Shown: in pieces, positions 1 through 64,000 of the stretch
Numbering within the stretch: the first letter of the stretch is position 1
Layout of the letters: each line of letters begins with the position of its first letter
Source: Yuukianura sp. NJ FZ-2021
Taxonomy: Eukaryota
DNA: 64,000 bases
Assembly (NCBI GenBank): GCA_046563655.1
Contig: CM102290.1
Coordinates: 2,666,001-2,730,000, forward strand
Direction: 5' to 3'
Position numbers and translations under genes: made by a program
The notes under the pieces: model-generated
The model's database searches: none
What the model was told of the DNA's origin: nothing
What the model saw: only the letters and a program-made list of their open reading frames with translations

Positions 1-3000
1 TAACCTCAAGTCCTGACGTTACGTTAATGTTATGTACTACTGCATCTAGGAGTCCAAAGGGATCTTGGAACAACACTGCCAAGTACTACTGGCAGTGGGT
101 TGACTGCAGAAGGGAGACTAGGAGTCGACAGTGATGTTTGCCAGGGAGAAAGTGGGTCTACCCTAACATAAAGTAGGTCTAACATAGGATTCCCATTCAC
201 TTCATCTGTTCTGTTCTTGACTAGAAAGTCAAGGAGGCTGCGAGAATATACCTCCAATGCTAATGATTCTAACTTTCACTCCTGCTATCCTCCAGAACCA
301 CTTGTTGATGGATCCCATTCCATGAAGAAGGAGATACTTCCGCAATTTCCCAGCCACTTTAGTTCCCCTACTTCCCAGAACATAAATTCACAACTTTCCC
401 AGAACTCAACTGCGTCGCAGATCACAAAAGAAACCAAAAACCTTAAATCTCTTCTAACACGAAAATTCTAAAACTCTCTCAAACTCTTTATTCTTTCGAG
501 AAACGACAAATTAGCTTTCACTAATTGTTTTTTCATAATTTGGATTTTTACCATTCTCGTGTTTTCTGCCCATTAAATTATTGTAAACCGAACAAATCAC
601 AATTCTTCAAAAAATCTGAATTCGTCTAATCCTCGTGGTCAAACCAAAACCAAAAACTAGTAACACTTCTGCCACGCTATACTTGTCGTTGCCGTTGAAT
701 TGGAACCATGTCATTGGATTGACTAATCTGACTCAGCACTTGAGCCTTACAAAAGTTAGGGTTAGATTGAACTAACAAATCCAGGTTTTATATAGTAGCT
801 TACTGCTTGAGTGACAGGCAACTTTCATCCCAGTGGGATTATTTAGGAAAGTTTACTACAAAAGTTGCAGTTTTTGCTTCCTACCGTCCACCATTAGCCA
901 AGGCATATCAGTGGTTAGGGTGACCGCACGCACAATGCATGTTAGTTTGACCCTGTCCAAAAGGAGGCTGATGCTGTTACGGAGGCGTGCAGTGGGATGG
1001 AACTTATGATTGAGGTCTTCTTTTGAGCGTAGTCAAGTGAAGATTGGGTGATTGAATGGAGAAAGTGGATGTCAAAGTCCTTGACTCATCCCCATTGCCA
1101 ACTGACACCTCAATATGCCCGTCTGTCCAAAACATTCCCCACTCCTCAGTCATGCACAAGGAACTTCACTTTGATCCTCACTAATTGAATTCTCTGCTCC
1201 GCCCTTAACCCACCATCGCCCCACCACCACCATCAAACGGAGGGGGAAATCCCACTTTCTCCTCAGCCTAACTTAACTTGAGGACTACAAACGTAGCTTT
1301 TCCCCTCCATTGCCCCCCGTTTTCTCCGGTTAGGCTATGGCAGTTAAAAAACTTTTTACAAAACCACCAAGGAAACTGAAGTGACATTTCCAAGAAACAT
1401 TTCCACTTCTGCCGAAGGACATTCCTTTCACCATTCAATTCCAACTTTCGTAAGACCAAAAACCAAAATCCAAACAAAACGCTCAAAGCATTGGGAATAG
1501 AGTCACCAACCAGTTTTGTTATCTTAGTACCAGGCCTGCCAGAAATATTTCTTATCAATTTTTTAAATAAATATATCTTCAATTTGACTTAAATATTTGG
1601 TTTTTGGTAAATACAAATATTTAAGATAACTCAATATTGGACTCAATTTTTCTGGATTTTTTGAAACTTTCATTAAAAATGAGAACAAAAAGTATGAATT
1701 TGGCATAAATTGGGGTTAGCAGGTTAATTGAAAAATTAATATCGATGTGATAAGATTTTTGTGTAAATCCTGCGCGAAGCGAGGTAGGACGTAGGCATGT
1801 GTTTTTGTTTTGAAGATCAGATACCATTCACAATGGGGCTGTGAGGTATTTGCTTTAATTATTTCAATAAATATTCCTTAAGTTTTTTGAAAATATTTTT
1901 GGCATGTCTGCTTTGTACAGTACGCAAGTTTTTAGAAAAAGTTGAAATTTTAAGAAATTCGAAAATGCTGGAGGGAAATGTTATGATAATATTCACTTAT
2001 ACTTTATACAATTTTTCTGTTCTTTAACGTCGTTTCTTACTGTGATTAAAAGAAAGTAAAATACGTTCTTTTAGACTTTTTTTTCTTCGTTGGTTTAGGT
2101 CTGGAAAATGATTGTGGTAGAATGATAAATGAAGTCTGACTTTTCTCTTTTTGTGGACTCTTGGATTTGTGGGGAAAGTCATATATCACATGGACACCGT
2201 CCAACCACTACTACTTTCTCTAATCATTTAAAGTGCTGGCATCTGCTTCATTTTATTCAATGGCTACTCTCCTTCCGGGAATTGCAATAACCAAACCACT
2301 CGCCAAAGTCCATCAACTGGAGAGTCACTGCAACCAATCGGCACTTCGTAACTTTCCTTCGATCTCCAGACTATCCTGAAAGGACAAACAGAACCTATAC
2401 AGTTCTTAGAAATCACAACTTGCACGTTACACATTTCGAAATACTGCACTGGAAATGAGCATTTAGGTGATGGTGATGCCTGCCTACGAGTTCAAATTGA
2501 AAATTTAGTTCGTGATCTCCATGTTTATGTCGATAAAAGAAAATAATTTCAGCCAAAGGTGTGTCGTGCTCCAAGTCAAAGCTGTTCGTATAAAAATGAA
2601 TGCTGAGAGACTCGGATTGGCGCGTGGGTAGCTTTTTCTTTACCAGAAGACGGTAGGAGCTTAAGAATGAAAATGATGCGGAAGGTTTAGGGAGAAAATA
2701 GAGTACTTTATTTGTCCAACATTCCTGGAGTTTGGAAGAAGAACGATAAAAATACCAATTGAATAATATAAATGGAGAAAAGCAGAGAGAAAGAGAGTGA
2801 GTGACTACGAGAGACCAAGAACTTTGGAAAAATTTAATTTCGGGTTAGAAAAGGACTAAAGGAGATTCTACATTAGAAAGAGGATGGTTTGAAAGTTGGT
2901 CTGCTGAATACTATTCTCGTCCTCTCTTTCACTCTGTATTTTCAACAAGTGAAAATGAAATGCCAAGCATATCTGAAATTACTTTGTAAAAGGGAACAAT

Positions 3001-3043
3001 GGAAGTGAGTGAGCTACGAGATAGAGTAGTGGTGAAGAGCTCT

Positions 3044-6000
3044 TCACGTTCCATCATTTCTTCGTGGTTCTGGAGAGCCTGGCTCTTTTTCTATTCTGCC
3101 CGCCGTTATTTTCCTCCATTTCGTCACGCTCAATTGCCGCTCTGCTGGTAGACTTTCAAATACAATTTAATTAGTCACAAATAAAAAAAAATCAGGAACT
3201 CAAAAATCATGTTGAGTCAGTGGCAATGGTTTGCTTACAGCAATCGGAGTCTGCGTAACAGTATCAGCAGCAGGTTGCGTTGTTGCTTTAGATTTATTAG
3301 TGAACAAGATTCGAAAGTCACGCGGTGCGCTCAGCCGTGTTCCAACCAACAGATTCATCTGAAATTATTAAGAGTATTCAAACAAAAGATTTTTCCCGTA
3401 GGGTTTCAATGGTTTCGTACCTTAGTCTTTTCACAAAGCGTGATGAGTTGCTGCTCATACTTTTCGATGCTATAAATCAACGTTGGAATGGTCTTAGTAT
3501 CTTTTGTAATAACAGTTTTAGCTGCATCTTTAGATTTTTTAGACTCCTCAGATTCAACAGCCTTCCGCCGAATTTCCTACGAAAAAAAATATGTACTATC
3601 GTTGAGTTTTATTGATTAGGAATTTATTGTATTACACAGTATTTCGACTTTAATATTGTTTACCTCAATGTGATGGACCATCGCTTCAGCCCGAATTTTG
3701 AAATCCGTCCCTATAGCTTTGATCAATGCGTCGAACCTATGCATTAGAAAACGGCATCAAAGAATCAAAAGGCGAAACAAAGAAAACTTATAGAAGGTTC
3801 TTTTCACTTACGGCCTGGAATTGAATCCAATACCGGATTTAGTGTGATAATTGACAAAACTCTCGGTAATGGTGGCCATTGTATGGAAAAATTGAACAGT
3901 TGCTCGTCGTAAAACTTCAACCCAAGGACCTACTGGAAATTGACTCCGCACAAGGCTTGTCAAAAGTCGAACCAAGAACTGCAGTTGGATACAACAGTTG
4001 TCTCTCCATGACGCAATTTTTTCTGTAAGATGATTCTCGATGTTACTTACTGGTTAGACATAAGGTTCCAAGTTAAGTGTATTATTACTACCTTCGTTGA
4101 TGTAAGCACAACCAAGACGTCCAGTGACGTCTTTCATGATGTTCAATGTATTTTCGACGTAAATTGCAAACTGATGAAGTACTGTCGGAGCAGTGTATGA
4201 AGTCACGAGCCAAAATTGTTCCCGGGGATCACTGGCATCAAAACTGACTGTATCCTGAGATGGGATTTGTTGAACAATTTATAAACAATGTCTCCATTTA
4301 CTAGTTCATTCGCTTACCCCGTCGAGATCAGCTAGTAGGAAATGAGCTCGCTTTGCAATTGGCAAAAACCGAGACGGGGTAGTTTCTGCCTTAGACGCCA
4401 CCGCTATGAAAGCACACAGAATTGCTTCTGCATGGCTAGGGCACAACTCCTTTTCATCTAGGAAAATGGAAGATTTCTCTTCAAGAAATTTCGTGAACCA
4501 CGTGAGGACCTGAACAACAACACACAAGAATAATTTTTTAAAACTTTAAGACGACAAATTACTTTGGCGCAGGCTTAAGTTTTCGAAATGACTCACGGAA
4601 GCAAGTGCGTCTTTGGATTCCACTGTCAATTCGGAGGCAAAAATTTCTAACAGAACAAACAAGTCGTATACCCCTTTCCCGTTACGATGTCCTGCCAAGT
4701 ATTTTCGGGCATGTTTCATGGAATCCATGAATTCTTGAAAGAATACTTCAAAAGCCTCATCGTATGTTGTCCGTTCTGATTCTCCAACTAAAATATAAAT
4801 CCCAAAAATTATTTATTAAATTCCATAAATGTATTGTGTGCTTCGGAATCGTACGGAAGTTATTCAAAATGATGTTTCGTTCTACGCCACGACTTAGTAA
4901 ACACTGGACGATTTCAACAGCTAATTCCAAACGAGCTTCGTCAAGTTCAGGAGAACTAACTCCATTTTCGAGATCTTCTTCAGACGGAATTTTCTGACTC
5001 CGGTTCCAAAATATACTAAAACAAGATTAGAATAATTATAGAAATCGCATGAGACTTAAAGGTGCAACCTCTGCCATCTTACCCGGCAATCGTAGCTAAT
5101 TGACGGTGTAAAGCATTGGGCTCCTTGTCTCTTTCCTTCAACACTTCTTTTTGCTTCAAAGCGTGAATCTTTTGTTTCAAATTCTTGAGCAGCATATTCT
5201 CAAAACTGTTCTCTCCGACGAATGAACGAATAGCATCAAAATCAGGGTCATCGGTTTCGGTTCTGACAAATATGTAACAAAATGTCCAAATGCTACATGA
5301 AATTATTAACGGAACAACAATTTAGCAGAACAGAATAAAAATAAAACTTACGCATACAACTTCCGTAGGATTTCAATGAGATTCTCTGTGGTCATAATGT
5401 ATCTATAGGTAACTTTCTTTTGCGGAATCTTTGGAACTATAAAAACGTCTTCGTCTTCCCCAAGTGTCAAATCTGAAGATGAACTCGTACTCATAGCACT
5501 CGTATCTCCTTTTTTCGTGGCAGCGCCTTTTCCATTTTTCTTGTTCGAAGGCTTCTGCTTGTCCGATCCCTGGAAAAACAATACAATAACCGTTAAACGA
5601 TTTGTGATTTAATTTCTTTCAACAATTCAACTCAATATTTAGCTTTATTGACGTTCCTTTACCTTTAAAATGGATTGGAGGCTGTTGAACTTTTGAAAAA
5701 GAAGGCTTAACGCATTCTGTTTAGCGGATTTTCCTCCAAGTAACAAGTATTCCATAAGCGCCTCAGCGACTTGCATCAGTTGAACCAGAAATTCAGTTCT
5801 AGATCGAGCCATTTTCTCATCGAATTTCCGCAATTTGAAGAACTTCAAAGTGCATAATCATGTAAATTAGTCCAATCGTAGTAATGTATACCAAGAGGTA
5901 TTCATTTCGTAATGGAGAGGAAGAGTTACGTTTTTGTTGAGATCTTCACTTTCACACAAGTCCACAATCCAAATTTCCATCGTTTTACTTGCCGCCAATA

Positions 6001-9000
6001 TGCTGGCAGGAGTCTCCTCGGCAGGAAAGTCTGCGTCATCTTGGCTGTATATATTGCGGCTTCTAGTGAGTAAGAAACTAAGGCACTGAACCAAATACCC
6101 AAGTGGATCCTATAGACAAATTCAAGCCTTTATAACTTGATTCATCTTCAGTGACTTGCTACTTTATTTTTACTTACAGGCAAGCCCGTTGTAGCGGACG
6201 CGTTTTCGGACATTTCCAAAAAATTGACTTTCGGACGATCTAAGATAAGGGTTGAGGTAAGGTTTAACGATTGTTATTGTAACCGCGCAGTGTAGCCACT
6301 GCTACCATCTTGTATGGCTAGCATAGACGATTTGAATTGTAAAAACGATTTGAGAGCTTCCGTTACCTGCTGATTCTGTTTCCAAATACTTGTTCATTTC
6401 ACGGTCAACGTGAGTACAAAGGAAGGAAATGATTTCAGGGTTCTGTCGGGCGACATTGTAGATGCCTGAAATAGATAAGATATAAACCAATGAAATTATT
6501 TATGTTCCAACAACTTGTTGATGCCAACAACGACTTACCGATATAGAGCAATTCCTTGACTCCAAACTGTTGTGAAAAGTATCTTCGAAGCAATTCAAGC
6601 ACTTCGGAGCAAATTGATTCGTTCTTGCTGGAAGACGCCGTAATAGTGGATTGTGAGTTTACAAGTTGTGTGGCTTTGAAAAACTGCGTATTGCTGTACT
6701 GACTTCGTGGGATATCACCAATAATACGCGAATTGCATAAAAGTAGAACTGTGGCAGTGACAGATACTCTCCTGGATTCTGTAGTTCTAAAAACAAATAT
6801 GGAGCAAATATTCATGATTGTAATTTAGTACCGAAAAACTATATTGTGAATAATCTGATTTTGGTGAAACTTACTTCCATACAGTCTTGCGAATATTCAA
6901 TACAAATTCGTCCATAAGCTCAGTCGACAGTTGAAGTGAAGGAATAATTGCCTTTATAATGGGCGACGCAGTCTCAACAGTCATGAGTGGAAGATGGTTG
7001 ATGAGATCTTTGATTATCACAGCATACTCCTTCCGTACAGTGGGATAAATGACTTTCTTTAGACAGCGGGCAAGGCAGTCTGTGAAATTAAATGATCAGT
7101 TGAATTGTGATTTAATCGTAAAGTGTGTTGTTAAAAGCTTACCCATATTCGTTGCCGGGTTTGGATTTCTTAGAAAATAATTGACTAACGATGGAAGGTA
7201 TCGTTGTCTTTTTGAGACAAGAGTAACCAGTAAGTAGTCGCCAACAGCATTACAAGCTCTTTTAGCTCTTTGAACATCTTTTGAGCCAGTGTGCTCCATA
7301 GTAAGTAGTGTTATTCCGAGCTTCTCTATCCCGTCGAGCATGAAGTCAAGATCAGAGGTCCTATTTGGTATGTAACAATTCAAAACATTTAATACAAAAA
7401 TTACATGCAAAGTTAAGTAACGTCTACCTCATAGAAAGTACAGTCGCAAAACAGGCGTTTACTGAATCGTTGCTGCCTGGTCCAGTACATTTGTTATACC
7501 ACGAGTAGTTTGTACTAAGATGAATTTCTGAGAACCATCTCACAAGAGTAGCTTTGATTGCGTCCAGTACCTTCATCACAATTGGAAATTGTTTGAAAAT
7601 ATTTTAGAACGCGTATATCAACTCAACTTACTGTCTGCTTAATACGCTCTACACCAGTGAGCCCCAATGCAGTTGACATCATGAATGGTGACGTGATAAT
7701 GGAGTGGCAATGCTGCGAGGATTTAATTCGCTTGAGAAGCTCTTTCGAAAGCGGATCACATTTTTTAGCAACGTCTACGAAATGACGCACAGTTGTTCCT
7801 AGGGCCTTTCTGTTTTCTGCAATTGTTGCATCCGGAACTAGATACATTACAAAATTGTTATGCTACTAGTTAAGACCAGATGTAATTGATGTCACTCGTA
7901 CGTTCGTCTTCATCGGAGTCAAATTGCATGGAGCCAAAGTAGTCATTGAAGAAACCTACAACAACATTCGGAAATGCAGAGCCAGCCAGCATTAAAAGTT
8001 GGTATGCGATTGGTGGAACAGCAGGGGGATCCAGTTCTCGAACAACTGATCCTGCCTTGTCAAGGATTAAGCGCAGATTATTAGCATCCATGGCAGGAAT
8101 TTCCCTGTACGGTGTGAACAAAAACATTTATAGTGCTGCTTAAAATCAAATCGGCAAAAACAAAATTACAGTACACCTACCGGAGCACCATGATCAACGC
8201 AGCACTATTTCCAGGTCCCCATTGGAATCGACAAATTTCAATGATCACTTCTTGTATGTACTGCTGACCATCAATCATATCACCGTTCATGTCTTCTATT
8301 TCACCGCGCATGGAAAGTACAGCAAGCATCTTGCCGAATATTCCAATCCACCTAAAAAAAGGAAGAAGTGAGAAGAAAGAAACTCAGTACCGAAAAAAAT
8401 TAAATAGGAATCATGATCATCACCTTAGGTCTAAATTCAATTCATCTTTTGATCCAATAATTCCCAGAGAATATGAGACAGTTTTAGCCAATGCAGCACT
8501 TGACAAATGTCGGGATTCGACAATGACAAATGTGGTTATGTCACATAGCGCTTCTTCTGTGAGTTCACGGGGATTTTCCATCAATTGCAACACGCTCTTC
8601 ATAAACTATAAAACGGAAAAATATAGATGTAAATTAACAATAACCAGATTTTGAAAAAAATTAACTTCAACCCAGAAAGCTTACAGTAGCTGCTCCAAAA
8701 TCCCTAAAATTCTCATTTCCATCAGCATTTAGATATTCAATGGTTTTGGCTAAAATGGTTAGTTGGTCTCCGCCGGAGTTGCCCAAAAACTGTGTGAACT
8801 TTTCACCGGCCTGAAACAATAAAACCGTAAGGTTGCAATTGTTGATCTTACAAGAATGCACCATGCATTGCAAAGTCCTTCACGGTAGAATAAAATAAGG
8901 TGTTAACGATAACGAATTTCAAAATAAATCCTTACATCAGAAGCCTGTTGTTTAAACAGGCCACAGATCTGTTTCCACACTTTTTCTTTTGCTGGATGCA

Positions 9001-9001
9001 T
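3044..9001 (-). CDS. FANCI: Fanconi anemia group I protein, multi-exon
   Basis: Spliced exons give FANCI-like segments: EIPAM...PPIAYQLL, SPFMMSTAL, NIRK (equivalent to the ubiquitinated LRK lysine, codon 6886-6888) followed by an SQ/TQ cluster, FSQQFGVKELLY, and C-terminal DTKTIPTLIYSIEKYEQQLITLCEKTK/MNLLVGTRLSAPRDFRI. The start (ATG 9001, MHPAKEKVWKQ) and the last-exon acceptor are inferred. Confidence 0.88.
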
Positions 9002-11835
9002 CGGAAGTTCCGATTCGGAACCGGCTCAGTGATCACTACCAACCATGAGCATGTAATTTCCTACAATGCAAGAACACAAGCAAATAAATGTTAATTAATA
9101 ACGCGTTGTCGACCTAGGTGCACTTTAGTTTCCGTATTTCAAGGAATTGTCATCCTGCCAAACGTTTTGAGCCAAACGCTGATTAAGTTTGACAATACTA
9201 ACTGCAATTTTGTTTATGCGCTTACGTGACACTTGTATTCCGAGGATCACCAGCTTCAATTAAACCTGGACAACCATGTACGGCTTAAAGCTAAAAGTAA
9301 ACTGACAACAGAAAATGAAACTTATGTAAGTTACCGTCAACCGTTTGACGTTTTTGATCTTGTGTAAAACGTTTGACGTGTTTAATCTTGTTACGTTTTT
9401 AGTTCTAGTTTGTTTTTGTTTTATTGTTTTTGTATGAGCGGGATGGGAAAGCAAAGGTTCCACGCTATACTACGTTCACCGGTCTAGCTATGGGCATTGC
9501 GAATTTTCACACAAAGGTCAAGAGGTCAATTAACTATGAAATGAACGTTACTAAATGTAGAGCTACTGCGGAACAGGATAATTAAACTCAATGGAACAGC
9601 GATGCTGAATAGTGCTTAGCAACTGTTTACTACTAAAAAATCTAAATTATTTTCACGCTAAACAATCCTTTATAAAGCGGACTACCGGCAGACATTTTGC
9701 AATCCAGTACCATGAAGATGCAACGATGGAGCTTACTAAATTACTATGTGACAAGTATTATTATTAAACTGACAAGAACTCAGTTAATTACTAGTAATTA
9801 ACATGTGTTATCTTGTAGTTCGGTATTAAATTAATGGCAGTTGAAAATGAAATCAAAATGGCGCCGCAGCGGTACTGCCGCTGCCAATTTAGTAAAAAGT
9901 TAATTAATAATTAATTATTACTGATTTTATACTGCGGCGATTGACTACAGCTACCGAGGGTCATTAAGACGCATATATCTAGAACACGAAGAGGCATTAA
10001 CGGCTAAGTTTAGAAACTGGAGCGGGAATTTTTGGCGGGCTTCGATAGTTTGGTCCCCGGATCCAAATGGGGGGTTGATCAGGGGTCAGTCAGGAAAAGT
10101 ACAAAGTTATCAGCACATTTACTTGTCCAGTATAAGTTTTTAAAGGATGTGGATGCTTCTGGGATGGACAATGGCATGTCACAGAAGAAGCCACTCTCCG
10201 AAGAACTTGTCCTTGAAGAAGTCCGACAAAGGCAGAGGCGGTGACATGCAGTATTTCCCGCTCAAAACTTCGGATTGATGCCCCGCCCCTACTCCGAAGG
10301 CAAGTTAGGTGTTGTTGGCTACACCAACAGTGTCCAGTACGGGGGATAAAAAAATAATACTGCTTCTAGAATATTCTTGCGTTTCTGTCATTGTGTTGCC
10401 GTTGCCGTTGTGTTTTTCCAGAATAGAAATCAGGCTAGGCGTTAAAAAATTCTTTTAGTCGGCCATTTTGTATTCCTTCATAGTTTTCTAATTCCGAACA
10501 ACTTTTTTTTTATGACAAATTTTGAAATTGGCTCCTACAAAGGAAGGCGTGAGGACAATGCTTATGGATACGATTTCTTATAGGCGGGAGGTCCAACAAA
10601 CAAAAACCATTGTTAAGCGGCACGGCCTCACCCCAATGCGCACCGAAAAATTACTTTGTTGACTTAATTACTACTTAACTGGATGCTTAATTTGAAATTA
10701 ACCATATCATATTTGCCTACATTTCATTCTAGATCTTGTATTCATTTACTCTCCACATACTACATATGCTATTTGATGTCGTAAATGAATTTTGATGAAT
10801 GACAAAACAATAATACAATATTGTTTACCGAAGACAAATTGTGGTTCCTAATTAACTAAAATGTCGATTCCACACAATGCTGCTAACAGTCTTTGAGACA
10901 AATTTCTCATGAATTTCTTGCTAAAAGTCGTACATGGTACAACACAAAAGTCCCACGTACATAACTTTTAGTTGTAAGCTTTATTACTACAGTAGCAAGT
11001 GATTACTGGGAAACTTAAGAGTAGTAAAAGTAGTTCCTACTTCAAAGTACTGATTGTAGCTAGCAAGAGTGGAACAATTCCAGGTACAGGAGAAATGATT
11101 CACTTTAGACGAAAAGTTAATTGTTGCATTAGAGTTGGGAATGTAAAGTTAATTAATTGGGGAGTTAATTAATGAGTGAGGGGGAGGGGGCGGAGTCAAA
11201 GGTGTGTGTTTTGGCGCCTTGTGCTTGTCGTAACTACCCACCACTCTCCCTCCTCACTCAAACTCCCTCTCAAACACGTTTCACAATTTGAGTTCCTCTT
11301 TTACAAAGGTTCTGGACGTCGTCAGGTTGAGAAGCATCCTCTCCCTCTCTTTCTGTCTCCGTCTTCCGTCTCTTTCGCTACTTCTCTACTCAGTTCTTCA
11401 TCTTTCGGTCATCTTTAGTCCACTTCAGGTCAGTTGAGGTCATCCCATCAACTTTTAAAACGATTTCCATCAACACTCCATCTGCTCCTCAAGCCAAATT
11501 CGGTAAGTTGTCTTTTTTACACCTTGTTGCATGTACCTCCCCACCCCCTCGGCTCCCTCCCAACCCAAGCGAACAATATCCCGCCGCTTCTCCGTCTCCC
11601 ATAAACTAAACAGTAAACATGCATATGCATTACTTCCTGATTTTAGTTTATAACTTTAACTGGAGCGGTGTATTGTACCTGTAATTTAAACGACTTCAAA
11701 AATAATAATTTTTTGTTTCTATTTTCAGTGCCTGTCTGTTTGTTGTGCAGTCGTCAGTGTCTTTCATCACATTCCGTCGTCGACATTTCCCATTTGTTGC
11801 TGTAGTACGTGGCTTGCTGTCATTTTCGATTTATA

Positions 11836-12450
11836 ATGAAGACGCGTAGCGGCAGGATTGCTCCCGGAAGCTCCGACAAGTCTGGCGTCCCTGCTGTTCG
11901 AGGGAGGTCCAAGAGTGGCGCTATTGAGAAAACACCACGCAAACGGTATTTCTCTTCACAACGTTAGAATTATTTCATGTTATTCTATTTAATTTCTTGA
12001 TTTCTGGTTTACTAATGCATATTTTTTTTATTTAGTGCATCGACTTTGGTGAAGGGCAAAAAGCCGGGCAAAGACGGTTCTCTCAAGGTCAGGGAAGAGA
12101 AGACACGAGTCAAAGAACTGTCCAAGTCTGTGAAAGACGAAATCAATGGAGATTTTCAGGCAAAGTTGGATCGAGAGGCAGCAGGGAAAGCAAGGAAAGC
12201 CGAACAAGCCAAGAAATCAGAAGTCGTGCAACAGGTACGCGCTTCAATACTAATCAATTCGCTTATTCGAGTTCACAGTCCTCAAATGTAAAGATTGCAG
12301 TTTGAAATCAATTGTTTTTTTTTGTAGGTGAAGAATGCTTCTAAATTGCAGAAAACTAAGAAAAAGTTACTGAAACGTCCTTCTAAAGCATCGACCACTG
12401 AAGTACCTGATACTAAGAAGCCGAAGCGGGAGTTGCGATCCGGAAGATGA
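11836..12450 (+). CDS. Uncharacterised 143-aa Lys/Arg-rich protein; exons 11836-11945, 12036-12234, 12328-12450
   Basis: Phase-consistent GT-AG introns, a probable non-coding first exon ending at 11502 (GTAAGT donor) and AATAAA at 12476-12481. About 31% K+R; begins MKTRSGR and ends RELRSGR. Confidence 0.75.
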
Positions 12451-13218
12451 AGCACACAAGTTGGCGTCACATACTAATAAACCCATGCAGGGTTATTCGC
12501 CCTTTATTGTTTTCCCAGTTAAAGTAATTATCTAATTTAATAGGTCATTTTCCTTTTCAACATTTTGTTTTGTAAATCTTTTTTGTTTTTTCAATTTATC
12601 AAAGTTAAAAGTCACTAGTAAAGGTTCAAAGTTAAGGTTAAAAAAAGTTGAATAATTAAAGATGTGAGAAAATAAAGCTTATAAAGGAGTTTGTAAGCGT
12701 TTTTCTTAAAATTTTTAATTAACTGCCAATCTAATTGCCATTAAAGTTGATCCAATCCCTTTGAACGGGGTATTTAAATAATCGACTAAATTCGTTTCGG
12801 TTTTTATAATGGGAATTTCCACTTTTCCAGACAATTTAAAAAGTGCGACAAGCTTGAGTTTTGCGCGGACACACTGCAACCCTACCAGTTTTAATACTCA
12901 GTTGTACTGAAATTGGAATTTTTTAAACTAACTACGTACTATATTTTCTTACAAGTTGTTTTTTGCCTTTTTCTCTTTCAAACGTTTAAAAATTTTGTCA
13001 AAAATTTGTTGTCATGAGGACGTAACGTGCGGAAAGTATGTGTGAGAACGGTAGCAGACTGAACGGCGCGGCGCGCCGCTCGCTCCAGCCAGCCTCTCAT
13101 CTTTTCCTTCTTTGTCTTTTCGAATTCGAGGAGAAGTTTGCTGACACGAATTTTGTAATCAATTGACTCAACGGAACAACGTTTATACTAAACTAATTGA
13201 AGAGACATCATTCGGTAT

Positions 13219-14204
13219 ATGGATCTAGCGAATCGAATCTCACTCGTCATGGAAGGTCGAGTTCGTACTCGTCGTAAACGCTGGACGATCGTTCAACCAG
13301 TCAATCCGATGGAATTCTATCGCTTGCTTCATGAGAAGTTCCGCGGCAAACCACGATGTGAACAGTACCCTGGTCGTACTCAGTCGTCAACGGATCTCAT
13401 GAAATACGTAAGCTAAACTCTTCAAGCAATTATGATATTGGCCGTGATTTACATGATTTACTATCTTTGACGTTGTAGTACGCTGTACTTGATCCACCTC
13501 CTCCGCATCCCGGTTTGGGCCAACGGTTCGTTCGATACTTAGGTCGGTTGAAGCCATGGCAGTCTCCACGGCCAACATTGAACGAAAAGAAGCAAACAGA
13601 GCAGAATCTGGCTCAGGTTCGAGCTATGAAGAAGGCCAAGCAGGAGAAGACAGTTAAGATGAAAAAGAAACCAGTTACAAAGACAGCAAATGAAGTAAAT
13701 GATGAAGACGAAATTGGTTACGACAAGATCCTTCTGATGACACGCATTCTGGATTTGGAACAGGAGATTCAAGTATGCAAAGAGCAGAACGAACAAGTGA
13801 GTAACCTTCGGGAGAACATGGAACATCAGAATTCGGAACTCAAGAAGTCCAAGAGAGTATTTGACTTGTATCGAGCCAAGACATATGATATCCTCAAGGA
13901 GAAGAAGGAAAGTATTCGGCGAGAGCGAGAGCATGTTCGTAAAGTTGCATTGGAACTTGGGAAAGCACTGGACCGGAAGAACGCCGAAGACCAAACAGAG
14001 GAAATTCATAAACTGCGGAAGAAGGTGAAGGATCTGGAGAAAGAACTGAGTCGACGCACCAAACTTTGGTCCATGACTGCAACGTCCTTGAAGGCTACAA
14101 TTGAGAAGCTGATGAAGGAGAAAGAGGAACTTCAAAAACGTCTTGGAAATGTGAAGGATGAAGAGCCTCGTCCAGGACCATCTTCCAAATGTCGCAAACG
14201 CTAA
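13219..14204 (+). CDS. Uncharacterised 304-aa coiled-coil protein; exons 13219-13407, 13479-14204
   Basis: A phase-0 intron (GTAAGC...TGTAG) joins the 65-aa and 229-aa track ORFs in frame. Long E/K/L-rich heptad region; basic C-terminus EPRPGPSSKCRKR. Confidence 0.72.
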
Positions 14205-14461
14205 TCTCAATCTCAAACGCAAATCACAAGTCAACAAGCGACAAGCGAAAAACAACTATCCAAATTCTTAGTAAAGGTTTCGGTATTCCTTATTACAAGA
14301 AAATAGGCTAAGCCAGGCAAGAATGCAATGTATAAATTTCAATGAATGAATCAATGTTATTTAAAGTAAACGGCGATACTAATGAATGTACATTTGCAAC
14401 CTATTAGCTTAATTTAACAGCAATTACAAACCAGGGTCTTAACTAACAAATATGGTAAAAA

Positions 14462-15858
14462 CTAGTGTCTCGCTTTTAGTTGCTCGACTTGAACTACTGG
14501 ATTTGCTGGACGTGTAGCCGCTGCTGCGGCATTCTTAGATCGTTCTAGTAAGAATTTAAAAGTTGGTCTCGGGCATTTGGTTCCAAATATTCTGCTCAAT
14601 CCGTCTCGAGCGGCCATTTCTTGAGCAATTTCCACTGATTCGCCAAATCCTAATTTAAAAAAGCAACAAAAATTCGTAAGCTTCTTATAACAAATGATTT
14701 GATTTATTAGCATTTGTAACCTGTTCCAATGAGTTTCTTCTCTGGTGTGTACAGACCCACGATGAAAACGGAAAGCAGCGTATTTTTGCCGGCCTCACGA
14801 AGGAGACGGGCTTCGAACGTTTCTCCCTTGGAACTCATTATGTCCGTCAGCATACCCAATGGTTTGGGAACATCCCAAATTTCATTTACATCCTTGTCAC
14901 AAAGATGTGTTATGACAAAGTCCTCAATGAAAGTATTCACACGCTCACGTCCAGATGACTTTTCAATGGCCGACAACAGCGCACAAAAACTCCGAGCAAA
15001 AGTTTCATCACTTGGTGGTATGTCCTAAAATATTCAAATCGAAGTGGATTTCCAGTTTCATAGATTGTAATTTCTTCTAAATCCTAGAATTTGCTCTTCA
15101 GACTTACAACACATTGAATTAGGTCTTTCATTCCAATCTGAGCTGCAATATTTGATAGAACTTTATCTGACACGAGGTATTCCTGAACTGCCCTAAAACC
15201 AACATGAAATCGAGGAATCGAGAGAATTCTTATTATGAGCAATTATACATTATCACTCACTTAATTCCTTCCTCAGGAAATAGTGGAAACTCGGAGATGA
15301 GAACGTTTTGAATATGCTGAAGAAGTGTCCGCCCCTCAGATGACATGTATTCGTTGTCTTTCATAACTAAACCCTCTACGTTTAGGCCAACTTCTTCTTG
15401 ACGCTGTTGTTCTTTTACTACGTATGCTTTATCCGTAAGAGCTTGACGCAGCAAGGAATCTTCCACGTCTTCGTTCAGCCTCTTGCAAAAGGCAAATAGC
15501 TCCGCATTGTAGTTCCTGTTTGAATAATTTGAATGACACTTTTATAAATATTCTCAACTAATCTTGTCAAATTTTTGAGAAATAAGGTTAAAAAAAATTT
15601 AGACGAATTCGAACCTTACTCACTACAATCTGCGCGTGTAACACCTATTCCTTCTGTTTCGAAAAATTAAATTATGTACCAGTCTAGAAATGTGTTCCGA
15701 TGAGCCAGTGGTTTTGGAACCGGATTTTTCTTTTCTTGCTTTATTCGCCTGCTCCGAAGAGAATATATCATCGCACTGACATGATTATGGACGCTTCTGG
15801 AAGGACCTACATTGGTAAGCAAACTTTTTCGAAATAGTATTGGGATTATACGATTCAT
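14462..15858 (-). CDS. mRpL44: Mitochondrial ribosomal protein L44 (mL44), 5 exons
   Basis: RNTFLDW/NYNAELFAFCKRL, LLRQALTDKAY, FIEDFVITHL, EARLLREAGKNTLLSVFIVGLY, GFGESVEIAQEMAARDGL match the RNase III-like plus dsRBD architecture; basic N-terminal presequence. Confidence 0.92.
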
Positions 15859-16417
15859 CTCCGGTGCAGTGTGAACCAAAACACAGCTTGATCAGTTAAT
15901 TCCGTCTCCGCCTTCCTTCACGAAATAACAGAAGATAGATTGATTGATTAGTAATCCACGCTAGAATAAACATAAATCAGTGATTAATCGTGCATAAATA
16001 CCTCGTTTCACTGCTTTCTTCAAGTCGAATGTTAGGTAAGGCGAATCTCGATTAACCTTATTAGCTGATTAGCATTATTAGTAGCTCCGATCCGTTGTTT
16101 TTGATTGATATATGGGCAAGCACAGATAACAACGGCAAAGTACTTGACTGACCTAACAATTTACGATTAGTAACGTATTCGATTGGAAACTGTGATTGTG
16201 AAGTCAGAAACCACAAACCAGAAGTGGCGGCAGGGCACAAAGCACAATAACAAAAACACATGACACAGGAAGGACGGAAACAGGATAGCGGCATAGGACT
16301 TGAATTTTAATTTAACAATTTGCCGCCCACAACGCCACGGTACAAAGCTAGGGCAAATAGAGAATGAACGAAACAAATTAGTTCTACTCAACAGTTATTT
16401 TTAACATTCACCATTAT

Positions 16418-17129
16418 TTATTTGAGGCCACATTCATGAATCATGGCTGCAAGCTGTGTTTCATCTAAACAATATACAAAATGTGTCCAACTAATGAGGC
16501 AAAAGTCTAACTGTTCGGGCGTAACGCAGTTGAAAATGCTGTGAGCAATCTTTACTTTGATGTCCGTTTCCCTCTTGTAAGCCTCTCGGATTTGAATTCC
16601 AGTATCGCCTACAAAATCGTTAGTTCGAGGTTATACGATGTAAAAACGCGTAGTTAAAGATGGGTGCCAATGCCAAATGTAGATGCTTACGGAAGGCTGC
16701 ATAAGTCCAAGTGAGAAACGGAACGGCATTTGGTGTCTGCTTATTTAATTCGTAGAGACTGGACAGTTGTTCCGAATACGCTTTTAGTTTCTTCTCAACG
16801 AGTTCACTCTGTAATACAAATTGACAACCGTAAGAACCGCAAAGTTACGTTCTAATCATCATTCATCAGTGTCTGCATCCTAACCATTTCCTTGATGATG
16901 TTACCCAGTGATTCCATGTCCGACTCTGCCTTCTCACTGTGAAGGAATGGTTTTTGTTAATTAGGAATAACGTACATAATTAAAATGGTTTGAGTTACCC
17001 TGAAGCTTGTATTCTTTGTAAAACATTGACTCCCTTCAGTACTAAACTCTTGTAGGATTGGCATGTGCTATGGATATTGACTACGGTGTCATTCAAAATG
17101 CGTTTCGAACCTGACAACGCACGGCTCAT
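16418..17129 (-). CDS. CINP: CDK2-interacting protein (CINP)-like, 163 aa; exons 17129-16999, 16936-16885, 16808-16691, 16608-16418
   Basis: Hand-spliced: MSRALSGSKRILNDTVVNIH...VPFLTWTYAAFRDTGIQIREAYKRETDIKVKIAHSIF...FCLISWTHFVYCLDETQLAAMIHECGLK*. This resembles recalled CINP motifs (LS.S.R.I.D; P.F.TW...F......YRKE...K; W.H..Y; M..E.G). All three introns are GT-AG and phase-consistent. Confidence 0.8.
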
Positions 17130-17482
17130 CGAGATTTGACCCGTCTTAACTCACGATACACTGTTCTTTGTCTAACTGCAAAATGAAAGCAAATTAGTTC
17201 GACCAGGATCTAAATTCTAGCATCACATTAGGCTTATATTAGATGGTCATGAGAAATTAAACTTACTAAAAGGGTCGTATTTGATTACTTCAATTTTATC
17301 GGCTGTTCGCTCCCTCATCCAAATAAATTGGTGTCCACTGGTTACACTTTCTACCAGGACGTTGATAGTCCTGAAAATACCAAAGGAAATGTAACGTTAA
17401 CGTTCAGAAGGATATTTGAAACAGTCATGTCAACAACTTACTTGCTCTTTACTTTCTTCAACAAAACGTTTGTCAGCAACAT
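17126..17482 (-). CDS. mRpL33: Mitochondrial ribosomal protein L33 (bL33m), 64 aa; exons 17482-17442, 17370-17267, 17175-17126
   Basis: Hand-spliced: MLLTNVLLKKVKSKTINVLVESVTSGHQFIWMRERTADKIEVIKYDPFIRQRTVYRELRRVKSR*, closely resembling insect mRpL33. Confidence 0.93.
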
Positions 17483-17745
17483 AACCCTGCTGGACACCGG
17501 CGTGTGTTGATTTTAGTGTAGCTAAGCTAGTGCAGGAATGAGAACCAATTGCCAAATCCACCGAGTAATTATCCTATCCGTAACTTAAATCCAATCTTCA
17601 ATTTCTTTTCAATTAACTTTAAGCTTTGCTCAAAAAACCACGGTTACTTGTTCGCTTCAGCAATCAGCAAGGGCGAATTTCGGGTTGAAGTAAACTTGAG
17701 TCCCCCGCCTGTCCCCACCACCCGTTCAAATTTTCGCGCTGCTTC

Positions 17746-18443
17746 TAGAGTATTGCAGGGCGCCCTACTGAGCAGGGTAACCCTGTACCCGACCGATACC
17801 CTATTGGTACTGGGCGGGCGGACAAAATGTCGAAAAGGTCACGGGCGGGCGGGTGTTGGAAATTCTCGGAATTGTTGGACAGGGTATGGGCGGGTATGAA
17901 ACCAACAGGGTACAGGGTACCCTGAAATACCCTGTTGAAAGCATTTTAGACAGCCACCCGCAGTACAGTAAAGGAAGTTGGCGGCGTCTCATTAATTTGA
18001 ATCAATGATTTTGTCTACAGCTTTTTCGTTATCAAATCTCCACCTTCGACCAATCACGCGACAAGTTATATTTTGTACCCAAGACCACAATTAACTTATT
18101 TCACTTGTTTATGTTTCATTTTTACGGTCGACTGAAGTTAATTTAAATGATATGCGTTGCTTACGACTCCTCATTGATAAAATGAGTGTAGTTTTTGTAT
18201 ATAAAAGGTACTAAATAATTTAAACTTGTTGATAAGGTATTAGCGGGTGTTGAACCGGTCAGATAAGGGTAATTCAGGGTACCCTGTTGGGCGGACGGGT
18301 ATTTCTTAGTTCTTTAGGAACAGGTCACAGGGCGGGCGGACACATATTCTAGGAATTTGCGGGCGGGCGGGTATTGGGGACGCTGACCTACTGCGGAGTT
18401 GGACAGGGCGGGTAGTAAAGAATGGCTGCCCTGCAATACTCTA
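17746..18443. mobile_element. hAT-type MITE, 698 bp
   Basis: Perfect 16-bp terminal inverted repeats TAGAGTATTGCAGGGC...GCCCTGCAATACTCTA, an exact 8-bp target-site duplication GCTGCTTC (17738-17745 and 18444-18451), and subterminal GGGCGGGCGG/CAGGGTA repeats. Confidence 0.92.
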
Positions 18444-19126
18444 GCTGCTTCAATTGTACCCACCCACTATCCCCACTGGATGGATGCATTTGTCCCCACC
18501 ACAACCAAAAGCAGTATGTCCACCCAGCGGCAGTACAGTAACCTCTCAAGCTGGCAACGTTTTTTTCTTTTTGATTTCGTAAATCCTGCTATATTTTCCC
18601 GTTTGGTCAATAACTCTTTTAGAGCTTATCGAGACATGCGTAATGAGAATAGTCATTCAAAACGCGACTAAAGTCTTAAGTAAGATTAGAGTAAAGTTTG
18701 GAGAGACGAAAGCTACATTCGCTGTGGATCTTTTGTTTTTGATAGCAGAGATTTTGAGTCAGGAATCATTCGGTATTGATTCCAGTATGTGAATATTGAG
18801 GACTGTTAAAACGCAAAATGACAAATACCTATACGTATTAATATCATAACTGTATTGAGTATTGTCCGAATTCATTAAATTCAAGGGTCACTATGAATCT
18901 GATAACCTCTGGTCTATTTAAATCTTGACTATAACCTCAACTAAAACTCTAAACAACAATTTAGGATTAGATTTGCTAAATATGGTAAGTATGCGTGCTA
19001 TACATTTATATTGGTTAGAAAACTGGCGCTAGGATTATTATTTAGTAATTCGTCATTTGTTGGGTACATTGCGAAGAATGATTTTCGTTTGAACGCATAA
19101 CGGAAGAAACTACTAATTTGGTGACA

Positions 19127-19868
19127 TCAGGCTGTCGCGCTAAATTGGTTGACGCTCATCCCTCCAGAACTTGGAACAACGTGAAGACATTGACTGGTAG
19201 CGGGGCGATGGGATGGATATAAAATGGCCATGATGTGGTTGAATCCTTGGATGGCTTTAGTACAGTTCTTTCGAAATCGTTCTACTCCGAAGCCCTCTAT
19301 CGCTCGTCGGAATCCAAATATTTGGGAATCGATTTGTGCATGACGGCGAACCAGGGTTTGCGATTGATTTTCTGGATTTATCGTATAGACGACATTTTCA
19401 CTAATGCCCTTCACAATGAAAATAAAATAATTGAAATTAACCTGAAAAGTAACCACTGTGCTAACGTTAAGTAGTAATTGCTGACTCACCATTACTCTGG
19501 TGTAACCGACGTTGCGTGTGAATGTTTTGATTGTCTTGTCTTTAGGATTAATATACGAATCCTCAATGATGGACACGATGGTTTTCTGCACAAATCGTTC
19601 ACCCCATTTTGGAACAGAATTTGTCTTTGTAATAAGTCTTCTTGTGAATAAGGAATCCCCTTGAATTTCTCGATGCACCGTGTCCTCCGATAGTACATGT
19701 GTACTGCAAGAAAGTATAACACACAAAAAAAAACAATGAAATACCAAAACATTGATTCAATTTAAATAATACGTACCTGTATGGGTTGGGATATCTCAGC
19801 CAAAAGGCTTTCGCCACTTGGTCCCAAGTGTAATTGAACACGTTCGTTGAATCGAAGTACTTTACCAT
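19127..19868 (-). CDS. PRELID1: PRELI domain protein 1 (mitochondrial intermembrane-space lipid transfer), 3 coding exons
   Basis: MVKYFDSTNVFNYTWDQVAKAFWLRYPNPY/STHVLSEDTVHREI...TKTNSVPKWGERF...IIEDSYINPKDK...TRNVG...FGFRRAIEGFGVERFRKNCTKA. Confidence 0.93.
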
Positions 19869-20544
19869 TTTAAAATGAGACCCGTCCTAATGGAATTATT
19901 CCCACTTCTTCCTGGCTACTCAAGGTTGACGAAGACGATACGAATTGGTAGATTCACTAATGCCCTGTTGAATATAAATAGCCATTTTCAATTTATTCAA
20001 TTAGAATCATCCTTGAAAATCAAGTACCAGGTCAGAAACGAATTAAACAACCAGTCGGTCATATTCGTATCTAGCTGAAACAAAATAAAGAACAGCACGA
20101 TTTCTTTGTTTACTCACCTGTTTTTAGCGTAACCCCAAGCTTAGATGTGGAAGACAAAGTGCTCTGGAATCCGGACGTTAACTCCAGCATCATTTTTATC
20201 CCCTCAAATAAAGGTGTCAGTCACTTCAGCTTATCCATAAAGTTAAAGTGCAAAAGATTATTACTGTTGGTCATTCTGAATGATGTGAAATGATCGCTTC
20301 GCATGCTAACTTTCAAATTTTTTTGCGTTCTTAAATTACACCGGCGTACGGTGCTGTCAAGCAATGTTGCCAAATGAACGTGCGAAATTTGATGCGAAAA
20401 AGGATCCAAGCAATGTTTCTGGATATCCACTTTTTCGACATTTCATCCATTGCTGGACATGCTGTGTAAGAAATGGACAAAATGGATGCATCCAAAAGCG
20501 CGGACCTATACCAGCGGGGTTTGAATTAATTCAATTATATTATA

Positions 20545-20774
20545 CAGGGTGTGTCACGTAAAAGTAAACGCCTGAAATTCGTTGCTATGGGTAACTTGGC
20601 CCAAAACTGCAAACCATGCGGGGGGAATCGTAACAAATTCTGCTAAAATCTTTCTCATTCATAACGTTAACATCTTTTTCAGTTTGTATAATATTTGCAC
20701 CGTATCTCCCCCGTAATTTTTTAAATAAACAAAGAAATTATTTTTTCAGCGTTTACTTTTCACGTGGTACACCC
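20545..20774. mobile_element. Degenerate Tc1/mariner-type MITE
   Basis: TA then CAGGGTGTGTCACGTAAAAGTAAACGCCTGAAA on the left; imperfect inverse TTTCAGCGTTTACTTTTCACGTGGTACACCC on the right. Right terminus and TSD are decayed. Confidence 0.55.
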
Positions 20775-20804
20775 AAGCAAAATTCCAAATCTCAAACAGA
20801 TAAA

Positions 20805-21690
20805 AATTTTCAAAAGTTTATTTTCATTTTCAAAAACTTTGAAAATTCATAACTCGGCAACGGAAAGCGATAGAGAGGTAAACTCTTCGCTCCTGATTGA
20901 TTGATTGATTGATTTATTAACCACTGATTTTCCCACTAAACTTTTAACTTTTTGGAATTTGGAATTATGTTATTTAAAAAGAGTGATTTTCCTACTAAAC
21001 TTTTAACTTTTTGGAATTTGGAATTATGTTATTTAAAAAGAGTGATTTTCCTAAACTTTTAACTTTTTGGAATTTGGAATTATGTTATTTAAAAAGAGTG
21101 ATTTTCCTACTAAACTTTTAACTTTATGGAATTTGGAATTAGGTTATTTAAAATGAGTGATTTTCCTGCTAAAATTTTAATTCCTGAATTCACAAAAATA
21201 AGTAGTATTTCAAGAAATTTTAAAAAGGTACCCTCAGATTTTGACCAAATTTCACAAAAAACCATGGACTATAGTCTATGGTTTTTTTCAAAATTTCACG
21301 AAAAACTTGATGTTCCAGTTTGGAGTTTTCAATATTACTAAAAATTCTAAAAGTTTTTCGTGAAGAGATTAGATCTCTATCGCTTTCCGTTCACGAGATA
21401 TAAAATTTTAAAATTTCATTTTAATTTTCAAAAACTTGGAAAATTCATATCTCGGGAACGAAAGGTGATAAAGAGGTAAACTCTTCGCCGCTGAATTCAC
21501 AAAAGTATGTAGTACTTTTAAAAATTTTAAAAAGGTACCCTCAGATTTTGACCAAATTTCAAAAAAAACCATGGACTATAGTCCATGTTTTTTTTTCAAA
21601 ATTTGACGAAAAACTTGATGTTCGATTTTGAAGTTTTCAAAATTTTTAAAATTTCTTCATCTGTTTTGAAAGTTTTTCGCGCAGAGATTA
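20805..21690. repeat. Duplicated foldback units centred on the palindrome CCATGGACTATAGTC(C/T)ATG, with an internal tandem array
   Basis: Direct duplications 20830-20893 vs 21430-21492 and 21185-21370 vs 21492-21690. GGAAAGCGATAGAG recurs inverted as CTCTATCGCTTTCC. Palindrome centres lie near 21271 and 21578. Confidence 0.8.
20925..21182 (+). repeat. Tandem repeat, ~59-bp unit, about 4.4 copies
   Basis: Unit TGATTTTCCTACTAAACTTTTAACTTTTTGGAATTTGGAATTATGTTATTTAAAAAGAG, preceded by (TGAT)n at ~20894-20914. Confidence 0.92.
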
Positions 21691-22295
21691 AGTCTAAAAA
21701 AAAAAGATGTTCCGATTACTATGTTTAGGAACAAGCTTATTTCTGTTCTCAAGTCTGCTGCTTGGTACCTCAAAGGTACCATCAAATTATGTTTTTAAAA
21801 ATTAGATTGGTGTATCGAGAGTCACAAAAATTTATTTACCATTAGAACCTGTACTTAACTGCTTTGTGACTGAAACAGTAATAGAAATTTACCAAGTGGG
21901 ACACAAAACGAATGAGAAAACTGTTGTAAATGGGAAAACAGGAGACAATATTTACGGCAAAACAAAGGACGTTGAAAAGACAGAAGGCGAGATTAAAATA
22001 AATTGTATCAGAAGGATCTAATTACTAAGATAAAGGGAATGCTTTACAGGATTCTTGAATTTAATTTATCTAGTTGGTTCGCGGATAAAGGTAAAGGTAC
22101 ATTACCGGTAAGTTTGCAAGTTTTAATGGACAGAAATACATGAACCTAACGAAGGTCTTTAACAAAATAAGTACATAAACTAATTATAACATTTTTGGAT
22201 TTCCGGCGTTTCTCTTCTTGTTCAATTAAGGAACCAAAGTAAGTACCTCGTGTTTCCTTTCTCCAAGCTAAATCATCCGTAGTATTTTGTTTAGT

Positions 22296-25200
22296 CTACT
22301 TTCTCTTGAAATCAAACTCCACGTTTAAGATATATCGAAGCTGAACCTGTGCCACATCATAAACAATGTACCTATAAACCAGATAAAAACAATATATTAT
22401 CAATTAAAATCGCTTTCACTTTATGAAATTATGGGCATGAAATTAAAATTATGAAATTATATGAAATTAAAAGAAGTACTCATAAGAAGACATACTCATT
22501 GTAAAGCAAATCAGTTCGGACGCCGCTAGGAACCGGGGGTCCATAAGGAACTTTGATAGTTTTGTCGAGCATGGTAACCACTTTCGGGTCTGGGTGGGTT
22601 TGTCCAACACCAAGGACGCTTGCGTATCCTTTTGGAGCCTTGAGCAAAGTGTCTTTTGCAGAAGTAAGTCGTTTGCTATAAATGAAAATGAAGTTACGGC
22701 ATTTATAAAATACCATACATACGACAATGAGGATATTGCGAACGGCACTTACGACTCGCCAAGTGCCACTTGACACAAAAGCAACAACCCTGAGTTGGAC
22801 TCGGAGGACGGATAACAGTAATTTGCAGATTTCGAGACCATATCAGCGAAGTAAATCCCTTTCCCAAACATATATCCAGTGACGGGAGCTTCGGGAGGAG
22901 CAATTCGTAATCCCTGGAAGAGAAGACGTTCACACAATTATTCGCAATAAACAAAAACATGTGAGATTGGAATAATATTAATACATTTCAATCTCTTACC
23001 TGAGACAAAATACCAGCAAAGTTGGTTGTCCGTGAACCGTGCCAAAGCAGTTGATGATTCGGGAGCTTGCTGAAGGGTTCGAACCGATCTTGTTCCCCGC
23101 TGCGGTCCACCTTATAAATCTGTATTTAAAACCGTACAATTAAAAGCGAGCCATAAACACGAGAGTTTCCATTTCCAATGAGTTTCCAAAAAAATCTTAC
23201 ATGTTGTATGTTCAGCTGGTATTGGTTATGAGTAGCTGCATGGGTGTTCTTCAGGTACGTCTCGATCAAAGCATAATCCACGGAATTTTTCTCCAGTGGA
23301 TGAATAGCAGCATTCAGACGCTGGTAGTAGTCATCAACAACGTTTTCTTGAGATGTGCTCGGCGCACGAATCATTTCGTAAGCCAGCTCAATTTCCATAA
23401 GTTGTTCCAGCATAACCAGCTTCTCCTATAAAACATAAAGCCACGACACTGTTATACTATATTACATTCAGACCTGAGATGTGATGTCGGGCGTCTTTTA
23501 TTTGGCGTACCCGAACCATATCCTTCGTCTTCAAAACTGGAACTGATCCCATTCCGAGGTTGTGAGGAATGAGAGAGAAGAATTGGTTCGAAAAGTCGAT
23601 GATGAGCCGTTCGCCATTGGAAATGGCTGGTTTATCCAAAGTCCGACACAAATTATCCAGCAAAGAAAATGCTTTCAAAATTTGTTCCCGGCTTATTTTT
23701 CCCAGTGGCATTTTGTTGGTATCAATCTGAAAAGAAGTCATATTTATGAAAAAGTTTTTTCTTGAGAAGGACGAAAGATTTACTATACTTAATATGGATT
23801 GTTTTATTTACTTCGAACTCCATTAGAGTGCTTTGCATACGTTTGACGTCAAAAATAAGACAAACCAAATGCTGCACAGTGATTGGTAATTTGGACTTTT
23901 TGGTAACTGTCAGATCCGTCGTTTCCGCCTAAAATAAGAAAGGAGAGTCTTTCAATTAATTCAAGTAATAAGTACAATGTCGGATTTAACACTGACAGGT
24001 TTCTCGTAAGTGATATCCATCAGCATGTACATCCCAGGCTTCATAACAAAGGATTTGCCAAATTCGTTTCCAGTCTTATCTAAGTAGTGGTGCCTGAACA
24101 TGTCAATGACTTCATCCCGATCCAGATCTTCATCCAATTTTGAGCTGCCAACAGTGGTGCCAATCCGACCCCATGAGCGAAACAAGTAATATCTGAAAAC
24201 AAAGTTGAGTATGACTACCACTCTATTCCAGAAATATGGAAGAGATCCGATCCGGCCACTCTTAAACCTACCTTTTGTTCTTGGAACTGTCGCTTTCAAG
24301 TGCCTGAAGCTTGTAGTACGAATTCAGGTTTGAATCGATGTCAGTGCGTTTTAAAACCACACTGTACACAAGGTTGTCAGACTAAAAACGTAATGAGAAT
24401 GACAAAAAATAATAATTATTCAAATTATTCAAATAATTATAGCCGTGACTATAACTGAATTCCGCAAATTATCAAAGTACCACGGAGTCGAGCCAAGTCT
24501 TACTCCATTGTCATACCTTGATGACGTGTGTTTCAGCGGCAACGGGGCATTCTGGATCGACAACACTACCATCCTTCATCTTGAGTTTGACGCTTCCTCC
24601 TTCCGTTTCCAAGCTATTCCTCTCTATTCAGAACAAATGACAAACGACAACGTATGTGTTAGTTAGTATCCAAATCCGTAGCTGCAAAATCATTACATAA
24701 TTACAACTTTCTGCGAAACAACACCTAACAGTATTGCTTAAAATGAAACTAATGGAGGGCACAGAAAGAGCACTTCACTTACTGCGTTTTCGTGTTTCCC
24801 CATCTGTGCCTTCTGGAACGGATTTATCTATTTTTGCAATGAGTTCAGGAACAGACTCAACGGGAGTCCAGTTAGAAAGAAGGCAATCCTTCATATGCTG
24901 TATCATATTGGTTTCCTTTTTGAACAGTTGCAAGAAATCCCGTTTGAGGACAGGAATTCCATGCTTTTCGATTGTTCTAAAAAGCGGGGGCATCTTCCTT
25001 ACTTCGGCTATATGAATTAAGAAAAAAGAAAGCGGCAAGTTATTTGTGAACTTATAAATTCTCAGAAACGTCTTAGGTTTTCTAATATTACACTCGTTAG
25101 CGATCACGGCATTCACTACTAAAGGATCGAAACTGGGCACAATTTCTCCGCCAAAACTGGTTACAATGTCATCCATGTTCTTCAAGCTCTTTTTCGTGAA

Positions 25201-27134
25201 GACGCTGTTTACGAAGAATTTCCAACCGCGCAGTGTTGCGACCTTGATTTTAACGAATCTGCAATTGCAAAAGCAGATTCTTCCCATATGCATTATCATA
25301 AAAGTCAAGCATATAAAATACTTACGCCTTCGGAACCTCTGCAGTGTTGGTCTGGTTACGAACCTCAAAAACACGATTGCTGACCTTCCTAAATCGATAC
25401 CCATCTCTACAAAAATATATAGCTCCATCACTCCATGAATGTATTCCTCTGCTGATAAATAAAATGATATAATTACATTTTATCCTTGAGGTCTTCAGGA
25501 ATCTTGAACGGTTCTCTTTCCGGGACAAGTTTTACATCTGCGCACTTGGTAAACGCCGACATATGCCCAGTACACTCGTATCCAACTCCAGACCTATTAC
25601 AACAGAAGTGTTAGGGAACAGTTCAGGTTAAACTCACGGATGAAAGACTAGGCTAATTCGAAGTTGGAATATCAGGATGAACTTACTTGAACACATACTG
25701 TCCTTTACACAAGTCGCAACGTTTGAGAGCACCAAACACCATCACATCAATCAGACGCTCCAATTTCTAATTACAAATGTATTCAATTTAGTAAAACGAA
25801 AAGTTCGTGTGTAGCCACACATGGTGCAGTAAATAAATATTGCATTCCACACACTCTCTCCAAATTAAAATAAACTTACCGCGTCATTCCCCTTTTCATT
25901 GTCTTGTCCATTGAATTCCAGCAAGGTCGTTAAATCAGCACCCTTCAGTTCTTTTGCCTCTAATTTCTTGACGATGAGATCACGCAGGGCATAGATTACT
26001 CTGTTTTGCTTTCTCATCAATTCAATATCAACAGTATCTGGGAAAGTGGCCCCACGTTTTTCAGCAGACGGTGTCTCTGTCTTCGCGACTTTTGACGGAG
26101 GAGCTGCAGCGGTCTCATCTGATGCTTTTCTTTTCCTGAAAGTGAAGTTATCGTTAAATACTCACAATAAATATAAATATAATTACGGAGATATTACAGT
26201 TCCTCGGATTTCTGAGTTTGTAGTTTTTGTTCAAGAGATTTTTGATCTTCCGGGGCCAACTCTTTGAAGCCAGGCAGTTGTGCCATCGTTCCAGTGAATC
26301 CGATTTGTGATGACACCGTAATGAAACAATGCACATGATGATATCGTGGCTGGAATTTGATTACACAAAAGTAAGTCATTAAAATCTGAAATTCATCGTC
26401 AATAAGGTTAAGTAATGTATACACAATTATTATTAACTTACCACTGGTACACCACGCGTGGCAGCCACCTTCTCAGATGAATGATCCATCTTCCAAATCC
26501 TGACTTCCTTGTTTTGAATCTTTTGGTCACAGGCGATACAATTAGAGCGCCCTGACTTGGCATACTCCACGCCAAAATCTTCAACACTTCCTGACACTGC
26601 CCCAACATCACCTTTGGATGCCGAACCTCGCTTCTTTTTCCCACCACCCATCGCCGCCGTCTCTGGAGCAGCATTAGAACGTAAAGAAATGAATAGGTAA
26701 CTAATTATAAAACTAGAAGAACATAATTAAAACCTAAATTCATAGTTTTATGAGTGCTAAGCAACCAACCAGTTAATAGTATAAATCATACCACATTTGT
26801 TTCGAATGAGAGTCTGATCGTCCCATCTTAGAGCATCCAAATTCTGTATTAAGCCTGCGGTAGCTACTTTCTGAGTCTCAAAGAAGCATTCCGGATGGTA
26901 CCAGTGAGCATCCTTCCCGTCGTGGTGACGAGACTGAAAATTAAATAAGAACAAAAATTCAAATGCGGGTTGATTATACACCCTAGCTCGACTTGCGTTG
27001 TAGTAAAATGAGTTCAAGTAAATCGGGCTTACTGGAATCATTCGCGCAATGCGAAGTGATTGGTTGGGAATCGAATCTTTGCATTTCCTACAGCTTGCTC
27101 TCCCACTCTTGGCGTATTCAGCCGCGAACTCCAT
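22296..27134 (-). CDS. PARP1: Poly(ADP-ribose) polymerase 1, multi-exon, full domain set
   Basis: ZnF1 ([13 protein letters not shown]...WYHPECF), ZnF2 ([13 protein letters not shown]), Zn3 ([10 protein letters not shown]), BRCT-like region, WGR ([10 protein letters not shown]), regulatory domain (KMPLGKIS), catalytic WHGS...[21 protein letters not shown]...[14 protein letters not shown] with the H-Y-E triad intact. Confidence 0.97.
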
Positions 27135-27734
27135 TGTAAGGTAACGACGTGAGCTGCCAATTGGATGGTTTTACGGGAGTATCTCGAAACAAATCTAAAG
27201 CAAGTATTAGTGTCATTGTTAGTTACAAGAATCATTGTACGTTTTCTAAGTTTAACTCCGGTATTTTATCTAACCAGATTTAAGTACGAACCAGCATTGT
27301 TTGTTTTGGACACATGTAGGGACTGTTCTGAATATTTTGAGGTTAAGGGTTAGCAAAAGAAAAATTCGAAAAGAATTGGGACTAATCTACTGTCAGACTC
27401 CACAAAAGGCTTGGAACACTTTTATTCCTGCCAAGACATCTCACAAGCTATAAATGGCAATGGCCGAAATGATGAAGGTATGAACATAGCACGACAAAAC
27501 GTACAAGGTTAAATTATGTGTAGTAGTTCAATTCTGTTGTCTCTGGTCTGTCCAAAGTCAGATCAAATTTACCTGCTATTGATAGGGTGATACCATCCAG
27601 TGATTAAATTGTATGCCAGTGACCGGAAGTTAACCTTCAGTTTTGAACCGACCTATCGTCGCAGCTAAACCGAATCCCTCCGTGAGTTGAGTTGCAGTGT
27701 AATTTACTTGCGTCTACTTACCCCAACAAACAGC

Positions 27735-27910
27735 AAACGACAAATGATCGTCTGTCGTTCTCGTTCTCGCCTGTTTGCTCCTCTTTCCCTCCTCCTGTCC
27801 TACTGTTCCCGGCTTCAGTTGAATCAACAAAAAAAAAAACAAAGGATTGCTCTAGCGCACTCCCACTCTCACGCCCTTCCCCACTCTCTACACTAAACTA
27901 TTTAAAAGTA
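27735..27910 (+). promoter_or_regulatory. Putative promoter/first exon of the octopamine receptor gene, divergent from PARP1
   Basis: CT-rich tract followed by an arthropod Inr-like TCAGTT at 27815-27820. A downstream candidate non-coding exon spans 29031-29770 (TTTCAG acceptor, GTAAGT donor). Confidence 0.35.
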
Positions 27911-28312
27911 ATGAAGTTAGTTAATTAAGTTCACTCATGGATCATAAGTGCCAAAAAGTGAACTCGAATTCGCTTCAATTAACTTATTAGGCTTTTAGTT
28001 AAAATTTCAATTCTAGTCATAAAAGAAACTCTTACGGTAAAAACGGAGGTAACAATTTAAGTGCCCATTGATGCAAATGTGCTTCTATGCAGTGATGGAC
28101 GCGTGTACGACCACAAAGGCTTCGTCAGCCGCGGGTATTACCGAAAATCGGAGGGATCGCTGCGCTGATGCAGATGATTGCGGGCCTCACTTTTACCCGG
28201 GAAGATCAAAAAAGCGTCTTTTTTTTTAATTTGAGGCCTTACAGCTACGGTTTTTTTTTTACAAATGAAAACTGATTTTGAAAAATAAGTTATTCCAATT
28301 TAATACTAACTA

Positions 28313-28766
28313 CAGTGAATTCTATAAATAAGGGACATGAGCTCCTCCTCTTTCTCACTTTGACTCGAAGTCGCGGTACCGTAAAGTTTAAATTTTTAGG
28401 GGAACGTATGTTTCAGTTTATCGGCTTATTTTTTACGATTGTTTTTTTTTTGGTTAATTATTTTTGGTGCGAAACAAAAGTAATTAGATAGGTAATATAT
28501 GTAAAATATAATATATATATATATATATATATGCACAAACTGCGCAACTGCGCAGAAACTGCGCAACAGCGCACAAACTGCGCAACTGCGCAGAAACTGC
28601 GCAACAGCGCACAAACTGCGCAACAGCGCACAAACTGCGCAACAGCGCACAAACTGCGCAACAGCGCACAAACTGACCGTTTACTAGAAATCTTACGGTA
28701 CTGGGGGAGGCGCCTACTACCAATCCTCCAATAGTGATTTTTTTCCCTTATTTAGAGAATCCACTG
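28313..28766. mobile_element. pogo/Tc1-superfamily MITE with TA target duplication
   Basis: TA|CAGTGAATTCTATAAATAAGGGA ... TCCCTTATTTAGAGAATCCACTG|TA: 23-bp inverted repeats with 2 mismatches. Confidence 0.82.
28510..28676 (+). repeat. (TA)n microsatellite plus ~19/27-bp GC-rich minisatellite
   Basis: Repeats of GCACAAACTGCGCAACAGC and GCGCAACTGCGCAGAAACT directly after the (TA)n tract, inside the MITE. Confidence 0.95.
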
Positions 28767-31700
28767 TACTTCACTCTTGACAATTCGTAAATAATTAAGT
28801 TTCATTTTATAACCACTGTTATTTAAAAAAACCGTATTGCTTTTGAAAACATAGGCATAACATAAAATTCAAAATCGTTACTCTGATTGAGATGCCAATT
28901 GACGTGTGTCAGATTTCACTAAATTGATCGATTCTCTTTGCCGATTACGGCCTGGCATGGGTTCGACCTAACAGTAAAAGCATTCTCTAGAACAGTAGCA
29001 ATCAATGTGTTCACTTTGTTGAAATTTCAGGAAAAGTGAAGTGAAAGTGAATAGAGTGAAAGGAAGATGAAAAAATGAATGTTTCCTGAGTTAAGTCAAA
29101 GACAAAGGAAGTTCAAATTAAATCAAAGGAGAGCTCATTTGCCTCTCAAAGCACTTCCGTATCCTACAGTCATCTTTTACCAATAATACTTCATCAAAAT
29201 TTTAATTTCAATCAAATTCAACAAAATTCAATCAAAGTGAAAACTTCCCAGGATTCCAACTCTGATTTGCACACAAAAAAAAACTGCTCTTTCTAGTTCA
29301 AACGCAATTCAATTTTTCTAATCTGCCAAACAATCCGCCATTTTTCTAAGCAGCTCATTTTGAATTTTGCCAAAATTTCAAAACCATTTCATACTGTGTA
29401 TAAAGTACAAAAGTCTTTGCGTTGAAGATGGTTCCATTTAAGATTTTAGTCATCTTTTGCTTTCTCTCGTCATTCTTTTATGCTACGCCGCTCTTTGTGC
29501 TTTCATCTGCACATCAACAGAAGTGGTTCCTTTTCAAAATCCGATCAAAAACTGAAAACATGGCCTTTTGTGCTTTGGAATATCGAAGTTAAAGACTTCT
29601 TTCCAGTGTCAGTTGCTCGTCCAGAAACAATGAAGCTTTAAATCTTTTTATAGGTCTTTTGTGCTCAAAAATAGCTTACTCCAAAGTGCATTTCCGATCT
29701 AAAGTACACATCAACCCGGGATTTTGTCTCAGCCAAATGCAACGATTCCCACACACATCAGGCGGTTGAAGTAAGTCTAGCGTTCAAGAATTGTTCTCAG
29801 CCTCCAAAACTTAAATTTCAGACGACTTAAAACTAAAACAGAGGTAAAGCTGTTTTACGGAATCTTAAGAAAGCGACGCATTAAGTGTAGCTTAAAAACA
29901 TTTTTGTAAATATTTCACGCTTTGGAGATTTTTGAATTTACTTTCTACCTGTTTGTTTCCAATTTCCGAGGGAAAAAAAAACCTGTTGAAAACTAAGTAT
30001 TTTAAAACAATTTTTTTTCCGAACGGCTCTCGTGGCTTTCTTCAGACGCTTCTGATGTGCTTTACACTAACCCTTTACAAATTAGTTCCAATACTTGCCC
30101 TGTATCAGCAAAATTGTTGATCTCTTAGGAAATCTGATTAGTCGTCCCGTTAGCTTTCTCCTTACGCCAGCGTTCGGATTAAAAGCTCATGGACTTCATT
30201 TTCTAAGAGCCTCCCATGCCTATATAACTTCCTCTGTCGTCAACGTCTGCTTTCGGAGCGGTCCTTGTCGACTCTACAGGCAAATTCAGCGTTTTTTCTT
30301 CTATGACACCGAAAATAATTCAAGTCGTTCCGTGTAACACCCAACAGCAGGTTGAAAAGCTTGGAAGAGACAGAAAGGAAATGCTCATGACGCAGGAAGA
30401 TCCGATACGTCTGACGGTCCATGACAAGGCCACTTCGGATTCATGAATGTCCTTTTAATCACTGTCACTAATCCCCTCTTTAATTAGAACTTGTCAGTCG
30501 CCCTAGAACGACTTCCAGAAGTCCAACGTTTCACTGATTATTACAAAATTTAGACTGACTGAGGGAGGTTTGACTTTAAATCTGTCTAAAGTTTCTGTTA
30601 ATTCAACTGTTGGAATTCAAATGAGGCAAACTATTTCAAAAAACCTTGTTCCAAACAGAAATCATATTTACTCAGAACCAAACCTGGCACATATTAGCGA
30701 TTTGGGTTCAGTACTTTAACAATCATTCAGGGCTTTAGCCTTGACCTGGGAAATGAATCAATAGTACTAGATTTTTTGATAAAATATAAATAAATACAGT
30801 GTTTGTATTCCGAAATAGCAAGGCAAACAGACTTTGTTTTAAGTTAAACGCCGCTTAAGGTCAACACAGCCCCGTTGTTTACCTATTCGATACAACCTTT
30901 CCAACACATTTCGTCTACTCCAACTTTCCTTCTGTCAAAAAATGTTTTTAGTAGAGAGTTTGTTTTTAACGGGTTAGATTCTGTTTTTATTCGTAACAAA
31001 AACTCAAATGAACATTTTAAATGAATAAGAAAAGAGTATTATTTGTTCAAAAATACGGAATTGTCCAAAATTTGAGTTTGTTGCACCACTTTCTCCACAT
31101 TGTAGCGGAGTTTGGAGACTTTCTAGCGGAACATCACTTTTTTTAGCATTTCTAGGGCGGAAGATGAAAAGTGACCATTGATCACCTTTGGGCTTTTCTT
31201 GTAAGCCACTTGGGGAAAACAACAGAAAGACTATTGTAAAAAGTGAAGAGACACTTTCCTGTGGGTCCACTTGTCTTGTCCCACTTCGGTTCCTGGTTCC
31301 AGCTTATGTAGCTACCCATTCAAATTCGGATCTTTGGATTGAACGCAGGGAAGAGTTGTGGCTTGTGGCTTCGGAGGAAGCGCCTGTGCGCTTTGGCCAA
31401 ACACCACCACCGTCGTTGCCCCAGTTCAGCCAGACCCACCATCACCACGGCCAGTCGAAGCCTCAACTTGGAAGAACAGACACACAGTTCCCGAACCACC
31501 TTCAGCCAAACAGACGCTTCCTCGACATTCTTTGCAACACAAAGGAGCACCGACGCTGAAGCTCAGGATGAGCATTTCCTACCTTAACACTGAAGTTTAT
31601 GGTCCATGAATGGTTTAACCTTTGACCACAGCAACACTTATCGTCATCGTTATTGAAAATACTGTGACATCCAACCCCACCGGGAAACGTTTTTGCACAA

Positions 31701-32877
31701 AGGTCAAAACCAGAACAAAGTTTTGCACTGAACGCATGAACAATTGGAAGTCGCAACTGTGAGAAGTGTACTATTTTGACAATAAATGTGAAGAAGGGAT
31801 TGTTGTGTTTAATTTGGACTGAGCAATAGGCCAATTTTTTACCAGTGTTTTCCATTAACAAACTGTAGCCGGACTTCCCATCTTTCATCCATCACCTATT
31901 CTTCATTGTTGAATCCCTACACTTAATCACCTTCAACTTAAACCAAGAAGCCGCCTCACTTTTCCTTGATGGCAAAGTAAAGCGTGAGAACTGTTGTCCA
32001 TATAACCATTCTGCTATTTAATGGTCATCCTTGTCTTACCATAATTTCCTCCGGTTTGCTCAAATTACCATTCTTACACGTTCTTTTACAACTTACAACA
32101 AGGAATTGTTCCAAATCAGACCAATTGCATTCAAGACGCTGCTTCAACAAATTAGTAAGTGCCATCCATTTCCCTAATGAGTACTACTCAGTTACAGCAC
32201 TTCAAGCTTTGGCGGTACATGTGACCCAGCGGCGTAAGAACGAACAAACCCTGTGTGTTTGGAGGCCGTAGGGCCTGTCAAAAATGTCTTCAACAAAATC
32301 ACGTCTCGCTCGACTTTGGCGGCTTACTTACGAACACAAAATGAATCACTGAGCCCTGACCACTGCTATTCTTTGGATCAAAGGTGGGATTCCAGAAGAT
32401 CAACAAAACTACTCGTTGAGAAAGTGTGGAGGAAAGGATGATGGTGGCGGCAACTAGTAGTTGACTTCCTCGTTTGTTACAAAGTTAAGATTTCCTGGAC
32501 TCTATTTTCCTGGATTTTGGGTCCTGGAAGGGTGATTAGCCTCTCCCAAAGTTGTCAGCTCAGAAGACAGATTATTATTCTGGAGGAGGAGGGGGGAGCC
32601 TGGAAGGGGGCTCCAAAACATACAAAACGAATTAGACGAAGAGCGAGGAAGTGGAACAGAAGACTACAAGGGTGACAGTCTCTTTTTGGATTCATCTTCA
32701 TCAACTCTGGCCCCTTTGCGAGCCTTCGAACTACAAAGTTGACTAGGAAGGACGTCCTGAGTGACACCCCTGGGACAGGAAGAGGTGTTCCCTGTCTTTC
32801 TTCAGCAAAACTCGACTTGACCTAACGACCTTGATCTGTTTCTTTTTTTTATTTTGGAAAAACTACCTAAAGTAACC

Positions 32878-35800
32878 ATGGCCATGGTAATTTTCTGGAT
32901 TGCTCAGTTGATCGTTTTCGTGGCAGTGATTTTGTCTGCAATTCTAGGAAACTCTTTAGTCATTGTTGCTGTAATGAGAAATCGAAAACTACGAACTTGG
33001 ACCAATTATTTTGTAGTGTCCCTAGCTCTTGCAGATACGTTAGTGGCCCTCTGTGCCATGACATTCAATGCTAGTCAGACTCTGAACAATGGTGTCTGGT
33101 TATTTGACCAAGTGACCTGCGACCTCTGGAACTCCCTCGACGTCTACTTTTGTACAACTTCTATTCTTCATCTCTGCTGTATTTCTGTGGACCGCTACTA
33201 CGCCATTTGCAAACCGCTTCAGTATCCTCTTACCATGACAGCCAGAACTGTTCGCGTTATGCTCGGTAAGTAAAAAATTCATATTATATTACCATATAAA
33301 ACCGAAAAAGAATCCTGTCTTGATTTCTTTGAAAGTTGTTAGATTCTCTAATTCCCAAGAGAGGTACAAGACTAGAATTAAATCTCTTAGTTTTCAAATC
33401 GACTCGAGATGAATAGAGATTCAAACTCCAACTTTCCCCAAGCTATTCTCATGTTCCACTGCTCGTTCCCTACAAATCCGAATTGTTACAATTTGTCAAT
33501 TTTCTCACCGAATTCGGTGAACGAAGAGGCAGGTGAAAGCGGGCGTTTTGATTTGCATACTAACGAAGGACCCATTAAGGGAAGGAGGAGAGTCAAGGAA
33601 AACTGTAGGACTTCTCCCAGCTACGTCCTCTGAGAGTCATTACGAAAATTTAGCACATCCTTTGATTACTAGACTTTCTCCCTCCGGACACAAAAGGAAT
33701 CCTCCAAGAGAAACCCAGATTTCTACACTCAGCGTAACAAAAGTTCACGAAATTCCAAAACTTTAATTATTACCACTCCGATTTAGGCCTGAAAATGATT
33801 CAGACGCTCTGTTTTCAAAAAATGTCGCGTAAAACAGGAACTTTTAGTGAAAAATAAGAAGAACGAAGAAACAAAATTTTGTAGAAGAAAAGTTAATGCG
33901 GACATGGCAGTTTAATTAGGCAGTCTCCTTGCGTCACTTTCTTTCTGAAGCACGAATAGTACGTCAATGGTTTTGACTTCCGGGATTGTGTGTGTGTGTG
34001 ACTCTGTCAGTCAACTTTAGACAATCGATAGGAGTGACCTCTTCTTCCGATTGAAATTGACAGGTCAACCTATCTTGACAACTACATTTTCCGAAACGGG
34101 GTAGTTAGTATGTCAAACAGTTATACGAAAATACGCTAAGCTTCCTACGCTCCTGACACTTTCAATCCCTTCCGCCTCCAGGTTCAAAACAATTTTATTG
34201 AAAAAGTGTTCCCATCCGAAGGATTCAATCAAGCACTATCTCAAGTACCAAGGAAAAAGCGCGCCAAGAAAATGAAATTGAATCCCTTTTTTGCATCTAC
34301 TTTCCCCACAATTTTCTCTTTTGAATCACACACAAAACGACACACGTCAGACACATGCTACTGTCGTGACAATGACTGAGAATACGCTCTGGGACAGTTA
34401 GGCTCATTCAGAACAGTTCCCAAAACCCCCACATACAATGCTTGGTGGCAGAAATTTTTGAAAAACGGTTCAATTTATGAAGATGTTTCCTTTTGCAAAT
34501 TGGGCAAATCTTGTCTGAAACTTTCCAAATTGTTAATAAACTTGACTCAGAAATTTTCAATTGTGGTTTCCTTCAACCTTGATTTTGACTTTGGACTGGA
34601 GTGGTAAAGACGCATCAGGAATTGGGTTACCCATTACGCTTAAACTACTAAAAAGGAAAGTTGTAAACTTGAATAAGTGTGAGGGTGTTGTCATTAAGGT
34701 AAACGACATGACAATGGTGAAAAACACAACGTCGGTATACAATTTCAGCATAAAGGACCTAAGTTTCACTCTGCTAAATTCTGAAAAAAAAAATTCTCAT
34801 TTTCAATAAGAAAATGTCTACCTTTTAAGGGACGGGAAAACGTAAAACATGTTAAGAGTTAACGCAATCTACTTCAGTCTCCTCTGCATTTAAAAGCCAA
34901 ATAATCGTTAAATACATTTTTAGAAACAATTACAAAACTATATAATTTCCAGAAAATCTAATTAAATTTCCAGAAAATCTAATTACAAATTTATTCTGAA
35001 GTCTGCCTTTTCTAAATACATTTCTGAAGAATGCTGAGTTAAAATTACATTTTTAGCATAGAAGCTATGGTTATGGTTAAAACAATTCCAGGCCAGAATT
35101 TTATATTCCAGAAAATAGGAAATACTAGTTTTTCTGTCAAAATACTCAATTAAAGTAAACACTACTTTCGGAATTCGTTCGTTCAGAGGTTAGAAACCTA
35201 AAAAATAGCCTGAGTTTGAAATATTCTAAATTTGGTAACAGAAGTGATCCGCTGAAGGTTTAGGAAAAGAGTTTCTGACTCGATTCCATAATTTATGCTA
35301 TCCCACGCTTTCTCTGAATCTGGCATCAGTTTACCTTTTAAGTAACATCCATTCCCCTGGAGTTTACTGGCAGTCTGTAACCTATGGAAGTCTGCCCAAT
35401 AAAACTTCTCCCTTAAAAGAAGACTTGATTAGTTCAAGATCAGGATCCTTAAAAGTTTTCTCAAGGACGGAGATACCTTAAGTGGAGGTAAAAGGAACAC
35501 ACTTTTCCTATACTTTCTTTCTAATCTCCATGAATCTACAAACTTAAAAGCCTTTCCATGCAGTTTCCAATTCCACCTAGGAGAAAGCTTTCTTTGCCTA
35601 GCCTAGCTTAGCTCTACATGGTGTAGCACAATTTGTTCATACCGGGTCCACCTTGGTCACAGGTGACTAAAACTGGGAAATGCGGATACGGTGAGACTAA
35701 AGTCTCAAAACGCCCCGTCTCAACGACTTTAGGTCTAACAGGTTTTTCTGGGGCTTTGGCTTTCCGTTGCCAAATGATTTGCGGACGGTGGATATTAGAA

Positions 35801-38800
35801 AATAAATGAAAAAAGAAGAGAAATTGTGCTCGAGTACGGCAGGCAGTGTCTAGTCTTTTCTGGTTTTCTCTAGAATGGAAAATGGGCCTATTTTCTCCAC
35901 TTCCTCCTGCTCCACTTGGAGCTTTTTACAGCTTTTAAACCTAAACTCTTACAATCACTTTCGGTGGCTCAACGTTCTTTCTTGGCCAATAATATTGGCA
36001 AGAGAGAAGAGAAAGTCACTTTTCCAAATAAATGGGACTTGCACTTTTTTCTCTTTGGAAAAAAAGCAAAAAGAAAGTAAAAAAAATGAAAGAAAGTTGA
36101 TTGAAGTGTATTCTTTTGGGCACCGTGGTCCAATGACCTTTTCCTTGACCTCACCCTCCACTAAAACTTACAAGGCAAAACTAAAATGCTTCACTACTAC
36201 TTTTTTCTTTTAGTAGAACCTGCACAATGTAGTTTTTACTTTCCCAAACACTACCATCCCAAAGTTCATCTCTAAAAAGTAATCAGGTCAAAACAAAATC
36301 CAATAGTTGCAGGAAAAATCGTTTCTTTTTGAAAAAAAAATGAAGAGGAAACTCTTAAAGCTCGAGAAATTGAAAAAAGAAAATGAAATCCGCTCAACCA
36401 ACGTAACGAAAAAAAAAACCATCGGTGTAGAAAACCTTTACTGGGTAAAAGTTACAACACCGTAAGGTACTACGGAAGGTGTATACAGAAGAAGAGAATG
36501 GAAGAAATCTCTGAGGACATCTTTTCATACACACAAATTCAATTCAAAGGTAGCAAAGGAGACACGTTGTGTCTACTTTTCCCAGCGTTCGGCTCCAAGT
36601 ATTCAAAAGTATACAGAGTGAACAACTCCAACAGTTGAACAGGAAATTTCAAAGTTTAACTTTGTTCAAAAAACACAATTTCGAAAAAAAAATAAGTTTC
36701 CAAAAATGACGTTGAGCCTGTACTGACAGGGCAGGAGGCACTGGAGCATACATTGTGCTTTCTTATTTCCATCCTCTTGGATGAAGAAAGTAAATTCCAT
36801 TTTGGAGCAATGCTTTCTTCATTGAGAAATAGATTCAAATAGGCGCGCCTCCCTTCCTCCTCTTCCGTCCGAATATAAGATACGATCAGCATTTAGTTTT
36901 TGAAAAGTGAAATGAAAAATGAAAAACGAGAGTTCAATGCACAGAGTATGTCATCTCCCTGCATAAGGGCTGGGTGGGGTGCTCAACATAGTACGTCAGC
37001 AAGGTTGTTTAGAACGAAATTTTTGTTTGTTTTACGTAACAGGTTATATAATAACTCAGTTTTTCAAATTTTTAAACCACACATCTGACGCCGCTCCGTT
37101 GCTTTAGCAATTTGAAATGCAATTTGAAAACTATGACTAAGCAACGTGAAAATTTAAAGATTTCAAAAGGTTATCGTGAAAACAAAGTTGGTCCAAAAGT
37201 TATTTTTTGGTGATTTTAAAAAAATCGGAGTTATGGCATTACCTGCTAGCATATTTGTATAAATGGACGCTATAACCTTGGTACGTCAGCATGAATACAG
37301 GTACGACGAATTAGCGTTTCCAAGGAAACAACGCAACAGATTACCTGGCTCTGGGTGGTGGGATTTAGTACTAGAATTCCCCGAACATTGTTCGGGTTGC
37401 GTAGTATGTGAAGGGAAGCGTACTCGAAAAGTCAATAGACTTCCCTTGAAGCGTGTATTATTTAATAGGAACCAAGTCCTTTCATGCAAAATAACCCTGT
37501 TCATAAGTATGGCTACAAAGGGCTTTTTCCGTACTATGCAGCCTCCCCTTAATACAACTTTCTCTTTTTCTTCCTACCAAAGGACTCAGCAGAACTGTAC
37601 ATGATGTGAGGGGGGATAATGGTGGAGGGGGTGGTGGATTGGTGGGGTGGGTGGGCATTCCTTCCCACCTGCTCCACCTTCTCTCTGGGTGACATTCCAT
37701 GTTGCAAAGAGAAAGTCTTCCGAGCTCTAAGTTTAAGTTAGGTTAGGTTTGTGGTCTATTTGCTTTTGGAAATTGGGTGGATCACAGCCGTGAAGCAGCG
37801 GAAACGAGACACCCCACCCTCAGCACCCTTCCCGCCATACAGATCGTATGCCAAGGAATACCGTAATCTTTCAATAATAAAACAACTTCAAAATTCTTTC
37901 GCGCGTTCCACCTTCTCCGATTGGTGGAGAGTTTGTTATGTAGTGCTTCAACTTTCACCTTATTTGAAAAAAATGGGGGCCACCCTGTACAAAACTCCGG
38001 TATGGAAAAGGAAACCCATATTTGATATTTATTTATGGACCATAATTCTCTTGAGCAAATAGTAGACGAGAACTGAAATGGACCGGATTGAAAGAGCGGA
38101 TATCCAATGGAAAGTCAGTAAACAACTCAAAATGTTACAGGTTCCTTTCTTTTTCAAGTTTAGAAGGATCAACCTTTCCTTGGAACTTTACGGTACTTGA
38201 TCTTCCTTCCTACGACACCAAGCGGAAGGAGACGCATTGAGCATATGGATTTGAATAAAAAACCGTTGAAATTGAAAGCGACGATGACGATGAAGGTTCT
38301 GCCCAAGTTGTGTTTGGACGTACATCTCTGCCTTTTCTTATTTATGGATCTAGAGAGCCCTTGTAGTATGTATTGACTCGCTGACTTGGAGAAACTCCCT
38401 TCCCTTGCCTCATTGATTTAGCCATGAATAATTTGATTTCAATATCAATTTGACTCCAAGCTCCATCAGCCTATACAAAAGGCCCTTCACTTTCTCTTGC
38501 TCAAGAAATGGCTGAAAGTCAGTCTTTTTCCTCTTACCTCCACAAAACTTTTTTTTTGGTAAAGTTGGACAGGAATCGGATTTGGAACGTCAGATTTGGA
38601 ATCCCATGGAATCCCATTAGAACAGATTGAAAACGAATCTTCACTCCTACTTCTTTTTTATAACCGATAATATTTTTGTGCAATTTCATTCTTGGAACCA
38701 TCTTTAAAAAAGTTTTTCTTTTCAATTCTAATTCTTCACTGTTTTCTCTACTTTAGCTGCCATTTGGATTCTACCTGGAACTGTATCTTTTCTGCCCATC

Positions 38801-41800
38801 TTTGGTGGATTTTACGCAACAGAAACAAATCTGGACAAACTGGCTGCAGAAGTAAGATCACTTTTTTTTTGAAAACTAAACTTTTTCCCTCCCACTACCA
38901 AAAACTTTTCGCAAAAGATTTTTCCCTTAGTTTTTTTGACTTTTTACTAAGTTTGGGAACAAGCTATTCGTAGGTTTCTCTTCGTCTTTCGTGGGCGAAA
39001 GTGAAAGTGACAGTCGCAGTTCCAAAAAAAATTGTATAGTTAGTCCTAGCTCTGTGAATTTCACCACATTGGGAAAACAACGTTTAAAAAGTGGATTCCA
39101 CGTAGTAGAATTCCACGTTGTGCGAAACGTATCTGCAGGGGATCATTTAACCGGAAGACCGCTGGAAGTCCTGTCAGTTGAATAAGATTCAGTATAAAGT
39201 CTACGTAAGAGTCAGTACTCATCAGGAAGAACTGAATGCCGGAGGGTTTCGGGCCAAAGTATGGCTTGGTCCATAACACAATGACTGCGAGACACAAAAA
39301 AGTACGGTTACGCTCAAGTGGTTCGCTGAACAACTACTTAAATTGACTAACTCTTCAAGTTTACTTTCACCAACAAATAAAAATCTTCGCTTCACGTTAA
39401 GTCACTTAAGACTAACCCCACCGTTCAGAATAAAGTGACGTGTTTCGGGTTCCATGCCATTTCATGAATTACACCGAAACAAATTTTCCCGAATGAATTT
39501 CGCCGAAACCAACTAACTAAATTTGAAATACCACGATGCGAATTACAAAGAAAGTCGAATTACAGTGAAATAGATACTGCAGGCAAAATCTAAGCTAACC
39601 AAAAACATGTAGTCACTATTGTCCAGTAAATAAGTAACACCGCGCCTTCGGCGCGGAAAAATAGAAGTACACTCACCGAATGAAACAGCATGGACATGAA
39701 ACTGGTAACCTTCTATATCTCTTTCGTTGAATTACAACTTTCATTGTAGTAATTTACTTGCGCTGTGATTTGTTATAATTCGAATTTTGTTATTCGCTTT
39801 CTGGTAATTCAATTTTCGTTGTAATTGGGTTCAGGGAAATTCATTCGGAGAAATTCATTCAGTTGTAATTCATTCGATGAAATGACGTGCTACCCTCTGG
39901 ACGTTAACCTCCTGACTCTGTGAATTGGGTTTTAAGTTGGTTAGGGTTGATTAGGAGCTTTTGTTTTGACTAGGGAAGTAGAGAGAGAGAGAAAGTATGG
40001 TGAAAGTCAATGCCAATTAATTGAATGAGGAGGAGGATGTAAAGTAGTTAGGAAGTTGATTTGAAAGCTGCAGGAGGACAACAAGGGCGTGGAGCCCTGT
40101 CAGAGTCTCTTTGGCCAAAGTGTCCAAAGTCCTTCTGGAGGCTCGATTTGTCTAAAGTGAAAGTCAAGATGTATTAGTCTCTTGGAGGACAAGGGCTAGG
40201 AGAAAGTTAGTGTGGGTTAGGTAATGAAGCCAGGAGCAGTCGAGTGTCTTCCTGTCATCCTTCCTTTACTTTTAGACATTCGCTAAAGACAAGAAAAGGG
40301 AGCATACCTTATGGTAGTCATTGCTAATTGCTTTTCCATTGTCTTTTCCCTTCGTCGCTGTTTTTAGGTGGGAGAGGCGTGTCAGTTCAAAGTAAACCCT
40401 ACGTACGCCGTCGTGTCGTCCTCCATCTCCTTCTGGATACCTGCCATCGTCATGATCATCACCTACTTAAGAATCTATCGAGAGGCCGTTCAGCAAGAAC
40501 ACATCCTCTACCGGTAAGAAACTCTAAATCAACTTTCTCTTTTGCACTTAACACACTATGGCAGCCACCTAATGAAGACTTCACAGCTTCTTCCAGGAAG
40601 GGCTCCACGACTCCACTTTGTTATGGTGGCTCCTAGAGTATTTCCAATTAGGACGGACATAATGCCTGACAGTTTAGTTGACGAGGCTTTAGCCTAACCT
40701 CCTTCCGTCGTCTAAATTATATCATCCATTAGATTCTGTTTGCTCATCACTCCTACCTCAACCAACTACCAATTTAAAGACAATCCAATCAGCTCTTTCT
40801 CCAACTCCAATTCAAAAGCTACCGCTTTTCACTTTCCAGAGATAACAGCTCAACTGCTTACCTAAACTAACATGGCTCTGCACTTTTTTTTTAAAACTTA
40901 GAACACATAACATAGTCAATCACAAAAGAAAAGAAACCCGTTTTGTGCCTACTGGCAAATCGTTTCATGTCAGGTAGAATTCTGCTGTGCTGACTTTTCT
41001 CTTTAGCATCTCCACGTTCCTGGTCAAATGATGCCGAGATTTTTTTTTAGATTGTATAAACACTGGAATTCAAAAAATAAAAGCTCGAGGAGATTTTGGT
41101 CGTTTCCACGGGAGGTAAATCCTATTTGAAAAGAAAAATCAGCGCTGCGCCTTAGAATCACTGCTCTAACGCGTACTAAAACTCGGCTGTGTCCTAAATC
41201 CTTGTGTCAATGTCTCCGAGAATGAAAGTCTGTCGTCGTCATGTGGCGGTAGTATTGTGTCTGTGTGCCGTGTATAAAGTCAATTTCCCAAGGCCGACTA
41301 GGCTCTACACAACGATTAATAATTAATTCCAATCATCTTTATTGATTGAAACACTTTAGTATTCGTCATGGTTTGAACGCTCAAGTTCACATAAAAGCTC
41401 TCTTTTGTCAGACTCTGTCATGTGCAAACCTTGGCCTAGTTATTCAATTTTAGAAAAAGAAAAACAAGGTTGGCATTTAGTAAAATTTCACAACAGCAAA
41501 GCCGCAGAGGTCTTGTTGGTGATTTCAATTATGGTTACTGCAAAAGTAGCTTTTCATACTCTAAACCAAAAGCAAGACTTCCGAAACAAAAAACTTTTTT
41601 TTTTATGAAATTTTGGTACCTTTGCTACAAAGTTTCGAAAATGACAGAAAGTCGTCTCCGCAGTTTATGAATGGAAGACTTTGCCGAACTCTCTGGTTGG
41701 AAAGCGGTTCATTTCCTTTATAAAACAGGAAAAGTTCTTCTTCCGCTCGGCTATATTTAAGAAGTCAAAAGACTTTTTAAGACTAAGACCAAATGCTTAA

Positions 41801-44800
41801 ATAACAGGAAAAGAGTAAATTAGTCTAGTGCAAACAGCTTTTTAATCAAGATCCCAGAGGGAGATTAGACGGAGAAAAGTAAGCAGAAGGGACCCGGTGT
41901 GGCCCCTGTTTTCTTCTCAACCGGAAGAATCCCTCTTACATCGCTTTTGCTTCAAGGGCCCCCCTCTCCCTCCCCTCTCTTCAAAAACAAACAACTTATG
42001 AAACCCTTATGGAAAATATGTTCGTTTCTCAATATCCTTATACAGCGGCTTCTTCCTTCCGCAGAGAAAGTAGGCGAAAACGAAAGCCAACTTTCTCTTA
42101 TTGACTTCAATTTGCATGAGTTTCATTCGCGTTCCTGCAGCAGGAAAGACAGAAACTGAGGCAGCAGATATGACTTCAGTAAGAACTAAACCTAACTGCA
42201 CTATGTGAACTGTTGTCTGTTTGCCAAAGGACTTTTGGACTCCTGCTTAACACTTTCATGATGAAGTGACAGAATCAGACTTCGTCCCCAGAGTCCAACT
42301 CCATTTCTCCATGATCTCTGCCTTCAAATCTTTCTAACCCACCTCCTGTCTTTTCCGCCCTCAGTTTCTGGTGGGACATTTCAAAGCGCAATGAAGGAAG
42401 AGAAAGAAGCAGAAAAAAATACAACCGGAAACTGCTTTCTTTTTGCTTTCCATACAAGAAGTCTAAAAAACGACAGAAAACTTAAAGTTTTCCTTTTTAC
42501 CGAGCTTAAAGAAAGTCAAAACTAAAAAGAAAAAGACGTCCAAATGGAGAGTTTATGTGTGCAAAAGACATTTCTCAGCTTTCTGAGGAAGGATATTCAT
42601 AATTTAGAGAAAGGTAAAAGGAGAGTCACATGGCAGTTTTTTTTTTTAAATTCAAAACTCCAGAAGCAGCGTCTGGCACAATTTTGTCCAAGAAAGAGAA
42701 AATTCCGTTTTTCAGCGTCATGAATTTGGAGACTTCGGGAGTTCCTGGCATTCATTCGCTCTCCCCCAAGCAGCAGCAGTTCCTCTGGCTAGCACTACTT
42801 GTGTATAAGCATAGTTACTCCCTCCGCCTTTTCTCATGGAAGAAAAGTTTAAAAAGTCCAATCATCTCTCACAAGACCTCGTCTCCCTTATTCTTCGAAT
42901 TTACTTTTTTCCAGGAAAAGACAACTTCAAAAACTTCGTTCGAAATTGACTTCAAAGATTGGAAATCCGAGGCTTCTTCATCTGTCTCTCTCTCTCTAAG
43001 AGAGAAAGCCTCCCTTGTCAGAAATGTCATTTGAAAGTGTCATCTTCACAGAAGAACTTGAAAATGAAACAATAGTTTTCCTAACTTCGAGGAAGCTTTG
43101 ATGCTGCATATTAACAGTGAATGACTAAAGTTTCCAAAGTACAAAAGCCTTTCCCTCTCGAATTAGAACTCATAATTGGTTGACGTACAGATGCAGAAGC
43201 AGGAATAATTGCAAAGGTATGGCTAGACTGGTCTCATTTTAGTTATGTTCTGGACACATCGAAACTATTGATACTGGAAGACTAGGTTGGGATATTGGTT
43301 CCAGTTTCATTAAATCCTTCCTCCATCATCCTCCTCTTCTGTCACTGGAGCGAGGCGTCTCGAGACGACGGTTGAAGCTGCGGCTTTGGTTGACTGCGTA
43401 GCCTGATTGGACTTTTCTCCAAAAGGAAATTCCCATCTTCTGCTTCACTTTCCCCACTGACTTCCACAATAACATTTAGAGACACTCAACTGACGACAAC
43501 ATCACATTCACGACGCTTCTCTAGCACTACCGAAAAGAACCGCCAACTTTTAAAGTCTTCAACGGTCCACTTGTTCGCGGAATTCTAACAAAACGCTTCG
43601 TTCGATATTCAAATCTCCCTCCAAGAAAGGGATATCCTTTCCCTTCAAATTATCCCGCAATTTTGAGTCAATGGAAACCACACGGCCTCTTGTTCTAAAT
43701 GTACAGTATGGTTACTAACTTAATTACAATTTCACATTTCCTGATGAACTACAACATGAGTCAGCAAATTCCGATTCTACACCACACATGCGGTTTCAGA
43801 CAAAAACCACAATCTACGAGATCTGTTCATTAGATTCAAGGAAGAAGGAAACAATTTCTAAAATTTTGAATTAAAATAGTTTGTTATCTTCAAAACGTTT
43901 TACATTTTCATTTTTTTCCAAACAAAAATGTAGTAATTGGCGTCAGTTTTTACGAACTATCTGTTTCTGTTTAAAATTTTCAAAAATGGTTTCAATATTG
44001 TCTGGAAATTAGGTTTTTTGTTTAAAAAAAATGTTTAAACGCAACGACATCTCAATGACGGCGTTCTATACAAAAGTGAAGGTAAAAAAGTTGACCGACT
44101 CTTCTAAAAAAAAAACGAAAAAAAAAGTATATAGCATTTGATAGGAACGGAAAACGAGTAGTCGCGTGTTTTAAATTTTGGAAACAAAGTTAAATTGCCT
44201 GTTGAAGGGAAACGCGTTCCTTCGTTTGCTCTGGGACTATTAATTATTGTTATGTAGAAATATACATTTTTGAGGGTTTGAATAATTAGTAAAGTAGAAC
44301 AAGAAAGCTGCGGAGCTCCTTTGCTTTCTCTCTATTTTAGTTTCAGCCCTGAGGGACTTCATTCAACACGAAAAGTACCCACAAACTATCCCGCCTTTTC
44401 CTCCAGCTCTAATTTCTAATTAATACTAATCAACACTACCGTTTCAACAAAAAGTTACATCTTCGCTTTCACCAATCCTACTTGCAAGCACTAGCACATA
44501 AAAACTTTCTTCTTTGAAAACCACCAAATACCTTTGTTTATCTACCCAAAACCAACAAAATAAATTCTACGGAGTGAAACCGTGTAAACAGATCAGTTTG
44601 TTCTCAACTTCTTAACTTATTTACGAAACAAATCGACCAATCACATGGACACAAAAACACAACTTTCACATCCAACAAAATTTTTTTTAACTCCATTTTC
44701 CCAATTCCAAACTTGGAAACTTTCCTTTTTCTAAAAAAAAAGAAAAAAAAACAGACTAGAAATTGACAGATTTCTACCAACTTTTGTTAACTGGAGAAAG

Positions 44801-47800
44801 TTCAACTGCTTCCGCCTTTCCTACAAAAAAGGAGAAAAAAAAAGTTTTGTTGGGCTGAAGGACTTTTTCCGCGTCCTGATTAACGTGTTTTTTTTTATTT
44901 TTCGTAAAGTGAAGAACTCAAATCGGAAGACAATAGGATTGATGGGAGGACTTAAAGGGCTCTTTCGACGCACTTTAAGTCCTCTTACTTCAACAACGGA
45001 AGTTTCCCTTGTGTGTTAATACTACAACCCTGCTTTTCTGTCATCATTCCCAGCACTTTCTCTTCTGGATTCACTCAATTGGAACTAGCCCTTCGACCAC
45101 TTCACTTCCCCCTTCATAGTCCTTCGTGCCTCATATTCTATCTACTAGAAAGTAAAACCTATGTATAAGAAAGTAAGCGAATCCTGTATGATGATAGTTA
45201 GGACACAATGGGCGACATGAGACATGTTTCCACGTCCAAAAAGGACGACTCGTGCCAAGAGAATAGGAACTGATGATGATGATGAGAATGTGCCTTTTGA
45301 AGTTGGCAAAATTGGAAAGGAATACTAGGAAAAACATGGATTTATAAATAGAATTTGAATTTATCCGCCTTCTTCTTCCTTTTACTCTAAACGACACAGA
45401 ACATACTCCACATCATCAAATCCTTCCTCCTAACATGCTTCTCTATTAAAGAAAATGAGCTACCGAAAGCAATTCTAAACTCAAAGTAACCGAAAACATC
45501 ACAATTTACGTGGATTTTAGGATAAGGAGATCAAAATTTTCAAAACAAAATTTTCCTTGCGTTTTCAAAGGTTCCGAAACATAAGTTTCGTGCTAAACTG
45601 CCCAAATCCGTGCCTACTCTATTTATCCAAATAACATTTTAGTATAAGTTGTGTATAATTTTTGGAAACTTTTCATGTTTTTTTTCCCTTACGTTCTGCT
45701 CCAACCGCTCCTAAAACATTTTGACTTTGTTTAAGTCTGTAAAGTTCAAAAAATGAAAACATTTTGAGTCAACTTTCTCTTTTCTACTTTGACTATTTTT
45801 CTTTCCCCTTCAGAAAAATACTGAAAATGGACTTCCTAATTCGACTATATTTTTTTAAAGTTTAGTCCAATCTTATTCCCAGTTCTGTCATGTCTCGATC
45901 ATTCAACTATTCAAAAATTCATGGAGATGAGGGGGCTCAGATGTGTGAAAGTCTGTTGGAAAAAGGCATACTACTACACAGAAGAGACAAGCTGTAATGT
46001 TACGTTGGATGCCACTAAAGAAAGAATTCTTCGCCACAAGACAAGTCCCTAGACTCCTTGGCTGGCAAATAGTTACGACTTTGAGTACTTGTTTGAATTT
46101 TTAGTTCAACTCAAAAACTATTTTATTCCGACGGCTAAATATACTCCCAAATCTCCAGCAACATTCCACTTCAAACTGACTCGTTTTGCATGTGCAGTGA
46201 ACCAGGACTTTACAAAGTTGACACAAAAAAAGTGATCTTCGTAATGAAAAATTGTGAAAAGTGAAGTACACTTTTGCGCCGCCCCTTGAGCAAGTCTAGC
46301 TTCTTCCTTGTTGAGCTATTTCCAGCATTCGCGAGTACACTGTTTGTCTTCCTCTTTCATGCTGGATTGAAGGAGCGACCAGATTAAAGTCCCGGGAAGT
46401 ATACATGTATAACCAAGCCTAACCTGTGAAGTTTCTAGAGGTGCCATTTGAACGACTTCTGGATTGTCATTGCCCTCTGGCCTTTGAAGATACCCGGTAA
46501 AAGACCTCCTTCTTGTCAATTAATATTAATGAAATCTACTCCAATGACTTGCCGCACCCGGACCTAACCTCTGCCTACGTTTCGGCTGTTTGGTTGGCAA
46601 AAGAAAAGCTGAGCTTAGGCCTATCCTGATTTAAGTCCTCGGTTAGGTTACAGAGAATTATTTCTGGAAGGTGAGCGAGGAGAGCTTTCATTACTATTCG
46701 TCGAGTCCTTGGCCGTAACAGCTCAAATTCTACACTTCCATGGTTACGCAACCACTGCCTAGGTGAGGGATGCGACGGCGGAGGCTCGTGGAAGTCTTAA
46801 GACCGAATTGCGGCCTTAGCACTTTCTCAAAGGCATAACAGGCTCAATCTCATCTCACTTTTAATTAGATCATCTTCTAGGACGAGCTTCTAGTTCGCTA
46901 GGTTAGGTTTTAGTTCTAGTAGCAAAGTCACTCGGTGTGCGTCGACGCTATATTGTTTAACAGACTTGGCCTCACAATTTGTCTCTCCTCAGCCCTCCAG
47001 GGAACAATAACAAATGGAAGAAGGACTGTCTTGCCTAATCTACAGCATCATATCCCTCAATTACCATCCCAATTCACCATTCAATTAATGTCGACCCACT
47101 TCACAATTCAAATTCACACCAAAATCATTCAATTTCTCAGTTTTCAAAAAATCAGTTCCAAAATTATTGGCACATGTTTTCCAAGAAGCAAGAAAAAACT
47201 GTATCCTTTAAAAAAAAAGTTTGGTTTAGCAGAGCACAAAGTAAAAAAAAATGTTTCAGAGAAAGAGAAAGTTTCGCTTTTCTCTCTTTTTGCAAATTAC
47301 TGTAATCCGAAGTATTAAAAATTTGTTTCCCAATTCCCTCTCATTCATGTTCTCCAACTCCTGAACTTTGAACAGCCTCCTTGTGAATTTCCAACACTGC
47401 ATTTCTCAGAAACAACATACTGTTGAACATTACATTGAAATGTAAATGGCAAGAGACAGCGTACAAAATATTATGAGCCTTGTCGTTTTCCGTGTCTGTT
47501 TGTCTCATACAAAAAGAAAGTGCTACTGAGCATTTGACATTTTCCAAAAGCTTCTCCTTCCCATTTTCTCTTTCGCGTGGCTCACCTTTCCTCCTGCTAC
47601 TTCAGTTTGTTTCATTAGTCGTATCATTTTCAAGATCAGAAACGTGTGAGTGTTCAGAACAACTTAAATGGTCTACGTGCAACTTTAACTTTCTCCGCCC
47701 ACTTTTAAACAACAAAGTGGATCTGAATTTTGGCAACTGAGCAGGCCCAGTTCATCAAAACGGGCACTTAACTGCACTTCTTTTGTTAAAAAGAAACGGA

Positions 47801-50800
47801 AAAGCATCGTTTAAGTGTAGGACGTCCTTCGAAAAAGTAAAAACAAAATGAATCCCAAAACAAACCTACGCTTTTCCCTTGTTTTGCTTCTTATTCAGCG
47901 TCTAGTACTACCAAAAAGAGAAGCATCAACATAAGGCACATTTATTTTATTCACGACAAGGACCTAAGCAAAAAAGAAAACGTTGATGAACAAGTATCGA
48001 AAGTTGTGAGAAAGGAAACAGACCAGAGAAACGTCGATTTCAAAAAAAAAATATTTCGATTTTGGAAAAACTGTTTTAAAATTCCAGAACTTCATCCTAC
48101 CTTTTAGTCCTAGTTCGAGTATTACCACAACAATCGATACCTTCACAGTTCACTTTCATTCTTTTGTGGCTTTTTTAACGCTTGAATAAAAAAAAGTTAT
48201 AGGAAATAGACTTTTTGACAAAGAAGAAGGAATTGATTGAATCATTCCATTTTGTCCGTCTATCAAAACCAAGGTGAAGACATGTTTCTACCGCCTCCTC
48301 CTCCTACGTACTACTAGTAGTAATAGTGCTGGTTCTACAAATAGGACTTTCTTTTCATCTTGTTCAAAACTCAATTCCAAGGAGAAAGTTGCGGGAAGAA
48401 AGTAAAAAGGAACTAATTTATTCAGAAGCCTCTCCATAACGCATCTCGAAAGCTCCAACCCCAAAAGATGGACGTCCCTATGTTCCTTTCAAAGTTACTT
48501 CCTCTAAAAAAGAAGTGAAAAAAGAAGAAGAAAACTCTCAAGTTCCAATTGAACATACAATTCCACTTCGTCTTCTGCTTGTTGCTGTCTGTTAAACTTA
48601 TGTATGCGTAGGCGAATCGAAATGTTGTTAGAGACAAACAGCTACAGATGCACAAAAACAACCCAGAAACCTAAATTATAAATCCCACACGCAACCAACA
48701 AATTCAGTTCAAATTAAACGTCAACCCTCCCAAAACTTTTCTGTCTTTTTACTCTAGGAATTCAGAAAGATAAACGCTTTTCTTTTCTTTACACAAACTT
48801 AAAAAAATACACACAAAAAAGTTTGTTCCGTCATTTGCTTTCACTTTCTAGAAGAAAAACAAATTCTGTACCACAAAACCTTGGGTTCAAAATTTCTTTC
48901 GAATGTGTAAACTAGGTTTCAAAATTCTTTAAAACATTCAGAATTCCACGTGTAAATCGCACAAACAAAAAATTCAGCAAAGTGAACAGGGCAGGTGAGG
49001 AACGTTTTTCAAAAAAATTCAATCAATTCAACACTCAAGTTGTCAGTTTCAAATTCACTAGTTCAGTACAGAAGAAGGACGGGGCTAAAATTAGGTTCAA
49101 TTTCAGGAGAGTATTCAAGTGGAAAATCTTTTCGTAAAGTGAAAACCACTTAAAGAACTACTTTGGTTCCTTGGAAGTTCAATTTGAACAGGAATTCAAA
49201 GAAAGTGCGCAGGATCATGTTGAAGATAATCCAAACTCTAACAAGTTGTCTTGCTCACTTGATGAAATCCGTCACCCTTATCACCAAATCTAAGTGTCAA
49301 TCTCATGTTTGTCACAAGAAACATAAACTTCAAAAAAATCACCTCAAATTTTGTTCTAAAAGATCAGTATTTAGCGGATTGGAGTTTTGCCAAAACAAAC
49401 ACACAGACTTGCTACCCTGTCAACTTTTTCATCACGTCGTCGACAAATGACTTACAAAGTTGAGTTTCTCAGTTACTTTCATCAGGTTTCAAGAGCTCAC
49501 TTTCACCAAACTTTTGTTCATCAAAAAAAAGTTGAAAAAAACGGGCCAGGTAGACTAACTTGAAACGTGGGGGTAAACATTGTTTTTTTTTTAGAAAAAC
49601 AAAGCAAAATAAAGTGAAAACCAGGGAAAGCCTTTTAGTTCAAGTAGAACCAAGTTCAGAAGTTTTGTAAGAACTTGAGAAACCTGAGATTAATGGAAAC
49701 CTAGCCCCCTTTTTTTTTGATTTAGAATGTCATTCTCCGATACCACAAGAAATGTTACCGTGGGACGATGATGGACTGGTTGTTTTATTGATTATTTGTG
49801 CATAATGGAGAGGTTCCATGCGTAGAGACAATGGGATTCATTACGTCAGAAAAAGTCTTGAATTATTTCATGTGTCCTAGAGCCAGAACTATTTTTAGTT
49901 TAGTCGACTAAAAATTGATTAATTTCTCTCTCCGTTTCTTTTTGGGAACAAAAACACAAACTTAGAGAAACCAGACAGCAAAAAAAAAAACAGAAATGAA
50001 AAGTTTATATTATACAATTATAGCCAAAGTCAAAATTAAGTGCTTAGTCTTTTGCGTCTGACTTTGAGCTAAAAAGTTAAACTAAAAGTCCCTAAGCTTT
50101 TCTTTCCGAATAGCCACAGGATGACTAAAGTGCTACTTTCACTTAGGCCGCTTTCACTTTCCGTCACTTCCGCATCACTTTCTTCAAGCTTCGAAAACTT
50201 CCATGAAATCTTAGATTTAAAGCAACTTTGAACCAAGTAAAGAACGGTTTAGGTTTGCCGCAATTAATTGCGGTTTCCACGAAACCCGGCCATTTATCAA
50301 CCAATTTTCAATTAGAAAAAGGCGCCTGGCATTTATGGACTTTTTTCTGCTTCTCTGAACCCATTAATTTTTCTTTTGAATTTTTCCATTTATATTTGCT
50401 CAACTTCAAACCATTCCTGAAAAGAAGCGTGCAAAAAAAGAAAATGCGTTTTGCAAATATGCAAACTGCAACCCAAGTTTTCCTACACTGTAACTTCGGA
50501 AATTCAGTTTAACACTTTGAGGTTGTGTTCTTTTCCAGTCGTAGGAGAATTTCGGACGACTTTTAATTTGCTTGACATTTTAGTAGGTTTTGTTTTAAGT
50601 CAAAAAATTCTCCTTCCTACTTTCCCTTTATTATCATGGGATCCATGAAAGTTTTTCCAGGAAGCGTGTACTTTCGGAATCGTAATACCCTCACCAGCTT
50701 TAGTCGTAGCCTCAGCAGCCTTCAAGCAAACGTCAATTGTGGTTGGGCTGATGGGTGGGTGAAAGGCAAAGGTTTGGCGGCAGAGGTAGAATTCAAACTT

Positions 50801-53800
50801 TTCCCTTTAACAAACGCGGGGAACCAAAAGAGAAGAAAAACCAATAGATTTGGAGTATGGCAGAAATATTTTCTAGCTTTCTCCTCTCCTGGACCCGATT
50901 ATCCGGAAAACATGTTTAGGATTCAGAAGAAGTTTGGGAAGTTCATAAGGTCAGACGAGGAGGTTTACGTGTTAGTACTTTTTAGTTCAAAAAACTTCCT
51001 AGTATTTGATTCTCACCTCTCTAAACCATATCAGCTCAACATCCACACTTTATTCGGACCTCAGTAGATATTTGGCAGTATTTTGTAAATTCTGAATTGA
51101 GGTTCACAGTGATAGAGAAGCGGGAAAGTGGATCTCCCCTTTTGGAATGCGCGGGAATCCAATTCAATTTAAAAGAGTACAGAGGAATTCGAACAAAAAA
51201 GGACTTTCTGGCGGGAAAGCTGCAGAGAAAGTAGTACTGGGGGAGCCGTATGGAAATTTTCTTCAATTATGATCAACCTATAACATTTGGAATTAAATGC
51301 TTACTGAAATACCCGTTTTTACTCAAATCCAACAGCAGCACACCCATTCCAGCTCGGTCTTACTAAAATTGGAAATGGACTAAAAGAGTATTTTAGAATT
51401 CTAAGCCTCGGCAGTAATTCCTTACACGCTCTGATGAAATACCAGAGAGATCTGGAGAGAAAAAATTTCATATTAGGACTTTTCCCTGAGCTTCCAGTTT
51501 GTGTCCTTAATAAAGAAGAAATTGAATTAGACCGTAAGAACTTAAAGCTCCGTTGCTCTACTCACCATTTCATTTCTTCAAAATTCCAGTTCTGCAGATG
51601 CTCAAATGTCTTAGAACTTGTCATTTCTTACCAAAATATTTAATTCACTTCTGCAGAAAAACAAAGTTTACGCAAAAACATATCCATGTGCCCTGTTTTG
51701 GCACGTTTTACGCCTTCGTAACTGTTCCCCTTTGAACAAAAACATTCTAGGAGCCTAGCAAAACGAAAAACCTACACACGTAATTCTTTTTGTTTTTTGA
51801 AATTTTAGAAAAGAAGTGGCAAAAGTAAAACCTAAATTTTCCGTGTCTTGAATTCAGTAAATTGAATCAAACACAATACAAACCTTGGCATTATCGTGTC
51901 ATGACAAAAATCCTTTTGTCCTTCCCACGTGCCTCAGTTTCGATTTCAGTTTCAAAAGTTTTTTTTTAGGAAGCCCTACTTTTTTTATTTTGGAGAAGAA
52001 AGTAAAACCACCACAGTTTTGTTTTTAAGTTTTGCACAAAGAAGTCTCGGAAGTAACTTCTAGTTAAGTTCAAGTGTAGTCGTATGTGTCAAATTTAGTT
52101 TCCATTTGGACAGTCACGTGAATCCAAAACACTTTTTAAGGAGACCTCTGGGAATTCTGTCAGTTTCCTCCAACATGTCTCTCCTCACTGGAACCTTATA
52201 GTCCCTTTGCCATACCCTCTTCTGTGTCCTCTGAAGCAGAACAGGAACAAGTTAACGTTTCTAACACTCAATTTCAATTCCCAAAGACTCCACTGAAGCA
52301 AAGGAAAAAGACTCATTTCCTGGCTCAAAACTTGTACAAAGTTGGAGAAAGGAACTGAACATGGAGGAGCAGAGTGCCTGGATTACAGAGGCCCTGGAAT
52401 TAATTAGAAGGCCTCACAATTTCATTTCCAACGGACACTTTCCCTCAATCTCACTCTTTCTCTCTTTTTGTTTTTACAGGACGAAAGTTGCGGCAGCTCT
52501 TCTCAACAAGCATCTTCAAATTAGCGAAATTCCTATCACAGTACAAAACAATTCCTCCAGTGAGTCAAGTAAGCACCAAATCACTTTTTCACACTCTCTT
52601 TTGCACATGTGTCTGAATGTCACTTAACACACCTGTCTTAGGCTTATTTCCCAATACGGCTCTAAATCCGGATTTCTTGAACCGGATTTATCACCAGATT
52701 TTTGGGTGATGATTCGGATTATAGGAAATCCGGATTTCAAAATTCCCTATCCCGCTTTTCCTTTGTATTTGAGGGAATTGGCAGTAGCAGAAAATTGTAT
52801 TTTCCCGCGCATGCGTATTCCCACTGTAACATATTTAACATCAATAAAGTCCCTTAATGGAGATTATCATGCACCCAAAAATCCGAATCTGAAACTGGAT
52901 TTGGCCATCAGAAATCCGGATAAATCCGCAATCCGGATTTTTGAAAATCGTACGGATTTGACACCCTTTATTCGCTAATCATCGAACTCAAGTCATTCCA
53001 ACTAGATATTCTCCATGTAAACAACAAAAGTCAAAACCTAAAGATTTTCAAAATTACATTTACCAAAGTAAATCTGTCTTTATGTATTTAAATTTCACAA
53101 ATAGAGGAATCCTAATTTCCCAGAAACTATGAAATCTTGTTAAAAATCATAAATTGAAGTTTGCTTCAAAGTTTCGAATGGCGTTAAAACACGAAAACCG
53201 GCCCCCGTCTACCAAGAGGACGTAGAAATTCATAGTCTGGAGTGTCGTGGGAGTGAAAAGACTACAATAGATTTGTATAGGAGACTAGCAGAGCTTTTTC
53301 AACTGTGCGAATTGTGAAGATGTGGGATTTGGTGTGGGGGGTGAGGCCTTTTGTTCCCTAAGGACTCCTAGTGACTCTGGGAGTTTTGTTTGGAATGCAT
53401 CCCAGAGTCACGCTTCAAGGGTCCCCGCTGTGGTCGTTTTCTTTGAAGACAGACACTGCGACCAGGCCTCAGCTCAGCAATTCAGGGCCGCTGTCTCTCC
53501 ATGCAAAGCTATGGAAAAAGCACTTTCCTATGTTAACGTATAAAAGAAGCCGCAAAGTTAAAAAAGAGACTACTACTGTCGAGTTTGGCAAGAAATCAAA
53601 TGAATACATCAAACATTTCTCTTCCTCGGTCGAAACACAAATGCCTCCAAACGGCTTCCCGATCAAAATTTTATTCTATTAAATAACTATAAAATTGGCT
53701 CAAAATTCCAACTTTCCCTTGTATTTTTTGAGTCTGAGGCTTAAAGTCTTTTCCAGTAACCAACTTACTACTTTTTCTCAAAGATAAAAAACCGACAATT

Positions 53801-55083
53801 TAAGACACTTTTTTCGATAGTCGAAGGAAAAGGATTTGGAAGTGATGCCAAATTCTGCTTCTGTAAAACCAATTCCCTTAATCGACTCAAGAGCGTGTCA
53901 ATTCCTCCAGCCATTGTAAATTTTCCACGAGTTTTCCGTGCTCTCGGTATCGAATTGTAAAACAAAACTTGTCCCAACATTTCAATAAATTCCGCACCCA
54001 AAACAAAACTCCTCCAAAACCTCATATCAAACCAAGTAGTCCAAAAACCAAAACTTTAAGAGAAAAAAAATTGGCATTTTGGGGATTTCAATTTTTTGTT
54101 CAAACGGCGCTTATCCTCCTTTCGGCAAAAAAGATTCACTGGAAAGATTGGAAAAGTCTTTAGTTTGACTCCAGAAAGGATCCTGTGAGCTGAGCTTAAA
54201 GTGTTAAAAGTTCTCGTTAGTCAAGGCTCATTGCCTTGTGGTTCCAGAAAAAGTCATTTGGTAAACGGCGAGTAAAGCTAAAGTGCCACTAGGGCACAAT
54301 TATTTAAACGTCATCCAGCCATCTATTCTTCAAATCCTTTGCCCCTAAATGGTCAATCCTTAGGCAAACTATGACAAAACCTGAACATCATACTAGCCTA
54401 ACTGAGAGTGAACTGAGGCGTTCAAAATTATTTTTCAACTTTCAAAACTTCAACCTCGAAAATCTTTTTTTTTTCGAAACCTGAGAATAGGGAGAAAGTT
54501 TGAACTCTCGTGTGTGAATGATGCTTGGCATTCTAAATTCTTTAACTCTCTGCACAAACTTTCCTGTATTAAGATTAACGTTTTGTTAATAGTTGGTTCC
54601 CCCGTTACAGTGCAGAGCATGAAGCGGGAGCACAAGGCCGCTCGGACACTGGGCATCATCATGGGCGTCTTCATTTTGTGCTGGCTTCCATTTTTTACTT
54701 GGTACGTCGTAAGTACACTTTGTGGAGAAAAACGATGCCCTACACCCGACTGGGTAGTCGTCCTCGTCTTCTGGATTGGTTACTGCAACAGTAGTCTCAA
54801 CCCCATCATCTACGCAGTGAGTAACACCAAACATAACCTTAATCCCAGTTTACTTCAACCGCAAGTTAAAAGTCCGTTTTTTAACTTACAGTATTTTAAC
54901 CGCGACTTTCGTGAAGCATTCAAAGTTGTGCTCAACTCCGTCTTCTGCCACCGCTGCAAGGCTCTCAATCCCGATGGAGACTCCGAAAATGGACCACGGA
55001 TTTCCATTGCCTCATCCAATCCAAATCCACTTCCCTCCACTAGCAAAAATGCTCCTACCAATCGAACGGAGGACCCAGCGTAG
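32878..55083 (+). CDS. Octbeta1R: Beta-adrenergic-like octopamine receptor, about 368 aa; exons 32878-33265, 38757-38851, 40368-40513, 52480-52559, 54611-54816, 54892-55083
   Basis: [23 protein letters not shown] (Asp3.32), [54 protein letters not shown] (resembles the Octbeta1R third loop), [35 protein letters not shown]. All splice phases are consistent; AATAAA at 55305. Confidence 0.9.
39445..39895. mobile_element. Degenerate foldback/MITE-like element in receptor intron 2
   Basis: Left arm of GAATTAC/CCGAATGAATTTC motifs is mirrored on the right by GAAATTCATTCGG/GTAATTC; central GC hairpin CCGCGCC-TTC-GGCGCGG at 39640-39656. Confidence 0.6.
52639..52970. mobile_element. MITE remnant with AATCCGGAT subterminal repeats, receptor intron 4
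   Basis: Multiple (A)ATCCGGAT(T) motifs clustered at both ends. Termini match poorly and no TSD was identified. Confidence 0.5.
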
Positions 55084-56633
55084 ACGTGTTTCTAGCTGAC
55101 GCAGGATCACTAAATAACGTAAATACGAGCGCCAAAAACCCATCAAATCATAATTCAAAATAAGTTAACGACAACCCTAGGAGTTAGTTGGAACTGACTA
55201 GTCCATCATTATCATCATCCTAACAAAATTCCCAACTATAAATCAATCCCCTCTAGAACATAAGTCTGTGACGGCATCCGTTTCTGCAAGGATCAAAACT
55301 TCTCAATAAACAAACCATGGCTTGCAAAAAGTCAAATTCTTACAAACTTTTCTGACGTTATTCTTAAAAATTTGAACTCAAACTGCACATTTTCAAAAAA
55401 AAAAAATACTCTGAAACGTTTTAAACCGAACAAATACAAATTCAAAAAATTTCCTTCTTCGATATTGGAAAAACTTCCGATCAGGTTTCACGTCTTTAAA
55501 AATAAAAAATTCTCAAGGTTTCGTAATATGAAAGTAAGTTTTAAACAAGTTTGTACCAAATAAAAAGTTTTAACCAAAACGGCATATACATTTTGTTTAA
55601 GTTCGCCAAAAAATCTCCAAATTCTTCTGTTTTCTTTTTTTTAGAGTTTTTTTCTTTATCCATTTCAATTTCTTTTAGCAAACCCAGAAGATGAGTAGAA
55701 AAAGAGGCCATAGAAGCCATTTTTAATCATGTTGATCTCCAACTTTTGATAGTACTCATAATCCATTTTCCCCGTTTTGTTACGCTTAATTCCTGACTAA
55801 ACTCTGAGATTAAAATCTAAAACGCAAGGTGATTAAGCTCTGGCAAACACACTTATTAGGGCGCATTGAAGTGGTGAGACTAAGTATATTCCCGGTGGAG
55901 AGACTCTGAACTTCCAGAGGTTGGCATAGTTATCTGGATCAGTGCTCCTCCTGCCCGTGCTTTTCAGAGGGAGAAAAGAGGAAGTGAAAGCAGTTTAGGA
56001 AGAAGTTCCACGGAAAGTCTGCTGGCTTTCGGCCAGTTCATTATTACGAAAACTAAACTACTACCAAAGACCAAAAATCAATTTAAATGCAAATCCCATT
56101 CTCGCTTTCCTGCTAATTCCTTTCTACGAAGATCAAAACTCAAAGGATGGAATTCACCCAAACACGAGTCCTCACAAACATGAACAGAGCCTTTTGTTTT
56201 TGCTTTTCAAAACCTAAAACACCAGTAGCCCTCTGAACTACGAGTTCCTAACTACTAAAAATTGAATTAGGACTTGTTTCTCATCTCCCACTGGAATTTG
56301 AGTCCCTCTGGGTCTGGACCTGCCATTCCCGCATCCACTTCGTCCTCATAACACGATTATACTTTCACTCTCATTATCCCATAAACAGGCTCTGTTTGGA
56401 GAGGCCTTGATGACTCCAGTCTCTGCCTAGGACCGAAAAGTACTTCAAAGTGAGAAAGTTCCATGACTTTTGAATTGGAGATCATGTATACGGGGGGTCG
56501 TTTGTTTGAGAGATTGGGGGGAGGACCACTAGAGACTTCTTAAGGCCCCTCTCCTTTATTATGCTTTTCCCAAAATCTAAGTTAGTGGCTCAGGGGGTGA
56601 GGGAAATGGCAGAGTTCAGCTCAAAAGATCCAC

Positions 56634-59600
56634 TTAGCCCTCATCAATTGTCTCTTGCTCAGTCAGGGGAAGGTCCAAAACTCTCCAAAAACTTTGTCGC
56701 CTGAGCCACTTCCTCTTCATGTCGTCGTTGTCTAGTCTGAAGGACACTACACAAAAAGTTTGGACGTTTCCAGCCAAGCCAGCTCCTTCTCCCGCCTGCC
56801 CACCCATCTTCAACTCGACCTCACTCACCGAAACTGTTTACTCCGAATAGACATTTCTCCGGGCATAAAACTCTATTCAATTCCCTGGGATTTATTTCCA
56901 CAACTCCTATCACCCACCCCCTCCAAACATTCTCCCACCACCGCCCAAACTCTTAAACTCAAAGAAGAAAGGTTTGCAGAAAAGTGCCATGAAAGTTATG
57001 AGCTCCCGTCTCCTCATTACACAAGGGAAGAGAAAAGTCTTGAGGCCAACCGGAGAAGAAGCGTAAGAAAAAACTTTACAAACAAACCTTCTCGCACTAT
57101 TGGCATGCCAGAAGAGACTATAGAGGCAGAGGGAGTGGGAACAAGGACGAAAAAGAAAAACTTTTGCATTTATTTCCAGAAGAAAATAATGTTTCCATCA
57201 TCTCTAGTTTCCCTTCAACAAAAAAAAAGTACAGGGATGCTCCAAAAAATCCTGGCAATCAGAGATCCAATTTAAGAAGAAAAGAAGAAGAAGAAGCAAA
57301 GAGAATGTCTCGTCGTCTTTTAAATGTGCTTTCTCTTCGCACTTTCCTTTCCGTCAGCCCAGAAAGAAGCCCTCCAACCACCTCACGTCCCTATGTCCAA
57401 ATACCCTCAAATTGTAAAAGTTAAGGGCTCCTCTGGCTCCGCCATTCACTTTCCCTTTTATCAAATCCGAAAACAATAAAAAGTTCCATGGAGAAAATGG
57501 CGGGAGGTGCAAAGAAAGTGAATGGGAGAGAAGTTGAGCATAGCATTATCCTATTAAAACTTTTCAAATTCACTCCATCTCTCTCCCTCCAAAACTCCCT
57601 TAATCTCATAACCAAAAGGAAAGGTCCTGCTCCTGGCTACGTTTTCTTCTTCTTCTTTCCAAAAAACTAAAGAAAATGGGGATCGTACGATGTTGTAAAG
57701 TAAACTACTACGTGACACTTCAAGTCCCCCCATCCTGCCCCTTGAGAACCAAAAAAGACTTTCTCTAGAGACCTGATTGAACGTAACTTTACTAAACTTA
57801 GAGAGTCACAGTGACCACTACTACAACTACTTGGGCTGAGCAATTGAAAAAAAGTCGTCCATAATCTCGACAGCGTACTGATTCTTGGGACAAACTTCGG
57901 CTACCGTCCACGTCCGGTGGTAAATTACATTGAGGAAGTTCCGAATGGACACAAAGAACGCCTCACGGTAGCTTCGACTAGCGTACATACAGAATGGAGC
58001 ATGTTCCTCCAGCGACTTCACATGAGTCAGCACTGGAAACAAACCAAGAATAGTCAACATTAATAGTTAACCACAAATCAAAATTATATTCAGGAAACAC
58101 AGGGAAATAAACTAGAGGAGGATGCAAGACGCAAACGCACATTCTCAAAAAATCATATTGGCAACTTGCTGCTGCCGGCACATGTTATATTTTAAAAAGA
58201 AACCAAAAGAGAAAGCACAAAATCCTCTCCAAAATTTATAACTTTAAAGCCAGTCCCTTTATACTTTGAAACTTTTTTTCACTTCTTCGTTTTTTTTTCT
58301 TCTAGAAATGAATATTGGAATAAGAGAAAACTAAAGCCAAAGAACTGTGCTTTTTTAACAGTTGAGTCAGCATAGTCTTCAAATTTTCTCCTCCTACATT
58401 TGATTTATCGTTCCTTCAAGGACTTTTCCATACAATTTCACTAATTTCAAAAAAAAAAAAACTTTTTTTAAACCCCTGCCCTGCTCCATCACCAACATTC
58501 AATTCTTTGCAATTCCACAACAACTTGTCCCCGTAACAAATTTGGCCATTAGTCCCAAAAAAATGCATACTCATGGATTTCTACATTTCAAAAATTTCAG
58601 CAAAAAGAAAAAAGCAAAAACACAACCGTATAAAAACTTCACAATAAAGCTGTACATGCTGTACAAAAGTGCTCCCATCTCGTATGGTTTGTAGTAAATG
58701 AAATGGTAAAAGCAAATTTAACAACAGGTCAATGTACAAGAGAAACTGGCAGCATTTTCAAAATTTGCAGCAGACATTACCATAGCCAACATTCTACATG
58801 TCCTGCACCAAAGTCACAGCATTCTTTCAACCAGTAAAAACCAAACAGTCTGTTCCACAGGGAGAAAGCAAAACTGCTGTCAAAATTCAGTAACTTCAAC
58901 CTAACCAAAAAAAAAATCCTTTCATAATTATCAAAGAAAAAAAACTTTGTGTTCATTTTCTGCCGTCGTTTACGGTTCTCATTATTTTTGGAAATTGGAG
59001 CAGCCTAGGAATCCGATTTCCAAAATCTCAATCAAAAGGCTATGCCGGGAGTCGACTATGAGCAGGAAGGAATTTTGAAAAACGCTGACAGAAATGTCGT
59101 ACTGGAATTCTACAAGTCCTTTTCATATCTTCCGCCTCTCAAATCTCTCCCTGACCAAATGCCCATTCATTTCGTTCTGCCCACAGAAATCAAATAAATC
59201 TGATTCCAAGTCCCTGATATGAAGAAAGAAGTCAAAGGGCCTCAAACCACAAGCTCTCCGTGTGACTTCTCTTCCCGCTCCTTCGGATGAAGAATGACGG
59301 CGTGCGAGTTTTTGAATGGTCTCTTGGGAAAATGAGATCCTAATAAAATGACGATAAAGACTTCAAAAGTGAGACATTGTGCAAGACCATGGACTCGCAA
59401 CCTTCCCGCATACTTAGCAACAAGGAAGCAAACATTCCATGCAATGTACTCAGCAAAACGTCAACTTAATAATGTCAACATTAAAACTATAGCTTCAAAA
59501 GCTCCCTGCCACACTGTCCAAAGTTGACACTCCCTTTGACCTAGTTCAGGTCTTCATCCCAAGAAAATTGAACTTTTTTTTGACAAAAGTTCACCGGTTT

Positions 59601-62600
59601 GTTTCATAAATGAAAAAAAATCTCAGTTTATGTTACATTCGTCAGCCTATACGCAGGTTAAAAGTTTCGAAAAGTACGCAAAATTCCTCAAATTAAGAAA
59701 AAAACAAACTTTCACAAGATCTCGCACAGCAAATCTACAAACATAAAATTGATTTTTATGAAAAGTTTTTGAAAGTGCTAGATAACAACTCTGCTAAACA
59801 AAAAACTAAATAAAAAAAAAAGAAAAAGAAAGAAAAAAATATATTTTTTCCTCAAGTCAAACACCGTTTTCATTTTCTTTTACAAAAAAAAAACTTTCGT
59901 CATTAAATTCTGTCACTTCTTTTAGCTCTCTCCCTTTGCCATTTTTAATTACTCCTTTCGCATTTTTCTATAGTAATTTCCCAGTAATCATTCTATTCTT
60001 TACATCACTTCTGTTACATTACTAAATGAGTGACATTCAAACCCACGCCTTCATCCTTTCAAACATTAATATTTAATTCTGTTTTCATTGACCAATCAAT
60101 TCCCAATCCCTTTCTGTTTTTGCACAATTCTTCTGCCTATCACAAGGCATTGCCTAAATTCAGTCGTTCCGTAATCATGCAATGTCGAAATATTAAAGAG
60201 TGCCAAGGTACGTTCCATTTGCGGTGTTCTGTGCTAGATATTAATACACAAAAGTTCATGTCGCATGCAGTCCACTCTTCTTGCATCGAAATGAAATGAC
60301 CCCAATTTTCAAAGTGGCTACCTTCTTCTTCCTCTCAGAAATGTTGCCACAACAAAAAGCCTCAAATCGAATTGGCAAAAAATTGCTTTTAAGCGTTTTG
60401 TGCTTTTAGCTTTCAGGATTACGCCGCAGGATGATAGTATAACCAAAACGAAAAAAAGAGAGAGAAAGGCTGAGGCGAAACAAAATATTTAAGCACCACA
60501 ATCAATTCAAATCCACTAAATAAATGGAATATGGCCTTTGCATTTTGAGGAATCAGTCCACCATGGTCGTAGATATTCCGATACACTTTTTTTTTAGATT
60601 TTCCGCACAAAGTGGATACTTACAGGCCCAAAATATAAGATAGAAGCAGAAAAAAAAAACTTGAGCGTTATGGTATTACTAGAAGCAAAATGAAAGAAAA
60701 AAATACTTACGGAACCATTCCTTCCACTCAGGAAATGGAATCAACTCCGGAGACATTTTCTCAAAGAATTCGGCTACTTTCTCCTTCCGATTCGCACGCG
60801 ACGCTTCCACAAGGTAAAACTTAAATAGCCCAAACTCGTACTTTTTCACAACTGCAAAAATCAAACGCAAAAATTAACGTCAAAAACTACTTATGATTAA
60901 AGTCCAATACAATGAAAACAAACTCCTGCTGCAGCTCCCCCGCTTTTCCAAAAGCCAAAACCACAAAAAGTCATGTTTTATTCATTGGCTCAAAACCCGT
61001 TTTCCAAAATACCACTCCAAAAAAGAGGTGAAAAAGAAATTAAAGGCACTCCAAAATTTGTCTCCTCATTTCAACAACTCAAGTCTTCTAATTAAAATAT
61101 TCCCAACCTCATTTCAACACTTGTAAAACTTTTTTTGAAAACCAAGGAGTAGAAGAGGTTGCGGGAACTTACGCTTCAACGGATTCTCTTTAATCTGATC
61201 CACCGTCAAAGCCGGCTTTGTCAACACTCTTCCTTTGAACGCTTTGCCCACATTTTACTAACATTCAGCAAATCTCATCACTCTTTTCCTTTTCCAAAAA
61301 AAAATAGTTAGAAAAAAACTTTTCCAAAATCTAAAATACAACATTGCAAAAGGAGCAACAGGCCAGTACTTTAGATTAAATTTAAAATGAGAAAAATAAG
61401 TTAGAAAGCTTCTACTTCGTGTTTTCCTCTAACTTTCACTTTTTCTAACCACGAGATTGACAGTTTTGATTCACTTTTTCAGAGATTTGAAGGTTACCAA
61501 AAACTGAGAACCACAAAAAAAAGTCTCCGAGAGAGTTCTAACTGCTTTCTATTATACCGTTTTCCAAGCCCCTCTGCAAAACCTTTCATCTGTTGAAAAA
61601 GAGAGGCAATAAAACTAAAAAAAGTGAAATCCTTTCCTGCCAGGGAATTCAATAATCTCCAGTCTCCTAGGTTTCTACAACCTCTCAACTTTCTCCTTTT
61701 TGCTTTCTATTTTTTTCAATAAAGAAAAGAAAAATAGACAAAAGTCCCAGTAATGTCCACTTTGAAAAGGCTCTCTTCTTCCGGCCAGAGTCACAGTGTG
61801 TGACTCACCAAATTTTGATTTGAATGTGAACCACTGCCCATGCTGGACTCAAACGAGGTCTGTTCGAAACTCAGTTATCTCCAAACTGTGTTCAAGTCCC
61901 CCCAGCCCTTGTCTCTGGCAGGAAAAGCGGGTAACGGGTGATTGAGATGTAAATTTGAAAGGGTTTCATCATTCCGGACGTCATCGCCTTTCCACATCCT
62001 GCGAATAGTGAAAGTGATGACTCTGCTCTTCCGTCTTTCTCTCTCTTCAAACCAAGGAGTCCCGCAGGAGATAAAGAAAATGACCATTTCATTGGATCTG
62101 GAGGCCATCTACAAAGAATTCATTACTCAATCATCCCCCTTCTTTCCTCCGCTTCCTCAAGACTTAGCGTTAGGCAGAAGTTGGGTCACTGTGATTCAGA
62201 ATCCAGAGACAGAGTTACAGAGAGAAAGAAAGAAAAGAGATGTAGAAGGTAGCCTTGGCACGGACGGAGACTTTGATTCAGGCAGGACGAGGACTGGTTG
62301 CCAACTTGCCACGGGGTTTAGACGAGGGAAGTTTCTGGTGCTGCCAACTAGTGGGAGAAGTCTCTTCGTCGGGTGATAAGTGTTAGGAGAGACCCGTCGA
62401 GAGACTTCCTGTCTCACCAGGGAAAACTGTCACCAACCTCAACTCTCCGACTTCTAACTTAAGAGAAAAATGAGAAAGGTGAGTGCCAAACGAGAACTTT
62501 TCTCAACTGATGATGACTTTCTGTGGTTCCTCCCGTCCTTGACTGCATCACAACATTTTGTTCCTCCCCCACGTACATTGTCGTCCTAAGCAAAGTTACC

Positions 62601-62902
62601 TCTCTGGAGGCTACCAAAACTAAAGTCTCGGGAAGAAGAAAGTAAAAAAAAGTAAAAGTAAAGACACCGAAATCTAACCCAGGAGCATGCCTAAGCAAAA
62701 GTACCGCCACGGAACAGCAAGTCAGGAGCAACAGCAGGAGGGCTCCAGCCTCTTCTTTTTGGAATCTCAAAAACTCACCCGCATTGTGTGAAGGTGGAAT
62801 GCGCGAAAAAAACTTTCCTTCAAGATAACTCCACAATTCCCGGAGTGAGTTCAGATCGGACGAGTCAACAAAGACCGATAAGTCCGACACAATTTTATCA
62901 AC
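56634..62902 (-). CDS. WDR91: WDR91-like protein (N-terminal domain), 5' end outside window; exons 62902-62779, 60851-60711, 58032-57831, putative last exon 56736-56634
   Basis: VDKIVSDL...DLNSLRELWSYLEGKFFSRI / GLFKFYLV...NRKEKVAEFFEKMSPEL...EWKEWF / F.MYASRSYREAFFVSIRNFLNVIY...EIMDDFFSIAQ resemble the WDR91 N-terminal region; splice phases are consistent. The last exon is tentative. Confidence 0.8.
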
Positions 62903-64000
62903 CTGCAAAAAAAATAAAAGAAAAGGAGTTAGAAATAGTAAGTTTGACAAAAAGAAAATCAAAATCAATAGAAAAAACACTTCCCCTTCACTTTTCCGTC
63001 TACCTTTCTTGCCCAACTTCCCCGCCCCCTTCATCAGCCAACGGAGAAAGTCAGAACCGGCCAAAAAAGAGGGTTTAACTCCCTGCCAACTTACTGAAAT
63101 TTTGACAAAGACAATGCTCCATTTCCTATACACTCCATCGTTACTACTAGTACAGAGAACCATTATCTTCATCAGATTCGTCCAAGTCTGCCATGAAAGA
63201 CCAAAATATGAACGCCTCTTTCTCTTTACTTTCTTCATACGTGTCAAATCTGTCCTTTACTCTCCCCTATCCCTCAGTGGATCCCACTCAACTTTGAGCT
63301 GGGACTTGCAAGGATTTCACGAGTTTATAACACTACAAAACTCAAACTTTTTTTGACGTGCAACGTCTTATGTCTAGCCGCTTACTCTCCCCTTTCATCT
63401 CCCGCACACTAATCGAAAATGTAGTCGGAGTTTTCATATGCCAAAAATACGCACTCAACTCATTGGATCAACACTCTACTAACTCAAAAAATGATTACAA
63501 AGATTTAAAAAAAACTCGTTATCATCTCTGAGCAAAGAATTTTCTTCAACTCTAAAAATATGACCTACAAATGTCACAAAAAAAAATCAAATTTCACAAT
63601 GAAAATTAATCAAATTCAGGAACATTTAGTTTAATTTCAGTTTCGCTCTGCATTTCCGATTCCTCTTAAGAAATTAGACGAGACAAAAGGAGAAAGTGGC
63701 TCTTGAGAAGAAAGCATACCTAAAAAAAAGCTTTTATATGAATTGAAAGGATTACGAAAAACGATTATTGAATACCCCACGTGAAAAGAAATGTAACTAG
63801 GACTACCGGTAAATTATAGACATAGAATGCCCACCATTTACTCTTTTCTTCCCCATAATATCTATGAATCTGAAAGGGATAATAATTCTGCCAATCGGTA
63901 TTATACTTCTCCTTTCTCCAATTTCTTTCTCCAGTGAAAGGCACAAGCCACACAAACACGACAAAGTGTTACACAATTCAAAGCTGTACAACATAAAAAA

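Follow-up and report, generated by a model that had tools for sequence, protein, structure and literature searches.

Organization of the locus

On the minus strand of the window (the whole stretch of 64,000 nucleotides that was analysed), positions 17482-16418 hold a unit of six exons and five introns that contains two open reading frames (ORFs). The gene model was rebuilt by script from the window sequence, and the region 15800-18200 of this strand was inspected. Every intron is of the GT..AG type and short (62-91 nt, namely 71, 91, 62, 76 and 82 nt in order), and the spliced coding part amounts to 683 nt. ORF1, which is mRpL33-like, comprises 64 codons from the ATG at 17482-17480 to the TGA at 17128-17126. 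ORF2, which is CINP-like, comprises 163 codons from the ATG at 17129-17127 to the TAA at 16420-16418 and has a reading frame that is -1 with respect to that of ORF1. The end of ORF1 and the beginning of ORF2 share four nucleotides (ATGA) within one exon, without any intergenic space, and the ATG of ORF2 is found 46 nt into an exon whose acceptor serves the splicing of mRpL33. The features of the unit are collected in Table 1.

Table 1. Features of the mRpL33/CINP-like unit, in positions of the window.
Feature	Positions	Strand	Description
Exon 1	17442..17482	-	ORF1 ATG at 17482-17480, 13 codons + 2 nt, donor GTAAGT
ORF1 exon 2	17267..17370	-	104 nt; putative L33 core encoded here
Shared exon	16999..17175	-	Last 16 codons + TGA of ORF1, then first 43 codons + 2 nt of ORF2, -1 frame
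ORF2 exon 2	16885..16936	-	52 nt; donor GTTAGG
ORF2 exon 3	16691..16808	-	118 nt; includes ATTAAA at 16749
ORF2 last exon	16418..16608	-	191 nt; TAA at 16420-16418
ATGA stop/start overlap	17126..17129	-	ORF2 ATG 17129-17127 over ORF1 TGA 17128-17126
TGA in ORF2 frame	17151..17153	-	21 nt 5' of ORF2 ATG; stop-to-stop ORF begins at 17150
AATAAA	16417..16422	-	Overlaps ORF2 stop; no other canonical poly(A) signal in the unit
Inr-like TCATTC	17536..17541	-	59 nt upstream of ORF1 ATG; candidate transcription start site (TSS); chance-level frequency
Inr-like TCATTT	17181..17186	-	Intron 2, 57 nt upstream of ORF2 ATG; candidate internal TSS that would give an mRNA with ORF2 alone; chance-level frequency

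The original prediction had placed the ATGA overlap inside the shared exon, and our reconstruction reproduces it at exactly these positions. It had also pointed to two stops in the ORF2 frame ahead of the overlap, and both were found again: the TGA 21 nt upstream of the ATG, and a TAG at the very beginning of the shared exon. The TGA rules out an N-terminal extension of ORF2 or its fusion to upstream coding sequence. Past the overlap, no frame but that of ORF2 remains open, and its junction with the next exon, which is supported by homology, is in phase. The last structural claim, that an mRNA skipping exon 2 would run into a TAG at once, was likewise borne out by calculation: joining exon 1 to the shared exon leaves a 14-codon ORF closed by this TAG, 42 nt before the ATG of ORF2. 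Exon 2 itself is flanked by good splice sites. Four features had gone unmentioned in the original prediction, namely the ATTAAA at 16749, an AATACA at 17013, the Inr-like hexamer of intron 2 and the short-uORF mRNA that exon-2 skipping would generate.

Identity of the upstream ORF

Database searches were run exon by exon rather than with the spliced proteins. With the 34-aa fragment encoded by exon 2 of ORF1, the sole Pfam match was PF00471, the family of ribosomal protein L33, at an E-value of 0.053 and with 14.3 bits where the cutoff is 25, over positions 15-36 of the 47 of the profile. When the same exon was compared with the PDB, three of the six matches were bacterial L33 or mitochondrial bL33m chains, with E-values of about 0.6. 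In the Atlas, the best three named clusters carry PF00471 with scores of 0.86-0.87, which we take as leads only. The predicted protein is small and basic (64 aa, with 15 K+R against 6 D+E), as fits L33, whose members are very small and basic, with about 50-65 aa. Other searches brought nothing for this ORF: there was no match in NCBIfam, none in the PDB for a 27-aa stretch around exon 3, no candidate in a protein search with a 49-aa stretch around the L33 exon 2, and no locus when the L33 stretch was searched in genome contigs. Three weak searches nevertheless agree with each other, and ORF1 thus very likely encodes the mitochondrial ribosomal protein bL33m (mRpL33).

The downstream ORF and its relation to CINP

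ORF2 is a real gene, as validated by homology. A HMMER search with its last exon against 1.84 billion representative sequences returned three matches at E ≤ 0.001, the best of which (4.2e-14) is a protein of 120 aa, hereafter P0001. When the spliced ORF2 product was compared with P0001 by blastp, 62 of 124 positions were identical (50%, E 5e-44) and the alignment was colinear across the exon junctions. Counted over aligned residues, the identity is 1/4 in the shared exon, 8/18 in ORF2 exon 2, 22/36 in exon 3 and 31/62 in the last exon. As judged from this alignment, the last two splice junctions of ORF2 appear well confirmed, and the first one weakly. A further homologue, P0003, shares 19 of 44 aligned residues with the last exon. 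The original prediction had named the homology of the downstream ORF as something to be checked, and the comparison with P0001 settles this point in its favour.

The alignment with P0001 begins at residue 40 of ORF2, and no homologue backs residues 1-39; that translation starts at the ATGA is thus argued from the open frame and from the splice phase. The first exon of ORF2 matched nothing in the PDB or in Pfam.

Homology to CINP was reached through P0001. Searched against the PDB, P0001 gave four matches, all of them human CINP, with E-values of 0.0028-0.0044 and 113-116 aligned residues reaching the C-terminal end of CINP. No C1orf109 chain was present among these matches. The clusters found near P0001 in the Atlas are C1orf109-like and CINP-like, and the two human proteins have been described as sharing similar five-helix structures (PMC12019325). 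Direct matches to CINP were obtained neither with the three ORF2 exons that were searched nor with a 61-position profile of the ORF2 C-terminus (alignment A2) run against the PDB, and Pfam and NCBIfam placed P0001 in no family at their cutoffs. The assignment is thus indirect, since ORF2 reaches human CINP only through P0001, and we regard ORF2 as a likely, rather than a certain, CINP member. The pair of identities proposed originally therefore stands in part: L33 was retrieved by weak concordant searches and CINP by way of an intermediate, whereas a direct match to CINP did not materialize.

Attempts to widen the set of relatives were of little help. The last exon of ORF2 matched nothing among longer proteins, P0001 used as a query retrieved only itself, looking up the clusters of P0001 and P0003 yielded no names, and no locus was found either for P0001 in metagenome contigs or for alignment A2 in genome contigs. 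A metagenome locus matched by alignment A2 (L001) was rejected as spurious, as judged by its appearance: the match is a 19-residue stretch lying antisense to ribosomal-protein-like ORFs. In alignments A1 and A3, MAFFT put the tail of ORF2 exon 3 in the wrong place, and neither of these was used as a profile. The AlphaFold model of the C-terminal 120 aa of P0001 (alignment A2) displays four helices with a mean pLDDT of 46.2, which is too poor for a comparison of folds.

Human CINP is not known to have any link to MRPL33. The solved chains of human CINP (PDB 8rhn, 9lgo, 8cih and 9gwj) have 196-242 residues, against 163 aa for ORF2, and the identity is low. Human CINP is the adaptor of the SPATA5-SPATA5L1-C1orf109-CINP complex (PMC12019325). 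No insect orthologue was named in the parts of the CINP literature covered by our search.

A probable shared mRNA

Between positions 17700 and 16250 of the minus strand, AATAAA occurs once, over the stop codon of ORF2, and no canonical poly(A) signal is observed between the stop of mRpL33 and that of ORF2. The absence of an AATAAA before the end of the CINP-like gene, like that of an intergenic space, had been part of the original prediction and is confirmed. Since the only AATAAA of this interval overlaps the ORF2 stop, no 3' end proper to mRpL33 is evident, and its transcripts most likely run through ORF2. Two poly(A) variants are present, the ATTAAA in ORF2 exon 3 (exon 5 of the unit) and the AATACA at 17013 in the shared exon. 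A dicistronic gene as understood by FlyBase has a transcript, known from cDNA, RNA-seq or TSS data, that covers the two coding regions, and two distinct ORFs of the same strand that leave no room for a separate 3' end or promoter; as to the second of these features, the two ORFs described here even overlap by four nucleotides in one exon. Given one exon in common and the lack of both an intergenic space and a canonical poly(A) signal in between, the simplest reading is a shared mRNA, and a single messenger probably codes for the two proteins. A search of Rfam over positions 14000-20000 gave no match at E ≤ 0.1.

A rival explanation is that ORF2 has an mRNA of its own, made from an internal promoter in exon 2, intron 2 or exon 3 or by skipping of exon 2, and that the dicistronic mRNA serves mainly mRpL33. 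The annotation of D. melanogaster gives some weight to this idea: only 45 of the 159 dicistronic pairs annotated in FlyBase are exclusively dicistronic (Crosby et al. 2015, PMC4528330), and in the mRpL53/CG33155 pair, where 8 nt separate the two genes, the downstream gene has an alternative promoter (PMC4528330). At the present locus, the Inr-like TCATTT that starts at 17186 is followed by no other ATG before that of ORF2. However, such hexamers are found at chance level (two in 900 nt against about one estimated by chance), and this one lies within the polypyrimidine tract of the acceptor of intron 2. As for the skipping of exon 2, it would turn ORF1 into a 14-codon uORF followed by a spacer of 42 nt, a classical short-uORF mRNA on which ordinary reinitiation at the ORF2 AUG would be possible, but the good splice sites of exon 2 speak against it. 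Altogether, we consider a separate ORF2 mRNA somewhat unlikely, although it is the most serious of the alternatives.

Access of ribosomes to the second ORF

The reading that we favour, tentatively and at slightly less than even chances, is that of a dicistronic nuclear gene whose shared mRNA is read by leaky scanning to ORF2. The analysis shows how the exons are arranged, that the two ORFs overlap, that ORF2 is a real gene and that no canonical poly(A) signal separates the two; from these observations we infer a single transcript, the translation of ORF2 from it and the leaky-scanning route. One primary transcript would start upstream of 17482 and be polyadenylated just after 16418. Splicing would remove the five short introns and yield an mRNA of about 0.7-0.8 kb, carrying the 64-aa bL33m ORF and then, across the ATGA, the 163-aa CINP-like ORF. 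The coding sequence of ORF2 would then act as the 3' untranslated region of mRpL33. Most 40S subunits would initiate at the first AUG and produce mRpL33, while a fraction would bypass this AUG as well as a weak in-frame AUG and initiate at the third one, giving the CINP-like protein.

Two ATGs precede that of ORF2 in the spliced mRNA, at positions 0 and 93, and both are in the ORF1 frame. This agrees with the original prediction, which had listed a single internal AUG, in frame, within mRpL33, and a U at position -3 of the CINP AUG. The AUG of ORF1 has a G at -3 and a T at +4, the internal AUG at position 93 has a weak context, and that of ORF2, with its T at -3, is weak as well. No ATG is found in the 218 nt upstream of ORF1 on the minus strand. 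ORF1 contains no out-of-frame ATG, which is not significant: the probability of finding none is 0.37 when the order of codons is shuffled and 0.096 when synonymous codons are resampled (20000 trials each). Leaky scanning fits this arrangement, because few AUGs precede the ORF2 AUG and the first of them is non-optimal; indeed, the optimal start context in flies is CAAAATG (PMC9681215), from which that of ORF1 differs. On the other hand, the purine at -3 of the ORF1 AUG means that its leakiness may be small. It also speaks against leaky scanning that the ORF2 AUG bears a T at -3, while the downstream AUG of the Drosophila sloth transcript stands in an optimal context (PMC9681215).

Coupled termination-reinitiation at the AUGA, in which the 40S subunit would be kept after mRpL33 has been made and would restart at the overlapping AUG, thus fixing the ratio of the two proteins, appears to us unlikely, and more so than a separate ORF2 mRNA. 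The exact 4-nt overlap of stop and start and the shortness of ORF1 (64 codons) are what such a mechanism would call for. Supporting this idea, five transcripts with overlapping stop and start codons appeared to depend on a mechanism of this kind in human cells (PMC3923131), and DENR-MCT-1 promotes reinitiation in Drosophila (PMC5972666). However, reinitiation after protein-coding ORFs is described as rare, and the activity of DENR-MCT-1 drops with the length of the uORF (PMC5972666). Moreover, the UGGGA core of the TURBS motif (TGGGA in the DNA) is absent from the 191 nt of spliced mRNA upstream of the overlap, and the predicted fold of the shared exon is ordinary, being no more stable than that of shuffled sequences (z +0.85; 162 of 200 shuffles fold at least as well).

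One would also wonder whether the two ORFs form an obligate and conserved translational couple, so that the synthesis of the CINP-like protein, as adaptor of the cytosolic pre-60S maturation ATPase, would depend strictly on ribosomes that have either completed or bypassed bL33m on the same mRNA immediately before. This stronger form of the proposal seems quite improbable to us. If it were true, a single message would set the proportion in which a mitochondrial and a cytosolic factor of ribosome biogenesis are produced.

The start at the ATGA could also remain unused, with ORF2 beginning at its next in-frame ATG (residue 52, in the exon 16936-16885) and the intervening stretch serving as an intercistronic spacer. 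The homologue support beginning only at residue 40, the single identity among four aligned residues in the shared exon and the lack of any PDB or Pfam match for the first exon of ORF2 would agree with this. Nevertheless, we hold such a start for very improbable: the ORF2 frame is the only one open after the ATGA and is in phase with the next exon, P0001 continues for 11 residues upstream of its counterpart of residue 52, and out-of-frame ATGs lie between the ATGA and this residue. Human CINP, for its part, possesses an additional N-terminal portion, the alignment with P0001 beginning at residues 77-123 of its chains.

Finally, a programmed -1 frameshift fusing mRpL33 to the CINP-like protein, which the original prediction had admitted and with which the -1 frame of ORF2 would agree, can be dismissed for practical purposes: only the 21 nt from the TGA at 17153-17151 to the ATG leave the ribosome room to shift, and they contain no X_XXY_YYZ heptamer; CCCTTTT, the sole such heptamer in frame (mRNA position 137), runs directly into a TAG, and no stable structure follows.

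Comparison with known dicistronic genes

The dicistronic genes of animals serve to study the ways in which eukaryotic ribosomes gain access to a second ORF. If its mRNA is indeed shared, the present unit, with a 4-nt overlap, a first ORF of 64 codons and two upstream AUGs, would be a clean addition to this set. The association of a mitoribosomal protein with a putative adaptor of cytosolic 60S maturation also merits comparison across insects. The short introns, the gene content and one row of the Atlas suggest that the locus itself belongs to an arthropod. It can be added that ORF2, which starts within the last coding exon of a different gene, may for this reason be missed or wrongly merged by automatic annotation pipelines.

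The literature that we searched reports neither a pairing of mRpL33 with CINP nor a link between mRpL33 and dicistronic transcripts. In D. melanogaster, the pairing may be absent, as mRpL33 occurs in none of the six (of seven) supplementary files of PMC4528330 that were searched, which accompany the survey of dicistronic genes. The architecture itself is uncommon, but it is already known in flies. The statement that AUGA overlaps are unusual in animal nuclear genes, made in the original prediction, was overstated in view of the FlyBase pairs, two of which have an overlap of this very length: CG33649/DNApol-gamma35 and Tgs1/moi are listed as 'OVERLAP 4 nt' (PMC4528330, supplementary file 2), and five more pairs, in ten rows of the same table, as 'OVERLAP 1 nt' (PMC4528330). 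CG33649/DNApol-gamma35 and Tgs1/moi resemble the present unit in that two unrelated proteins are encoded on one mRNA with a 4-nt overlap of stop and start, and both members of each pair are annotated 'all di/polycistronic' (PMC4528330). They differ from it in the genes that are paired and in their transcripts, which are supported by cDNA or RNA-seq, whereas that of the mRpL33/CINP-like unit is inferred (PMC4528330 for the fly pairs).

Another parallel can be drawn with mRpL53/CG33155 from D. melanogaster, in which a small mitoribosomal gene is also found upstream, exists only on a dicistronic mRNA and is followed almost directly by an unrelated gene (PMC4528330). Here the differences are the gap between the genes instead of an overlap, the alternative promoter of the downstream gene and another partner protein (PMC4528330). 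The sloth1 and sloth2 ORFs, for their part, are carried by one Drosophila mRNA and are both translated, the downstream one by leaky scanning in reporters (PMC9681215). As in the present unit, the upstream ORF is short, has a mitochondrial product and starts in a non-optimal context; on the other hand, the two sloth ORFs lie 5 nt apart, are paralogous and have an optimal downstream AUG, unlike ORF2 with its T at -3 (PMC9681215).

Likenesses exist outside flies as well. The termination-reinitiation systems of caliciviruses, which rely on TURBS, and their cellular candidates share with our unit the overlapping stop and start (PMC5972666, PMC3923131), but the viral ORFs are much longer than ORF1, and neither their UGGGA core nor an unusual structure was found here (PMC5972666 for the viral systems). 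The bicistronic loci of green algae are nuclear as well, but they belong to another kingdom and concern unrelated genes (PMC11892635).

The mRpL33/CINP-like unit thus does not call for a new kind of mechanism, as flies already possess annotated examples of the same architecture. It would rather be a dicistronic nuclear gene of the kind that has been annotated by the score in Drosophila.

Possible internal repeat in the CINP-like protein

In two MAFFT alignments, the P-F-L-T-W-T-Y stretch that ends exon 3 of the 163-residue CINP-like second ORF (ORF2) was placed on a W-T-H segment encoded by the final exon, a pairing that hints at an internal repeat in the protein (see the table). The CINP-like profile returned a single metagenome locus, L001. 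Its matching segment (895-951) was rejected as a CINP-like relative, being a 19-residue chance match antisense to ORFs that by eye resemble ribosomal-protein genes. This chance match shows that the short W-T/S-H pattern is not specific.

Features in and around the mRpL33/CINP-like unit
Feature	Window position	Strand	Basis or remark
Repeat-like stretches, ORF2 residues about 88-99 vs 136-147	exons 16808-16691 and 16608-16418		MAFFT alignment
Open stretch, 241 codons	13479-14201	+	K- and E-rich, coiled-coil-like by eye
18-nt pair akin to the 22-nt inverted repeat	17879-17935
Inverted repeat, 22 nt, 95% complementary	17912-17933 + 18266-18287		arms separated by 332 nt
PRELI-like exon	19130-19756	-	PF04707 match, E 1.6e-28
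PF00001 N-terminal part, profile 1-106	32821-33270	+	open stretch, rhodopsin-family 7TM receptor match
PF00001 C-terminal part, profile 193-260	54412-55080	+	open stretch, rhodopsin-family 7TM receptor match

Genomic surroundings

The 241-codon open stretch is convergent with the 3' end of the six-exon mRpL33/CINP-like unit and gave no Pfam match at E <= 0.001. Immediately upstream of the unit lies the 22-nt inverted repeat, which might represent a small foldback or MITE-like element located in the promoter region. Farther away, the two PF00001 stretches are probably exons of a single GPCR gene separated by an intron of more than 21 kb. Finally, the neighbouring gene upstream of the unit, on the same strand, includes an exon with a match to the PRELI-like family, which, like mRpL33, has mitochondrial products.
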